The notes: a model not told the origin generated them from the sequence alone. DNA of 64,000 nucleotides from Pseudomonadota bacterium (GCA_021323945.1 JAJPKA010000002.1:354923-418922), one strand, 5' to 3'. Shown: positions 1 through 64,000, numbered from the stretch's first letter. Program-made: numbers and translations.

Positions 1-873
1 TGTCGCGCCCCAGACCGACACAACCGGGCAGCCCATTGCTGCGGCCAAGTGCATTGGTCCAGAGTCGGGACCAAATGCAACGGCGCATTCCTGAAAGATT
101 GCGATCAGATCGCGCAGGCTCGTGCGACCAGTAAGATCGAGTGCCGGCACCTGGTCGAGGTGCTTAATGACCGCTGCAGCTAACGGTGCTTCGTCGTGGC
201 TACCGAGCAAAACCGCAAAGAGTCCCGGGCGCCGATCGGAAGGAATCGCCAACTCGCGAATCACCGCGGCAATGGACTCAGGAAAATAGATTCGGCTCGG
301 CCATGAGGAGCCTAATATAATACCGACAATCGGCCGTGGAACCCCCGCGATAAGTTTGCGGGCGTGCTCATATTCTGAGGGCTGCAGTTCGAGCCCGAAC
401 TCGACCGGCGCTGCCGGCAGGTCGAGCGCATCGCCGAAGGCTTGATATTGCAAAAGCTTCAAACGCAGGGTTGGCTGAATAGCAATATGGCGCGTAGCAA
501 ATAGATAATTGAATTCTTTGCTGTTCGCCTCGGCGAAACCCAGGCGCTCGGAGGCGCCGGCCACAATCGAAATGATGCCACTTTTTAGATGACGCTGAAG
601 ATCGAGGACGAGATCGAAGCGTTCGGAGCGAATGGCCATCAAAAACGGAATGAATGCCCAGGGTGCTCGCGTGCGATCGTAAATGATCAGCTTGTCGAGC
701 CAGCGATGCCCACGAAGAACCGGCGCGGATTTAGGTTCCACCGCCCAGGCAATATAGGCATCGGGCCAGGCCCGGCGTATTCGGCCCAGAAGCGGAAGTG
801 CGCGAATTACGTCACCGATCGAGCCAGTTAAAAGAATAAGTATGCGTCGAGGGGTGAGCTTGCCGACGATCAT
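1..873 (-). CDS. Glycosyltransferase family 9 (LPS heptosyltransferase-like), 3' end truncated by window edge
   Basis: Reverse-strand ORF starting ATG (cat at 871-873) and running off the window (therefore absent from the ORF track). Translation MIVGKLTPRRILILLTGSIGDVIRALPLL...IYDRTRAPWAFIPFLMAIRSERFDLVLDLQRH... resembles the GT9 heptosyltransferase fold. Confidence 0.55.
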   Translation of the reverse strand, partial: MIVGKLTPRRILILLTGSIGDVIRALPLLGRIRRAWPDAYIAWAVEPKSAPVLRGHRWLDKLIIYDRTRAPWAFIPFLMAIRSERFDLVLDLQRHLKSGIISIVAGASERLGFAEANSKEFNYLFATRHIAIQPTLRLKLLQYQAFGDALDLPAAPVEFGLELQPSEYEHARKLIAGVPRPIVGIILGSSWPSRIYFPESIAAVIRELAIPSDRRPGLFAVLLGSHDEAPLAAAVIKHLDQVPALDLTGRTSLRDLIAIFQECAVAFGPDSGPMHLAAAMGCPVVSVWGAT

Positions 874-953
874 CAGCAAAGTATACCCGCACGCCACGGA
901 CGTGGAGCGCGTCCTGTCGATGGGAGCGCGACCGTGTTATTAGATCGTCGCAT

Positions 954-1322
954 TCATTCGAAATCGAGAGCCCCACGTTGCCAGGCGTAAACCAGGCCAA
1001 CTACGAGGACGGCGATGAAGATTAAGGCCTCGACAAAACCCACCATCCCGAGCTCACGCAGCTCGACCGCCCAAGGATAAAGAAACACGATTTCGACATC
1101 AAAAATAAGAAACAGGAGAGCGGTTAGGTAAAAGCGAATCGAGAAGCGGTTCCACGCGGACCCGCTCGGCGGATTGCCACATTCAAATGCCTCGCCCTTA
1201 ACCTTGTTGCGAGCCGACCGCGGCCCTAGCAAACGATTAACCGTTACCATCCCGCCAACGATTAGGGCCGAGACGACAATCGTAACTGCGATGGGGAACC
1301 AGGCCGAAACTATGGTGTCCAT
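954..1322 (-). CDS. nuoA: NADH-quinone oxidoreductase subunit A
   Basis: 122 aa, three TM helices. Hallmark NuoA/ND3 segment FYLTALLFLIFDVEIVFLYPWAV. No nuoB-N follow in this window. Confidence 0.85.
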   Translation of the reverse strand: MDTIVSAWFPIAVTIVVSALIVGGMVTVNRLLGPRSARNKVKGEAFECGNPPSGSAWNRFSIRFYLTALLFLIFDVEIVFLYPWAVELRELGMVGFVEALIFIAVLVVGLVYAWQRGALDFE

Positions 1323-1439
1323 CTCAATCCACTTGACTGTTCAGCTACCTGTTGCACGCGCTACCTGGGTCAGTGCCGAGCAACTCCCGTATACGCGTCA
1401 GGGGCGGTCGTGAGCCCGATCCTGCCGATAATCGTTTGA

Positions 1440-2609
1440 CTAGAGCGAAGCGTAGACCGCTTCAAACAATGCGCGTGCTCGCGGGTCGATCAGGATACCC
1501 GAACCCATCTTATTCATCGTATAACCAAAGCCAATCCTGGCGTCAGGATCCGCGAAACCCAGGGAACCACCAGCGCCTGGATGACCAAATGTATGGGCGT
1601 TCGGCCCCCATTTATCGTTGGTTTGCGTGAGCATGAAGCCGCTGCTGAACCGGGTGGAGATCATCAGCACTTCATCAGTCCCACAAGATTCCTCGCAGTA
1701 GCAATTCTCAATTTCTTCTGACGCCATGACGCGCACCCCATCAATCTGGCCACCGCGAGCAAGTGCTCCATAAAGCCGGGCGAGGGCGCGCGCTGTGGTA
1801 TGTCCATTGGCGGCGGGGATTTCCGCTCCCCGCCACCCGCGCGAGTTGATCACTTCGCTCCTTAATCCATCCGAGGGGTTAAGGAATACCTTGGCAGTCA
1901 ATGAGTCGCGGTTTTTGGTTGCGTAATCGAAGAGATTGAACTCCCCGGGCGCGGGCGGGGGTGCCTGACGAATTTCGGCACAACGATGATCTTGCGCAGG
2001 GTCAAGCCCGATATGACAATCGAGGCCCAGCGGTCCCGCTAATTCAGTTCTGAAATAGTGACCCGGGCTCTTACCAGTAATCCGCCGGATTACTTCACCG
2101 ACCAGCCATCCAAACGTTATCGCATGATAGCCGTGTTTGGTGCCCGGCTCCCAGAACGGTCGTTCGGCGGCAAGCAACTCGACCATGTAATTCCAGTCGT
2201 AATATGAGTCCACTTTGAGCCGCGTCCTGACCGCCGGCAGCCCCGCTCGGTGATTCAAGAGCTGGCGGACAGTAATATGACCTTTGTCATTCTGTGCAAA
2301 CTCCGGCCAATAGCGGCTGACAGGAGCATCGAAATCAAGCTGACCTTCGCCAGCCAGACGATGGGCACAAATGGCGGTTAACCCTTTGGTGGTGGAGAAG
2401 ACATTAACCAGGGTATCGCGAGTCCAGGGGCGAGTTTTAGCTTTGTCAGCATACCCGCCCCACAAATCGACTACCATGCGGCCGTCGACCATGACCGCAA
2501 CGGCCGCCCCATATTCGTTACGCTTCTCCAGGTTTTCTGCGAAGGCGTCTCTGACCAGCGCAAACCGCGGATCGCAATTCCCTTCAATGCGAACATCGGC
2601 CATGGGCAA
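1440..2609 (-). CDS. Serine hydrolase, beta-lactamase/esterase family (class C-like)
   Basis: 389 aa. S-x-x-K motif (FSTTKGLTA) near the N-terminus. Overall resemblance to AmpC/EstB-type transpeptidase-fold hydrolases. Confidence 0.85.
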   Translation of the reverse strand: MPMADVRIEGNCDPRFALVRDAFAENLEKRNEYGAAVAVMVDGRMVVDLWGGYADKAKTRPWTRDTLVNVFSTTKGLTAICAHRLAGEGQLDFDAPVSRYWPEFAQNDKGHITVRQLLNHRAGLPAVRTRLKVDSYYDWNYMVELLAAERPFWEPGTKHGYHAITFGWLVGEVIRRITGKSPGHYFRTELAGPLGLDCHIGLDPAQDHRCAEIRQAPPPAPGEFNLFDYATKNRDSLTAKVFLNPSDGLRSEVINSRGWRGAEIPAANGHTTARALARLYGALARGGQIDGVRVMASEEIENCYCEESCGTDEVLMISTRFSSGFMLTQTNDKWGPNAHTFGHPGAGGSLGFADPDARIGFGYTMNKMGSGILIDPRARALFEAVYASL

Positions 2610-2689
2610 CTCTCGATGTTATAAGCTTTAACTTGATTAGCATGGACGTCACTTTTGGAGAACCCGAAGTAAGGCGGAAACACGGCGCG

Positions 2690-3034
2690 TCATGGCGCGT
2701 TGTTTACCCTGAATCGTGAAGGAAATTCCTGTCCGAAGTGTCGATCGGGGTGGAGTGCGCGGGCTCTGGCGATCAGAGTGTCCTCGCTTTCCGGAATGTT
2801 CGGATCGGGGATACAGCAGTCGACCGGGCAGACCGCCGCACATTCCTCTCGGTCGAAAAATCCGACGCATTCGGTGCACTTGTCGGGTGCAATATAATAA
2901 ATGTCTTCGGCTAGCGGCGGGCGGATCACACCGTTCAATTCGGACGCTTGACCGCCTTCATAAATTGCGTTGTTAGGACACCGCGGTAGGCATGCCCCGC
3001 AATTGATGCATTCCTCTGTGATCAGGGTTGCCAT
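2690..3034 (-). CDS. YfhL-type 4Fe-4S dicluster ferredoxin
   Basis: 114 aa. Two CxxCxxCxxxCP motifs (CINCGACLPRCP ... CTECVGFFDREECAAVCP). Confidence 0.8.
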   Translation of the reverse strand: MATLITEECINCGACLPRCPNNAIYEGGQASELNGVIRPPLAEDIYYIAPDKCTECVGFFDREECAAVCPVDCCIPDPNIPESEDTLIARARALHPDRHFGQEFPSRFRVNNAP

Positions 3035-3041
3035 CCAACAG

Positions 3042-4097
<1,056 letters not shown>

Positions 4098-4180
4098 AAC
4101 GCATTATTTCAAATGCTCGAGACAGGTGAAACCCGCCGCCGGGTCTAGAAACTCATTGTCGCAGTCACTAAACGGTCGAG

Positions 4181-4528
4181 TTGAATCCAGCACAGCCAGG
4201 ACGTCAAATGCGCCAGTTCAATGAGCAGGCAGACGCCACCACGGTCCAGGTCACCGTGGGCGAAGTATTCCAGATTTACCTTGCTGAAAACCCCACAACA
4301 GGCTTTCGATGGCGGCTGGACTGCGCGGGGGCGCCGACTTGTTCACTCATAGATGATTACTTCTCGGTACCCGGTAGGCTCCCCGGGGGGCCGGGAATTC
4401 ATCATTGGAATTTCAAGGCAGTGGCCTCAGGCAGCACAACAATTTGCCTAAGCTACGCGCGGCGTTGGCAGAATAGCGCGCCGGCGCGAACCTTCCGATT
4501 GGAAATTCGCGCCGGTGGCCAAAGTTGA
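4181..4528 (+). CDS. Chagasin-family cysteine peptidase inhibitor (MEROPS I42)
   Basis: 115 aa. Diagnostic NPTTG(F/Y)xW motif (AENPTTGFRWRL). Size and beta-rich composition typical of chagasin/ICP. No signal peptide. Confidence 0.7.
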   Translation: MNPAQPGRQMRQFNEQADATTVQVTVGEVFQIYLAENPTTGFRWRLDCAGAPTCSLIDDYFSVPGRLPGGPGIHHWNFKAVASGSTTICLSYARRWQNSAPARTFRLEIRAGGQS

Positions 4529-4536
4529 TTGGGGTT

Positions 4537-5298
4537 CTAAAGCACGAGGCGGATGGTCCAGAAATCATCGGAAAGGTTCGGGTCAGTCAAATAGGTATAT
4601 GGCATGGTGAAGTACCCAGCCATTCCCCAGTCAGTACCCCAGGAGTTGCGCACGATAAATCTCTGTTGCGCATCATCATAGCCGACCGCCAGTACTGCAT
4701 GGCCACCTATCTCCTGTTCATTCGGACCCGGCATATTCACCTGGCCAGTCTGAGCAACTTGCTGACTCTCGAAGCTTTCATATACCGAGAAACCGAAAAC
4801 GAAGGGGTAGCCGGAAGCCAGGCAGCCTTTCATCTGAATGAGATTGCGCGAGACCCGCTGGTACTGAATCACCTTGTACTTCTTAGCGTCATTGTACACT
4901 TTCTGGGGTGGTTTTTCGGCAAACTTCGCAATGTCGTAGGGCCACTCAGTTTCGGGCACGTCGCCCTGCTTTGCCACGCTTTTAATGCCATCGCGGATCA
5001 TAGCGCCGCTGTCGGTATTCACCGTGCCCTCGATGACTCGTTCGTTGTAATAGATGAACAAACGAGAGGGTACAAAATTAGGCTTGTGTTCCTTCATCCG
5101 GTCGAACTGAATCGCCCCCGCGATCGCATTTGCCGTACAACTGCCCAGCTGTCCTTGGTCATAAACCGGCGGACAAGCGGGGCGCAGGTCGACCTGAGGG
5201 GGAAGCACTCCCAGGTTGACCAAAGGCGCCGCATATAGATGGTCTCGATGGTCCGGTAGGTCCGGAATCCATCCAAAGCGTTGAATCTTGTGCCCCAT
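4537..5298 (-). CDS. Papain-family (C1A) cysteine peptidase lacking signal peptide and prodomain
   Basis: 253 aa. Catalytic Cys motif QGQLGSCTANA, His motif GGHAVLAVGYD, Asn/Trp motif NSWGTDWGMAGYF. The mature domain begins about 25 aa from the start. Confidence 0.85.
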   Translation of the reverse strand: MGHKIQRFGWIPDLPDHRDHLYAAPLVNLGVLPPQVDLRPACPPVYDQGQLGSCTANAIAGAIQFDRMKEHKPNFVPSRLFIYYNERVIEGTVNTDSGAMIRDGIKSVAKQGDVPETEWPYDIAKFAEKPPQKVYNDAKKYKVIQYQRVSRNLIQMKGCLASGYPFVFGFSVYESFESQQVAQTGQVNMPGPNEQEIGGHAVLAVGYDDAQQRFIVRNSWGTDWGMAGYFTMPYTYLTDPNLSDDFWTIRLVL

Positions 5299-5428
5299 TT
5301 TTCTCTCCTTTTCTTGTGAGTGAACTCTACGTTACGCCGAGTCAATCACTGCTTTACTCCGAGTTGATCGGCGCAACAAGGGTGCCAATCGCGCAAGTGC
5401 CAATTCCGCGTATTTATCCGCCGCTGAG

Positions 5429-5446
5429 TGCAAAGGTATCTTTGCA
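5429..5446. promoter_or_regulatory. Palindromic operator candidate TGCAAAG-gtat-CTTTGCA about 130 bp upstream of the C1 peptidase gene
   Basis: Perfect 7-bp inverted repeat in the 445-bp intergenic region. Shares its core with the 33528-33547 palindrome. Confidence 0.4.
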
Positions 5447-5742
5447 TCGGCTCGAGAATGCGAAGAGTGCATAGCAGTGAGTTGCTACACTACGCTCGCA
5501 AGTTAACAGCTCGTTGGGCCGTGCCAGCGGTGCAGCAGAAGATCGGTTACTGTTTCGAAATGAACCTCTATGCCGGGAAGGCGGAGGCTCGAATGAGAGT
5601 GGCGCCGTCCAGCAAGCAAAAAACAGCTCGTAGGCGGCCTGGACTAAAGAGTCGAACTATGGATTCATTTGCTGGCGCCGCTGCACAATTTTCAAATCTG
5701 CGAACGATGAGTGGTTGCGACAAACCGGTTTCTACCGATGAT

Positions 5743-6762
5743 TTAGCGGATCAGCGGGCTCAATCGATGAGCTATCACTTGCGATGCCTCCGAGACGATT
5801 TGCCGTACGATTTCTCCTGCGGGAAGCAGCTCCTTCACCAGACCGCAGGACTGTCCTGCATAAAAGGGCAAGCGTTCGATCTCGCCTTCGGCGTAATCCG
5901 TCGGCGGCAAAACACTGTAGTTGACTAACGGTATCTCGACGTCGGAGCGACGCAGCGTCACAATTGTCACTCCTTCGCCGGGCCTATTGCCTGGCGCTGG
6001 TCGTCCCACCCGTTCCCATTCCTCAACCACTTGCGTGCGCAGCACGCGGTGGGGAGCATCCGGCCATCCGACATCGAACAGCGTGGTGTGAATCGTGTCG
6101 GCAGCCTGGGCCCCAATAACGCGTTCCTTGTACGAGTTATGTGCTGATGCTTCGATTGTAGCGAGGAATCGGGTACCCAAGGCCCCGCCATCCGCTCCGA
6201 GTGCTAGTGCCGCGGCAAGTCCGCGACCGTCACCGATCCCGCCAGCCGCGACTAGCGGCACTTCCGGGAGGGCATCTCGGATCGCGGGAATTAGCGCAAA
6301 GGTGCTGACCTGGCCTCGCACATGGCCGCCCGCTTCGAAACCCTGTGCCATCACTACATCAACCCCTGCGTCCACCGCCCGGCGCGCCTCGTCGACTCCG
6401 CCACATTGCCAAATGACCTTTGACCCTACGGCTTGGAATGCGCGGATAGCGCTCTCATGCTCCCGGGGGTCGCCCCAAAAAAACGTCACGGCCGCCAGCT
6501 TGCTCTCAGCGACTATTTCGAGGATCCCAGGGCGAAGAAAAGGGACTATCAGGTTGGCGGCCAAGGGCTTGCTTGTGCACCTCTGCGCTGAAGCGATCTC
6601 GTTGCGAATTCCGTCGCGAGTGAAGGCAGCCAGGCCGATAGTGCCGAGACCGCCGGCTTCGGAGACCGCCGCGGCCAAACCGGACCCTGCAATCCCGCCC
6701 ATTCCGGCAGACACGATTGGAAATTCGATCCCGAAAATGTCGCACAGGCGAGTATGTAACAT
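5743..6762 (-). CDS. Nitronate monooxygenase (NMO, 2-nitropropane dioxygenase-like FMN TIM barrel)
   Basis: 339 aa. N-terminus LCDIFGIEFPIVSAGMGGIAGSGLAAAVSEAGGLGTIG is typical of the NMO/FabK family. Confidence 0.85.
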   Translation of the reverse strand: MLHTRLCDIFGIEFPIVSAGMGGIAGSGLAAAVSEAGGLGTIGLAAFTRDGIRNEIASAQRCTSKPLAANLIVPFLRPGILEIVAESKLAAVTFFWGDPREHESAIRAFQAVGSKVIWQCGGVDEARRAVDAGVDVVMAQGFEAGGHVRGQVSTFALIPAIRDALPEVPLVAAGGIGDGRGLAAALALGADGGALGTRFLATIEASAHNSYKERVIGAQAADTIHTTLFDVGWPDAPHRVLRTQVVEEWERVGRPAPGNRPGEGVTIVTLRRSDVEIPLVNYSVLPPTDYAEGEIERLPFYAGQSCGLVKELLPAGEIVRQIVSEASQVIAHRLSPLIR

Positions 6763-6807
6763 GCTAGTCCTCAGGCAGAAGTCGCGATGTCAGTCCTTGC
6801 CGTAGTC

Positions 6808-7206
6808 CTAGGAAATGACGCGTTCAGGCTTGAAGCGGACAACCACCATCGGATGATTCTTGAACTGGGCAGCGTACTGGCGTCCGGCACGTTTGCCCAT
6901 GTAGGCGATCGACATTCGTTCAAGCATTTCATCTGCCACCTTTTCTTCCATACTGGCGCGGCCTTTGAGGATAACAGCTTTGTAATTGGGCGGTTTGCGC
7001 GTGTCGATACACAAGGTGACGCGTGGATCGTGTTGTAGACACTTGTACTTGAAGGCGCTCGATTCAGTGAGAAAAAATGCTTCACCCCGTCGATACTCAA
7101 ACCAAGTTGGCACTGCATGAGGAGAGCCGTCCGGTGCCGTCACGGCAACTACAGCGACGTTCGGTTCGCTTAAGAATTCCAGGATTTCACGTTTGGTCAT
7201 GCGCAT
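6808..7206 (-). CDS. Pyridoxamine 5'-phosphate oxidase family protein (FMN-binding split barrel)
   Basis: 132 aa. PNPOx-like fold signature (VAVVAVTAPDGSPHAVPTWFEYR...). Confidence 0.7.
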   Translation of the reverse strand: MRMTKREILEFLSEPNVAVVAVTAPDGSPHAVPTWFEYRRGEAFFLTESSAFKYKCLQHDPRVTLCIDTRKPPNYKAVILKGRASMEEKVADEMLERMSIAYMGKRAGRQYAAQFKNHPMVVVRFKPERVIS

Positions 7207-7286
7207 TTGCGGTCTCGTTCGTCGCCAACTGACCCTCGGAAAGGGAAATTTTCCAGATTCCGGACAGGACGCGGCAAGTGTCCTGC

Positions 7287-9755
7287 CTAGTTGCCAGCAG
7301 CCGTCGCAGCCTGCGCGGCGGGCGCTGGCCGCAGGTAACGGGTCACAAAGGCTGGCTTCCGCCAGGCAATGTATGCAGGCAGAATCACTACGCCTGCGAT
7401 CATATTGGTCGCCATCAGGAAGATTAACAGCACGCTCATCTCATTGTGGAACAGCAAGGGAGAAAACGCCCAAGGTAAAATTCCGCCGACCATCACAGCG
7501 AAAGTGCTAAACACCGCCGCGCCGGTGGTCCGCAGAGAGGTTGTGATTGAATCCTCGATGTTGGCGCCGCCTGCAACCTCATCCCGAATCCGTGCCACGG
7601 TGTAAATGCCGTAATCAACGCCGAGACCGATACCCAGAGAGATCACCGGTATGGTGTCGATGGTAAGACCAATACCGCGTGCGTTCATGTAGACGAATGC
7701 GCCGAAATTAGCCATTACGCACGACACAATAAAGAGCGCGCCCGCAGTCAACGAGCGGAAAGTAAAAGCGCAGCAGACAAAGATGACGAGCAATACGAAA
7801 GTAATGTTGATGAAGTCGAGTTGCTTCAGGACATCATTTGCTGCCAGAAACAGTCCGGCTTCACCTCCCAGATAGCGCATTTTGACCTGACGGAGCCGTG
7901 GGTCGGGACTAATGCGACGTTCGATAAACGTTCGAATATCGTCCCGGAGACGGTTGAGTCGGGAGTAAGTGTGGTCTGGGAGCAACAATCTAATGCAGGA
8001 GCTGTTGACGTGCGGACTGTGAGCGAAAAATCGTTCCATTTCGCCTGGAGCAGTTCCGCCCAGATACATAAACCATAGATTGCCCCCGAGCTCGATGCCC
8101 ACCGAGGTTCTTTGAAACTTTGACTGCTCGAACCCGGTTGGAATCGCGATAAACTTCGGATATCCATTGTGGAACATCGAATTAAGCGGCTTGATTACCG
8201 ACGCGAAGGAGACGGTTGCCAGGACATCGCCTCGGCTCACTAAATAGGCTCCCAGATCATCGGACATCCTGAGCACCTCGGGCCCGAGCCCTGATTCGGG
8301 GTCCGGATAGTCAGGGGTACTTAGCACCACCCATCCTTCATCGGTCGGGAAGAACCTGCCGATTTCAGCCGTATCAAGATTCACTTTCGCGTCAGGGCGA
8401 TACAGGGGAGTGCCTGGCGTTTCATACCCAACGTGCGCTCGCTGACCGGAGATCGCTCCCCAAACGATAAATAGTGCGCCCGCCAGCAGTAGCGCGCTGC
8501 GGGCGAATCCAGGCGTAACCGGCAGGCCAATCAGCCAATCAGTCAACCAGCGAAACCGGCTCTTGCGCTGGCGGCGCAGCGATGTGAGCCAGCTGTCCCG
8601 AATCCGTGGTCGCGGAAGGAAGCTCATAAAGATCGGCTGAAAGACGAAGACCATGGTGAGGCTTGACGCCAACCATACAGCGCCGCCGAGCCCAATCTCC
8701 TTGAGGACCGGAATTCCACCGAAAGAGATGAAGATAATGCCGGCGATATCCGCGAGAATCGACAACAGTCCCGGCGGCAGCATTACATCGGTGGTCGTCG
8801 CACAGGCCAGGATCTTGTCGTCCAGTCGGTCGAGTTCGTCGTAATAGCGCCCCTGCCATTGGATTCCATGGCTAAGGTCGCGGGCGGTGAGAATGAAGGG
8901 GATGACCAGCATTACGGGGTCGAAGTTGTAGCCCATCAGGCTCACGAACCCGAGACCCCATAAGGCCGAGAACGAGCCGGTTACGATCGGTGCCCACCAA
9001 CTGCTGCGATGACCGAGGCTTAAATAAAGAATGATGATCATCAACGAGAGCGACGTGAAAAAAATCGCGCTGATCCGGGGGAGGTAGTAATAGCCCCAAC
9101 CCGAAATAACCGGCTGACCCGAAACATAGATCTCGGTGTTCTGGTCCGAGTACCGCTCAACAATCTTCTGGATCTTGTCGAACAGATCACGATAGTCGAG
9201 CGCACCCTCGTTAAAGCTCGCTGTGATTAGGGCGCCTTTGTTGTCGGCGGTTACCAGCCCGGCTACCGGCTCGCGATGAGCAAAGACATTGTGCCTGAGT
9301 TCATCGAGCTGCTGTTGATTTTGCGGCACCTTCGGGTACATGTAGCAGCGCGTGATAATCGCGCCGGGCACCGCACTGGCGAAGGTCACGCGGTAGGAGG
9401 CCAGTGAAAAGATCTCGTTGTGATCCACCCCGGGCAGGATATTAACTGCCCGGGTGATGTCTTCGATCTTCTGCAGTGTGGAATAGTTGAAAATATCTCC
9501 ACGCTTCACCCGCAGCATCACCGCCAGCGTCTGAGCACCGCCGTAGTGGGTATGGTATTGGCGATACAGGAGCGTGTTGGGGTGATTGCTGGGAAAGAAA
9601 TTCTCGAACCGAGTCGCAATTCTCACGTGCACCGCCCAGTACGCCATGAATATCGTTACCGCGATCAGAAGGAATCCGATTGGCACGCGGAACTGGAGGA
9701 TGCTTCGGCCAATGCCGAGCTCGTTTCTTAGGCCGAGTGAGTTCATCTGCACCAC
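7287..9755 (-). CDS. MMPL/RND-superfamily membrane transporter (12 TM, two large periplasmic loops), possibly HpnN-like
   Basis: 822 aa. TM1 + loop + TM2-6, then TM7 + loop + TM8-12 topology. About 55-60% identical over long stretches to the ORF at 39789-42311. Confidence 0.8.
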   Translation of the reverse strand: MVQMNSLGLRNELGIGRSILQFRVPIGFLLIAVTIFMAYWAVHVRIATRFENFFPSNHPNTLLYRQYHTHYGGAQTLAVMLRVKRGDIFNYSTLQKIEDITRAVNILPGVDHNEIFSLASYRVTFASAVPGAIITRCYMYPKVPQNQQQLDELRHNVFAHREPVAGLVTADNKGALITASFNEGALDYRDLFDKIQKIVERYSDQNTEIYVSGQPVISGWGYYYLPRISAIFFTSLSLMIIILYLSLGHRSSWWAPIVTGSFSALWGLGFVSLMGYNFDPVMLVIPFILTARDLSHGIQWQGRYYDELDRLDDKILACATTTDVMLPPGLLSILADIAGIIFISFGGIPVLKEIGLGGAVWLASSLTMVFVFQPIFMSFLPRPRIRDSWLTSLRRQRKSRFRWLTDWLIGLPVTPGFARSALLLAGALFIVWGAISGQRAHVGYETPGTPLYRPDAKVNLDTAEIGRFFPTDEGWVVLSTPDYPDPESGLGPEVLRMSDDLGAYLVSRGDVLATVSFASVIKPLNSMFHNGYPKFIAIPTGFEQSKFQRTSVGIELGGNLWFMYLGGTAPGEMERFFAHSPHVNSSCIRLLLPDHTYSRLNRLRDDIRTFIERRISPDPRLRQVKMRYLGGEAGLFLAANDVLKQLDFINITFVLLVIFVCCAFTFRSLTAGALFIVSCVMANFGAFVYMNARGIGLTIDTIPVISLGIGLGVDYGIYTVARIRDEVAGGANIEDSITTSLRTTGAAVFSTFAVMVGGILPWAFSPLLFHNEMSVLLIFLMATNMIAGVVILPAYIAWRKPAFVTRYLRPAPAAQAATAAGN

Positions 9756-9963
9756 GTCCGTTAGGTTCTCGCAGGCAAGTTAGCAGAAGCAGACGCCGGC
9801 CGTCACGGCTTTGGTGACGCCCGATACCCAAGCGCCGGTGCAGATCCACGGCCCCTCACAGAATCGGGAGAGGTCGTGTTAGTTTGGCAGGAGACTCGTT
9901 CTCCGCGTTGGAACCTTGCCCGGCGGAATCTTTCCGCCGGGCAAAGGTGTGAGAAAACTCAGC

Positions 9964-11655
9964 CTAGCAGCTGCCAGAGCGTAGAACTTCGCCGTGTAGC
10001 TGCTCGTTGGTCCGACCGCGATCGTACAGCCACCGGCCATTGACAAAAACGTATTCAATGCCGCGCGCGGGCATTACGAGACGCCGCCCGCCTCCCGGCA
10101 GGTCGTTGCGCATCTCGCCACGCTTGTCGGAGCCAACGGTGTTGTAATCAAAAATCACGATATCAGCGGCCATTCCAGGCAACAACCGGCCGCGAGTCCG
10201 GATTCCAAAGAAGTCAGCTGGCTCGGAAGTGATACGTTTGATGGCATATTCGAGGGGCATCGCCTGGCGCTCGCGCACCCAGGTGCCCAGCAGATAGGTA
10301 CAATACCCCGCATCGCAAAGCATATCGACATGAGCGCCACCGTCGCTCAAACCGACCATTGTGCGTGGGTCTGTGATTAACTCCGGAATCCGATCCTCGT
10401 CGGCATTGAAGAGTGCCATTGTGAACTCGATGCCGAGATCGTCCTCGAGTCCGAGGTCGAGAAAGGCGTCGACGCCATCACATCCACGCTCACGCGCTAT
10501 ATCGGCGACGCTACGGCCGACCAAGCTCCGCAGACCAGGGGTCTTCACCTCCTTGATTTCCAGCCGCTCCCATTTGCCGTTGAATACGGCGGGCCGCTTT
10601 AGCGCTTCACGAAACTCGTTGCGAAAGTTGGTATCACGGTATATCGCTTTCTGGACTTCAGGCGGCTGATTGAAAACCGGGTTCCAGCTGCTCAGATTGG
10701 CAAAGATGAAGGGGTCGCGGAGATTAATTTGTACGGTTAATGGACGGCACGTTACTTGGGGAATACCGCCGCGCCGAATCAACGGTTCGGCTTTGCGCAG
10801 GGTCTCTTGGCATGCTTCAGGCATATCGTCGCGGTTAAGCAATGCCAGCCACGTGACCGGCCGGTTGCTCTCTCGAAGCAGCAGGTCGAGAAATTCATAC
10901 TCCTCGTCAGCCATCAGGGCCACGGACTTGGTCAGCGCCAGCTCGATTGTCCCCCGCCCGAGTTCTCTGAGCGCTCCACAATAGGCTTTGAATTCGTCAC
11001 GGCTGGCATTGCGACAGGCGATGGGCCTGCCTTTGTACCCGATATGTTGAGGCACCGCCGTGGTGGAGAAGCCAAAGGCTCCCGCCGCGACTGCATCCCT
11101 AATCAACGCAGCGATTTCGGCCGTCTCCTTGGGATTTGCCGCCCGTTCCATCGACTCCTCGCCCATCACGTAGTGCCGAAACGGCGTCAGGGCCGCCATG
11201 AAGCCCAGATTAATCGCGCAGCCGCGCCGTTGGGCGGCGTCGAGATATTGCGGAAAGGTTTCCCAGTCCCAGGTCACTCCCTTGCCCAAAACCTCGAACG
11301 GGATAGCCTCGACGTTGACCAGGTCCCAGGCCGCGATCTCGTGAACATCGGGTCTGCAGGGCGCGATACCTACGCCACAGTTGCCCATTATGACTGTAGT
11401 GACGCCGTGCCAGGACGAAGAAGTTATATAGGGATCCCAGCAAATCTGCGCGTCGTAGTGCGTGTGGGGGTCGATGAAGCCGGGGGCGACGATCAGATCA
11501 GAGGCATCAACAATTTGCTTGGCTGGCTCCGAGACTTTGCCAATTTCGACAATTTTGCCATCCCCAACCGCTACGTCCGCTCGGCGCGGCGAGGTACCGG
11601 TTCCGTCGACTACAGTTCCGTTTTTAATCAAAAGATCGTACGCCATTACCCACAT
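9964..11655 (-). CDS. N-acyl-D-amino-acid deacylase (D-aminoacylase) family amidohydrolase
   Basis: 563 aa. N-terminus LLIKNGTVVDGTG...IVAPGFIDPHTHYDAQICWDP with metal-binding HxH. Classic D-aminoacylase architecture. Confidence 0.85.
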   Translation of the reverse strand: MWVMAYDLLIKNGTVVDGTGTSPRRADVAVGDGKIVEIGKVSEPAKQIVDASDLIVAPGFIDPHTHYDAQICWDPYITSSSWHGVTTVIMGNCGVGIAPCRPDVHEIAAWDLVNVEAIPFEVLGKGVTWDWETFPQYLDAAQRRGCAINLGFMAALTPFRHYVMGEESMERAANPKETAEIAALIRDAVAAGAFGFSTTAVPQHIGYKGRPIACRNASRDEFKAYCGALRELGRGTIELALTKSVALMADEEYEFLDLLLRESNRPVTWLALLNRDDMPEACQETLRKAEPLIRRGGIPQVTCRPLTVQINLRDPFIFANLSSWNPVFNQPPEVQKAIYRDTNFRNEFREALKRPAVFNGKWERLEIKEVKTPGLRSLVGRSVADIARERGCDGVDAFLDLGLEDDLGIEFTMALFNADEDRIPELITDPRTMVGLSDGGAHVDMLCDAGYCTYLLGTWVRERQAMPLEYAIKRITSEPADFFGIRTRGRLLPGMAADIVIFDYNTVGSDKRGEMRNDLPGGGRRLVMPARGIEYVFVNGRWLYDRGRTNEQLHGEVLRSGSC

Positions 11656-11769
11656 CTCCTCGGGGTCCGGGGATAGCCCAAAAGCTCCGATAAATCGGGA
11701 CCAACGCGTCTTGGGCCAAAACTAAGTCGGCCGATTTTTCCCAACTCGACGTCTGCTCGGTCTGATTCA

Positions 11770-12570
11770 TTATCTCAGGTTCAGGCTGGTGATGAACTGG
11801 CTTACCGTCGAATTGAATTCCATCGGTTTTTCGAGTTGATAGAAGTGGCCGACCTCCTTAATCACGCTCAACCTGGCGCCGGGTATATTGTCGGCGAGCA
11901 ACTTGTTAGCCGCAACTGGAGTTGCCTGATCTTCTTCGCCAGCCAGCACTATCGTGGGTTTGCGAATCTCACTCAGACGATGCTTGATATTCCAGTTGAA
12001 TACCCCGTTCGGATCTGCGGTGGCCGAATCGAAGACATATTTGGGGAAATTTGACTGCACCATGAAGTGCGAGCGCATCACTTCGAGGATCTCCGGGCGC
12101 TCGCGTTTGGTACGCGCCGAGACTGCGCCCTCCAGCAGCGCAGCGAAGGTAGCCTCGAAGTTATTCTTGAAAGCCTCCGCCGCTTCTTTCGGCATGGTCT
12201 CGCCCAGGCCTGTACCTGAACTGAGTATCACATTGGCGAGTACGCGATCAGGATAATCGAGATTAAACTGCATCGCGATCATGCCGCCAATCGAGTTCCC
12301 CACCAGGATCGCCTTGTCGATCCGGGCCGCATCGAAGACCGCCGCAACATCGCGGGCGTGCTCCTGGATTGAGTAGCCGCTACGAGGCTTGTCCGAGCGG
12401 CCGTGACCCCGCTCATCGATCACGATTACGCGATTCGTACGCGCGAACGGGAAGACCTGAAAGTACCAGATATAACCGTTAGTCGTCCACGGATGGAGGA
12501 AAACGATAGGGATTCCCTCGCCGTAAACATCGTAAAAGGTCTTCACCCCCTGATTATCGGCATACGGCAT
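11770..12570 (-). CDS. Alpha/beta-fold hydrolase
   Basis: 266 aa. Nucleophile elbow GNSIGG, HGxxxS oxyanion region, late His (EVGHF). Confidence 0.8.
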   Translation of the reverse strand: MPYADNQGVKTFYDVYGEGIPIVFLHPWTTNGYIWYFQVFPFARTNRVIVIDERGHGRSDKPRSGYSIQEHARDVAAVFDAARIDKAILVGNSIGGMIAMQFNLDYPDRVLANVILSSGTGLGETMPKEAAEAFKNNFEATFAALLEGAVSARTKRERPEILEVMRSHFMVQSNFPKYVFDSATADPNGVFNWNIKHRLSEIRKPTIVLAGEEDQATPVAANKLLADNIPGARLSVIKEVGHFYQLEKPMEFNSTVSQFITSLNLR

Positions 12571-12695
12571 ACCTAAGCTCCTTAGTGATTGCCGCCAATA
12601 GGTCAGCGCTGGCGGTTCTTCGTTTCGATGAACGACGGGCGGACAGCTCTTCGGTAACCCGGCGAGCCAGGATTTAGCTCGCCGGGCTGATTAAC

Positions 12696-14417
12696 CTATG
12701 CGACACCGCCGCGGCGTAACAAAAGTCCCGGCGTCTCGCCGGTGCATCTGCCGTCTTCGAAAGTCAATCGACCGTTAACCAGTATCGCATGATAGCCTTC
12801 GGCGCGCTGTACCCTGCGCCATTCCCCAGCGGGAAAATCGTGGACGATCTCCATCGGCAGGATTTTCAAATTGTTCAGGTCATATACCACCACGTCGGCC
12901 CACGCGCCCTCGACCAGCGTGCCGCGATTTTTGAAGCCCGCACACATCGCCGGATGAGCACTCAGGCGCCAATGCGCCTCTTCGAGGGAAATGACCTCAT
13001 TGTCTCGCACGAACTTGATTAGGGCCTCGGTTGCGTAGCGGCCACCGGTGAAGAACTTGGTATGCGCACCGCCGTCGGAGACACCGAAAATGGCCAATCC
13101 CTCAGACTTGATTAGTTCGGCCATGTGATCGACGCGCACGTTAATGGGCGGCGTGTAGAACTCGGTATTCAGCCCGTCGGCGGTCGCGATGTCCAACATC
13201 GCATCGACCGGGTGCTTGTTTTCGAGCCGGGCGATTTCGCCGACCGTCATATTCTCATATTTCTTCAAACTCGGATCCTTGCACTCCAGGACGAAGATGT
13301 CAGAAACGTTGTTGGTGATGAGCCCGGTCTGTTCCACCTTGCGCAGCTCGGGCCGCCGTGCCGGGTCGGAAAGTTTGAGCAGACGATCCTCGATCGACCC
13401 GACAGTCACCTCACGCCACGCCGGCATATCATCCCAGAGGTTCCAGTCTTTGAACGTAAAGGCGAAGCCCACTTCCAGGGTTGCGCTTTGCCCATAAACC
13501 CGGATGCCGCGTTTCGCACAACTTTCAATCCAGCGCAACTGGCGGCGGAAGCGCTCAGGATATGCATCGTTGACCGCGATTGCGTTGTACAGAATCGGCC
13601 GGCCACTGACCAGGGCGAGTTCCTCGAAATGGCGCTCGGTATGGTCCTGGGCGTCGCCTTCGTACTTGCTGGCATCGGGTATATAGGACATTTGAATAAA
13701 ACCTTCGTTGCGTTCGCCCAAGACTTTGGCGAGCGCGAGCGCGGTCTCGTCCGCCATCAGGTCCGTCACCATGGGGGTGCCATCGTAATCGGCCTGTACG
13801 CTGTTGCGGCCGAAACGCTGCGCCGACCAGCCACAGGCTCCATGATCCATCGCCTCGTGGATGATTCGGCACATCTCCTTGGTCTCCGCCTCGGTCGGGA
13901 GTCTGCCGGATTTAGCTTCTTCGAGGCCCATTACCCAGGTCATCACCGGAGCCATTGGGACGAAGGGCAGCATGTTGACCCCCTTCGGTCGGCGGTCGAC
14001 ACTATCCAGGAATTCTGGGTAGGTAACCCAATCCCAGGGCAGTCCAGCCTTCATTGAAGCGTACGGAATCGCTTCCGTGCGGGTCATGGTGAGCATCGCA
14101 CGATCCCTCAACTCCGGCTTGACCGGGGCGAAGCCAAAGCCGCAGTTGCCTATCACGATCGAAGTGACACCATGCCAGCTCGAAATTGTACAGTAGGGAT
14201 CCCAAAACAGTTGTGCATCGTAATGCGTGTGAAGATCGACAAAACCCGGAGCTACGATCATGCCGCCGGCATCAATCACTTTGTCAGCCTGATGGGCTTT
14301 GAGATTGCCGATCTTTGCGATGCGGCCATTCTTGATACCGACGTCGGCCCTGTATCTGGGCATCCGCGTTCCGTCGACCACCATTCCGCCTCGGATAAGC
14401 ACATCGAATTCAGCCAT
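12696..14417 (-). CDS. N-acyl-D-amino-acid deacylase family amidohydrolase (paralog of 9964-11655)
   Basis: 573 aa. VLIRGGMVVDGT...IVAPGFVDLHTHYDAQLFWDP. Paralogous to the upstream D-aminoacylase. Strong RBS AGGGGAG before the ATG. Confidence 0.85.
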   Translation of the reverse strand: MAEFDVLIRGGMVVDGTRMPRYRADVGIKNGRIAKIGNLKAHQADKVIDAGGMIVAPGFVDLHTHYDAQLFWDPYCTISSWHGVTSIVIGNCGFGFAPVKPELRDRAMLTMTRTEAIPYASMKAGLPWDWVTYPEFLDSVDRRPKGVNMLPFVPMAPVMTWVMGLEEAKSGRLPTEAETKEMCRIIHEAMDHGACGWSAQRFGRNSVQADYDGTPMVTDLMADETALALAKVLGERNEGFIQMSYIPDASKYEGDAQDHTERHFEELALVSGRPILYNAIAVNDAYPERFRRQLRWIESCAKRGIRVYGQSATLEVGFAFTFKDWNLWDDMPAWREVTVGSIEDRLLKLSDPARRPELRKVEQTGLITNNVSDIFVLECKDPSLKKYENMTVGEIARLENKHPVDAMLDIATADGLNTEFYTPPINVRVDHMAELIKSEGLAIFGVSDGGAHTKFFTGGRYATEALIKFVRDNEVISLEEAHWRLSAHPAMCAGFKNRGTLVEGAWADVVVYDLNNLKILPMEIVHDFPAGEWRRVQRAEGYHAILVNGRLTFEDGRCTGETPGLLLRRGGVA

Positions 14418-14950
14418 GTTTGCATCTCCCCTTGTCTGAACCTACGCTCCAGTTGTGCCGGAACGAGTCGGCACGAATTCTCTCGCTGCCGTGCCACCCT
14501 ATGGCATTTCAATATCGCCGCCTTTGGTTGCCGCCGCCGGCGGCCTCCCGTCACGGGGATATTGAGCCTGTAAATAGTTGCGGCAGTTAACTTACCTTGA
14601 GGTTGTCCCGGTAAGGGGAAATTGTCAAACGGAAAAGGGCAGTTGCGATTGAAAGCAGAAGCCCATCGACGTAAAAAAGGTTGGCAGAGCTTGCTTCGAA
14701 CCTCGGTGCTGCCCTGAAGTTAGCCGACCGGAAAGAAGCAATAAGCGGGTACGACGGGTCGCGGGTTACCAGCGCGGCCAGGCGATCGAGACCGTTGATG
14801 AATCGAGTGCCGCCACTCCCACCTCATCCCCGCAGAAACGGGGGCAACTCTCAGGCCAGAAGCTCGGGGTTGGCTTCGACGCAGCAATTCCCGACAAAGT
14901 CCGCCTGGCCGCTTGGGGCCGAGGCACCACGCCTCCGGAGCTGAGACCGA

Positions 14951-16540
14951 ATGGCTGCGCCAGCCGGTGCATTACATCTCGAAGCACATCGGTCATCACA
15001 CAAGTGGCTTATTGCACTAGCCGTGATGTTGGGGACGACCCTGGAAGTCCTGGACAATTCGATCATCAACGTTGCTCTTCCTCATTTGCAGGGCTCTTTT
15101 TCTGCCGGGGTCGACGAGATCACCTGGGTCGTGACCAGCTACCTGGTGGCGAATGGGATCATGATTCCGATGACCGGTTGGATCTCCTCCCATTTTGGTC
15201 GCAAGCGCTACTTTCTCACCTCGGTAATGGTGTTCGTTCTCGCCTCCGCCGCCTGCGGTGCAGCTCAATCGCTGGCTGAGATCGTCATATTCCGGCTGGT
15301 TCAAGGGGCGGCCGGCGCGGCAATGATCCCATCGTCGCAGGCCATCTTGATGGAGACGTTCCCGCCTGAGGAGCAGCAGCTCGCGATGGCTTTGTGGGGA
15401 GTCGGCCTGATGGTGGCGCCAATCGCTGGTCCCACTTTGGGGGGCTGGATCACTGATAACTGGAGCTGGCGCTGGAACTTTTATATCAACGTTCCGATCG
15501 GTGCGCTTGCATTCGTGATGGTGTCAGCTTTTGTTCATGATCCAGCGTTTATGAGAGAACGGCGAGCACGCGGAGGCCGGGTTGATTACCTCGGCATTGT
15601 TTTGCTGGCCTTAAGTCTGGGGCTCCTGCAAATCGTGCTGGATCGCGGGCAGCGGGCCGATTGGTTCAACGCCCCATGGGTGGTGTACGCAACCAGCTGT
15701 TCGGTTACCGCCTTTCTGCTTCTCATCCTGCGCGAGTTACGTTTCAGTGAACCGATCCTCGATCTTCGCATCTTCAAAGAGCCGGTTTTTATTGTGGCTA
15801 CCACTCTTACCGTCTCGATGAGTTTTGTCCTGTTTGGTGTCATCTTGATGACCCCCCTCTTCTTGCAGGAGCTAATGGGCTATAGCGCCTGGCGCGCCGG
15901 ACTTGTCCTGGCTCCGCAGGGTTTCGGCGCGATGTTCTCGATGATGCTAACTGGGCAACTGGCGCGTGCCGGAGTTAACACGCGGCCAATGGTGGGGCTC
16001 GGCTTTGCGCTGGCCTCGCTGGGTGCTTGGCTGACCTCTGGGTGGGACCTTCAAATTAATGCGTGGACGGTGATCTGGAACCGAACAGTAATGTCACTGG
16101 GCTTCGGTATGATATTCCCCAATACTTCGGCGGCTGCGCTGTCGTGTGTTCCACCCCAGCGAATCGGCTACGCTTCAAGCCTCTTCAACATGCTGCGCAA
16201 TACTGGAGCCGCAATTGGGATCGCCTTCATGACCAACACCCTGCTCAGCCGCCAGCAAGTACATCAATCACGGCTGGTCGAGCATTTCTCGGTCTTTGAT
16301 GCTTGGCGATTACACGAGGTGGGCCAGCGTTTACCGAATTCACCAGTCTTCAGCTATCTGCCGCAGATGCCGGCTGCCCACCAGCAACTCGGGATACTTT
16401 ATGGGGCGGTGCAGGCTCAGTCGGCGATGCTTTCCTTCAATGACATTTACTGGGTGATTGCGATCGGAGTGATTCCCCTCATCCCGCTTTGCGTGCTGCT
16501 TCCCAGTTCGAAACATGCAGCTACGGCTGCGGCTCATTGA
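14951..16540 (+). CDS. MFS transporter, DHA2 (EmrB/QacA) family, 14 TMS
   Basis: 529 aa. Typical DHA2 N-terminus (LEVLDNSIINVALPHLQGSFSAG). 14 hydrophobic segments. Precise start uncertain. Confidence 0.85.
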   Translation: MAAPAGALHLEAHRSSHKWLIALAVMLGTTLEVLDNSIINVALPHLQGSFSAGVDEITWVVTSYLVANGIMIPMTGWISSHFGRKRYFLTSVMVFVLASAACGAAQSLAEIVIFRLVQGAAGAAMIPSSQAILMETFPPEEQQLAMALWGVGLMVAPIAGPTLGGWITDNWSWRWNFYINVPIGALAFVMVSAFVHDPAFMRERRARGGRVDYLGIVLLALSLGLLQIVLDRGQRADWFNAPWVVYATSCSVTAFLLLILRELRFSEPILDLRIFKEPVFIVATTLTVSMSFVLFGVILMTPLFLQELMGYSAWRAGLVLAPQGFGAMFSMMLTGQLARAGVNTRPMVGLGFALASLGAWLTSGWDLQINAWTVIWNRTVMSLGFGMIFPNTSAAALSCVPPQRIGYASSLFNMLRNTGAAIGIAFMTNTLLSRQQVHQSRLVEHFSVFDAWRLHEVGQRLPNSPVFSYLPQMPAAHQQLGILYGAVQAQSAMLSFNDIYWVIAIGVIPLIPLCVLLPSSKHAATAAAH

Positions 16541-16621
16541 CGGTTAAGCAGTTGCGGTTGCCGTACCAGCCAAAACATGGAAACGTGCAGGATCGCTCGA
16601 TTTCAATGACAGGAGCACCGA

Positions 16622-17341
16622 ATGAAAACCGAGACAATTGAATATCGCGACGGCGACGTAACCCTCAAAGGATTTCTGGCCTACGATGAGCGTCAATCGG
16701 GCAAACGACCGGGGATTCTGGTGATGCCAGAAGCGTTCGGGCTGGGTACCCACGCCAAGCAGCGCGCCCAGCGCCTGGTCGAACTCGGCTATGTGGCGTT
16801 TGCCGGTGATCCCTATGGCAACGGAGTCGAGGCAAAGGACCTGCAGGAAGCAATGAAATTGGCTGGTCCTCTAACGCAGGATCCGACGAAATTTCGCCAA
16901 CGCGGACGAGCCGCACTCGACAGGCTGGCTGCATTTGACCAGGTTGACGCGACGCGCCTTGGTGCCATTGGCTTCTGTATGGGGGGTACCTTTGGCCTTG
17001 AACTGGCACGGGACGGTGCACCCCTCAAGGGCGTAGCCACCTTTCACGCTGGCCTGCAGACCCAGCGCCCAGCCGTAGAAGGTCAGGTCAAAGCCAGTAT
17101 TCTGGTTTTGACCGGGGCCGACGATCCCTTCGTGCCTGCCGATCAGGTGGTCAAGTTTCAGGAAGAAATGACCAAGGCGAAGGTCGATTGGCAAGTTATC
17201 AGCTATAGTGGCACCGTTCATAGTTTCACGAATCCTGATGCGGCAAGCGTCGGCAATCCAGGTCTTGCTTACAACAAGCGAACCGACGAACGCTCGTGGA
17301 GAGCGATGGCGTCCTTCTTCGAAGAAATCTTCCGCGCGTGA
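16622..17341 (+). CDS. Dienelactone hydrolase family protein
   Basis: 239 aa. Nucleophile motif GFCMGG. DLH-like alpha/beta fold. Confidence 0.85.
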   Translation: MKTETIEYRDGDVTLKGFLAYDERQSGKRPGILVMPEAFGLGTHAKQRAQRLVELGYVAFAGDPYGNGVEAKDLQEAMKLAGPLTQDPTKFRQRGRAALDRLAAFDQVDATRLGAIGFCMGGTFGLELARDGAPLKGVATFHAGLQTQRPAVEGQVKASILVLTGADDPFVPADQVVKFQEEMTKAKVDWQVISYSGTVHSFTNPDAASVGNPGLAYNKRTDERSWRAMASFFEEIFRA

Positions 17342-17367
17342 GGGTTTTCCGCGACGTTCGCAGTCCC

Positions 17368-17403
17368 GGGCCTTGATTTCGTTATTGCTGAGAATCAAGG
17401 CCC
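17368..17403 (+). terminator. Perfect 11-bp stem hairpin (GGGCCTTGATT / AATCAAGGCCC, 14-nt loop) 27 bp after the DLH stop
   Basis: Read directly from the sequence. No U-tract follows, so it may be a U-tract-less intrinsic terminator or an RNA processing/regulatory element ahead of hpnJ. Confidence 0.4.
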
Positions 17404-17487
17404 AACTCGCCCGCAGCTCAATTCCACAAGGCGTTTCTTGAACCGACAAATAGCGGTTTGTATAGTGGGCACTAACCTCTCGGACAG

Positions 17488-18960
17488 GTGGGGAAGCTGT
17501 TGCGCATGGATGCGATGAAAACCTTGTTCCTGAACCCTCCTTCCTATGACGATTTCGATGGAGGGGCCGGGTCACGTTACCAGGCGACGCGCGAAGTCTG
17601 GTCGTTCTGGTATCCTACCTGGTTGGCCTACCCAGCAGGTTTGGTGCCCCAAGCCCGCTTGCTCGATGCTCCGCCGCACGGCTACACGCCCGAGCAAACA
17701 GTGGCTGAAGCCAAAAACTATGAATTTGTGGTCGTTCACACTTCTACGCCGTCGCTGAAAAGAGACATACGGACGGCGGAAGCCATCAAAGCGGCCAACC
17801 CGGATTGCATCATCGCCTTCGTCGGTGGCCATCCCACTGCGCGTCCCGAGGAGACTTTGCAGCTGTCCGAGGCAATCGATATCGCCGCCCGCAAAGAATT
17901 TGACTATTCCATGGCCGAGGTGGCGTTCGGCAAGGAATGGAAAACTATCGGTGGCATCAGCTACCGGCGCAACGGCACGATCCATCACAATCCCGACCGT
18001 CCGGTCTTGACCAATGAAGAGCTGGATCGATTGCCATTTGTGACGGAGGTCTACGAAAAGAATCTCGACTATCTCAAGTACAATAGTCCTTACTGCCAGT
18101 ATCCATATGTGTCGATGTACACCGGGCGCGGCTGTCCGGCACGATGCACCTTTTGCCTGTGGCCCCAGGTGACCCAGGGCCACCGCTATCGCGTGCGCAG
18201 TCCGGAGAATGTATACGAGGAAGTCGCCGCGATGAGAGCGAAGTTCCCCAAAATGAAGGAGCTCTTCTTCGACGACGACACCTTTACTGCCGATCCGGCG
18301 CGAGCACGGAAGATTGCTCAATTATTGAAACCACTCGGCATTACCTGGTCGACCAACTCGCGCGCCAATGTCGACTACGAGACCCTCAAGGTGATGAAGG
18401 AAGGCGGGCTTAGGCTGTTGGTCGTCGGCTATGAAAGCGGCAATGCGGAAATTCTCAAAAACATCAAAAAAGGAGTCAGGCTCGAGCGTGCGCGCCGCTT
18501 TACTCGCGACTGCCACGAGCTCGGCATCCTGATCCACGGGACCTTTATTCTGGGTCTCCCCGGGGAAACTCGCGAAACTATCGAAGAATCAATGCGTTTC
18601 GCCCAGGAGATGGATTGCGAAACTATTCAGGTTTCGCTCGCCTCGCCATATCCTGGCACCGAGTTGTTTGAGTACGTTACGAATCACGGTTACCTGGCTG
18701 TCGACCCACTGCTCGACGAGGCGGGCTATCAGAAGTGTACCGTGCAGTATCCCCACCTGAGCGCCGATGAAATTTACCGTTCGGTCGAACGCTTCTATCG
18801 CAGTTTTTATTTTCGTCCGCGCTATATCTTCAAATCGGTACGTAAAATGCTCTCCTCATCTGAAGAATGTAAAAGGTTGCTCAAGGAGGGGATGCAGTTC
18901 CTGTCTACAATGCGGCAACGGCGGGTCCAACTTCAGCGTCCCACTATGACCCAGGCCTGA
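17488..18960 (+). CDS. hpnJ: Hopanoid biosynthesis-associated B12-binding radical SAM protein HpnJ
   Basis: 490 aa. N-terminal MKTLFLNPPSYDDFDGGAGSRYQATREVWSFWYPTWLA matches the conserved HpnJ opening as I recall it. CxxxCxxC (CPARCTFC) radical SAM core. True start probably an internal Met at 17506 or 17515. Confidence 0.7.
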   Translation: MGKLLRMDAMKTLFLNPPSYDDFDGGAGSRYQATREVWSFWYPTWLAYPAGLVPQARLLDAPPHGYTPEQTVAEAKNYEFVVVHTSTPSLKRDIRTAEAIKAANPDCIIAFVGGHPTARPEETLQLSEAIDIAARKEFDYSMAEVAFGKEWKTIGGISYRRNGTIHHNPDRPVLTNEELDRLPFVTEVYEKNLDYLKYNSPYCQYPYVSMYTGRGCPARCTFCLWPQVTQGHRYRVRSPENVYEEVAAMRAKFPKMKELFFDDDTFTADPARARKIAQLLKPLGITWSTNSRANVDYETLKVMKEGGLRLLVVGYESGNAEILKNIKKGVRLERARRFTRDCHELGILIHGTFILGLPGETRETIEESMRFAQEMDCETIQVSLASPYPGTELFEYVTNHGYLAVDPLLDEAGYQKCTVQYPHLSADEIYRSVERFYRSFYFRPRYIFKSVRKMLSSSEECKRLLKEGMQFLSTMRQRRVQLQRPTMTQA

Positions 18961-19036
18961 TTGCTGATCACCACAGGAAAACACGCTCGAGGATGCTGCT
19001 TATTGCCGCAACTATTACGACGTTCAGCGTTGCGCA

Positions 19037-20260
19037 GTGAATCTCATTGTCGGCTTTGCTGCTGCGTGTTGTGCGCTTTCGGTTGCCTACTACCTGCTTA
19101 GCACGGCAATTGGCTTGCGCTTCGCCCGCCGGGCGGCACAGCTACCAGGATCTTCGCCAAAGATTGCGCCTCGGCTTGCGGTGCTGAAGCCGCTGCACGG
19201 CTCTGACGATTATCTAGCTGACAACCTGGTCAGCTACCTGGAGGTGGACTACTCAAAGGTGGATTTTGTTTTCGGCGTATCCGATTACGAAGACCCGGCC
19301 GCCTCGGTAGTGGTTGCACTTAAACCCCGATATCCGTTCAGACACATAACTTTAAATATCGGTGAGCGACCCAACTGCGCCAATCGCAAAGTAGCCAAGC
19401 TCATCGAAATGGCGCAACGGGTTCCCCGTGCGGAAATTCTGGTCCTAAGCGATGCCGATGTTGCAGTCGAACGCGATCATCTGTGGCGGCTGGTGAATGA
19501 ACTCGAGGCTGACCCTGAGCTAGGGCTGGTTACCTGCCTTTACCGAGCGAAGGCCGGTGGTGGGATGGTCTCGCGTCTTGCCGCGCTCTTCGTAAATACC
19601 GATTTCGTGCCGCTGATCATGATCTCGAAGACGATTGAGCCTATGCGGTACGCAATGGGCGCAACGATAGCGATCAGGCGCGAAGCGCTGGCCTCAATTG
19701 GCGGCTTCACGCGGGTCAAGGACCTGCTGGCGGATGACTACTATCTGGGTAAATTCGCCAGCGACCAAGGCTACAAAATCGGGCTGTCCAGTTCGATTGT
19801 GACGGTCAGGACCGACGAGCCTGATTTTACTGCGTTTTGGAACCATCAATTGCGGTGGATGCGCACCTATCGCAACACGCGCCCCATTAGCGTGGCGACT
19901 ATTGTCCTGCATGGTCCCTTCTGGGCCTCGATGCTTCTACTGCTGACGAACTGCAGTAAACTCGCGCTAACCGTTTTTGCTGCTGTTGTCGCTGTCCGCA
20001 TACTCACCGCGCGTTTGCAGATAAGCCAGGTTCTCGGACTGCCGGAGCAGCGCAATGACTCCTGGTTAACTCCGGTTAAGGATTTGGTTATGACCGCGGC
20101 ATGGGTGGCCAGTCTGTTGAGTAACAAGGTGCTGTGGGCGGGGCGACGGCTGCGGGTCAGATCCGATGGCACGATGGAGGAAATCGTGAGCTCGCCGGTG
20201 GTAGGCTGGCCGGGCCCGTCGCGAACTGCCGCAATTGACCAGCGTCATAGCGGCGACTGA
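19037..20260 (+). CDS. hpnI: GT2 glycosyltransferase, ceramide-glucosyltransferase-like; probable HpnI (bacteriohopanetetrol N-acetylglucosaminyltransferase)
   Basis: 407 aa. N-terminal TM, LKPLHGSD, DAD motif (VLSDADV), QxxRW (QLRWMR). Sits 77 bp downstream of hpnJ. Confidence 0.6.
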   Translation: MNLIVGFAAACCALSVAYYLLSTAIGLRFARRAAQLPGSSPKIAPRLAVLKPLHGSDDYLADNLVSYLEVDYSKVDFVFGVSDYEDPAASVVVALKPRYPFRHITLNIGERPNCANRKVAKLIEMAQRVPRAEILVLSDADVAVERDHLWRLVNELEADPELGLVTCLYRAKAGGGMVSRLAALFVNTDFVPLIMISKTIEPMRYAMGATIAIRREALASIGGFTRVKDLLADDYYLGKFASDQGYKIGLSSSIVTVRTDEPDFTAFWNHQLRWMRTYRNTRPISVATIVLHGPFWASMLLLLTNCSKLALTVFAAVVAVRILTARLQISQVLGLPEQRNDSWLTPVKDLVMTAAWVASLLSNKVLWAGRRLRVRSDGTMEEIVSSPVVGWPGPSRTAAIDQRHSGD

Positions 20261-20326
20261 TCTTCCGTCGACCCCCCGCCGACTGCCTTCTTCGCTCCGG
20301 ATCGGCCGCAATCTTGTGGAGCGTAC

Positions 20327-21247
20327 GTGGGACTTCAATGCTACAACTGCCCTGAATCGCGTTTTGTTGGTGGTCTGCTGGTGGCTCTGATCGCCAGCAT
20401 CATGCTGGCAGCCGGCCTGGCGATTATGAAAGAACGCGCCCCAGCGCTGCCAGCGATTCGCGCGTCCTCACCCGTCAAAGCTCTTCTATGCTGGATCTGC
20501 GATTTGCCCTGGCTCGCAGCGCTGATCATCGAAGCCGCGGGTTATGCGCTATATTTCGTGGCTTTGGCACGCGCCCCAGTATCGCTGGTGGCCGTGGTGA
20601 TGCAGGGCGGTATTGCGGTGTTTGTGCTGATCGCGGTGGTTTTTCTCGGGGAGCGAGCCAACTACCTGGAGGCAAGCGGAATCGCCGCTATTATCCTGGC
20701 GATGGTTCTGCTGGCGCTGTCGTTTGATAATGTTCCGGTTCGTGGTCAACTTGATTCAGATACCCTGTGGATGGTTTCGGCGGTTACGCTGGCTGGCACG
20801 GTCGTCTTGTGGTCGGCGCGCCGATTGCGTTCGAACGGCTCAGCGGAGGCGATCGCATCGGGCATCGCTTTCGGCCTGAGTACGCTATACACCAAAGCGT
20901 TGGCCGATGTTCTCGCGACTCGGACCGACTACCCAGCGGCGCTTGCCTTGCTCGCCAGTCCCTGGCTGTACCTGACAATGATTGCCAACATCGGTGGTCT
21001 CGTGCTTTTACAAAATTCTTTTCATCACACCCGCGGACTGATCGCGATGCCTCTGTCGTCGGCAATATCCAATGTGGTACCCATAGCCGGCGGTATGCTG
21101 GCTTTCGGCGAACGTCTGCCGCAGGAGTCGCTGCCTGCGGCTTTTCGTTCCGCCGCATTCATCTTAACGATCGTGGGCAGTATGTTGCTGGCAGGTGCAG
21201 AAACTATCACTGACGACAGCCATCAAGTCCAGCGCCGTCGCCATTGA
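20327..21247 (+). CDS. Polytopic inner-membrane protein (DMT/EamA-like or HpnL-like), probably co-transcribed with hpnJI
   Basis: 306 aa, about 9-10 hydrophobic helices, 67 bp after hpnI. Family cannot be decided by eye. Confidence 0.5.
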   Translation: MGLQCYNCPESRFVGGLLVALIASIMLAAGLAIMKERAPALPAIRASSPVKALLCWICDLPWLAALIIEAAGYALYFVALARAPVSLVAVVMQGGIAVFVLIAVVFLGERANYLEASGIAAIILAMVLLALSFDNVPVRGQLDSDTLWMVSAVTLAGTVVLWSARRLRSNGSAEAIASGIAFGLSTLYTKALADVLATRTDYPAALALLASPWLYLTMIANIGGLVLLQNSFHHTRGLIAMPLSSAISNVVPIAGGMLAFGERLPQESLPAAFRSAAFILTIVGSMLLAGAETITDDSHQVQRRRH

Positions 21248-21310
21248 CGAACACGCGTCCGCACGACAGAGCTCAACCAGGCGACTATTGATACATCGGA
21301 TGGGGGTATC

Positions 21311-22321
21311 ATGAAGATTAAACGAATGGGACGTACCGGCCTCAAGGTCTCGGAGATCTGCCTCGGAACAATGACCTTCGGCTTACAATGCGACGAGCAA
21401 ACCAGCTTCGCTATCATGAACGCGGCATTGGAACACGGCGTAAATTTTATCGACACGGCCGACGGCTATCCGATGGGCGGCAATCTGGAGACCGTGGGAC
21501 GGACAGAAACCATTGTCGGTCAATGGCTTAAAGGCCGACGCGACAAAATTGTGCTTGCCACCAAGTGTTGGGTACCGATGAGTAGCGAGCCCAACGACCG
21601 CGGCCTTTCACGCAAACACATTTTTGACGCCGTAGAGGCCAGCCTGCGGCGACTCCAGACCGACTACATCGACCTCTATCAGGCTCATGCACCTGACCCG
21701 GAAACCCCGCTGGATGAAACGTTGCGCGCGTTCGATGACTTGGTCCACCAGGGCAAGGTCCGCTATCTTGGCTGCTCAAACTTCAAGGCGTGGCTGCTCG
21801 CAACGGCGCTTGCTATCAGCGATAAGCATGATTTGGCGCGGTTCGATTGCGTCCAACCCCGCTACAATCTGCTGTTTCGCGAAATCGAAAATGAATTGCT
21901 GCCCTTATGCCATCATTTCGGTATCGGTGTGATTGCCTATAACCCACTGGCAGGCGGCTTCCTAACCGGCAAATACAAACGCGACACTCCGCCGTCACGC
22001 GACACTCGCTTTGGATTTCTCTCGGGCCGAACCCGCTCGATTTACCACAAACGGTATTGGCAGGATGAGCAATTCGAGGCTGTTGAACACCTGCAGGACT
22101 TCTTCTCACGCCGCAATAAGTCCCTCACACAGGTGGCGATCGCGTGGGTTCTGGCACAACCCGACGTGACATCTGCCATAGTCGGAGCCACCTCTCCTGC
22201 CCAAATCCATCAATCCCTGCCGGCCGTAGAACTGAAGCTCGAGGCCGATGAAATGGAGGTTTGCAACGACGTCTGGTTCAGACTCCCTCGGCTCCGCGAT
22301 CCCGAGGTGGCGTTCCGCTGA
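21311..22321 (+). CDS. Aldo/keto reductase
   Basis: 336 aa. MGRTGLKVSEICLGTMTFG N-terminus, typical AKR. Confidence 0.85.
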   Translation: MKIKRMGRTGLKVSEICLGTMTFGLQCDEQTSFAIMNAALEHGVNFIDTADGYPMGGNLETVGRTETIVGQWLKGRRDKIVLATKCWVPMSSEPNDRGLSRKHIFDAVEASLRRLQTDYIDLYQAHAPDPETPLDETLRAFDDLVHQGKVRYLGCSNFKAWLLATALAISDKHDLARFDCVQPRYNLLFREIENELLPLCHHFGIGVIAYNPLAGGFLTGKYKRDTPPSRDTRFGFLSGRTRSIYHKRYWQDEQFEAVEHLQDFFSRRNKSLTQVAIAWVLAQPDVTSAIVGATSPAQIHQSLPAVELKLEADEMEVCNDVWFRLPRLRDPEVAFR

Positions 22322-22388
22322 GAAGGTCCCGGTGCGGAAAAGTGCCGAAAATGCTTCACTGACCGAACCTTCCCGATGGCAGGGCTTC

Positions 22389-24083
22389 ATGTTAACGTCC
22401 CAGATTGCCTATCGTTTGAAATCTGCGGTATGGATTAGTGCCTTTTCCTTCCTGCTTTGCGTTGTCGCTGATCTCGTTTCGCCGACGCGCTCACAAGCCT
22501 CGGACGCTCGTCACGAGATGGTTGCCGCCGAGGGCGCGCTGGCTGCCGACGCTGGCCTCGAGGTTATGAAACATGGGGGGAATGCCGTCGACGCTGCAGT
22601 CGCAACTTCTCTGGTCCTGGGCGTCACCAACGCGGCGTCGTGCGGCATCGGTGGCGGCGGTTTCATGCTGATCTATTGGGCCCAAGACCACAAACTTTAT
22701 GGTCTGGACTACCGCGAAAGGGCACCGATGACGGTGACCCCAGCTAGTTATTTACGCGACGGCAAACCCGACGAACGGCTGGCGCGCACGGGGGCGCTTG
22801 CGGTAGCCGTACCCGGCGAGCTTGCCGGTCTCGACGCGGCGCTGCGTCGCTTTGGCTCCATGCGATTTTCGCAGCTGAGCCGGCAAGCGATCAGGCTGGC
22901 GCGCGATGGATTTCCCATCTCACCGCACCTGGCCAAGGATATCCGCCTTACCGCCGCTGATATCTCTCATCAACCCGGGTTTCGCACGGTTTTTTTTAAT
23001 GATGCCGGTTTGCCGTTGCAGGCGGGCGCGATCGCACACAATCCCGCCCTTGCGGCCCTGCTCGAGCGATTGGGCAACGATCCGGTTCAGGACTTCTACC
23101 ACGGTAAGAGCGCACATCAACTGGTCGACTACCTGGCCCGCAATGGAGGCCTCCTGACGTTGCGCGATCTGGCCGAGTACCGTCCAATCTGGCGCAGCCC
23201 GATCAGTGTCGAATATCGAGGATATCAGGTCTACACGATGCCGCCGCCATCCTCGGGCGGGATCGTGCTCGAAATTCTGAAGATGATCGAGTCGGAACCT
23301 ATCGCTCATCTGGCGGCCGACTCGCCGCGATATCTCGCCTACCTGGTTCCAATGATGCGCCAGGGTTTCGTTGATCGGAGCGCCTACGCCGACCCGGCTT
23401 ACGTCAAGGTGCCGGTGGCGCAGTTACTGTCGGCGAGTCACATCTTGCAGGCACGTGAAGTCGCCCTACGAAAAAATCGCGCTGTGCCGGCAATCGCAGT
23501 CGTGCACGACCACGGAACATCCAATTTTTGCGTAGTTGATCGCCACCGCAACGTTGTTGTCGTTACCACAACGATTAACACGATTTTTGGCGCAAAAATG
23601 ATGGTTCCGGAAATGGGCGTGGTGCTTAACAACGAAATGGATGACTTTACCGTCGCGCCGGGCGTGCCCAATGCCTTCAAGTTAACTCAGTCGGCGGCGA
23701 ATGAAATCGCCCCCGGCAAACGCCCGCTTTCGAGCATGTCTCCGTTGATTGCCTTCCGGGATGGGCGGCCGGTACTGGCGGCTGGGGGCTCTGGCGGGCC
23801 TACCATCATCAGCAGCGTGCTTCAAGTAACGCTCAATCAGCTCGATTTTCGTCTGACCCCAGCTCAGGCGATTGCTCAACCACGAGTCCATGATCAGGCC
23901 GATCCCGATATGGTGCTGGCGGAGTCGAATCTACCTGCGGCGACCTTCAGCGCGCTTCGCCAGATGGGTTACCGGGTCAAGAGCGTGAGCGAACTCGGTG
24001 CTGTCAATTCAATCAGGATAGATCCGGAAGTCCTGATGGGAGCTTTCGATCAGCGGAAGGGTGGTGGCGTGGCCGGCGATTAA
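22389..24083 (+). CDS. ggt: Gamma-glutamyltransferase (secreted; N-terminal signal peptide)
   Basis: GGT family, autoprocessing Thr region HGTSNFCVVD and GGSGGPTIISSVLQV. Start chosen at the Met that precedes a signal-like segment (MLTSQIAYRLKSAVWISAFSFLLCVVA). The 22248 start would overlap the AKR. Confidence 0.85.
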   Translation: MLTSQIAYRLKSAVWISAFSFLLCVVADLVSPTRSQASDARHEMVAAEGALAADAGLEVMKHGGNAVDAAVATSLVLGVTNAASCGIGGGGFMLIYWAQDHKLYGLDYRERAPMTVTPASYLRDGKPDERLARTGALAVAVPGELAGLDAALRRFGSMRFSQLSRQAIRLARDGFPISPHLAKDIRLTAADISHQPGFRTVFFNDAGLPLQAGAIAHNPALAALLERLGNDPVQDFYHGKSAHQLVDYLARNGGLLTLRDLAEYRPIWRSPISVEYRGYQVYTMPPPSSGGIVLEILKMIESEPIAHLAADSPRYLAYLVPMMRQGFVDRSAYADPAYVKVPVAQLLSASHILQAREVALRKNRAVPAIAVVHDHGTSNFCVVDRHRNVVVVTTTINTIFGAKMMVPEMGVVLNNEMDDFTVAPGVPNAFKLTQSAANEIAPGKRPLSSMSPLIAFRDGRPVLAAGGSGGPTIISSVLQVTLNQLDFRLTPAQAIAQPRVHDQADPDMVLAESNLPAATFSALRQMGYRVKSVSELGAVNSIRIDPEVLMGAFDQRKGGGVAGD

Positions 24084-24089
24084 AGAACT

Positions 24090-24452
24090 TCAACCACTAT
24101 GCTTTGGCCGATCGGCTCGTAACAATTCATCGACGCGGGCCGCGTTCTCGATTCCAGCATCAAATTCAAAATCCAATTCCGGAGTGTAGCGCAGCTGGAG
24201 CACGCGGCCGATTTGCCGTCGAATAAAGCCGCTGGCGCTGCGAAATCCTTTGACCGATTCGGTGGCAACCTGGTGACCCTGGAAATGAGAGAAAAAAATG
24301 CGGGCGTGCCGCAGATCGTCGCTCATCCTGACCCGAGTTAGGGTTACTCCCCGCAAGCGCGGATCTTTCAGGTCGCGCAGCAGCAGCTGCGAGAGTTCTC
24401 TTAGCACCATCTCGGCCACCCGCTCTTGCCGCCTGTCGTCGCCTTCCACCAT
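24090..24452 (-). CDS. rbfA: Ribosome-binding factor A
   Basis: RbfA KH-like signature (GVTLTRVRMSDDLRHARIFFS). Start set at internal Met to give about 120 aa. The longer ORF would overlap miaB. Confidence 0.75.
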   Translation of the reverse strand: MVEGDDRRQERVAEMVLRELSQLLLRDLKDPRLRGVTLTRVRMSDDLRHARIFFSHFQGHQVATESVKGFRSASGFIRRQIGRVLQLRYTPELDFEFDAGIENAARVDELLRADRPKHSG

Positions 24453-24546
24453 GCCTTGAATAATAGTCCCAGTTCCTGCTGTACCTAAAACCAAGCCTGA
24501 TGATCTCCACCCGGCGAATGAGGTCCGGCAATCCCGATTGCCCGCC

Positions 24547-25872
24547 TCAGGGTACCGTCGAGAGTAACGAATGAGCTGTCGCCGAAGCGATGCGAACGTT
24601 GACTGTATCACCGATGTTGATAGAGGGAGAGGCGGGGAAGAGCGCCGTCTTGAATTGCGGCGTCTTGCCGACCATCATGCCGCCGCCACGTCGTGCGGGA
24701 CCTTCAACGAGCACTGGGAACTCGCGCCCGATCAGCGCGCGGTTACGTTCGAGCGAGAGCGATTCCTGAAGCGCAATAACCTCAGCCAGGCGGCGGCTCT
24801 TTTCTTCGTTACTGACAGTGTCGCCAAGTTTAAAAGCGCGCGTATGCTCGCGCACCGAATACTTGAACATAAACGCCGAGTCGTAACCGACCCTCCGCAT
24901 GAGGTCGAGCGTGGCGGCGAAATCACTTTCCTCCTCACCATGAAAACCCACGATGATATCGGTCGACAGGGCCAGATTTGGAATAGCGGACCGTAAACGC
25001 TCCACCAACCTGAGATATGCCTCAGTGGTGTATCCGCGGCCCATTGCTGCCAGGATCCGATCCGAGCCAGACTGCACCGGCAGATGAAGATATGGCTGCA
25101 CCTTGGGCTCTTGCGCCATTGCCTCGATCACGTCTGCGGTCATGTCGGAGGGGTGGGGCGAAGTGAACCGAATCCGGGTAATGCCATCCACCGCGGCTAC
25201 CATTCGGAGCAATTGGCCAAATCCGACTTGATTGTAACGATAAGCGTTTACCGTCTGGCCGAGCAGGACGATCTCTTTGGTCCCGCGTTCCGCCAGACGC
25301 TCAACTTCGCGCAAGATGGCAGGGAGGGGGACACTGCGTTCGCGTCCTCGAACGTAAGGCACTACACAGAACGCACAAAACTTGTCGCAGCCCCGCATGA
25401 CCGTGACATAAGCCCGCACACCAGAATCATATGCGGGCGAGATATCACTGTAAGTCTCGGCGCGGTCCAACCGCACGTCGACGGTCGGATCACCGGCTAC
25501 GCCGGCAAGCAGTTCAGGTAGCCGCCGATAGCTGTCTGGACCAGCGACAACGTCGAGCCACGGCGCCTTTTTTAACAATGAAGCACGATTGTGCTGGGCC
25601 ATACAGCCGAGCAATCCGAGCTTACGCCTCGGGCGCGCGTCCTTGAGTCGTGCGAGATCGCTCAACCGCCCAAGAACACGGTCTTCGGCGTGCTCGCGAA
25701 TCGCACACGTATTGAGCAGGATAATGTCCGCCTCATTGGCATCGCTGGTGGTCGCGTATCCTGCCTGCTGCAGGATAGCAGTCACCATCTGCGAATCCGC
25801 AATATTCATCTGGCACCCGTAGGTCTCCAGATAGACCCGCGGCGCACGGCAGGCGTTGTTCTCGACAATCAT
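24547..25872 (-). CDS. miaB: tRNA-i6A37 methylthiotransferase MiaB (radical SAM, C-terminal TRAM domain)
   Basis: 441 aa. MTTase N-terminal domain (YLETYGCQMN), radical SAM CxxxCxxC (CDKFCAFC), TRAM C-terminus. Confidence 0.85.
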   Translation of the reverse strand: MIVENNACRAPRVYLETYGCQMNIADSQMVTAILQQAGYATTSDANEADIILLNTCAIREHAEDRVLGRLSDLARLKDARPRRKLGLLGCMAQHNRASLLKKAPWLDVVAGPDSYRRLPELLAGVAGDPTVDVRLDRAETYSDISPAYDSGVRAYVTVMRGCDKFCAFCVVPYVRGRERSVPLPAILREVERLAERGTKEIVLLGQTVNAYRYNQVGFGQLLRMVAAVDGITRIRFTSPHPSDMTADVIEAMAQEPKVQPYLHLPVQSGSDRILAAMGRGYTTEAYLRLVERLRSAIPNLALSTDIIVGFHGEEESDFAATLDLMRRVGYDSAFMFKYSVREHTRAFKLGDTVSNEEKSRRLAEVIALQESLSLERNRALIGREFPVLVEGPARRGGGMMVGKTPQFKTALFPASPSINIGDTVNVRIASATAHSLLSTVP

Positions 25873-26168
25873 CGTAGGGCGGCTATCAAGCTTAGAACAA
25901 CGCTGACCGGTGGCTCAACCTGGTTTTCCGCAAGCCGCATAACCCAGTGACGAAACAAGGCCAAGCCCGCCGGTGTTTGGCACGAGGCCAACACATTGTA
26001 GTATGCTTTAGGCGCAGAATGGCTTTTTTGGTCGTTGCCAGCAAATTTGGAACCGCACGTGACCGGATTTCAACTCAAGGTTGGCCCGTGGGTCGGGGCT
26101 GGATTGCCCACATAAGCTGCCAATTGAAAGACCGGTCGCGTTAGAGCGTCGTCGGAGGAAACCCGGTT

Positions 26169-27299
26169 ATGGCTTTCGAGTACAAGCGCATTGATGCCGA
26201 CAGTCATTGCCAGGAAAAACCGGATACCTGGACCAGCCGGATGTCGAAAACCAAATGGGGCGACCGCATCCCGCAGATTCGCGAGAAGGACGGACGCGAA
26301 TACTGGGTTTGCGATGGCAGAATAATGATGAACGGATGGCTCGCGCTGTGTCACGGGGTTATTCCGGATCGCAAAACCCTGCCGACCCATTGGCGCGACG
26401 TCCCATCGATGATCTATACGGCCGACGGTCGTATGCGCGCGATGGATCGCGACGGCGTTTCGGCCCAGGTGCTCTTTCCCAATACGGCGGGGGTTGGTGG
26501 CGAGGGCTTCATGATGAAAATGGACCCCGAGTTCCAAAAGGACTGTGTGCGGGCGTATAACGACTATTTGGCCGAAGAATTTTTCGACGTTGCCCCTCAC
26601 CGGTTCATCACCCTGGCGATACTGCCGCTTTCGAGCGTGGAGGCAGCGGTCGCCGAATTGAAGCGAGCCGCCAAGCGGGGCCATCGCGGTTTCCTCATGA
26701 TCAGCGCCACTGAGCAGTATCACCTGCCTGCCTTCGCCGACCATTATTGGGACCCACTCTGGGCAACTGCCCAGGAGCTCGATATGCCGGTGCATTTCCA
26801 CAATGTGGCTGGCGCCAAACGGCTTACCTTGGGCTCGGAACCCGGCTCGAGCGACATGAAGATGCTTGCGATGGCGAGCGCCAATTCTTTTGCGCTCTCT
26901 GCGCAGATCTTTGCCAATCTGCTGCTGAGCGGCGTGCTCGAACGATTCCCTAGGCTGACCTTTGTCGGCGCCGAGAGCGGGATCGGATGGGTGCCCTACG
27001 TGCTTGAAGCGTGCGATTACGAATGGGAGCGCAACCAGCTCTACAAAAACGGTCTCAAGCGCAAGCCGAGCGACGCCTTCCGCCAGCAATGCTACGTGGA
27101 TTTCTGGTACGAGCAGGCCGGGATTAAACTTCGTGACTACATCGGCATCGACCGGATCCTGTGGGAAACGGACTTCCCGCATCCGACCTCGATTTGGCCG
27201 GCCGCGGACAAGTGGCTCAAATGGAGCTTTGAAGGAGTTCCCGAAGAGGACCAGCATAAGATTCTGGTTGAAAATCCCAAACGGCTCTACAAGCTGTAG
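26169..27299 (+). CDS. Amidohydrolase-2 (PF04909-type) TIM-barrel metal-dependent hydrolase
   Basis: 376 aa. IDADSH metal-binding start and HFHN, typical of the ACMSD/Amidohydro_2 superfamily. Confidence 0.75.
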   Translation: MAFEYKRIDADSHCQEKPDTWTSRMSKTKWGDRIPQIREKDGREYWVCDGRIMMNGWLALCHGVIPDRKTLPTHWRDVPSMIYTADGRMRAMDRDGVSAQVLFPNTAGVGGEGFMMKMDPEFQKDCVRAYNDYLAEEFFDVAPHRFITLAILPLSSVEAAVAELKRAAKRGHRGFLMISATEQYHLPAFADHYWDPLWATAQELDMPVHFHNVAGAKRLTLGSEPGSSDMKMLAMASANSFALSAQIFANLLLSGVLERFPRLTFVGAESGIGWVPYVLEACDYEWERNQLYKNGLKRKPSDAFRQQCYVDFWYEQAGIKLRDYIGIDRILWETDFPHPTSIWPAADKWLKWSFEGVPEEDQHKILVENPKRLYKL

Positions 27300-27362
27300 C
27301 GGATAAAAAGTTACCGCTCGGTTTGACTCGCTGCTCTGCTCCAGGCCAGGAAGGACGATGCT

Positions 27363-28505
27363 GTGGCACTGCGATTTGGTGTGATCTCTGCTGACGACCA
27401 TGTGGTGGAACCGCCTGATCTGTGGACCAGTTGCCTGTCGCAGGCAAAATGGGGCGACCGCATTCCGCACGTGGCTGTGCAGTCGGACGCGACCGAGCGT
27501 TGGGTAATCGATGGCCAGGTCAGGCTGTCAACTTCGCTGGTCTCGACCGGGGCGTTATCCACAGACCGAGGTTCGGAGCCGCAGCACTGGAGTGAGGTGC
27601 CCAAGGCCGCGTACGACCCGGCGGCGCGGCTGGCCGCGATGGATTCAGACGGCGTCGATTGCTCGGTGCTATTCCCGTCAGCCGCGGGCGTGAGCGGCGA
27701 GGCGATTGGCGCAATCAAAGACCTCGAGCTTCAAGTCCAATGCGCGCGTGTCTATAACGACTGGATTATTGACGTTTGGGGCGCATCCAGTCCGCGTTTC
27801 GTGCCCCAGGCCATCCTCCCCGCAGGATCGGTTGAGGCGGCGGTGGCGGAAGCCATGCGCGCGGTGGGCCGGGGCCATAAGGGATTAATCATGCCCGCGC
27901 AGCCCTCGCAAATAAATCCAGCCGTACCTCATCTCTACAAGCCTGACTGGGATCCGCTATGGAAGACAATCGAGGAACTCGGGGTCCCCGTATGCTTCCA
28001 CGCGGGCAGCGCTCCCAGCGTTATGTTCGAGATAAGCCCGGCCTACGACTCAGCCGGGGCCCGCGCATTCGACAACGTCCGCCAGTCGGCCGGCAGTGCA
28101 GCATTGATCAATGGGATGGTGCTGTCGGGAATTCTGTACCGGTTTTCGCGACTGCAGGTTGTCTTTCCGGGTAGTGCGATTGATTATGTGCCGTTTGCGC
28201 TCGAAGCACTGGACCATCAGTGGGAACGTCAGCGTCTGGCGGAGAACGAAGGCTTCCTGCAGCGGCCCTCTGAGATTTTTCATCGACAGTGTTACGTGAC
28301 GACGTGGAAAGAAAGGGTCGGACTGCGCAATCGCAACTATGTCGGTGTGGAGCGCATCCTCTGGCAATCGGAGTTTCCCCGCTCGACGTCGACCTACCCC
28401 GAAACCACGCGCATGATCGCCAACAACTTCGCTGACGTACCTGCTCAGGAGCGCGACCTGATCCTCTGGCGCAACGCCGCTCGACTTTACCAGCTGTCAA
28501 CCTGA
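27363..28505 (+). CDS. Amidohydrolase-2 family hydrolase (tandem paralog)
   Basis: 380 aa, collinear similarity to the preceding gene (ISADDHVVEPPDLWTS...KWGDRIPHV...DSDGVDCSVLFPS...). Confidence 0.75.
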   Translation: MALRFGVISADDHVVEPPDLWTSCLSQAKWGDRIPHVAVQSDATERWVIDGQVRLSTSLVSTGALSTDRGSEPQHWSEVPKAAYDPAARLAAMDSDGVDCSVLFPSAAGVSGEAIGAIKDLELQVQCARVYNDWIIDVWGASSPRFVPQAILPAGSVEAAVAEAMRAVGRGHKGLIMPAQPSQINPAVPHLYKPDWDPLWKTIEELGVPVCFHAGSAPSVMFEISPAYDSAGARAFDNVRQSAGSAALINGMVLSGILYRFSRLQVVFPGSAIDYVPFALEALDHQWERQRLAENEGFLQRPSEIFHRQCYVTTWKERVGLRNRNYVGVERILWQSEFPRSTSTYPETTRMIANNFADVPAQERDLILWRNAARLYQLST

Positions 28506-28805
28506 AAGTCGGGCTGCAATTTAGCAGTTCCCGCGCAGCTGCCACGTGGACGGGAAACCCCGTGGGCTGCTGGAGCTGAAGTCTGCCGAGTGCAATGACG
28601 TGCTCGTGGCCGTCTCGACGCAGAACGCAAATGACGGAGACACTGATTACAGCGGATCGGAAATGCTCGAGCTTAAGGTTTCAAGAGCTGCGAATCGCAA
28701 GTCCACGCAGGCTCTGGCACCGGGACGTGCGTAAAGAGAAGAGCAGGTCGAAGGCACGGGGATAGTTGCGTCGCAAGACTGCGTTTGCTGTTAGAAGGAG
28801 AAGCC

Positions 28806-28979
28806 GTGAAGCCGATCAGCGTCACGCTGGAGAAAAGCAAAGAGACCAAGGGAACGTACCGGTTCGATTCGCCCGATCCGAACGCCGTCATCACCAGCGT
28901 GTACGTGAGAAAGAGCGCGTTCGACGACGGCGCCGTTCCAAAACGTATCGTCCTCACGGTGGCCGAGGCGGGAAGCTGA
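28806..28979 (+). CDS. Small hypothetical protein (57 aa, GTG start with AAGGAG RBS)
   Basis: AAGGAG 5 nt upstream of GTG. ORF ends 20 bp before the next gene, suggesting an operon. Confidence 0.35.
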   Translation: MKPISVTLEKSKETKGTYRFDSPDPNAVITSVYVRKSAFDDGAVPKRIVLTVAEAGS

Positions 28980-28998
28980 ATCCTAGGTACTTCCCGCG

Positions 28999-30003
28999 AT
29001 GGAGGTCAACAGGAAACAATTCAAGGTACAGGCCGGCGAGAAGTTCGCTTGTGCGGCTCTCCCAACCACCGCGCTGGAAATTTGTGATCTGCCGCCCAAC
29101 GAACCCGCTTGCTTGGGTCACAGCTGTTGGGCTTCTTCGGGCCTCCCTTTTCGGCTGAACGACCGGTGGAAACTCCAACTAGGGGAGTTTGAGGCAAATT
29201 GGCTCGAGCGAGGCAAGAAGTTCGTTTTTACCACGAAGATGCCATCGGCGGAGCCCGAGATCCTGAATGAGCAGGACACGCGTCTGCTTGAACGTTTGAA
29301 CTTACTGCTCTGGGGCATCGCTATAGTTGCGGGCGTGCCATCGATAGAGTTCGGCTCCATCCTGTCCGGTGGAAGAACCGCACAGGATGCGCTTCTACGG
29401 CGCGTGGCGCCAATCGAGTCGTTTTACCGAACTCCGGGAACTTCAATACCGTCGACCACTGTTTCGGAACTGCGCAGCGCGGCGCGATTCGTGGAGCGCT
29501 TCGAGAAGATTGTTCAACGGAGACAACGGGAACAGCGCTCGTATTGGCGACCAGTGAGTGGGCTCTACGCTTTCGTTGCTGCAATGAAGGCCCCGCAAGC
29601 GGAGATTCGACTCCACCAGTTTGTAAGGGCGATCGAGTCCTTTTTGTCGCCCTCCGTTTTTGGGGCCAAAAAATTCTGCAAGTATGCCTGCAAATTTCTG
29701 AGAGATGCTCCGCGCGCTCAGACGACTCTGCGGCAGATGTACGACTTGCGCAGTGCCGCCGAACACCACCGTCTTTTTGACACGCGCACGCTCCGTGGCA
29801 TCCAAACACCAGAAAAGGTAGCTATGCAGCGTGCGAGGCAGGCCGAGGCCTTCGCCCGCGAACTCTATCGACGGTTCTTCGCGGAGCAAGAAGATTACCT
29901 TGAGTACTTCAAAGACGACAAATCGCTCAACACCCTATGGTCTGACGCCGATAAGCTAGCGACCGTGTGGGGAGAACCTTTTGACATCGATGGGGTTGCG
30001 TAG
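28999..30003 (+). CDS. Hypothetical protein, 334 aa, with candidate Rx4H (HEPN-like) motif LRSAAEHHRLF
   Basis: Long ORF in a region of locally lower GC. No recognisable family. Rx4H motif near the C-terminal third. Confidence 0.55.
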   Translation: MEVNRKQFKVQAGEKFACAALPTTALEICDLPPNEPACLGHSCWASSGLPFRLNDRWKLQLGEFEANWLERGKKFVFTTKMPSAEPEILNEQDTRLLERLNLLLWGIAIVAGVPSIEFGSILSGGRTAQDALLRRVAPIESFYRTPGTSIPSTTVSELRSAARFVERFEKIVQRRQREQRSYWRPVSGLYAFVAAMKAPQAEIRLHQFVRAIESFLSPSVFGAKKFCKYACKFLRDAPRAQTTLRQMYDLRSAAEHHRLFDTRTLRGIQTPEKVAMQRARQAEAFARELYRRFFAEQEDYLEYFKDDKSLNTLWSDADKLATVWGEPFDIDGVA

Positions 30004-30283
30004 CTGTTGGGTGAGACATGGCACAGGCAATAACATCGCGACCGAAGCGCAATCTTGAGGCATATCAGCATATGCGCAAGGAGCGGCTGAATAACCCGCC
30101 GTCGGGCCTTGCGACGCCGAAGACGGACCCGCCGGCAAGAAGCATGAGTGCGAGGCTCCGGTCCCGTCGAAGCTGAAAAAGGTGACCCACTAAGATTCAC
30201 CTCTCGATCCGCCAGGCTACTCTCGCGAGCATCTAGGTCGCGTTGCGGCGCAAAACAGCGGCAATCAAGGTCTCGTTCGTGAA

Positions 30284-30793
30284 CTAAATCCTACTGGCCT
30301 GGGCGGTTGTCATTCTTCTCCGACAGATTGAAGTGAGAGTGAGGATTCGATTTTTATAAACAAATTCATAATGCTCACCATGCACATCGTCACACTCAAC
30401 GACCGCATGGAAGCGTGGATCGTCAAGAATCGACACGCCGGAAACGCCGCATTGAGTTGCTGCCAAGGCGTACACCTTCTCAGTCGGTCCCAAGGCGCCG
30501 AGCGCGAAAGCCTTATCTCTATCGCACACGACAAAATTCGGTGCGTCGAGCACCTTTCGAACGATATTAAGGGCTGGACCATAGCCGATGTTCTTGACGT
30601 AGACGTCACGCCAAGTGCCACCCGGGCCTAACTGCTCTTCAAACGTGAGTATGGGCATACGAGCCGCTTTCTCCCTTCTCTTCTCAAAACTGACTATACG
30701 AGCATTTATGCACGACGCGACGGCAATCACCACCGTGGCGACGGCGGTTACCGCGGCGGAGTTCTGGTTTAGAAATGCGAGCAGCCAAGCCAT
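30284..30793 (-). CDS. Hypothetical protein with single N-terminal TM anchor (169 aa)
   Basis: N-terminal hydrophobic helix (AAVTAVATVVIAVASCINA). Local GC is about 50%, against about 60% elsewhere. Confidence 0.5.
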   Translation of the reverse strand: MAWLLAFLNQNSAAVTAVATVVIAVASCINARIVSFEKRREKAARMPILTFEEQLGPGGTWRDVYVKNIGYGPALNIVRKVLDAPNFVVCDRDKAFALGALGPTEKVYALAATQCGVSGVSILDDPRFHAVVECDDVHGEHYEFVYKNRILTLTSICRRRMTTAQASRI

Positions 30794-31070
30794 AAGTTAT
30801 TTTAAATGCCGACTTATTCCGCCTCGTCAACCGGAATATCACCCCATGTGCGCTCATATGATGCGCCGCGGCTGGCGTGCGCGGCCCGAACCTGACAATG
30901 GTCTGCTGCAAACAAACCCTCGGTCATGAAGCCGAAAAAAGCTAGACCCGCATCGCAAGGGAAAGTTGGGAAGAGAAGCGAGGCAAATGTCAGGAACGCA
31001 TGCCCGTGGCGCTCGCGAATTGTCGAGCTCGCTGTGGATGTTTGGTTTCAGAGCGACGCCCCGGATGTCT

Positions 31071-31460
31071 TCAAGCGATCGCGGCGCAGCACTGGATTTC
31101 CAGCAACAGCCCCGGAATCATCAGTGCCGACACTCCAATTGTCGCGCTGGTGTAGGCGGGCGTCCGCAAGATTCGCTTGCGCGTCTCCACGTATTTTTGA
31201 CCGTTAGCGGCTAGATCCACTACGAAACTGGTCATCTGTAGGATGCGGTCGAGCCCACTTCCCGCGGCGCGCAGGATTTGCTCGATATTGCGGAAAGTCT
31301 GGATAGTCTGAGTTTCGATCTCGTCACCTACCACCTTGCCCCTGTCGTCCAGCGCGGAAATGCCCGACAAATACAACACGTCGCGGTAGCGCACGCAGTT
31401 GGTAAAGCCGAAAGGTTCGTATGCCAATACACCGGCCGGAGTTGGAACGACTTCGATCAT
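31071..31460 (-). CDS. RidA/YjgF family reactive-intermediate deaminase
   Basis: 129 aa with a YjgF/RidA-like profile (…VRYRDVLYLSGISALD…TSATIGVSAL…). Confidence 0.75.
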   Translation of the reverse strand: MIEVVPTPAGVLAYEPFGFTNCVRYRDVLYLSGISALDDRGKVVGDEIETQTIQTFRNIEQILRAAGSGLDRILQMTSFVVDLAANGQKYVETRKRILRTPAYTSATIGVSALMIPGLLLEIQCCAAIA

Positions 31461-32132
31461 TTTCCGGTCACGCCTCCACCGGTCGAAATTATCGCTGATG
31501 ACTTAATCGGGCGTCCACCGCCCATCTTTGCGCTATGCAGTTCCGAACGCGTACTCGAACCGGACTAATGCGACTGGCAAGTTCGCTATCAGTCCATGTC
31601 GGTTAACTTTAAGTTACCAGACTTTGGTGGAGAGGTGTTAGGTAGATGAATGTTCTGATCGTCGCCGGAGCCATCCACCATACCGCCGCAGTACCAACGG
31701 TGGGTCGTCGAGCAGGCGCCGCCTCACCAGAACGATTACCGCTTTTGGAGTGATGCTCTGCGCGTCCCGCCCGTCTGATCGCGTCGTTCGCCGCTGTGCG
31801 TTCAAAATGCCTGTTAGCCCGCTTGCAGTTGGCGTCGGCCCTGGCTTTCAGGGTGAGGCCGATTACTCAATAAGTCTTGGCACCAACTCGTGGAGCTTCT
31901 GCGACCTCCTTGATTGCGGTATGGTTCCCGACGAGTCAGACGCCATTCATCGAGCATTAAGTTGGCCGGTACGTTTACCCAGGGATCTACCGATTGCAAG
32001 GTCGCCCGATGGCCAGGATTACGGATCTCAAAGGGTTTTTAGTCTGCCCGAGGAAGGCCGCGATCATACACGACACCGCAGCAGAGTCTCATCAAATGAG
32101 CCACGGACCTGTCCAAGTTTCGCGGATCCTAA

Positions 32133-32170
32133 CCACCGGAGACGGACGCTCCGGTGGTTACGATTTTGAT
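32133..32170 (+). terminator. Intrinsic-terminator-like hairpin CCACCGGAG-N7-CTCCGGTGG followed by TTACGATTTTG
   Basis: 9-bp perfect GC-rich stem plus a T-rich tail on the + strand. Lies in a roughly 770-bp stretch with no convincing CDS, 3' of the S1 peptidase gene. Confidence 0.45.
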
Positions 32171-32228
32171 GAACTCGCTCCGCCGAAAACGCTTACTCGA
32201 TCAGGCTGACCGAAGCCGCAGGATATCT

Positions 32229-33515
32229 CTAGCCCCAGTTGTTCCGGGCCCACAACACGAGGTCGATCATAGGTGATCCAGCTGCAGCGACATTATTGTC
32301 TTCGGGCCCATTCCACAAGGGAAAATCCCATTCCTGTTCCTCGGCGGAGGCGACGCCGACCAGCGACGGATAGTCCTCGCCGTCCCACCACCCGAAAAAC
32401 GGGCCGCCAGAGTCGCCGGCGGTCACATCGCCGTTGTCGGTCTCGAGCTCCATCGCAGCGCCATCTTCGTCGTCATCGTGGAAGCTGATCCCTCCTTGCC
32501 ACGAGGGCCGCTCGCCTTTAGCGATGGCGCTTGCATAACCCACGAAGCTCCAGTAGTTACCGTCGTTCCAACTGTCGTCGTAGGTCTCGCCGCCGAACCA
32601 TCCGAGGAAGTCACCCAGCGGATCGATAAGATGCAGCACCGCAAAGTCCCAAGCGGGTCGGTCCACATCGGGGGCGGGCTCCTGGTAGTAGGCCGCCGCT
32701 GCGTCGACGTAGGAGTAGACATTCGGACCCAGCGTTGAGACGCCATTGAAGTAGGCCGGCACAAACTGGATCATTCCCGGGTTTGCACCCCACGGCACCG
32801 CGTGCGAAGCTGTCAGCACGATATCGCGCGACACCAGCACGCCAGTTGCTCTCCACGACGGCACGAAACTGTACGGGTCGTTGTAAGAAAAGATTCGGCC
32901 AATGCATTGCCATGGATAGCCGGTGGGGTAAAAGGGCTGGCGTACGTCGTTGCCGAAAATATACAGCGGTCGCACACGTTTGCCGTTCACCCGCCGCATG
33001 GTTGGGCGAGGCAGACGCGCTGCCATTTTGGGATGGTAAATTATGTCGGCCCACTCGGGAATTTTGGGCGGCGGAAGCGGCAGGGTGGGTGAGCTGACCT
33101 TGAGCTCGTCCCGTTTGAGGCGCCGGGTTTCCGTGAGCGGCAGACCCCGCATCAGCTTGTGTTCGCGACAAATCTGAAAAGATCGCATGCCGTTTACACT
33201 GCTGATTTCGTGGATGATCGTGTCGGTGTTTACCGAGCCTGCTACTGTGAAGCTGTTGGCGGACTTCAGCTTATGCAGTGCGGTCGGCAAAGGTTGGTGT
33301 TTGATAATGTTCTCCAGCCTGAGGATGGCGTCCGCGCGCATCGGCGGCGGCACCTTTGTCCCCGTGTTTACCTGGGTTTTGCTCATTGCTCTTTCCTCCG
33401 ACCGTGACCAGCGGCCTCGCACTTCTTCCACTCGAAGGGGGAGCAACGCGGGTGCCATTGTCGCGCCCTTGATCTGTGGGGCTACGTGGCCAAGAGCTGA
33501 TGATCTCCATTGCAA
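32229..33515 (-). CDS. Trypsin-like (S1/chymotrypsin-fold) serine peptidase with ~200-aa N-terminal extension, no signal peptide
   Basis: Catalytic triad motifs in order: His (VLTASHAV), Asp (DFAVLHL), Ser (GDSGGPFF). The start codon is uncertain (TTG at 33515, or internal Met at residues 19 or 44). Confidence 0.75.
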   Translation of the reverse strand: MQWRSSALGHVAPQIKGATMAPALLPLRVEEVRGRWSRSEERAMSKTQVNTGTKVPPPMRADAILRLENIIKHQPLPTALHKLKSANSFTVAGSVNTDTIIHEISSVNGMRSFQICREHKLMRGLPLTETRRLKRDELKVSSPTLPLPPPKIPEWADIIYHPKMAARLPRPTMRRVNGKRVRPLYIFGNDVRQPFYPTGYPWQCIGRIFSYNDPYSFVPSWRATGVLVSRDIVLTASHAVPWGANPGMIQFVPAYFNGVSTLGPNVYSYVDAAAAYYQEPAPDVDRPAWDFAVLHLIDPLGDFLGWFGGETYDDSWNDGNYWSFVGYASAIAKGERPSWQGGISFHDDDEDGAAMELETDNGDVTAGDSGGPFFGWWDGEDYPSLVGVASAEEQEWDFPLWNGPEDNNVAAAGSPMIDLVLWARNNWG

Positions 33516-33527
33516 ACGCAGTTAGCA

Positions 33528-33547
33528 CTGCAAATTGTGGTTTGCAG
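33528..33547. promoter_or_regulatory. Palindromic operator candidate CTGCAAA-ttgtgg-TTTGCAG upstream of the S1 peptidase gene (additional TGCAAA half-site at 33511-33516)
   Basis: Perfect 7-bp inverted repeat seen directly. Same TGCAAA/TTTGCA core as the palindrome upstream of the C1 peptidase gene. Confidence 0.4.
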
Positions 33548-34008
33548 GGTTGCTCGAGGTCGCTTCGTCGTTGGCAGGCAATCTCCGCTCTTCCGCTTCC
33601 AATCCAACGTTACACTGAGCTGATTTGTGCACCTGGAGTTGCGCGCCGTTTGAATTTGAGCATCGCAGCGACGCAGCGGGTGCCTCACCTTCAAAGAAAC
33701 GGTTTGATCAGAAAGCACAAGCGGCCGCCGAGGCACCTCTCCGCTAACCGCCGGTCTAGCTCGAGCCGCAGGCTCGAAGCTGTCTCGGCTTGGCTAACGT
33801 GATTCAGGCCGAGCGGCATCGCCCGATACCGATCGCCTGCACTAACCCCGCCGCGCCAAACCGAGAGACACTAGCTCCGACCTCTCTGGACTGAGTCGAG
33901 CCTGGGACGAAAGAACTTTCTCAGAGGTCTTTTGTGGTCTGCCAAAAATGGTTCTCGTCCCGAGCGGTTCCGAGCATCGGAGTCCGCTCCCTCAGCGAAT
34001 TGCGGTTA

Positions 34009-34854
34009 TCAACGCAGTTTGCTGACCAGCGATGCCCGCCTATCCAGGGCTGCCAGTGCTTTGTCCCGTGGTTCGCTGGCCACGCCCAGGACCAGATGCG
34101 AAAAGCCCAGATCGATCATTCGTTTACAAGAATCCTCATTGGGGGTGATTGCGGCCACCGCCAGCTCGATTGTGTCGAAGCGCCGGCCCGCTCGATCGGC
34201 AGCCTCCCGCAGTGCGCGCAAGCGTCGGTTCAGAGCCTCATAATCCGCCGCAACCGGGTACCAGCCATCGCAGTAATCGACAACTCGTTCGAGAGCTTTC
34301 ATCGACAGCGAGCCGAGCCAGACTGGTGGCCCGCCAGGACGCACCGGCTTGGGCCAGCACCAGATCGGATCGAAGTTTACGAACTCGCCATGGAATTCGG
34401 CTACGTCCTGCGTCCAGATGCGGCGCATTGCCTTGACGCGTTCGCCGGTTACGCGCCAGCGCTTTTTAAACGGCACGCCGTGATTTTCCATTTCCTCGGC
34501 GTTCCATCCAGCACCGATTCCCAGGATCAGGCGCCCATTGGAGAGTGCGTCCAGTGACGCGGCCTGCTTGGCGAGAACGATGGGATCGTGCTCTGTGACC
34601 AGGCATACGCCGGCGCCAATTTTTATGCGGGTCGTTGCCATCGCCGCCGCCGTCATCGCTACGAACAGATCGTGGATGTGTGAATACTCGGTCGGCAGGT
34701 CGCCGCCCATCGGGAAAGGAGTTTTACGGCTGGTTGGAATATGGGTGTGCTCGGGAAAAAACACTGAGTCGAAACCGCGCTCCTCGGCAGCGCGAGCGAA
34801 TTCATCGGGCCGAATCGAGTAATCAGTGGCGAAGAGCGAAACTCCAAAATTCAT
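34009..34854 (-). CDS. LLM-class (luciferase-like) flavin/F420-dependent oxidoreductase
   Basis: MNFGVSLFATDYSIRPDEFARAAEERGFDSVFFPEHTHIP... is typical of the LLM family. Start set at the internal Met. Confidence 0.8.
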   Translation of the reverse strand: MNFGVSLFATDYSIRPDEFARAAEERGFDSVFFPEHTHIPTSRKTPFPMGGDLPTEYSHIHDLFVAMTAAAMATTRIKIGAGVCLVTEHDPIVLAKQAASLDALSNGRLILGIGAGWNAEEMENHGVPFKKRWRVTGERVKAMRRIWTQDVAEFHGEFVNFDPIWCWPKPVRPGGPPVWLGSLSMKALERVVDYCDGWYPVAADYEALNRRLRALREAADRAGRRFDTIELAVAAITPNEDSCKRMIDLGFSHLVLGVASEPRDKALAALDRRASLVSKLR

Positions 34855-34961
34855 AAGGTCACCTCGTCCGGATCCAGGTAATGGTGAATGTAATCTAGAT
34901 GGTCGACGACCTTTTTTGAAACCGGAAAAACGCCGATAGGCTGGCCGTAAAATAAGACGGG

Positions 34962-35756
34962 ATGCAGCTGTTCGACCGTAAGCGGCGTCATTTAACAAAG
35001 CCCCGCAAGTGGTGTTTTACTGGTTGGATGATGCCAGCGGCGAGGGGTCTCACAATCACCGAACGTATCAACCGATTGGACTGGCAGTCGATTCTCGAGG
35101 CGGTCAATGCCGAAGGTTTTGCCACCGTGCCCCCGCTGCTTTCTGCGCAGGAATGCTCCGAGCTGCGGCTCATGTACGGCGTCAGAGAGCGCTTTCGGAG
35201 TCGCGTCGAGATGGCGCGATTTCGGTTCGGGGTGGGCGAGTACAAGTATTTTGCTGCTCCGTTGCCACCCATCGTTGCTGAATTACGCTGCTCGCTGTAC
35301 CGCTGCGTTGTGCCGGTTGCCAACCATTGGATGAAGGTATTGCGGAGCGGAATTAGATTTCCCCCGACGCTCGATGATTTCCTCGACCAATGCCGTCGCA
35401 GCGGCCAGAACAAGCCGACCCCGCTTCTGCTGCGCTACGAAGCCGGCGGTTATAACTGCCTGCACCAGGACCTCTATGGTGAAGTCGTCTTTCCCCTCCA
35501 GTTTACGTTCATGCTGAGCCGTCGGAACGTCGATTACAGTGGTGGCGAGTTTCTAATGCTTGAACAGCGGCCGCGCGCGCAATCGAAATGCGAAGCGATT
35601 TCGCTGGACCTCGGTGCGGCGGTTCTCTTCGCAACTCGCTACAGGCCAGTCAGAGGGACTCGCGGATTCCATCGGGTTACCTTGCGGCATGGGTTAAGTC
35701 GCGTTCATAGTGGCCAGCGTTTCGCACTGGGAATAATTTTTCACGACGCGAAGTAG
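34962..35756 (+). CDS. 2OG-Fe(II) oxygenase superfamily protein (prolyl-hydroxylase-like)
   Basis: HxD (LHQDLYGE) and a distal His (RVHSG), PF13640-like. Start may be the internal Met at about 35028. Confidence 0.65.
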   Translation: MQLFDRKRRHLTKPRKWCFTGWMMPAARGLTITERINRLDWQSILEAVNAEGFATVPPLLSAQECSELRLMYGVRERFRSRVEMARFRFGVGEYKYFAAPLPPIVAELRCSLYRCVVPVANHWMKVLRSGIRFPPTLDDFLDQCRRSGQNKPTPLLLRYEAGGYNCLHQDLYGEVVFPLQFTFMLSRRNVDYSGGEFLMLEQRPRAQSKCEAISLDLGAAVLFATRYRPVRGTRGFHRVTLRHGLSRVHSGQRFALGIIFHDAK

Positions 35757-35781
35757 CCTCCGATTGCCTGCGCCTGGTAAC

Positions 35782-36603
35782 CTACAATTCCTGGTGCCTG
35801 AGATATGTCAGCGGCGGCGGCGATGCCCTGAATTCTTCGTACACCTTGTTGTAACCGTCGAGATCGTCGACAGTTCGGAAGAAGGCTTCGTGCACATAGC
35901 CAAAAACCGGCATCCCTTTCGAGACCATGGGGGCGACCAGGTCGACAATTAAGCCAAAAGGTGCGGCTGCCGGCGTATGATCAAACACTGCTGGCTCACA
36001 GATCATCGCCCCGCAATACATCAACGGTCTTAAGTTGACGCCAGGGTGGGCGGGAACTGCTGCTGGATAATCTTGATAACTGCCAGATAAGCGGTCAGTC
36101 AGCAGACGAATCCGTCGCACTCGCCCTTCATTGTCGATCTCGATCTGGCTGTATGCATCCGATTTGGCTGGATCACGCAGCACCATTGTTATGATTGCGT
36201 TCCGTCGCCGATGGGACGCGATCATGGCGGGCAAATCGAGGTCCATGATGGTATCACTGTTTAGGATCAGAAATGACTCGCTGCCGAAGTAACCGCGCAA
36301 GCGAAGCAGAGGGCCGCCCGTACCCTGCAGAATCGCCTCGGGCAAATAGGTTATCTCGACACCCAGCTTGGCGCCGGAGCCGAGAGCTGCGGTGATTTTG
36401 GCCGCAAGATGATGCACGTTGATCGCTATCTCGCGGATTCCCGCCTCTCGTAGCAGCAGCAGCGGATAATGGATTAGCGGGTGGCCACCGATTTCGAGCA
36501 ACGGTTTCGGTATCGCGTTGGTTAACGGCCGCAGACGCTCGCCGTAACCTGCCGCCAGTACCAATGCCTTCATGCTTGTTCGATTCCGGCTGTTGCGGTT
36601 CAC
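35782..36603 (-). CDS. murU: Sugar-1-phosphate nucleotidyltransferase (MurU-like N-acetylmuramate-1-P uridylyltransferase)
   Basis: NTP-transferase N-terminus MKALVLAAGYGERLRPLTNAIPKPLLEIGG. Immediately downstream of a phosphotransferase-fold kinase. Confidence 0.7.
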   Translation of the reverse strand: MNRNSRNRTSMKALVLAAGYGERLRPLTNAIPKPLLEIGGHPLIHYPLLLLREAGIREIAINVHHLAAKITAALGSGAKLGVEITYLPEAILQGTGGPLLRLRGYFGSESFLILNSDTIMDLDLPAMIASHRRRNAIITMVLRDPAKSDAYSQIEIDNEGRVRRIRLLTDRLSGSYQDYPAAVPAHPGVNLRPLMYCGAMICEPAVFDHTPAAAPFGLIVDLVAPMVSKGMPVFGYVHEAFFRTVDDLDGYNKVYEEFRASPPPLTYLRHQEL

Positions 36604-36624
36604 CCGGAGATTGGCGGCTGGCTT

Positions 36625-37731
36625 TCAAAGTTGAGAAGTTCGTTCGAACTCATCGATGACTTCGCGCAGTATGGGAAACTCCGGTGTAAGCATTCGCTTG
36701 GCTTGTTGCAGTGCGGATGGAATGTAATTGAGGTATTCACGTTTGCCTTGATGCGCCAGGGAGGTGAAACGGCCGATGATCTTGAGCGCGTGTTGCAGCA
36801 CGCAATAGCGGTAGCTTGTAAGGAAGTCCGCGTAGCTGAGTTTGCTCGCCCCTCGCCTCAGCAAAGTCGCGTGGTAGTAATCGAGCAGCCGGCGCTCGAG
36901 TCTCGGCGTAATCACGCGTCCAGTATCGCGCGTGGTCAGCAACACGGCGAGATCCTGTGCCGCAGGCGCCAGGAGCGCATCCTGGAAATCGATGACTCGA
37001 ATCCGAAGACTCCCGCCATCGCGCTGAATGAAGAGATTGTGGCCGTGATAGTCACGATGAGAAAAGACGCGTGGAAAGGCATCCAACCGAGCCGCGAGTT
37101 CATCAAGTTCTTCAGTGAGTCCCTGGTAATTGGCCGCCGCTGTGATTGCGCCTAATCCACTCTTAACGAATTCCTGCAGCTCCCAGCGGAACAGTCGCCG
37201 ATCATAAGCGATTTCACTCGCTAGACAATTGCTATTGAGCTGCTCAGTCCCGCGGATATGGAAAATCAACAGTTCGTCTACAGCTAGCCGGTAAAGATCG
37301 CCGGCGTTGGCCGTCTGGGCGGCTTCGAATAATGGAAGCTGGCCGACATCTTCGACCAGCAGCATGCGGGCGTCTGTATCCGCAACGTAGATCTCAGGCA
37401 CCGCGACGCCGATTTTCTGGAGAAAGGCGTGGACATTGAGCCATGGCGGATTAGGTAATGGCTCGCGCAGTAACCCGAGGGCGCGAACGTACGACGGAAC
37501 ATCATCCGGTCCGAGGTCGACCGCGATCGCGGAAGGGGGCCGAGCGCCGTCCGGGTTGAGCCTTATTCGCCAAAAGCGCCTGCTCGAAGCATCACCTTTA
37601 AGTGGCTCTAGCCCGAGCAGCGCGCCTTGTCCCCAGAGGCGGTCAACGGCGGTGGAAATCCAGGCATGCGGCTCCGTTCGGTCCATCAAGCGTTGCGATT
37701 TCGCCGATCTCAAGTCAGGGCTGGTATGCAT
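36625..37731 (-). CDS. amgK: Phosphotransferase (APH/CHK-fold) family kinase, AmgK-like anomeric MurNAc/GlcNAc kinase
   Basis: Brenner motif HRDYHGHNL and Mg-binding IDFQDA. Operonic with the nucleotidyltransferase, 21-bp gap. Confidence 0.65.
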   Translation of the reverse strand: MHTSPDLRSAKSQRLMDRTEPHAWISTAVDRLWGQGALLGLEPLKGDASSRRFWRIRLNPDGARPPSAIAVDLGPDDVPSYVRALGLLREPLPNPPWLNVHAFLQKIGVAVPEIYVADTDARMLLVEDVGQLPLFEAAQTANAGDLYRLAVDELLIFHIRGTEQLNSNCLASEIAYDRRLFRWELQEFVKSGLGAITAAANYQGLTEELDELAARLDAFPRVFSHRDYHGHNLFIQRDGGSLRIRVIDFQDALLAPAAQDLAVLLTTRDTGRVITPRLERRLLDYYHATLLRRGASKLSYADFLTSYRYCVLQHALKIIGRFTSLAHQGKREYLNYIPSALQQAKRMLTPEFPILREVIDEFERTSQL

Positions 37732-37919
37732 CCGTTCTGCTACAAAGCTTAGTCTGCCGCTTGGGGAGCGCCAAGTATAGCACTTTCCTCTGCTCGGAAA
37801 ATCGCGTCCATTAGCGCTTGTCTGCGCTCTCGAGCTATCCTCCCGTAAGCGGCCAATTCAAAGAATCAAATAGCTAGCAAAGTTCTTCTAATCCTCAGTG
37901 GCTTGAGGCTGCAATCAAG

Positions 37920-39773
37920 ATGTTACTCGAAACGCGAGTGTCCTATCGCGATGCGACAGGCGCGGAGCGGGTGCTCCGGATGGCTGACCAGACGCGTAGT
38001 GAGCGGGGCAGCATCACAATTTCGCAATCAGTCGAACCGATTGAGAGCGGCGAGATCGTTTTTGCGACGGTCCAAAATCGGGGTCGGGAACCGGCCCGTT
38101 TAAGATGGGTTGGCTTTGACGTTGACACTGGTTTCGAGGCTTCGTCAGCGGCGCGATTCTTCAAGCATGGATACCAATCCTGGAGCCCATCCTACCCTGT
38201 CGTTATCGGTCGCCCTGTACCGAGACCGTTAAGGTCACGATTCGCACGCATTAGCCATCAAAGCGAAGCCGACCGGCCAGAGATTGCTCCCGAGGGCGTA
38301 ACTTCGGAACTCTTCACGGTTATTGAAGCTGACCAAGCGCGAGAGCGCCTGCTTTGCGGATTTATCGCGGCAGCCAATCAACTCTCTACCATAACTGTCA
38401 ACTCCCCGGCTCTGGTTACTGCGCGCGCACTGTTTGATGACGTATGGTTGGAGCCGGATGAGACAGTGGAGGTTGAGCCGCTCCTTTGCTGGCGTTCGCA
38501 ACAGGAAAGCGCGCGCATGGCAGCCCGGTGGGCGGAGCTGCTGGGGAAGCGAATGAAAGCACGCATCGCCGCCCCTTATCAGCGCGGTTGGTGCTCCTGG
38601 TATCACTATTTCGACACAATCAGCGAAAGCTCTCTATGCTCAAATCTGGATAGGCTCAGAGAGGTTCGGGCCGAACTTCCGGTCGATATCGTTCAGCTCG
38701 ACGATGGTTTTCAGCTGGCGCTGGGCGACTGGGAGCGCGCTAACGCAAAGTTTCCCAGCGGCCTTAAAAAGGTTGCTGACAGGATTCGCCAGGCAGGGTT
38801 CACCCCGGGCTTATGGACCGCACCTTTTTTGACCGCGGCCGATTCTGAGCTCATGCGCACCCATCCGGATTGGGTCATCCGCGATGACGAGGGAGAGCCG
38901 CTCGCGGTCATCAAGAATCCGGCGTGGACGAGCGCCGCGGGAGGTTATGCTTACGCACTTGATCCAAGCAATCCGTATTTTTGTGAATACCTCGAACGAC
39001 TGTTTGACAGACTTGTCCATGAATTCGGCTATTCGTACCTGAAGCTTGATTTCCTGTTTGCCGGTGCCGCGCAAGGCCGTCGTTACAGTAGCAAACTGAC
39101 ACGAGCGCAGGCTTTACGCCGCGGTCTGGAGGCGGTTCGACGCGGCGCCGGCGACGACGCTTTCCTCCTGGGTTGTGGCTGTCCGCTTGGACCAGCGGTC
39201 GGCATTGTTGACGGGATGCGGATCGGTCCCGATGTTGCCCCTTATTGGGGCGACGACACCGAGCCTGGAGCAAGAGTGGCCATCGAAGCTATCTTCGCGC
39301 GCAGTTTTATGCATCGTCGTCTCTGGCTTAACGACCCTGACTGTCTGATGTTGAGGAGGAAGGAGACCCGCCTTTCATCAGAGGAACGTTTCGCCCTTGC
39401 ATCGGCGATTGCGATCTCAGGCGCAATGCTCATTCTGTCCGACGATATGAGCCTTCTCGACGAGGTCGATTTCAGACTGTTTCGCATGGTGACGGAAATC
39501 GGGCAGGAGGTCGACAGTCTTGCCTCCAAACAGCCAGTTATCGCCAAAACCATGATGAGCAGCAGCTCGATTCGAATCGCTACTGCTCCAGCGCATAACG
39601 GTCGTTGGTATCTTTTGCTCAACGCCGGGGAAACTCGGCAGCGCGTCTCAACTGCTGGTTTTCTGGCCGCCGGGAAGCGTGCGCGGATGATCGATCGGGA
39701 CGGCGAACGGGATGCGCTGCATGAAATTGAACTTGCGCCGCATTCGGCATGCCTGATTCATTCCCTCAGTTGA
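37920..39773 (+). CDS. Glycoside hydrolase, clan GH-D (GH36/GH27-like alpha-galactosidase family)
   Basis: LDDGF(Q/W) motif (VQLDDGFQ), nucleophile-region KLDF, DPD acid/base region (NDPDCLML). 617 aa. Confidence 0.6.
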   Translation: MLLETRVSYRDATGAERVLRMADQTRSERGSITISQSVEPIESGEIVFATVQNRGREPARLRWVGFDVDTGFEASSAARFFKHGYQSWSPSYPVVIGRPVPRPLRSRFARISHQSEADRPEIAPEGVTSELFTVIEADQARERLLCGFIAAANQLSTITVNSPALVTARALFDDVWLEPDETVEVEPLLCWRSQQESARMAARWAELLGKRMKARIAAPYQRGWCSWYHYFDTISESSLCSNLDRLREVRAELPVDIVQLDDGFQLALGDWERANAKFPSGLKKVADRIRQAGFTPGLWTAPFLTAADSELMRTHPDWVIRDDEGEPLAVIKNPAWTSAAGGYAYALDPSNPYFCEYLERLFDRLVHEFGYSYLKLDFLFAGAAQGRRYSSKLTRAQALRRGLEAVRRGAGDDAFLLGCGCPLGPAVGIVDGMRIGPDVAPYWGDDTEPGARVAIEAIFARSFMHRRLWLNDPDCLMLRRKETRLSSEERFALASAIAISGAMLILSDDMSLLDEVDFRLFRMVTEIGQEVDSLASKQPVIAKTMMSSSSIRIATAPAHNGRWYLLLNAGETRQRVSTAGFLAAGKRARMIDRDGERDALHEIELAPHSACLIHSLS

Positions 39774-39788
39774 CTAGCAAAAAGCGTA

Positions 39789-42311
39789 TTGGCGGGCAGT
39801 GGAAGGATTGATAGAAAACGGTCACGCTTTTACAGCCTGAGCCCCGGGGGAGCTAATTCTGCGGCGAGGATTGAGAGTATGGGTCTCGACACGGAGGTAA
39901 GACCTCAGACGTTTGGCAGATACATTCTTGCCCATCGCAAACCACTGGCGGCCATTTTGATCGCAATCACCGCGTTTATGGCCTACTGGGCGACGCGTGT
40001 GCCAGTGGCGACGCGCTTCGAGGATCTGTTTCCCAGCAAGGATCCCAACGTCCTGCTGTATCGAGAATATCGGCGGCAATATGGGGGAGCGCAGACTCTG
40101 GTGCTGCTGCTGCGCGTACGTGACGGCGATATTTTCAACATGAAAACCCTGCGGGCGATTCAGGACCTGACTCGGCAAGTCGATATCTTGCCCGGTGTCA
40201 ACCATAACGAGGTGTTTTCGCTCGCCTCTTATCGGCTGGTTTATGCGCGCGCGATCCCTGGCGCTTTGGTGTCGCGTCCCTACATGTATCCCAAAATTCC
40301 CCAGAACCAGGCCGAACTCGAAGACTTGAAGAAAACGGTCATGGCCCATCGTGAGGAATTGGCTGGCTATGTTACGCCGGATTTTAAAGGGGCCCTGATC
40401 GTTGCCGCATTCAACGAACGGGGGCTCGATTACAAAGCGCTGTTCGATGCAGTGCAGTCACTAATCGCTAAATACCAGGATGCAAACACCACAATCTACG
40501 CGAGCGGTGCCGCGATGTTTGCGGCCTGGGGCTATCATTATTTGCCGCGAATTTCGCTCATCTTTCTGATTTCCGTGGCGCTGATGGTGCTCATTCTATA
40601 CCTGGCTCTTGGCCGCCGGAGCACCTGGTGGGCGCCGATTGTCACCGGGCTCTGCTCGACAATATGGGGGCTCGGGTTCGTTGGTTTGATGCGATTCAAC
40701 TTCGATCCGGTGATGTTGGTTATACCATTTATTCTAACCGCCCGAGACCTGAGCCACGGGATCCAATGGCATGGCCGCTACTACGACGAGCTCGATCGGA
40801 ACGCTGACAAGATGGCGGCCTGCGCAGCCACCGCCGACCTGATGCTGCGGCCGGGGTTGTTGGCGGTAGTGGCGAACATCGCCGGAGTCATATTTCTGGT
40901 TATCGGCAATATTCCTCTGCTCCGGCAGATCGGCTACGGAGGTGCGGTCTGGCTCGGCGCCAGTTTGGCAATGGTGTTTGTGTTCCAGCCTATCCTCATG
41001 AGTTATCTGCCGCGGCCACAGATTTATCCATCGCGCCAGAAGCAGGGCGAAGGCCTTCGCGGCTCCTTCTTGGGTTCAGTTATGGCGCGGTTCGAGCAGA
41101 TACCCGTGACGCACGGGGTAATGCGGACGGCATTGGTCGTTGCGGCAGCGGCATTAATGATCGCGGGTGTCGTCGCCAGCCAGCATGTGCCGATAGGGTA
41201 CCAGACCCTGGGAACACCGCTTTACCGCGAGAACGCCAAGATCAACCAGGACACGGCTGAAATTGGCAGGTTCGTGCCCACCAATATGGCGTGGGTGGTG
41301 ATTGAGGCTCCGAATTTCCCCAAGCCGGAAAACCCGATTTCGGTCAAGACCCTTCGAATGGCCGATGATCTGGCAACCTACCTGCTCGATCGGGGAGACG
41401 TCCTGGCGGTGCTGGGTTTCGCTGAGATCGCATCCAAACCCATGAACATGTTGCTTCACAATGGCGATCCGAAATACTATGCGCTGCCCGATACCGATAC
41501 CTTGAGCGGGACCTTGTGGTTCTTCTTTTTCAGCGGCAGTGCCCCGGATGAGGTCTACACCTTCTTTGGCCGGTATCCTAGTGTCACAAGTATGAGTGTG
41601 CGGCTCCTGCTTGCAGATCATACTTATCGTCGGCTACAGCGCCTGCATGCTGATTTGGACAATTTCGTCAAAAGTCGCGTGATCAACGATCCGGACCTCA
41701 GTCAGGTGAAAGTGCGCTACGTCGGCGGTGACGCGGGCCTTTACCTGGCCAGTGACAATGTTGTGCAGCGGCTCAATACAATAAATCTGGCGTTGACTCT
41801 GGCTGTCATTTTTCTCACGACCACATTGATCTTTCGCTCGCTTACGGCCGGGCTGCTGCTGGTAATTGCCGCCGTAATGGCTAACTTCGGTGCCTTCATT
41901 TACATGAATCGCGAGATCATAGGTCTGACCATCGACACCATCCCTGTCATCTCGCTAGGTATCGGCCTCGGCATCAACTATACAATCTACACCTTGGGAA
42001 GGATTCGCGATGAGGTAGCCTCCGGGGTCGTGCTCGATACTGCGATTACCACCGCCTTGCATACGACCGGCTGGTGGGTATTTGCCACATTTGCGGTGAT
42101 GGTAGGTGGAATAATCCCATGGGCGTTTTCCCCGCTCTTATTCCATAACGAAATGAGCGTACTGTTGATTCTGTTGATGGTGGCGAACCTGCTGGTTGGC
42201 TTGTTGATCCTCCCCAGCTATATCGCATGGCAGCGCCCGCGCTTTCTGACTGATTATTCCGTCTCGATCGGATTACCAGGCCGGGAGGCAGCGGGACGGG
42301 CGGTCTCGTAG
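39789..42311 (+). CDS. MMPL/RND-superfamily membrane transporter (paralog of 7287-9755)
   Basis: 840 aa, collinear with the first copy (…FEDLFPSKDPNVLLYREYRRQYGGAQTL… vs …FENFFPSNHPNTLLYRQYHTHYGGAQTL…). 16 bp after the glycosidase stop. Confidence 0.8.
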   Translation: MAGSGRIDRKRSRFYSLSPGGANSAARIESMGLDTEVRPQTFGRYILAHRKPLAAILIAITAFMAYWATRVPVATRFEDLFPSKDPNVLLYREYRRQYGGAQTLVLLLRVRDGDIFNMKTLRAIQDLTRQVDILPGVNHNEVFSLASYRLVYARAIPGALVSRPYMYPKIPQNQAELEDLKKTVMAHREELAGYVTPDFKGALIVAAFNERGLDYKALFDAVQSLIAKYQDANTTIYASGAAMFAAWGYHYLPRISLIFLISVALMVLILYLALGRRSTWWAPIVTGLCSTIWGLGFVGLMRFNFDPVMLVIPFILTARDLSHGIQWHGRYYDELDRNADKMAACAATADLMLRPGLLAVVANIAGVIFLVIGNIPLLRQIGYGGAVWLGASLAMVFVFQPILMSYLPRPQIYPSRQKQGEGLRGSFLGSVMARFEQIPVTHGVMRTALVVAAAALMIAGVVASQHVPIGYQTLGTPLYRENAKINQDTAEIGRFVPTNMAWVVIEAPNFPKPENPISVKTLRMADDLATYLLDRGDVLAVLGFAEIASKPMNMLLHNGDPKYYALPDTDTLSGTLWFFFFSGSAPDEVYTFFGRYPSVTSMSVRLLLADHTYRRLQRLHADLDNFVKSRVINDPDLSQVKVRYVGGDAGLYLASDNVVQRLNTINLALTLAVIFLTTTLIFRSLTAGLLLVIAAVMANFGAFIYMNREIIGLTIDTIPVISLGIGLGINYTIYTLGRIRDEVASGVVLDTAITTALHTTGWWVFATFAVMVGGIIPWAFSPLLFHNEMSVLLILLMVANLLVGLLILPSYIAWQRPRFLTDYSVSIGLPGREAAGRAVS

Positions 42312-42355
42312 GAGGTGGAAAAATCAGCCGAGGCTAGAGGATGGGTACCCGCGCT

Positions 42356-42835
42356 TCAAGCCACCCGCAATGTAACCAGGCTGGCGCGCAACTCCTTGCC
42401 ACTTATGTCGGGTTTAATTGCGAGTTCGAGTATACCGACGTCGCTCAGATTGACCCGGTAATCCTCGATTTCGCTAGTGGATCCGTTGGGGCTGAAAGTC
42501 CACTGCTGACGTACGATCTCGCTGAAGGATGCCGTCTGGTCACTGGGAGCCCAGCGCAGAACAAATTCCTGGGTACGTTCAGCGTGGGTTTCGGCGAACT
42601 CCAGTCTGATTCGATGCAAGGTGGCCGGTGTCGCGAAAACGAGTCGAATGAGTTGTTCGCCTGGTTCAGCAGCTCTCCACCCTTGGCCTCCGCTGGCCAG
42701 CATCAATGCAGATTCTATCGGAAACGCCGCATCCTCAGATGTCAGTTCGACTTCGGCTAGGGTTTCGAGGTTGAGCCAGTTCTCCGATTCGGGCCCTGCT
42801 GCCGTGCGATTTTGGCCAATGATCCGTTTGCGCAT
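42356..42835 (-). CDS. Hypothetical protein (159 aa)
   Basis: ORF only. No recognisable motifs. Confidence 0.35.
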   Translation of the reverse strand: MRKRIIGQNRTAAGPESENWLNLETLAEVELTSEDAAFPIESALMLASGGQGWRAAEPGEQLIRLVFATPATLHRIRLEFAETHAERTQEFVLRWAPSDQTASFSEIVRQQWTFSPNGSTSEIEDYRVNLSDVGILELAIKPDISGKELRASLVTLRVA

Positions 42836-42862
42836 GGCAATGCGTCCTGGGTTGTTTTCCGA

Positions 42863-43747
42863 TCATAGCTTAAGCGCGGGTTCAACCCACTTGCGCGCCA
42901 ATTCTTCGATTAGTTGCCTGACTTCCGCCTCGTTCGACATTGAGCGTTGAAACACCGGTGTGAGGTATAGTTCGTCAACGCCGGCATCGCGATATCGGGC
43001 GAGGTCATCGGGAGTCGCCTCAACCGTGGGAGAAACTGCGAATTCGAACTTTTGTTGGTCGCGCCCGTTGGCTGCGAGCAATTCACGAAGTCGGTTGATC
43101 GCCTGGGAGGTTTCGTCAGGCGTTAGATTGAAGCCGCACCAGCCGTCGCCATAGGACGCGGCGCGCTTGAGCGCTGCCTCAGTCTGGCCGCCTACCAGCA
43201 CCCGCAGTCCTGCGCCTTGAGTCGGTTTTGGATAGCTAACCACGCCCTCAAAGTTGACGAATTCCGCGCTATAACTGCGCCCATTTCCCCAGACGCATCG
43301 CATCGCCTCCACGTACTCCCTGGTGCGCTGCGCTCGGCGCTCCCATGGAATTCCGAGTGCGTCGAATTCTTCTCGGAGCCATCCAACGCCGATGCCGAGC
43401 GCCAGGCGTCCACCACTCAAAAAATCAAGGCTGGCGCAAATCTTGGCGAGCAACAGCGGATTGTACTCTGGAACGAGACAGATTCCGGTTGCGAGCCGAA
43501 TGCGTTTGGTATGCGCTGCCGCATAAGTGAGCGCCACGAAGGGGTTGAGCAGCGCAACGTCAGTACGGATGGGAAGGCTGTGTCCCCGTGAGTAGGGATA
43601 TTGAGAGGCAAACCGCTCCAGGAAGACAACATGCTCCGGTGCCCAGAGCGTGGCGAAGTGCAGCCGCTCGGCATGAGCGGCTACGGCCGTGATCAAATCG
43701 GGCCGCGCGAGATTGCCAATCCCGATGGCAAAGAAGCCGATCCTCAT
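42863..43747 (-). CDS. LLM-class flavin/F420-dependent oxidoreductase
   Basis: MRIGFFAIGIGN...ATLWAPEHVVF… luciferase-like TIM barrel. An alternative start lies 21 bp upstream. Confidence 0.8.
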   Translation of the reverse strand: MRIGFFAIGIGNLARPDLITAVAAHAERLHFATLWAPEHVVFLERFASQYPYSRGHSLPIRTDVALLNPFVALTYAAAHTKRIRLATGICLVPEYNPLLLAKICASLDFLSGGRLALGIGVGWLREEFDALGIPWERRAQRTREYVEAMRCVWGNGRSYSAEFVNFEGVVSYPKPTQGAGLRVLVGGQTEAALKRAASYGDGWCGFNLTPDETSQAINRLRELLAANGRDQQKFEFAVSPTVEATPDDLARYRDAGVDELYLTPVFQRSMSNEAEVRQLIEELARKWVEPALKL

Positions 43748-43772
43748 GGTTCTTCCCCTGGTTCGCAAACTT

Positions 43773-44771
43773 TCATTCGGTTTCCAGCCAGACCGATGGC
43801 TTCGTTACCACTCCGTGACGTGCGAAAATTGCATCGATCTCCTTCATGTCGGCCTCCGAAATTGACCAGCCAAGGGCACCAAGATTGTCTTCGACTTCAT
43901 GTGGATTGCGACAACCTACTAAAGCGGTGCTGATCACCTGATTAGACAAGGTCCAGCGCAGGGCAAATTGGGGCAAGGTCTTGCCGTACCGTTGGGCAAT
44001 GGTTTTCAGCTCAGCAACCGCCCTCAAATTCTTGAGATAATGCTCCGGTCCGAACAGATGCTGGAAGAGGTTGAGATTGGCGAGCTGTCCGCGCTTCGAA
44101 CGCCAGTCACTTTTGTCGAAGGTCATTTCCTCGGTAAACGCGCCTGTCAGCATGCCGTAGGCGAGCGACCCGTAGGCCATCACTCCGATATTGTGCTCGC
44201 GGCAGTAGGGAAAGATTTCGGTTTCCATTCGGCGGTCGAGCATGTTCCAGCAGTACTGAACCACATCCACCCGCCGCGCGCTCATGCACCGTTTGATCTC
44301 TTCAAGCTTGAAGTTCGACAGGCCAACCGCTCGCACTTTGCCCTGCTTAACGAGGTCGTCAAGCGCGCCCATTGTCTCTTCAAACGGCGTGTTACGATCG
44401 GGCCAGTGAACCAGGTAAACGTCGACAAAATCGGTCTCGAGATTTCTGAGGCTTTTCTCGATCGATTCCATCACACGTTTGCGGCTGCCGTCGCGAAAAT
44501 TCGGCGCGTCCTGGTAGCCGACGCCGAACTTGGTTGTGATGACAGCTTCCTTGCGACGCTTGCCCAATGCTTTGGCCAACGACTTCTCGGAAGCACCGAA
44601 ACCATATGCCTCGGCCGTATCAAAGCAGTTGATGCCCCGATCGAGGGCGTAATTGACCGCTTTAATAAACTCCGCCTCTTCGATGCTGCCGTAGCCTCCG
44701 CCGATTTCCCAGCAGCCGATCCCGATGGCAGAGATTTGGATGCCGGTTTGGCCGAATGAACGATATTCCAT
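43773..44771 (-). CDS. Aldo/keto reductase
   Basis: MEYRSFGQTGIQISAIGIGCWEIGG... AKR signature. Confidence 0.85.
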   Translation of the reverse strand: MEYRSFGQTGIQISAIGIGCWEIGGGYGSIEEAEFIKAVNYALDRGINCFDTAEAYGFGASEKSLAKALGKRRKEAVITTKFGVGYQDAPNFRDGSRKRVMESIEKSLRNLETDFVDVYLVHWPDRNTPFEETMGALDDLVKQGKVRAVGLSNFKLEEIKRCMSARRVDVVQYCWNMLDRRMETEIFPYCREHNIGVMAYGSLAYGMLTGAFTEEMTFDKSDWRSKRGQLANLNLFQHLFGPEHYLKNLRAVAELKTIAQRYGKTLPQFALRWTLSNQVISTALVGCRNPHEVEDNLGALGWSISEADMKEIDAIFARHGVVTKPSVWLETE

Positions 44772-45098
44772 CGCCGTATCCTCCCGAAAATTCGAAAGCC
44801 GCTCACGCCGGACATCCTCGCAAGAGTGCGAATGCCATTAGCTTGAGCTTGCTGTCGCTGGCTCGCCTGGCAAGTATCGGGGCTTGGTGCGATCTTGCCC
44901 GGCGCACGACTGATGATGATGTAGCACGAATCGGAGCCCTGCGTCTTGAGTTGCCGAATAAAATCGCATCAAAGCGCGCAGCATTTTGCCGCCGTTCACT
45001 CGGCAGCGAGTCTGAAAGGCTGCTAAAGTATGCTGGATTGCTCAGCGCTACCGGCGGGCAGTTCAGCCGGACAGTGACAAACTGTGGAGAGGCATTGT

Positions 45099-45124
45099 GC
45101 GGCAGCGCGTTGAATCGCTGCCGC
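45099..45124 (-). terminator. GC-rich hairpin GCGGCAGCG-N8-CGCTGCCGC downstream of the DUF1329-like gene
   Basis: 9-bp perfect stem about 45 bp 3' of the stop of the minus-strand gene. No clear U-tract. Confidence 0.35.
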
Positions 45125-45169
45125 ACGGTCCCTCGTCGGTAGGATCGCGGCCGCGCCGCGGGACAATCT

Positions 45170-46519
45170 TTAGCGTAGAATCTGCATCAGGCCGGCCGGA
45201 GTCCCGTACTTGACGCCGTTGAAGAACTCCTTCGGCGCCTGAAAGTTGATGTAAGGCTTTCTTCGCCAGGGATTCGCGAAACCGCACCACACTGTCATGT
45301 GCGTATTCTGCAGATCATACGCGACAGACGCCACCCCGTTACCGCTATGGCCTAGTCCCGGGATATCTGTGAAATAGCCGTAGTAGTAGATGGCCTTCCA
45401 CAGTTTCCGATTGGCGTCGTATAGGTCAACCCAGCCGGCACCCCAGAGCTCTTTGTCGACATACATTATGCGGCTTGAGTAGCAGTAACCGGCGGCTTCA
45501 CTCGGAATTCGATGGACATCAATGATGGAGACCGGGCGCAGCGACCATTTACCCCATGATGGTTTCGGCCAGGCAATCGGCATATCGTAGTCGGCAGGGA
45601 AATTCGCTCCCTCGGAGGTGTCGGAAAAGTTTGTCATACCGATGATCTTGCGGTCAGCGAGGAAGTCCGCAGTATACACTGCCGTGCTGCCATTGAAGCC
45701 GTTGCCATTGGCGTCGTCGTAAGCCCAGTCAAAGCCAAACACCGGTGAGCAGCGCGACGAGGTTGACAGGCGCAAGGACCGCCTGAGCGCCGGTACAAAT
45801 ACGAACGTGTCTGGATAGGGATTTTTCTCTTGATCCTGGTAAAACATCGAAAGCGACGCCGTGTAGCGAGCCTGCTCGGGCGACAGTTGCATTCCATATT
45901 GGGTCTGCCAAGTGCCTGGTGCGTAACTTTCCTCGTGAGGAAAACCCGGGTCGCTAATGAAGGCGGTCTGTCGATAGACTACATCGAAAGATGACGGTGC
46001 TATGTCACCAAAGCGATCTACCGACCATACAGATCCGTAATTCTGCTCGGTGTTGACATACAAAGCGGGACGCACGAACCAGAAGTTATTTGCCAGGATC
46101 TTCCACCCCTTGTGTGGTTCCGTCGGATTAGGGAATGGAGTCCCTGCATAATAATTCTTGATTCGGTAGTGGCCGTTGGGCAGAACCTCAACCTGAGTCT
46201 GCGAACCGTATTTTTCAGTCGCCTCAGTCCAGCTCTTGGGAATCAAGTCGAAGCGCGGCGGACCTACTGGCATCTGTACGTCAGCGGGCATTTTCCAGCC
46301 ATAAACGCCTTGGAACAGCTTGATCATCCCGAGCGGCATGACACTTTTGTACTGCTGCCAGTTCGCCATGGTTATTGTGGTCCCGACCGGCGGTTCGGTT
46401 TGATGCTCGGTGTCTTTGATCCACTGGTCCATCTCGCTGCGGTCGGTGCTTTGGGCTAACACCAACGACGGCATCAGACCAAGCACCAGGCTGATTACCA
46501 ACACGCTAAGTTTCCTCAT
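45170..46519 (-). CDS. Secreted protein with signal peptide, DUF1329-like
   Basis: Signal peptide MRKLSVLVISLVLGLMPSLVLAQS. Tyr/Trp-rich 449-aa protein of the size and composition of DUF1329. Family assignment is from memory only. Confidence 0.55.
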   Translation of the reverse strand: MRKLSVLVISLVLGLMPSLVLAQSTDRSEMDQWIKDTEHQTEPPVGTTITMANWQQYKSVMPLGMIKLFQGVYGWKMPADVQMPVGPPRFDLIPKSWTEATEKYGSQTQVEVLPNGHYRIKNYYAGTPFPNPTEPHKGWKILANNFWFVRPALYVNTEQNYGSVWSVDRFGDIAPSSFDVVYRQTAFISDPGFPHEESYAPGTWQTQYGMQLSPEQARYTASLSMFYQDQEKNPYPDTFVFVPALRRSLRLSTSSRCSPVFGFDWAYDDANGNGFNGSTAVYTADFLADRKIIGMTNFSDTSEGANFPADYDMPIAWPKPSWGKWSLRPVSIIDVHRIPSEAAGYCYSSRIMYVDKELWGAGWVDLYDANRKLWKAIYYYGYFTDIPGLGHSGNGVASVAYDLQNTHMTVWCGFANPWRRKPYINFQAPKEFFNGVKYGTPAGLMQILR

Positions 46520-46765
46520 TGATGGTCCTCCGTTGCTCTCAATCTGTTACCCGCTCCCCTGAAAATCACAGCTATGACGGAGCCGAGTGGCCACCCTCGC
46601 GGTCCCCGAGGACGAAGTGAAACAACACTTAGGCTTATCCGACTCAGTAACCGAGGCTGTCAAGCACCAAATTTTGGGCTAGTGCAATTTCGGCCTCTCC
46701 GATGCGAAGATATTGTCAGGTCTTAGGGATGCACGGCTGGAGCTATAACCGACAGTGCGGCTTGC

Positions 46766-47578
46766 GTGCGGAAAACAATCGAGTTTTATTGGCGAAGGAG
46801 GCGGTCCCACAGCGCCAGGTTGCGGAATCCCAGGATTTATCGAGTCGGTGAGCAGCGTCTGTTTCGCCTTCAACGGATCGGGGGTAGTTTGGGACGGGAA
46901 TTCAAAGCAATTTTCTTCGATTTGGATGGCACCTTGGTTGATATCCATGGACCGCTGTACATCGCGGCACGCAATGCGCTCGACAATTTAGGTCACCGCC
47001 CGCCGCTCACCCGCGAGCGATATCTCCAGGCGATAGCCAGCGCCGATCCGTGGGTAGAGGTTCCCAAACCGATCCGCTCCGATTATCTAAAACTTGTTTT
47101 CGCTTATCTCATCACCGAACTCGATCGTACCGAGCGGCTCGAGATCCTGCCCCATGTTCAGGAGACCTTGGCCGAGCTAAAGCGACGCGGGTACAGGATG
47201 GGGATCGTGACGAGTCGCCCCGGGGCTCCCAGGCCGTTAGTCGAGAAGCTGGCGATGGTCGGTTTGGCTGCCTATTTCGACCAGGTCGTCACCCAGGAGA
47301 CTGCCTCGTTGCAGGCCTTGGATAAGACTGAAGCTCTGCGGCGCGCCGCGATGCGCGCCTCAGTAGTGCCCCAGGCTTGCATGTATGTCGGGGACGAACC
47401 GCGCGACGTTATGGCAGGAATCGGGGCGGGCTTCGGCGCGACTGTTGCCGTGCCGACCGGGCCGGCCAGTGCCGAGCTGTTGCGTAAACACCCGCGCTAT
47501 CGGCCCGATTTTCTCATCAACTCGTTGGACCAACTGGTAGATTTGCTAGATCGACTGAAGCACGAAACACCCTCGTAG
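46766..47578 (+). CDS. HAD-superfamily hydrolase (phosphatase)
   Basis: Motif I FFDLDGTLVD. Later motifs S/T and K, then GDEPRD. Start codon uncertain (possible TTG nearer the DxD motif). Confidence 0.75.
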   Translation: MRKTIEFYWRRRRSHSARLRNPRIYRVGEQRLFRLQRIGGSLGREFKAIFFDLDGTLVDIHGPLYIAARNALDNLGHRPPLTRERYLQAIASADPWVEVPKPIRSDYLKLVFAYLITELDRTERLEILPHVQETLAELKRRGYRMGIVTSRPGAPRPLVEKLAMVGLAAYFDQVVTQETASLQALDKTEALRRAAMRASVVPQACMYVGDEPRDVMAGIGAGFGATVAVPTGPASAELLRKHPRYRPDFLINSLDQLVDLLDRLKHETPS

Positions 47579-47742
47579 GGTGCTTCGTGCTTGGGGTGAA
47601 ACTCCGAGGCCCGGGCTAGGCAGTGTCGTTCGGCCAGGGACGAATTCTCTCGCCGCACAAGCCGAAATGAGCTGGCCGCTCTCATTGCCTGCGCTCACCC
47701 TCGAACTGTATTGCAACCGTTCCCAGGCCGGTGCGCAAGATC

Positions 47743-49395
47743 TTATTGGAGCAGGAAGCCCTCGTATCCCTTTTCCGCTACCTCCGCAATCTTTGCCCGA
47801 TAAGCCGGAGCGGTATTTGCGTATAGAAGAATCGCGTGGGCTTTGCCTGGAATATTGTCGCCCACGAACCAGGACTTTGTCCCACTCAGCAGTGTTTGGC
47901 TGCCAACTTCGTTGACATGTTTTACCCACGCATCCTCGGCTTCGGGGCTGGGGGCGATGCGTGAATAGTTGTGGTCTCGCACATAACGGATACAGTCAGT
48001 GATCCATTCGACAACTTTTTCTGCGCAGACCGTATAATTGCAGAAGGCGGTATTGGTGGCGATAAAGAAATTGGGAAAACCTGCAGTCTGTAGACCAAGG
48101 TAAGTCCGTGGGCCACCTGCCCATTTTTCCTTAAGTGTCTGTCCTGTCTCACCGCGAATATCGATTCGGGTGAGCGCTCCGGTTATTGCATCAAAGCCAG
48201 TTGCATAAATGATGATGTCAAATTCGTATTCTCTATCGGTCGTCTTGATACCTTTGGGCGTAATACGTTCGATCGGCGTCTCACGCACATCCACCAGGAG
48301 TACATTGTCGCGGTTGTAAGCCTCGTAGTACTCGGTTTCGAGTGGAATTCGTTTCGCGCCGAAGGGATGATCTTTCGGTACCAGCTTTTCGGCGACCGCC
48401 GGGTCTTTGACTCGAGCACGGATCTTATTGCGCACAAATTCGGCAAAGTCCTCGTTGGCCACCGGGTCAGTCATGATGTCGCGAAAATTGCCCAGCCATT
48501 TCTTGAAACCGGGCAATGCCCATAACTCTTCATAAAATTTCAGACGCTCCTCCTTGGGCACCTCCATGGCTCTGCGGCGATCGAAATCATAGGGGAATCC
48601 GGCGGGTGTCTCGAGGCATTTCTTGTGAATTTCGTCGTAGGTAGCCTTAAACCTCCGTTGCGTCTCCTCGCTGACCTCCGAATTGCGCAAAGGCGCACAA
48701 TAGTTGGGTGTCCGCTGGAACACGGTCAGATGAGCAACCTCTTTGGCGATTATGGGTATGAGCTGAACGGCCGTTGCTCCGGTGCCAATGACCGCGACGC
48801 GCTTGCCGCTGAAATCGACCTTTTCTTTGGGCCATCTGGAAGTGTGGTACGACTGGCCGCGGAAGCTGTCGATGCCCTCAAAAGGAGGTATATAGCGGGC
48901 GGACAGGATACCGACCGCCGCCACCAGAAACTGACAACGCATGCGCTGTCCACTTTCAAGCTGCACTTCCCAGAGGTTAGCTGCTTTGTCGTAGGTCGCC
49001 GCTGTGACATGCGAATTGAATTGAATGTTGCGACGCAGATCGAACTTATCGGCGACGAAATTCAAATACCGCTCATTTTCCGGTTGACCCGAATAGTGCT
49101 CCTTCCAGTCCCATTCCTGTTGCAATTCCTTGGAAAAGGAATATCCGTAGGTTTCGCTTTCAGAATCGAATCGGCAGCCGGGATAGCGATTCCAATACCA
49201 TGTCCCGCCCACCCCGCCTCCATCCTCGAGACAGAGCACCGACAGACCTAACTCCCGCAAGCGGTACAGCTGGTAGAGACCGGCGACGCCGGCACCAATC
49301 ACGATCGCGTCGAATTGTTTGATCGGCTCCGCCCCCGTTGCGCTGTGGGGCACTGATTCGCTGCGTATGGGGGTGCTCTCAATCGAACTTGCCAT
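47743..49395 (-). CDS. Type I Baeyer-Villiger monooxygenase (FAD/NADPH flavin monooxygenase)
   Basis: GxGxxG FAD site (IVIGAGVAG). BVMO fingerprint FxGxxxHxxxW(P/D) = FRGQSYHTSRWP. Second Rossmann motif GKRVAVIGTGATA. Confidence 0.85.
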   Translation of the reverse strand: MASSIESTPIRSESVPHSATGAEPIKQFDAIVIGAGVAGLYQLYRLRELGLSVLCLEDGGGVGGTWYWNRYPGCRFDSESETYGYSFSKELQQEWDWKEHYSGQPENERYLNFVADKFDLRRNIQFNSHVTAATYDKAANLWEVQLESGQRMRCQFLVAAVGILSARYIPPFEGIDSFRGQSYHTSRWPKEKVDFSGKRVAVIGTGATAVQLIPIIAKEVAHLTVFQRTPNYCAPLRNSEVSEETQRRFKATYDEIHKKCLETPAGFPYDFDRRRAMEVPKEERLKFYEELWALPGFKKWLGNFRDIMTDPVANEDFAEFVRNKIRARVKDPAVAEKLVPKDHPFGAKRIPLETEYYEAYNRDNVLLVDVRETPIERITPKGIKTTDREYEFDIIIYATGFDAITGALTRIDIRGETGQTLKEKWAGGPRTYLGLQTAGFPNFFIATNTAFCNYTVCAEKVVEWITDCIRYVRDHNYSRIAPSPEAEDAWVKHVNEVGSQTLLSGTKSWFVGDNIPGKAHAILLYANTAPAYRAKIAEVAEKGYEGFLLQ

Positions 49396-49573
49396 TTCTC
49401 CTCCTGAGTTCCTGTACCATGGACCAAGTAAGCCGGTAGCGGCGGTGACTTCGCCATATAATCGGCAAAGATTTATTGGTTGTCAAAGGGCAACGGTTTC
49501 TGTTTGAAACCTTATGAGCAGGTCTGATTTCGAGGCCACAAGCGCTCGGTGCGCTTGTCGCAAAGGCGAACTG

Positions 49574-49611
49574 GGCGTAAGCCCTGCGGCGCGCCGCGCA
49601 CGGCTTACGCT
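49574..49611. terminator. Hairpin GCGTAAGCC-N18-GGCTTACGC between the lytic transglycosylase 3' end and the BVMO 5' end
   Basis: 9-bp perfect inverted repeat read from the sequence. Confidence 0.3.
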
Positions 49612-49646
49612 CAGGTGGCGCAGAGGCGTTTAAGGATATTCGTTTT

Positions 49647-50651
49647 TCAGGAGTTGTTCAGCGCCGGCTTGGTATCAGAAGGATTCCGAGGGATCCGGAT
49701 CGGGTAACTCTGCAGTCCAGGTGGCGTACGGTCGCTTAACAAAGCTGGATTCAGTCGCTGGAGGGCTTCAACCGTCGTGTGGTTCGACTCGGCTATTTGC
49801 CTGAGGGTGGTACCACCCTCGACTGCGATTACCTTATAGGGACGAGGTCCGGTCCAATGGACACGCCCGAGCCCATACTCCTCGAGGTGATGTGCAATCA
49901 GGGCCACTGCCATGAAACGATTCATCAGCGCCCGTGTGCGACGTGGCAATCGCTGCATTAGCTCTTCGTAGGGGGCTGTCATAAGCTGCAAGTAACGGTA
50001 GACCCCTTCATCGCCGTTATTCCAGGCAACCAGGGTCATCCGCCAATCAGCGGGGGTTTGGTCGTGTAATTCCGCCAAGTAATTGGCCGCCGCCTCTGTG
50101 GATTTGATGGGGTCCCGGCGCTCGTCCAGCCATTGGTTCATTTTCAAGCCATATCGGCGAGCGGTAGCTCGGCTCAATTGCCATGGTCCCGAGCCTCCCG
50201 GGGCAAAGGCACTCTCGGCAAAGGCCAGGTAGACCAAGTCCTGCGGCAGTCCGTTATCGGCAAAAACCGACAGCATTTCGGGCATAAACGGGCTGCTCCG
50301 CTCAAAAGACAGACGCAGAGTTTGCGGGCGCGCCAAATAGCTATTGATGTAACTTTGGACGGTACGGTTCAGAACCAATGGAAACGGAGGCACCGATTTT
50401 GGCTGGCTGCGGACAAACGGAAGCTTTTCGATTGGTTGGTCCGGCGTCAGCAGGGGCTTGGCAACAACAGGATCGGGCAAAACCTCTGCCGCTATCACCG
50501 GCACGGGGGTTGCGCTCGAAGCCACTTGAGGAAGTGAGATCGGGTTGGTCGTAGCTGTGGGTTCGAGCGACGTACCGCAACCACACAGCGGCACCAGAAT
50601 CAGCACGAAGAGAGCGGGTATAAGGAACCAGTCTCGCCGCATCACTATCAA
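49647..50651 (-). CDS. Lipoprotein lytic transglycosylase (SLT domain) with C-terminal LysM
   Basis: Lipobox LCGC. SLT catalytic region LAFAESAF. C-terminal LysM-like segment (YKVIAVEGGTTLRQIAESNHTTVEALQRLNP). Confidence 0.75.
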   Translation of the reverse strand: MIVMRRDWFLIPALFVLILVPLCGCGTSLEPTATTNPISLPQVASSATPVPVIAAEVLPDPVVAKPLLTPDQPIEKLPFVRSQPKSVPPFPLVLNRTVQSYINSYLARPQTLRLSFERSSPFMPEMLSVFADNGLPQDLVYLAFAESAFAPGGSGPWQLSRATARRYGLKMNQWLDERRDPIKSTEAAANYLAELHDQTPADWRMTLVAWNNGDEGVYRYLQLMTAPYEELMQRLPRRTRALMNRFMAVALIAHHLEEYGLGRVHWTGPRPYKVIAVEGGTTLRQIAESNHTTVEALQRLNPALLSDRTPPGLQSYPIRIPRNPSDTKPALNNS

Positions 50652-50874
50652 CCCCCAGCCCGGCTACCCTAGCTGTCACGAGCACCATAATCAACGCAAT
50701 TGCGATTAAAAAGACTAATATTTGTCAGCAGCTATCCACAGGGTCAGACAAGTAGTCGAATAGCTCGTGAGGCGAAAACCTTGGCTTGTCTGACGCAATT
50801 CGGCTCCCACTCAGCCCCTGCCAAGGGCGGCCAAAGGCTCCGCCTGATACCGATTTGTGGTAATTTGAGGCCTC

Positions 50875-52047
50875 ATGGCGATTCAGGAAGGCGATGAGCT
50901 GTGGCGAGAAATCGTCGACAGCCTGACCGTTGGGATCGTTGCGGTCTCGCCCGAGCGCCAGGTGATCGCAATAAACTCGGCTGCAGAGACTCTGCTCGGG
51001 GTCTCACGTCTGCGGCGAACCCGGTTTGATTCCGTATTTCGACGCAACCAATGGCTGGCCGCCATGGTGGACAGGTGTCTCACTTCGGGTCAAAGCCTGC
51101 ATTATCCGGAAACCCCACTGGTACTCGGCCAACGTGAGGCACTGGTGACCGCAGCCGTGTCACCCCTGACGACCCAGACTGGAGAGACCAGCGGCGTGGT
51201 AATCTTGCTGCAAGACCTTTCCTATCAGCAGACGGCCGAACCCGGTCTCCGCGCCGAGCCTGAGGCGTTAAAGTTGTCGTCAGTTGGCCTTGCGCATGAG
51301 CTTAAAAATCCGTTGACCGGGATCAAGGGTGCCGCCGAACTGATCGCCGCAATGCTGCCCACGGATCCGCGAGCTCAGCAATATTGCCGACTTATCCTCG
51401 ATGGAGTGCAACGAATCACCTCATTACTTGAAGAGGCTTTAGCTGTGTCAGGACCCTTGCGGCTGCGTACCGAGCCGGTGAATATTCATCAAGTCCTGCA
51501 TCAAGCACTCAGAATGGCGGGCGCATATCCGGTTCCTCCCCAGGGGATTGCGATAGAACAGTTATTTGACCCCAGTTTGCCCGAGGTTATGGGTGATCCT
51601 GTCGCCCTTGAGCGCGTCTTTCTCAATTTGATCCGCAACGGGCTCGAGGCAATCGCTGCCGTTTCCGACGCGTCCGCCAAAGACACCGGCTCGGCAGTTG
51701 AACGGCCTGCCCGGCCACTGCGCAAGCTTATCCTAAAGACCGGCTTGGAGCCTCAACTACGGATGAACGCGCAGGGGCGTAGGGTGCAATTTCTGCGCGT
51801 TGAGATCAGCGACTCGGGGAAGGGCATGGCACCGGAGCAGTTCCAACAGCTCTTTACCCCTTTTTTTACTACCAAGCCCTCAGGTACAGGCCTCGGACTC
51901 GTGCTTAGTCGCCGGATCGTCGAGCAGCACGGCGGCAGGTTATGGGCGCAGCTGGGTGGTACCGGTCTTAGGGCGCCGAATGCGCGGGGCGAACAGCCGG
52001 CAGCCGGCATGACGTTCTGTGTTACTTTACCTATACGTTCAGATTAG
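50875..52047 (+). CDS. Sensor histidine kinase (PAS-HisKA-HATPase; NtrB/AtoS-like)
   Basis: H-box HELKNPLTGIKGAAELI, N/G1/G2 boxes (ISDSGKGMAPE…GTGLGL). No TM segments, so likely cytoplasmic. Confidence 0.8.
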   Translation: MAIQEGDELWREIVDSLTVGIVAVSPERQVIAINSAAETLLGVSRLRRTRFDSVFRRNQWLAAMVDRCLTSGQSLHYPETPLVLGQREALVTAAVSPLTTQTGETSGVVILLQDLSYQQTAEPGLRAEPEALKLSSVGLAHELKNPLTGIKGAAELIAAMLPTDPRAQQYCRLILDGVQRITSLLEEALAVSGPLRLRTEPVNIHQVLHQALRMAGAYPVPPQGIAIEQLFDPSLPEVMGDPVALERVFLNLIRNGLEAIAAVSDASAKDTGSAVERPARPLRKLILKTGLEPQLRMNAQGRRVQFLRVEISDSGKGMAPEQFQQLFTPFFTTKPSGTGLGLVLSRRIVEQHGGRLWAQLGGTGLRAPNARGEQPAAGMTFCVTLPIRSD

Positions 52048-52187
52048 ACAGCGAAGCCCGCATTCGCATCGGACGTGGTCAAGACCCGGGAGGTAGCGTT
52101 CAGGCAGAGCTTGCACCATATCGGATATTGCCCATAATCTGCGTTGACTTCGGTTAGATGTGCTGAACCGGTTATACTGGCAACGAT

Positions 52188-53705
52188 ATGAGTTGCGCCC
52201 CATCCAACGACTCGCTGCGAGCCGGCGAATCTAGACCACTGGTTCTTATTGCCGACGACGACCCCGGAATACGGTTGGTCTTGCGGCATCGGCTGGACGC
52301 TGCGGGGTACGAAGTCGAAGAGACGGCTGATAGCGCCACCACACTCCGGGCCCTCATCAGCAATCGTTACGATGTTGCCCTTGTCGACATCATGATGCCG
52401 GGTGCCGGCGGCCTCGAGATACTCTCCAAGGCTCGAGATGAGGGGACACGCACGCTGGTAATCGTGATTACCGCGGCCAACACGATGAACAACGCAGTTG
52501 AGGCGATGAAGCGGGGCGCTCACGATTATCTGACCAAGCCTTTCGAGAACCTTGATCTGGTCGCTGCCGCGGTCGGGCGGGCAATCGAGGTGGCAGGGCT
52601 CGAGAAGTTCGTGCGCGGGCTGGCCGGTTCTGCCACTGATTTCTCACGTCTGCGCGAGGAGGTGAACCGTCAGCTCGTCGGCGGGGAAATCATTGGGCGC
52701 AGTCCCGCCATGCAGGAGGTCTATAAGCTCATTGGGCGCGTCGTAACCAATGAGGCCACCGTGCTGGTGTGCGGTGAGAGTGGCACCGGCAAAGAGTTGG
52801 TAGCCCGCGCGATTCATTTCAAGTCGCCCCGCTGGCGAGGTCCGTTTGTTGCCGTCAACTGCTCGGCGATCCCGGCAGGTCTGCTCGAAAGCGAACTTTT
52901 TGGCCACGAACGGGGTGCCTTTACCGGGGCTAACGAGCGGCGAGCGGGCAAATTCGAACAGGCTGCTGGCGGCACTCTCTTCCTGGATGAGATCGGCGAC
53001 TTGCCGCTCGAGTTGCAACCCAAACTGCTGCGGGTACTGCAAGAACGGGAATTTTCGCGGGTCGGTGGTTTGGAGGTTTTGCACGCCCAGGCACGGATTA
53101 TAGCCGCTACCAATCATGATCTCGAAGCAGCAGTTGCGGCAGGTAGGTTCCGTGAAGATCTATACTTTCGCTTGCGTGTGATTCCTATCAACCTGCCGCC
53201 TTTACGACACCGCCGCGAGGATATTCCCGAACTAACCGACTACTTTATATCCAAGGCTGTGCGTGAAATGGGAGCGCACGCACGTTACGTCGCTCCTGAA
53301 GCTCGTGCCAAACTTCAGGCCTACGACTGGCCGGGCAATGTCCGCGAACTGGAGAATACCATCTTGCGCGCCGCGCTACTTACACCGAGCAATACCATCA
53401 GGGCCGAAGACATCGAGCTGCGGCACAGTCCGCTCCATTCGCGCTCAGAGCATCAGGCGGCCCAAGCTTCACTAACTGACCTGATTGGCCAGCGGATAAA
53501 TGAGATGTTGGAAAACAACAGTACCGAGCCGCGTGATCTCTACCAGAAGCTGATCGGTGAACTGGAGCGCCCGCTGATTGAAATGACGCTGCGGCGCGCT
53601 CGCGGTAATCAAGTTCACGCAGCTCGTATCCTGGGGCTCAATCGCAACACGCTGCGCAAGAAACTGGTTGAACACGGCATTCCGATCACCAAGCTCCCCA
53701 TATAA
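52188..53705 (+). CDS. Sigma-54-dependent Fis-family response regulator (NtrC-like: REC + AAA+ + HTH)
   Basis: REC with phospho-acceptor Asp. Walker A GESGTGKE, GAFTGA sigma-54 contact motif, C-terminal Fis-type HTH. Confidence 0.9.
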   Translation: MSCAPSNDSLRAGESRPLVLIADDDPGIRLVLRHRLDAAGYEVEETADSATTLRALISNRYDVALVDIMMPGAGGLEILSKARDEGTRTLVIVITAANTMNNAVEAMKRGAHDYLTKPFENLDLVAAAVGRAIEVAGLEKFVRGLAGSATDFSRLREEVNRQLVGGEIIGRSPAMQEVYKLIGRVVTNEATVLVCGESGTGKELVARAIHFKSPRWRGPFVAVNCSAIPAGLLESELFGHERGAFTGANERRAGKFEQAAGGTLFLDEIGDLPLELQPKLLRVLQEREFSRVGGLEVLHAQARIIAATNHDLEAAVAAGRFREDLYFRLRVIPINLPPLRHRREDIPELTDYFISKAVREMGAHARYVAPEARAKLQAYDWPGNVRELENTILRAALLTPSNTIRAEDIELRHSPLHSRSEHQAAQASLTDLIGQRINEMLENNSTEPRDLYQKLIGELERPLIEMTLRRARGNQVHAARILGLNRNTLRKKLVEHGIPITKLPI

Positions 53706-53794
53706 GGGTGATTTGGTATTTCTCGTGTCAACGCGAAGGGCCCGCGCACGTCGGCCACAGCGGGAATTTTCTCAGCGGGCGAGCTTCTCATGAA

Positions 53795-54418
53795 ATGAAA
53801 CGATTGCCTTCTCATTTCTACGCAATTGTAGACCCCGCGGGTGGGCACGAGCCGGTTGCCTTGGCCAAAACCCTGCTGGATGCGGGAGTCAGGATCATGC
53901 AATTGCGTCTGAAGAACGCAACCGCCAGAGATTTCCTCAGCGCGGCACGTGCCATCGCTAGCCTCTGTGAGGCCCATGAGGCAATGCTGATCGTCAATGA
54001 CCGCGTTGATGTAGCCAAGCTGGCGGGCGCTGCGGGAGTGCATTTGGGACAGGAAGATTTGCCTTTGCGCGAGGCACGACAAATCCTGGGTCCGGATAAA
54101 CTGATCGGCATTTCCACGCACACCGTCGAGCAGGCCCTGGCTGCCGCACGTGGAGGCGCCGATTACATCGGGTTCGGCGCTATCTACCGAGGAGGTCTGA
54201 AAAACGTCCAGAATCCTCGGGGACTCGAGCTGCTGCGCCAAGTCCGAACGGCGGTAGATTTGCCCATCGTTGCAATCGGTGGAATCACTGAAAGTACTGT
54301 AGGCGAGGTGCTTGCCGCTGGAGCCGACGCGGTCGCTATTATTAGCGATGTCGTGTTTGCCGCCGATATCAAAGCCAAAGTGCGCTCGATTCTGTCCCGC
54401 GCAGGGGCTGCATCTTAA
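53795..54418 (+). CDS. thiE: Thiamine-phosphate synthase
   Basis: FYAIVD…RIMQLRLKN…LIVNDRVDVA…HLGQED…ISTH…GADYIGFGAIY…VAIGGI are ThiE motifs. Start at the internal Met. Confidence 0.8.
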   Translation: MKRLPSHFYAIVDPAGGHEPVALAKTLLDAGVRIMQLRLKNATARDFLSAARAIASLCEAHEAMLIVNDRVDVAKLAGAAGVHLGQEDLPLREARQILGPDKLIGISTHTVEQALAAARGGADYIGFGAIYRGGLKNVQNPRGLELLRQVRTAVDLPIVAIGGITESTVGEVLAAGADAVAIISDVVFAADIKAKVRSILSRAGAAS

Positions 54419-54452
54419 TCGTTCCTGTCGGGGCTCGGACCTGTCTCGCAAT

Positions 54453-55208
54453 TCACAAGACACGAACGCTATACCCGGTCCACTCTTCATGTCCTCGAGG
54501 AAATGAACCCGGAGGGCTGGGTTGATCGACGAAACCGATATGCCAGCCCTGAATCAAAGGTGCTCCTTTCGGTCCCCAGACCTTGGTCCGCCAACGGCGT
54601 GGCAACGGTAACTGTTGAACCAGGGCCCATTTGGCTCGAGTGAACCAGTCCCGATCATGATGGCCATAAAACTTGTGGGACCGCAGTGGTGCGTCCTCTC
54701 CATAGCGTGCGATAAAATCCACGGTTTCGGTGGGCGAGTAGACAAAGGCATCGCCGTCGTAAACGCTCCAATGGGCGCAAACGCCGGAAACATTGCCGTG
54801 CCAGTCGATCAGCTCGATCTCCTGACACACGATTTGTTCGCTAAAGACCGCAGTAGGCGAGGCTGTTCCGTTATGCCAGACATTGTAAAAATAGTGGAAC
54901 AGATAGCTTTCGTGGAACCGGCCCGTCAACGGATTCGGGATCGCTGAGGGCATCTTGATGACCTTGACGCGAGCATTTGGAGGAGCATTGACAGGTCGTT
55001 CGCTCACTTGAGCGGTGACGACCGACTCGTCGCCGCTTAGCGTAACACCGCCCAGACCTTGCTTTACCATCGAGTTCTTTTCCATCCGCCTGACTTCGTG
55101 CGGTAAGCGCCAGTCAGGTAGCTGATAAAGCGGGGTAAACGTATAGTGAATGTAAACTTCGTTGATTCCCGGTGCTTCGTCCAGCCAGGTTTTCTTGAGG
55201 TACCACAT
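54453..55208 (-). CDS. Hypothetical protein (251 aa)
   Basis: Long ORF, His/Trp-rich, no family recognised. Confidence 0.45.
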   Translation of the reverse strand: MWYLKKTWLDEAPGINEVYIHYTFTPLYQLPDWRLPHEVRRMEKNSMVKQGLGGVTLSGDESVVTAQVSERPVNAPPNARVKVIKMPSAIPNPLTGRFHESYLFHYFYNVWHNGTASPTAVFSEQIVCQEIELIDWHGNVSGVCAHWSVYDGDAFVYSPTETVDFIARYGEDAPLRSHKFYGHHDRDWFTRAKWALVQQLPLPRRWRTKVWGPKGAPLIQGWHIGFVDQPSPPGSFPRGHEEWTGYSVRVL

Positions 55209-55537
55209 CGCTTCGGTTTGCTTACTCCTGTTCGCTAGTCGAACAATGGCGAATACGCAGTCAAGGTCGGCAATCCGTCACATCTGGAGCGCCTTTGATG
55301 TTACTCAGCTTGCCGCTCTATTGCGGCATGCGGAGCAAGTTTAAGCTCCTGACGGTAATCGCGAGCTCGGTCCTTATAGCATCGATGACCCTGGTAGCGC
55401 AGCAGTGAATAAGTCAGCTGGGTGACAAAATTAAACGCTTGCTTGAAAGCGATCGGGCAAGACCTGGCCACCGGACTGTTTCACACCCGAAACCCGAGAT
55501 ACTCTGGTGACGAGAGTCAGGATCGTTACGCAATCAG

Positions 55538-55906
55538 ATGGCTAGAATCCGCGTTATCTACGAGAATGGCAGTCCTGAACGGACCATTGAGTTCGATCCT
55601 GCCGCGGCGCCTTTTCAACATGACGGCCAGCCTGGGTCGGTCCTCGACGTGCTTCTCGGCCACGGGATCCATCTCGAGCACGCATGCGGTGGCAACTGCG
55701 CGTGCACGACCTGCCACGTTATCGTGAAACAGGGCATCAATTCGCTCTCCGAAGCGACCGAGCAAGAAGAAGACATGCTGGATCGGGCTCCTGGCTTGAC
55801 ACCAACTTCTCGGCTTGGGTGTCAGGCGGTAATCGAAGATGCAGATGCCGATATCGTCATCGTGGTGCCCCGTTATACCATCAATCAGGTAAGTGAATCG
55901 CGCTGA
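55538..55906 (+). CDS. fdx: 2Fe-2S ferredoxin (adrenodoxin/Fdx type)
   Basis: CGGNCACTTCHV…LGCQ cysteine pattern. Confidence 0.8.
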   Translation: MARIRVIYENGSPERTIEFDPAAAPFQHDGQPGSVLDVLLGHGIHLEHACGGNCACTTCHVIVKQGINSLSEATEQEEDMLDRAPGLTPTSRLGCQAVIEDADADIVIVVPRYTINQVSESR

Positions 55907-55919
55907 CTGACTGCCACAA

Positions 55920-56624
55920 ATGGAAAGACCGGCTTATAGAGCCAGGGTGGAGCGGATCCTGGAGCACTCAGCCGATACACGCTCATTATTTTTACGCACG
56001 GTCACGGGAAGGATGCCGTTCTATTCGCCCGGCATGTTCATTTCAGTGAAGATTCCTTTACCAGAGGAGCTGCGCATCCGACCCTACACAATTGCTACCA
56101 GCCCTGAGGATGGTGAGCCGTTCGAGTTGATCTTCAACCTCGTACCGAATGGCCGCGGCGCTGCCTGGATGTTCGAACGAAAAGTCGGCGACCTGCTCGA
56201 CTTCACGGGTCCGTTTGGTGCTTTTACTCTAGAGCGAGCGCCTGACCGCGAAACCGTGTTCATTGCGGAGGGAACAGCGGTTGCGCCAATTCGTCCCATG
56301 CTCCGTCGGGCACTGTCGCAGCCATGTTCTCATTCGGTTCATTTTATCTATGCGGCCGCCAAACCTGAGCGTTTGCTGTATCGTGCTGAGTTTGAGTCTT
56401 TGGCCGTGACTAACTCCAGGTTTCGGTTCGAACCGTTGATTGTTCAGGGCAAAGAGCTCTACGAGTCGTTGTCAGATGAGGTCGCGCGCCGATGGGTGCA
56501 CGGTGACGGTGAGCGGCGCCGGGACTTTTTCCTGTGCGGCATCGGTTCGGGGGTTCTCAAGCTTCGCGATCTGCTACGCGGGGCTGGCTACGAACGGCGA
56601 GCCATCCATTACGAGCGATGGTAA
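55920..56624 (+). CDS. Ferredoxin--NAD(P)+ reductase-like FAD/NAD-binding oxidoreductase
   Basis: RxY(T/S) FAD motif (RPYTIATS) and GTAVAP NAD(P)-binding motif. 14 bp after fdx. Confidence 0.75.
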   Translation: MERPAYRARVERILEHSADTRSLFLRTVTGRMPFYSPGMFISVKIPLPEELRIRPYTIATSPEDGEPFELIFNLVPNGRGAAWMFERKVGDLLDFTGPFGAFTLERAPDRETVFIAEGTAVAPIRPMLRRALSQPCSHSVHFIYAAAKPERLLYRAEFESLAVTNSRFRFEPLIVQGKELYESLSDEVARRWVHGDGERRRDFFLCGIGSGVLKLRDLLRGAGYERRAIHYERW

Positions 56625-56917
56625 GGTCGCGAAGGCTTCGCGGCTTGTTCTTCCGGGCGAGAGTCTAATTCGTTTGAGTCATACTCGGTTCGCTGCGCCA
56701 GGCGCCCCGGGTCCAGCAGAGGTGACAGTTCCTCGTGGCGAGTCCAGGCCAGTGCCGCCAACTCGAGAGGATCCAAATAAATTTCCTGGCCGGTCTGCAA
56801 ATCTCGGATGAGCAGGCGGGGGCCGTTGCCGTTTTCATCGCTGGCTATTTCGACGGCGGCAAATTCGTTGCTCAATTTTATTCGCATGGCTTCGGCAAAA
56901 ATGAAATCTATCGTCAA
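56609..56917 (-). CDS. Hypothetical protein (102 aa)
   Basis: ORF only. Overlaps the FNR 3' end by 16 bp. Low support. Confidence 0.3.
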   Translation of the reverse strand: MTIDFIFAEAMRIKLSNEFAAVEIASDENGNGPRLLIRDLQTGQEIYLDPLELAALAWTRHEELSPLLDPGRLAQRTEYDSNELDSRPEEQAAKPSRPYHRS

Positions 56918-57122
56918 TCAAATTCTGGTCGCATTAGTCAGATAGCGGCTTGCCAACCGGCTCACTTCGGTAGCAGGATACAAACCACTACTACGAGCGT
57001 ATGTTTGCATAGGTGGGCGAAGGAACTGCATCGATTGGGACAACTCAGACGCTTCATACAGGGTTTGTAATCGCTTTTCACTCGATTTTAGGCAAGAATC
57101 GAAAGAGGTAGGTCAAGGCTGC

Positions 57123-58295
57123 TTGAGTGTCAGCGCCGAGGCTATTTCGATGAAACCAAGTGCAAGGTTCCGCCCAGTCGCAGCCCTAGTCCTGGTTGCT
57201 GAAATGCTAACGTGGGGGATTTTCTCCGGCTCTGCATTCTCCCAGCAGAGCGAGCTTACTCTACCCCCGGCGATTCGACCCAATCAACGGCAGAGTGGCT
57301 CGGTGCTGGAAGTGCCGACCGTGCCCCGAGGCCAATTTGGGGCAACCGAGAGTATTCCCCGGATGGTTCCTCAGCAGGGTCAGGAGTTGACCTTGCCCTC
57401 TCGCCAGCTAACTCGCCAGCCCGGCTTCAAGGAGCTCACGGTTACGATTACTGACCAGCAGGGGCGCTACGTTACGGGACTGCAGAAGAGCGATTTCAAG
57501 CTCTATATCGACGGCCAGCAGCGGCCAATCGAGTTCTTTCGCCAGGATCTGAATACGCCGGTTTCGATCGGAATCTTGGTGGATACGTCCGGCAGCATGG
57601 AGCCCAAATTGATGCAGGCACGGGCAGCGATTACCGAATTCATTAACGACCTCAATCCGCGTGACGATGTCTTTTTGTTCGCTTTTTCGAGTCAACCTTT
57701 CCTGCTGCAGCCTTTCACTACCGACCATCAGGCGGTAATCGGGCGTCTTAGCCTGCTCTATGCTCAGGGTGAAACCGCCATTTTCGACACCATCATAGAT
57801 GGGCTTCTAATGGTTCGTCACGGCCGATGGGACAAGAAGGCGTTGCTAGTTGTAACTGACGGCCAGGACAACGCCAGCGAGCAGAATCTGCAACAAGTGA
57901 TCGCATATGCACGGCAGATGGGAGTGCTGATTTACTCCATTGGCATCGGCAACTCCAATATCGACAGTTCAGCGATTAGTTTTGGCCCGTTCGGACTCGG
58001 ATTAATCGCCCAGGATGCGGTTGACGCGCGAACTCTGGAGTTGCTTTCCAGCGAAACCGGGGCCAAAACCTTTCTACTGCGCACTATCGGCGACGGCAGC
58101 GCGATGCGTGAGGATTGCGCCCAAATCAGCCGTGAACTGCGCGAACAGTACACCTTGGGTTTTCTTGATGCCGACCCCAGCCGTGGCGGCTATCGCAACG
58201 TCCGGGTGGATGTTCCGGCTCACCCCGAATATAAGATTCGTGTCCGCAAGGGCGTTGAGGTCGGAGGCACCGAGTCCGCTTCGGCGGAGCCCTAA
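57123..58295 (+). CDS. von Willebrand factor A domain protein (VWFA-related acidobacterial-type) with signal/TM N-terminus
   Basis: MIDAS DTSGS, then T and D residues of the vWA fold. N-terminal hydrophobic segment. Confidence 0.8.
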   Translation: MSVSAEAISMKPSARFRPVAALVLVAEMLTWGIFSGSAFSQQSELTLPPAIRPNQRQSGSVLEVPTVPRGQFGATESIPRMVPQQGQELTLPSRQLTRQPGFKELTVTITDQQGRYVTGLQKSDFKLYIDGQQRPIEFFRQDLNTPVSIGILVDTSGSMEPKLMQARAAITEFINDLNPRDDVFLFAFSSQPFLLQPFTTDHQAVIGRLSLLYAQGETAIFDTIIDGLLMVRHGRWDKKALLVVTDGQDNASEQNLQQVIAYARQMGVLIYSIGIGNSNIDSSAISFGPFGLGLIAQDAVDARTLELLSSETGAKTFLLRTIGDGSAMREDCAQISRELREQYTLGFLDADPSRGGYRNVRVDVPAHPEYKIRVRKGVEVGGTESASAEP

Positions 58296-58328
58296 AAAGG
58301 GCCTTGAGTGAGCTGGATGCGAAGAAGA

Positions 58329-58352
58329 GCGAGCGGGCCCCATTCCGCTCGC
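58329..58352 (+). terminator. Hairpin GCGAGCGG-N8-CCGCTCGC 34 bp after the vWA stop, upstream of rpsO
   Basis: 8-bp perfect stem followed by GCTTTACTTG. Confidence 0.4.
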
Positions 58353-58433
58353 CGCGCTATCCGCTTTACTTGCCAGGGGTGGTCTGTTATCTTCGAAACG
58401 AAGTAAATAAAAAGGGAAAGAATAATAGACCTG

Positions 58434-58703
58434 ATGCCCTTGGAGGCCGCCCGTCGGCGCACGATCATTGCCGACCACGCGCGAGGCGTAAACGATACGG
58501 GGTCACCCGAAGTCCAGGTTGCCTTGTTCACCGCCCGTATCGAGCAGCTCACCGAACATCTCAAAACGCATGCGAAGGACCACCATTCGCGGCGTGGATT
58601 GCTCCGCTTGGTCGGAAAGCGCCGCCGTCTGCTCGACTATTTGCGCGCCAAGGATTTCGCGCGCTACCAAGGCCTCATCGACAAGCTGGGCATCCGGCGA
58701 TAG
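58434..58703 (+). CDS. rpsO: 30S ribosomal protein S15
   Basis: 89 aa. [49 protein letters not shown] is a canonical S15. Confidence 0.95.
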
Positions 58704-58891
58704 CTCATTTCGCGGCGAATTCGCGACGACCGTTCGCCCGAACAAATGGGCCAGCCCACCTAAGGTGCGCCGAACGGGAAATTTCGGCGACGCGTTGGCA
58801 CGGCGCAAGTGTCGGAACGACCGCGTCGCGAAGAGTCGGTGCGAGATGACGTGTCCCGTTGAGACTTCTCCTTTCCCCCAGGTGTACCCGA

Positions 58892-60988
58892 ATGTACCGT
58901 AAGTTGGAGATTGAGTTCGCAGGCAGGCCCCTTTCACTGGAAACGGGACGCCTCGCCAAGCAGGCCCATGGCGCAGTGCTCGCTCAATACGGCGAGACCA
59001 TCGTGCTGGCCACCGTGGTCGCGGCTTATCAAAGTCGTGAAAGCGTCGATTTTCTGCCTTTAACCGTCGATTACCAGGAGCGGACATTTGCCGCAGGGAA
59101 GATTCCCGGCGGTTTTTTTAAGCGCGAAGGACGTCCTTCGGAGAAGGAAATTCTAACCTCGCGGCTTATCGATCGTGCCATGCGTCCCCTCTTCCCCAAG
59201 GGATTCGATCAGGAGACGCAGATCCTGGTTACGGTCCTCTCTGCTGACCGAGACAACGACCCGGACATGTTGTCGTTGATTGCAACCTCAGCGGCACTGG
59301 AATTGTCCGACATCCCTCACAACGGTCCGGTGGCCGCAGTGCGGATGGGCCGAGTGGGCGGTAAATTGATCGTGAATCCTCGTTTTAGCGAAATGGAAAC
59401 CAGCGACATGTCGCTCGTGGTTGCCGCCAAGCCCGACTCAATCGTGATGCTGGAAGGTGGCGCCCAGATCGTTGACGAGGAATCCGTGCTCGAGGCGCTG
59501 TTTAGCGCACATGAAGAAATGCGGCCGATTTTCGAATTGCAGGAGGAGCTGCGTCGGCTTGCAGGCAAGCCCAAACGGCAATTCAAGCCAAAACAGTATG
59601 ATCCTGCCTTGCTGTCGGCGGTTAGCGAGCGGATGTCTCGCGAGCTCGACGAGGTCCTGAAAATTGCCGGCAAACGGGAAAGGAACACTGCAATTCATGC
59701 GCTTTCGACGCAGGTTGTTAATGACTTGACCCCCAGTTTTCCCGACCGCGGCAATGAGTTGGCAGAAGCAGCCGAAAAGGTGCTGCGCGATCGCGTCCGG
59801 CGAATGATCCTGGAGGAGGACCGCCGGATAGATGATCGCACTTCGACCGAGATTCGCCCCTTAAGCGCCCAAGTGCAGGTGCTGCCGCGAACACACGGGT
59901 CGGCCTTATTCACCCGGGGCGAGACGCAGGTTTTGGCCACCGTGACCTTGGGCACCTCATCCGACGAACAGAAAATCGACGCCTTGCTGGGCGAACGCTT
60001 CAAGAAGTTCATGCTACACTACAACTTCCCGCCTTTTTCAACCGGCGAAGTGAAGTTTCTCCGCGGACCGTCGCGCCGCGAAATTGGCCATGGCGCGCTG
60101 GCAGAGCGGGCGTTGGCGCCAGTGCTGCCGCCCGAAGATACCTTCCCCTATACGATTCGGGTAGTTTCTGAGGTTCTTGAGTCGAATGGCAGCTCTTCGA
60201 TGGCCACAGTCTGTGGGGGAAGTTTGGCCCTTTTTGACGCGGGCGTACCCGTCAAGGCGGCGGTGGCCGGCATCGCCATGGGGCTTGTGAAGGAAGGCGA
60301 TCAGGTGCGGGTTTTGACTGATATTCTGGGCGATGAAGATCACCTCGGCGATATGGATTTCAAGGTCGCCGGTACGGCCCAGGGCGTGACCGCCATCCAG
60401 ATGGACAATAAGGTCGGCGGTATAACGCGCGACATTATGCGGCAAGCGCTGCTTCAAGCTCGCGATGCTCGCCTGTTTGTGCTCAGCGTGATGGAAAAAG
60501 CTTTGGAACGACCGCGAAAGGAAGTTTCGTCCTATGCTCCGCGGATCGTTACAATGCATATCAAGCCCGATAAGATTCGTGACCTGATCGGGCCCGGCGG
60601 AAAAGTCATTCGAGGTCTGGTCGAAGAGACCGGCTGCAAGATCGATATTCAGGACGATGGCACCGTCTTAATTGCCTCGGCTGATGGCGCCGCGATGGAG
60701 AAAGCGGTGGCTGCTATTGAAGCGATTACCGCCCAGCCGGAGGTCGGACGCACTTACCGGGGCAAGGTGCGGAGGATCGTCGATTTCGGCGCATTCGTCG
60801 AGATCTTACCCGGTACAGACGGGCTGCTTCATATCTCGCAAATCTCCAAGGATCGGGTCCGGCGCGTCGAAGACGAATTGAGCGAAGGTGACGAAATCAT
60901 GGTCAAAGTGCTCGACATCGACCGCAACGGCAAGATTCGTTTGTCGATGCGCGAGGCCCTACAGGAAGCGGAACAAAAGGCAAAATAG
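58892..60988 (+). CDS. pnp: Polyribonucleotide nucleotidyltransferase (PNPase)
   Basis: Two RNase PH domains + KH + S1. Start at MYRK…, the usual PNPase opening. Confidence 0.95.
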   Translation: MYRKLEIEFAGRPLSLETGRLAKQAHGAVLAQYGETIVLATVVAAYQSRESVDFLPLTVDYQERTFAAGKIPGGFFKREGRPSEKEILTSRLIDRAMRPLFPKGFDQETQILVTVLSADRDNDPDMLSLIATSAALELSDIPHNGPVAAVRMGRVGGKLIVNPRFSEMETSDMSLVVAAKPDSIVMLEGGAQIVDEESVLEALFSAHEEMRPIFELQEELRRLAGKPKRQFKPKQYDPALLSAVSERMSRELDEVLKIAGKRERNTAIHALSTQVVNDLTPSFPDRGNELAEAAEKVLRDRVRRMILEEDRRIDDRTSTEIRPLSAQVQVLPRTHGSALFTRGETQVLATVTLGTSSDEQKIDALLGERFKKFMLHYNFPPFSTGEVKFLRGPSRREIGHGALAERALAPVLPPEDTFPYTIRVVSEVLESNGSSSMATVCGGSLALFDAGVPVKAAVAGIAMGLVKEGDQVRVLTDILGDEDHLGDMDFKVAGTAQGVTAIQMDNKVGGITRDIMRQALLQARDARLFVLSVMEKALERPRKEVSSYAPRIVTMHIKPDKIRDLIGPGGKVIRGLVEETGCKIDIQDDGTVLIASADGAAMEKAVAAIEAITAQPEVGRTYRGKVRRIVDFGAFVEILPGTDGLLHISQISKDRVRRVEDELSEGDEIMVKVLDIDRNGKIRLSMREALQEAEQKAK

Positions 60989-62257
60989 GTGGTCTATAAA
61001 AGCACTCTTTCGAATGGCGTACGCGTTCTGAGCGAGCCGATGCCCCAAATGGTTTCGGCAACCATTGGGATCTGGGTCGAAAATGGGTCCCGCTACGAAG
61101 AACCGAGCCAAAATGGTGTCTCGCACTTTATCGAGCATCTTTTATTCAAAGGAACCAGGCGCCGAACGGCAGCCCAGATTGCTGAACAGATCGATGCGGT
61201 TGGCGGCGTTCTGAATGCCTTCACCGGCAAGGAATATACGTGTTATTACGCCAAGGTTTTAGGCGAGGACGTCAAGGCGACGACCGAGCTTTTAGCCGAC
61301 ATTTTCCTCGAATCAGTGTTTGCCCCTGAGGAGATCGATCGCGAGCGACAGGTGGTACTTCAGGAAATCTCCCAGGCTGAAGACACCCCCGATGATTTCA
61401 TTCACGACCTCTTCAATCTTCACTTTTGGGAGGGCCATCCTTTATCGTTGCCGATCTTTGGCTCAGTCGAAACGGTTAATGCGATAGACCGCGAACTAAT
61501 GGTCTCCTTCATGGCTGACCGCTACCGTGCGGAGCGAGTTCTCATCGCTGCTGCGGGCGCAGTCGACCATGATCGGCTGGTGGCCGATTGCGAACGGCTG
61601 TTTGGTTCGATTCCTGGGGATGGCAGGCCTACCAAAATCGACGCACCACGCGAGCGGCTAATCGTGGTGAACCATCCGAAAAAACTTGAGCAGGCACACC
61701 TGTGCTTCGGCGCTCCGGGCCTGAGCCAGGTGGCGCCTTTGCGGTATGCCGCTTATCTGCTGAACACAGCGCTGGGCGGGGGTATGTCATCGCGCTTGTT
61801 TCAGGAGGTTCGTGAGAAGCGAGGGCGCGTCTACAGTATCTACTCATTCCTTTCGTCGTTTCTCGATTGTGGTTACTTCGGCATATACGCTGGAACGTCG
61901 CCCGAATGGGTCGACGAGGTGATCGAGGTTTCATTACGGGAAATTGCGAAAGTGGCGCGCGAAGGTCTTGGTCAACAGGAGTTGGCTCGAGCCAAGAGTC
62001 AGCTCAAGGGCAACATGCTGCTAGGAATGGAATCTACGGACAGCCGCATGAACCGGCTCGCGCGCAATGAGATCTATTTCCGCCGAGATATTCCCTTGGA
62101 GGAGATCGCACGCGGTATCGAGGCTGTTACGAACGAGCAGGTGATTGAACTCGCGTCCTCCTGCTTCCGGCCTGAGCGGATGGGTTTGGTAATGTTGGGT
62201 GATCTAAAGGGACGCAAGCTCGGTCCGGAAGTGTTTGAGCCTCTGGCTTCACTCTGA
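60989..62257 (+). CDS. M16-family zinc peptidase (insulinase-like)
   Basis: Inverted zinc motif HFIEHLLFKG (HxxEH). GTG start immediately after the pnp stop. Confidence 0.85.
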   Translation: MVYKSTLSNGVRVLSEPMPQMVSATIGIWVENGSRYEEPSQNGVSHFIEHLLFKGTRRRTAAQIAEQIDAVGGVLNAFTGKEYTCYYAKVLGEDVKATTELLADIFLESVFAPEEIDRERQVVLQEISQAEDTPDDFIHDLFNLHFWEGHPLSLPIFGSVETVNAIDRELMVSFMADRYRAERVLIAAAGAVDHDRLVADCERLFGSIPGDGRPTKIDAPRERLIVVNHPKKLEQAHLCFGAPGLSQVAPLRYAAYLLNTALGGGMSSRLFQEVREKRGRVYSIYSFLSSFLDCGYFGIYAGTSPEWVDEVIEVSLREIAKVAREGLGQQELARAKSQLKGNMLLGMESTDSRMNRLARNEIYFRRDIPLEEIARGIEAVTNEQVIELASSCFRPERMGLVMLGDLKGRKLGPEVFEPLASL

Positions 62258-62323
62258 AGACTCGTTTGCGAAGTCATCAGCTGCTCAGCGTGCGACACTG
62301 CTGGAGGGCCAAGAAAGACTGTT

Positions 62324-62764
62324 TTGGTCGTTCCGGTCGTCAAAATTCAACGTCTACGTGGCTCGATGCCGCGCTATCAGAGCGATCACGCATCAGGTAT
62401 TGACCTGGCCGCGGCGCTCGACGAGCCCCTGGTGCTGGCGCCATTCCAACGTGCAGGCGTACCTACCGGGATTGCGCTCGAGATACCTCAAGGATTCGAG
62501 GGCCAGGTAAGGCCCCGAAGCGGTCGCGCGCTTGACGAAGGACTAACAATCATTAACTCGCCAGGTACCATAGACGCCGACTACCGAGGTGAGATTAGGG
62601 TAATACTTATAAATCTGGGCCAACAGCCCGTCACAATCAATCCGGGAGAGCGCATAGCTCAGCTCGTTATTGCTCCGGTTGCCCACGCAGAATTGGTCGA
62701 AGTTGAGAAGCTCGCCTCTACAAAGCGCGGTGCTGGTGGCATCGGCCACACTGGGAGAGCTTGA
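62324..62764 (+). CDS. dut: dUTP diphosphatase
   Basis: dUTPase motifs (SGIDLAAAL…RSGRA…[11 protein letters not shown]…GERIAQL…[10 protein letters not shown]). N-terminus VKIQRL like E. coli Dut. Confidence 0.85.
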
Positions 62765-62904
62765 CCAAGGAGCCTCGCTCGTAACAGCTGCCTGTGAGTA
62801 AACCCGCGGCGGTGAAAGCGATGATAGGTAACTTGGCCTTGCTGTGGCTGGCGGTCCCGGTACAATGATGACGTGCTGCTGCCCTTGGGAGGAAAAAGGC
62901 CGCC

Positions 62905-63621
62905 GTGGAAACTGCCCCACAGAAGCTCGAAATGTTCTACGAAGGAAAGGCTAAGAAGCTTTATGCTACTTCCGATCCGGATTTGGTGATCTGTTATTTC
63001 AAAGACGATGCGACCGCGTTCAACGCCAAGAAGCGGGGCACTATCGAAGACAAGGGCGTCATTAACAATCGAATGTCGGAGCTGTTTTTCCGCTTGTTGG
63101 AGGGTCAGGGAGTTAAAACTCATTTCGTCCGAAGACTAAACGAGCGGGAAATGCTCTGTAAGCGACTCGAAATCATTCCGGTCGAGACCGTGGTGCGGAA
63201 TATCGTCGCGGGCTCGATGGCGAAGCGGCTGGGCCTTGAGGAAGGTCGCGAACTTCCTTCCCCAGTGGTCGAATACTACTACAAATCCGATCCGCTCGAC
63301 GATCCACTCATTTATCCGGAGCACGCTATCATGTTCGGCTGGGCGAGCGCTGGTGAAATTGAGGCCATTCGCTCACTGGCGCTGAACGTGAATGACATTC
63401 TTCGCCGGTTTCTAGACGAAAGAGGTATTATCCTGGTCGACTTCAAGCTCGAGTTCGGTCGTCATCACGGCGAGGTGCTGCTCGGGGATGAAATCTGTCC
63501 CGATACGTGTCGGTTCTGGGATAAGGCTAGTCGCCGCAAACTCGACAAGGATCGCTTCCGCCGTGATCTCGGCGATGTTGAGGAAGCTTACCAAGAAATG
63601 TTGCGGCGAGTGGAGAGTTAG
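62905..63621 (+). CDS. purC: Phosphoribosylaminoimidazole-succinocarboxamide synthase
   Basis: [10 protein letters not shown]-type N-terminus ([13 protein letters not shown]). SAICAR synthetase length. Confidence 0.9.
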
Positions 63622-63866
63622 TGCGCGTTAGGATCTTTGTCACGCCGCGCCAGGGTATACTCGACCCACAAGGGCGTGCGGTAGAGACCGCACTAGGGAA
63701 CCTTGGCTTCTCTGGGGTAAGTGATCTTCATGTGGGGCGCTACATCATCCTGACTCTCGAGGCACCTTCCAAGGCAGCGGCGGAGGAGACCGTGCGTCAG
63801 ATGTGCGAGCAGCTGCTCGCTAATCCGGTGATCGAAGACTATCGCTTTGAGGTTGAGCCCGGATGA
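63621..63866 (+). CDS. purS: Phosphoribosylformylglycinamidine synthase subunit PurS
   Basis: 81 aa. RVFVTPRQGILDPQGRAVETAL is typical of PurS. Start overlaps the purC stop. Confidence 0.85.
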   Translation: MRVRIFVTPRQGILDPQGRAVETALGNLGFSGVSDLHVGRYIILTLEAPSKAAAEETVRQMCEQLLANPVIEDYRFEVEPG

Positions 63867-64000
63867 AGTGGGTTGTCGTGCGTTTTCCGGGCTCGCTTGA
63901 TGACGATGACGTAGTCTACGCCCTCCGCGAAGTGCTGGCCCAGGACGTTTCGATCGTCTGGCATAGGACTGAAAGCCTCGGTGCAGCTGATTGTGTGGTA
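63863..64000 (+). CDS. purQ: Phosphoribosylformylglycinamidine synthase glutaminase subunit PurQ (5' fragment, continues beyond window)
   Basis: ATG at 63863 overlapping the purS stop (ATGA). MKWVVVRFPGSLDDDD is a PurQ N-terminus. Confidence 0.7.
   Translation, partial: MKWVVVRFPGSLDDDDVVYALREVLAQDVSIVWHRTESLGAADCVV

Follow-up and report, generated by a model that had tools for sequence, protein, structure and literature searches.

What does a bacterium gain from a serine protease of the trypsin fold that carries no export signal and whose catalytic domain stands behind a long N-terminal extension? The question is raised by a single gene on the minus strand of a 64,000-nucleotide stretch of DNA from a Pseudomonadota bacterium (the window). 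Public annotations of the relatives of its product read 'trypsin-like serine peptidase', 'V8-like Glu-specific endopeptidase' or 'hypothetical protein', and a literature search found no paper on this protease family. The answer given below has two parts of unequal firmness: the gene encodes an intact S1 protease without a signal peptide, which is much more certain than the proposal that the extension is a prosegment holding the enzyme latent in the cytoplasm.

The limits of the gene and the site of its translation start are defined by two features:

32229..33386, minus strand: protease gene of 385 codons plus stop (stop codon 32229-32231), supported by the ORF list, the translation and an identical database protein
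33394..33399, minus strand: GGAGGA ribosome-binding site located 7 nt before the ATG, visible in the sequence itself

The gene is real, and the ATG at 33386 is almost certainly its start, because it is preceded by the GGAGGA site, a database protein of exactly 385 aa (P0001) is identical to the product, Met1 is invariant (24/24 aligned homologues from several phyla begin at the same residue) and GC3, which is 0.72 within the gene, falls to 0.56 over the 43 in-frame codons that precede the ATG. The sequence-only reading had boxed positions 32229-33547 with no strand given. Its limits were imprecise, as 33547 lies beyond even the longest ORF in the minus-strand list (32229..33515, TTG start, 428 aa). 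All residue numbers used here refer to the 385-aa protein, and the codons of the key residues were checked. The regions flanking the gene contain the following:

33387..34008, minus strand: upstream intergenic gap of 622 bp, reaching the upstream gene on the same strand and containing an inverted repeat at 33511-33546
32130..32160, plus strand: hairpin with a 12-bp stem and a T-run, with a terminator-like score, 69-99 nt past the protease stop codon

The gap had been described earlier as a long leader with an operator. Its 622 bp and the inverted repeat (7 nt, TGCAAAC-N22-GTTTGCA) are real, but the region is unconserved, with cross-locus blastn against the upstream regions of relatives finding no similarity beyond genus level. 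No regulatory element was detected in it either: there was no Rfam match, the promoter scan returned no sigma-70-like site and the RNA fold was no better than that of shuffled sequence (z = 0.28). The hairpin at 32130..32160 may terminate a convergent transcript or may work in both directions.

The catalytic part of the protein was mapped as follows:

32232..32966, minus strand: catalytic double-barrel domain of the S1B (V8-like) type, residues 141-385, strongly acidic (8 K+R versus 35 D+E)
32802..32804, minus strand: catalytic His195 (chymotrypsin His57), kept in 139/140 relatives, codon checked
32646..32648, minus strand: catalytic Asp247 (chymotrypsin Asp102), kept in 140/140, codon checked
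32409..32411, minus strand: catalytic Ser326 in GDSGGP (chymotrypsin Ser195), kept in 137/140, codon checked

The motifs LTASHAV, WDFAVLH and AGDSGGP occur in this order, and both the His, Asp, Ser succession and the GxSGG oxyanion motif of family S1 are present. Together with the oxyanion Gly324 (137/140 full-length relatives), the triad residues are kept in 137 to 140 of the 140 relatives, a pattern that fits purifying selection on catalysis. Pfam placed the protein just over the gathering score of PF00089 Trypsin (22.1 bits; gathering score 20.6) and under the threshold of PF13365 Trypsin_2 (19.5 bits; threshold 27.6). A PDB search with the single protease sequence gave no significant match; a profile built from 24 family members retrieved Streptomyces trypsins, YdgD, glutamyl endopeptidase and exfoliative toxins with E = 5e-5 to 1e-3, and the matches from the PDB sequence searches were confined to the protease core, with none in the extension. 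The AlphaFold model computed from the family alignment (mean pLDDT 77.8 and pTM 0.83 for the full-length protein) contains the two-beta-barrel chymotrypsin fold that is characteristic of S1, and pLDDT in the core is about 70-96 except for loop residues 350-362, where it falls below 50. By triad, profile and fold the protein is a member of family S1 and stands nearest to S1B, from which its closest structural and sequence neighbours come. Pfam, fold and conservation among relatives thus bear out the trypsin-fold serine peptidase with an ordered triad that had been proposed at first, including on the point that could have overturned it, the loss of a triad residue on realignment. As judged from sequence, the product is probably an S1-family serine endopeptidase that is capable of catalysis.

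The portion of the protein that precedes the core consists of the following elements:

32967..33386, minus strand: family-specific extension, residues 1-140, basic (25 K+R versus 10 D+E), no signal peptide
33099..33356, minus strand: ordered part of the extension, residues 11-96, with short helices and five short beta strands; PPxx, LKSxNSF and GLP motifs
33027..33059, minus strand: motif P110-E-W-A-D-I-I-Y-H-P-K120 (P110 in 138/140, W112 in 137/140, P119 in 130/140)
32967..32996, minus strand: basic junction R131-R-V-N-G-K-R-V-R-P140, a putative flexible, cleavable or pseudo-substrate linker

The boundary between extension and core falls around residue 141. Residues 142-164 (YIFGNDVRQPFYPTGYPWQCIGR) carry the V8-type N-terminal motif of the core, which we take to be the D-x-R/aromatic N-terminal strand typical of V8-like enzymes. 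Measured from this motif, the extension comprises about 140 residues and not the 200 or so that had been estimated. Every full-length relative, across phyla, retains its length and its motifs, namely PPL[TS] with the invariant Pro15, LKSxNSF, G81-L-P, P110-x-W112-A-D-x-x-Y-H-P-K120 and R131-R-x-x-G135-[RK]-R-[VIL]-x-P140; P34 and G81 are invariant in the alignment as well, and the junction follows the family consensus RRxxG[RK]R[VIL]xP (R131 in 122/140, G135 in 138/140, P140 in 135/140). Mean column identity is 38% in the extension versus 52% over the whole protein. In the full-length AlphaFold model, pLDDT is 70-89 for residues 11-96 and 70-84 for the P110-K120 block, which is flanked on both sides by low-confidence segments, and drops below 50 for residues 97-101 and 123-145.

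Known domains were searched for in several ways. A Pfam search with 24 extensions gave nothing meaningful and detected no homology to known propeptides, including PF02983; NCBIfam had no match for the whole protein, and a PDB structural search with the extension found no relative. An HMMER profile of the extension, run against 1.84e9 representative proteins, found 162 proteins, which with two exceptions belong to the protease family itself, either at full length (about 375-390 aa) or as fragments at contig ends. The two exceptions are repeat proteins that match via low-complexity stretches and were rejected as spurious. As the search returned the protease's own family alone, the extension is never paired with another domain. 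Modelled alone, it reached a pTM of only 0.30 compared with 0.83 for the full protein. Our reading of this modelling result is that the conformation of the extension appears to depend on the catalytic domain, as would be expected of a prosegment and not of an independent domain. The earlier description of an extension without recognisable motifs therefore holds with respect to Pfam, NCBIfam and PDB structures, and profile searches and structure prediction, of the kind that it had recommended, did not reveal an autonomous fold.

No export signal could be recognised by hydropathy. The Kyte-Doolittle scan of the window protein showed neither a hydrophobic N-terminus nor a membrane-type segment, and 117 of 120 relatives passed the same thresholds; in the three that were flagged, the hydrophobic stretch is internal (31-41 or 161) and lies in the conserved extension or core. 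By this hydropathy criterion, no N-terminal signal or anchor was found in the 120 relatives, which cover at least 10 phyla, Gram-positive and Gram-negative, among them Acidobacteriota, Planctomycetota, Pseudomonadota, Bacteroidota and Actinomycetota. The N-termini of the relatives are hydrophilic and rich in Lys, Arg and Pro, and most relatives contain only one or two Cys residues. In the AlphaFold model nothing follows the C-terminal helix of the fold, so that a C-terminal sorting domain is absent. The sequence-only reading was right that a signal peptide is missing, and neither a signal peptide nor a transmembrane anchor was seen by hydropathy after correction of the start. The lack of a signal across phyla with differing envelopes argues against a lineage-specific secretion route, and without an export signal the protease most likely stays in the cytoplasm.

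In the alternative that survives best, the protease would have a scavenging or lytic role outside the cell, which it would leave by a non-classical path (lysis, vesicles or a holin-like path), and its extension would act as a folding catalyst in the style of alpha-lytic protease and be degraded extracellularly. All of the nearest solved structures are indeed those of secreted enzymes (glutamyl endopeptidases, V8, Esp, exfoliative toxins and YdgD), the hosts of the family are mostly soil bacteria, and the strong acidity and low Cys content of the core would be in keeping with an S1B protease that bacteria release to the outside. A secreted family would nevertheless be expected to retain its signal, as alpha-lytic protease does, whereas 0/120 relatives have one; in addition, the C-terminal sorting domain is absent, secretion genes are not linked to the gene and Pfam Pro_Al_protease is not matched. 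We consider this alternative unlikely, though serious enough to be kept in mind.

The preferred reading, an enzyme kept latent within the cell, draws on the distribution of charge. In the window protein the extension has a net charge of +15 and the core one of -27, and the same split is found in the 140 relatives, where the median charge is +8 for the extension and -18 for the core, the core being acidic in 98% and the extension basic in 83%. Autoinhibition by the extension, one of the two roles suggested at the outset, was considered because the extension is family-wide and exclusive to the family, is placed confidently only together with the full protein and is charge-complementary to the core. 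These data are consistent with an autoinhibitory module, if indirectly. Two further elements of the core bear on how such an enzyme might be switched on:

32427..32429, minus strand: Asp320, six residues before Ser326, aligned to Asp189, which lies at the bottom of the S1 pocket in Streptomyces griseus trypsin
32442..32477, minus strand: acidic hairpin D304-D-D-E-D-G-A-A-M-E-L-E315 (DxDxDG-like), a candidate cation or basic-peptide site

The correspondence of Asp320 to trypsin Asp189 comes from an HMM alignment to 3i78/3beu, and an Asp occupies this position in 124/140 relatives, which argues against Glu as the P1 residue. It also gives a weak hint of cleavage after Arg or Lys, a specificity that would permit self-processing at the basic junction. 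The assignment is weakened by a near-invariant Glu that falls near position 216 in the HMM alignment and makes the pocket atypical. Moreover, the residue preceding V138 is Arg or Lys in just 93/140 relatives, and the junction is consequently not a strict basic P1 site. The acidic hairpin is well conserved (D304 and D306 in 131 relatives each, D308 in 129, E313 in 136 and E315 in 132, of 140 in every case) and is modelled by AlphaFold as two beta strands forming a beta hairpin, not as a classical DxDxDG loop. In the HMM alignment it lies opposite Asp165 and Glu180 of S. griseus trypsin, which are presumably Ca2+ ligands in that enzyme. The hairpin could bind a cation such as Ca2+ or the basic junction.

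Active trypsin within cells is toxic (PMC4794721), and a cytoplasmic enzyme of this kind might be controlled as follows. The basic prosegment (residues 1-140) would pack onto the strongly acidic catalytic domain and keep the protease latent, possibly aiding its folding too. The poorly ordered basic junction at residues 131-140, just before the N-terminus of the core, would be the site at which cleavage or displacement switches the enzyme on; given Arg/Lys specificity, the protease might process itself there, and the acidic hairpin beside the pocket may hold either the basic junction or a cation such as Ca2+. Taken as one chain of inference, this latent, probably cytoplasmic S1B-type zymogen with a private basic prosegment is put forward tentatively, as a proposal that falls a little short of probable.

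A different role for the extension would be that of a permanent module for substrate recruitment or localisation, attached to a constitutively active, narrowly specific processing protease of the cytoplasm. Conservation of the length and motifs of the extension across phyla would suit such a module, as would the fair model confidence for its ordered residues 11-96, and the unusual S1 region, with Asp at 189 and Glu near 216, could provide narrow specificity. Since the extension does not form a stable fold when modelled alone and lacks structural relatives, since the strong complementarity of its charge to that of the core points to docking within the molecule, and since no candidate substrate gene is linked at 85 loci, we regard this role as quite unlikely and retain the inhibitory prosegment as the working model.

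The genomic surroundings were analyzed for partners of the protease. In the window its immediate neighbours are a luciferase-like oxidoreductase gene upstream (across the 622-bp gap) and a RidA-family gene downstream (768-bp gap), with two hypothetical genes lying past them. Four annotated distant loci (Paraburkholderia, Tunturibacter, an NC10 MAG and Streptomyces), two closer metagenomic ones and 80 genome loci from a pattern-based scan of 185,579 species genomes were compared. Neighbours were clustered by all-against-all BLAST of every ORF of at least 60 aa plus flanking ORFs of at least 30 aa at 85 loci, and no conserved partner gene emerged, whether sensor, effector, secretion gene or candidate substrate. 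The residual clusters consisted of shadow ORFs of the protease and of SDR, response-regulator and ABC families, which are generic and vary in position. Terpene-cyclase-like and polyprenyl-synthase-like genes form a convergent pair beside the protease in four loci from three phyla; being convergent and restricted to these four loci, the pair was rejected as a functional partner and judged to reflect co-transfer. Neighbours are often hypothetical genes or IS elements, one close homologue adjoins an IS21 istB gene, and a nearby ORF contains an invariant HEPN-like RxxxEH motif.

The family itself is small (188 clusters at E <=1e-3 among 5.8 billion sequences) and was present in at least 85 of the 185,579 species genomes of the pattern-based scan. 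Its distribution is sparse and patchy, with identities that do not track taxonomy. The best relatives of the window copy are found in a Planctomycetota MAG (66%), Paraburkholderia (63%) and Terriglobia (about 55%), whereas the MiaB protein encoded in the window is 73-81% identical to proteins of Candidatus Binataceae and 'Deltaproteobacteria' MAGs. The mismatch between these two affiliations, as read from the sequences, indicates that the protease family has spread horizontally.

A mobile protease inside the cell brings anti-phage defence to mind, in the form of a stand-alone abortive-infection or programmed-death enzyme, a one-gene module that would stay latent until it is released by phage infection or by damage to the envelope, as through an influx of Ca2+. 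Cytoplasmic trypsin-like proteases are widespread in anti-phage modules (PMC12642450, PMC12799240), and the initial view that leaderless trypsin-like enzymes are uncommon is out of date. Their common use in such systems favours a defence role, and so do the patchiness of the family (66% and 63% identity to Planctomycetota and Paraburkholderia proteins in a host whose MiaB is Binatia-like), the frequency of hypothetical genes or IS elements nearby, the HEPN-like RxxxEH motif in a nearby ORF and the conserved DxDxDG-like acidic site. Set against this, PADLOC (PADLOC-DB 2023) had no match for the protease, for four window neighbours or for 10 neighbours at other loci, PHROGs had none either, tblastn against phages found no copy of the protease, and tblastn against 72,556 plasmids gave a single disrupted Bacillus plasmid ORF of 26% identity and no true copy. 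The defence-associated trypsin modules are described with defining partner genes (PMC12642450, PMC12799240, 10.1101/2025.09.03.673762), and while the known defence proteases are always paired, no sensor or effector partner was found in 85 loci here. A defence function in this form is therefore improbable. A still more specific version, in which a solitary mobile 'suicide zymogen' is silenced by its basic prosegment and freed by Ca2+ at the acidic hairpin or by a phage factor to degrade cellular or viral proteins, is a long shot; if true, a single self-contained polypeptide would unite sensor, inhibitor and effector, in contrast to the immune protease modules known from bacteria, which comprise several genes. 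Finally, the idea that the start is wrongly set and that the 43 in-frame upstream codons conceal a signal peptide or anchor has practically nothing to recommend it: the longest ORF does reach the TTG at 33515, but the peptide encoded upstream, LQWRSSALGHVAPQIKGATMAPALLPLRVEEVRGRWSRSEERA, does not resemble a signal and the GC3 of its codons is low (0.56 versus 0.72), a strong ribosome-binding site precedes the ATG at 33386 and the same Met opens all aligned homologues, so that the 428-aa ORF with a hidden signal peptide was rejected on hydropathy, ribosome-binding site, GC3 and upstream-peptide evidence.

The latent zymogen remains the preferred reading, and seen against known systems it looks like an uncharacterised variant of a well-known enzyme type and not like a new kind of system. 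The S1B enzymes used for comparison (MEROPS) were the Bacillus intermedius Glu endopeptidase (1p3e), S. aureus V8 (1qy6), S. epidermidis Esp, the exfoliative toxins and E. coli YdgD (7uxg). Identity to the nearest S1B structures is just 16-18%. S1B enzymes are characteristically secreted as pre-pro-enzymes that have a signal peptide and a short propeptide; the window protease lacks this hallmark and instead has a conserved extension of about 140 residues and no signal peptide. It also has Asp at the trypsin-189 position in place of the Glu-recognition set-up and an extra conserved acidic hairpin, and its specificity probably differs from that of S1B enzymes, as far as the aligned residues allow this to be read.

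[quoted passage not shown] Size and conservation pattern are similar in the window protease. Those enzymes, however, are secreted pre-pro-proteins, the catalytic domain studied here is closer to S1B, and the extension has neither a PF02983 sequence match nor a PDB structural match that would assign it to the alpha-lytic type. HtrA/DegP (S1C) was rejected as a model, as the protein has no PDZ domain (Trypsin/Trypsin_2 only), its chain ends at the core helix and a signal peptide is missing. The closest functional analogy to the proposed model is offered by the intracellular subtilisins (ISPs; family S8, from Bacillus and Planococcus). Their propeptide is short, about 18 residues compared with about 140 in the window protease, and they have an unrelated subtilisin fold, in contrast to the chymotrypsin fold and triad order found here, with no homology between the two. 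ISPs are leaderless, cytoplasmic and Ca2+-dependent; a propeptide at the N-terminus, which contains a conserved motif, keeps them inactive until they are processed (PMC6220982).

The defence proteases considered (trypsin-MBL, nuclease-protease pairs, Pepco/Trypco and EACC1 modules, and the Avs2, Hachiman and retron fusions) are likewise trypsin-fold enzymes that act within bacterial cells and are held in a latent state. A sensor and a cleavable effector are in every case fused to them or encoded next to them, whereas no such partner was found in the 85 loci of this family. A trypsin-fold protease inside a bacterial cell is no longer unusual, and what distinguishes the present one is the combination of a solitary gene and a family-exclusive prosegment. 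The subfamily is currently without functional context and the pay-off of its study is uncertain, yet a prosegment that proved to be a tight, specific inhibitor or folding catalyst could serve protease engineering, and if the enzyme proved to have a regulated role in death or defence, it would illustrate protease-gated latency in a minimal form. The S1B proteases known from bacteria are secreted enzymes and toxins, and cytoplasmic trypsin-fold proteases have been understood mainly as parts of multi-gene immune systems. A conserved, stand-alone, leaderless S1B-type protease with its own prosegment would add to these a new type of propeptide without a structural match and a trypsin-fold counterpart to the intracellular subtilisins.

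The close homologues of the protease were examined in their genomic setting. An 81%-identical homologue (locus L090, 1914-2690) adjoins an IS21 istB gene, and a 71%-identical homologue (locus L089) lies within a run of approximately ten genes without Pfam annotation. Because of this istB neighbor and this unannotated gene run, it is suggested that the protease family tends to occupy variable or mobile regions. Four loci, L030, L036, L053 and L067, share one convergent gene pair, which lies approximately 0-2.2 kb downstream of the protease; they come from a Rhodanobacteraceae MAG, Dyella, Leifsonia and a deltaproteobacterial MAG. One gene of the pair encodes squalene-hopene-cyclase-like repeats and the other shows a weak polyprenyl-synthase match. 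Together, protease and gene pair look like a co-transferred block that is spread across three phyla.

In the window, the protease gene is flanked by two gaps that are unusually long for an otherwise densely coding region.

31461-32228 (768 bp) and 33387-34008 (622 bp), the two gaps flanking the protease gene
31750-32169, + strand, the sole ORF in these gaps (139 aa)
32130-32160, + strand, strong hairpin (12-bp stem with 7 GC pairs) preceding a T-run
33511-33546, inverted repeat TGCAAAC-N22-GTTTGCA, 125-160 nt upstream of the protease ATG

Convincing ORFs are absent from both gaps, neither of which matched Rfam, and the 139-aa ORF had no match in Pfam or PADLOC. The hairpin is positioned 69-99 nt past the protease stop codon and is terminator-like by score on the + strand; no clear + strand gene ends at this site. 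The inverted repeat, which had been read as an operator in the sequence-only reading, contains a third TTTGCA and occurs as a single copy within the window, and its region is not conserved in the relatives of the protease.

The upstream gap is bounded by a gene whose start differs between annotations.

34009-34998, - strand, luciferase-like oxidoreductase (329 aa from a TTG in the ORF list)

Public gene calls place the start at 34854, yielding a protein of 281 aa, and the 329-aa version would overlap the divergent 2OG-oxygenase gene (start at 34962).

Further genes on the other side of the protease were also analyzed.

24547-25872, - strand, MiaB
28999-30003, + strand, hypothetical protein (334 aa)
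30284-30793, - strand, hypothetical protein (169 aa)

MiaB is 73-81% identical to proteins of Candidatus Binataceae and "Deltaproteobacteria bacterium" MAGs, which points to an uncultured, Binatia-like soil bacterium as the probable source of the window. The contig itself was found again in numerous soil metagenomes, where its longest copy measures 1.7 Mb. Neither hypothetical protein matched Pfam, PADLOC or PHROG families. The 169-aa protein has a hydrophobic N-terminal segment (AAVTAVATVVIAVASCI). The 334-aa protein belongs to a rare family with 39 relatives, one of them from Candidatus Binatus. An alignment of 16 sequences revealed that R251-x-x-x-E255-H256 (within LRSAAEHH) is invariant, as are H206, Q207, R210 and E213. 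Judged from this alignment, the invariant motif is a HEPN-like Rx4-6H signature, which suggests that the 334-aa protein is possibly an RNase.
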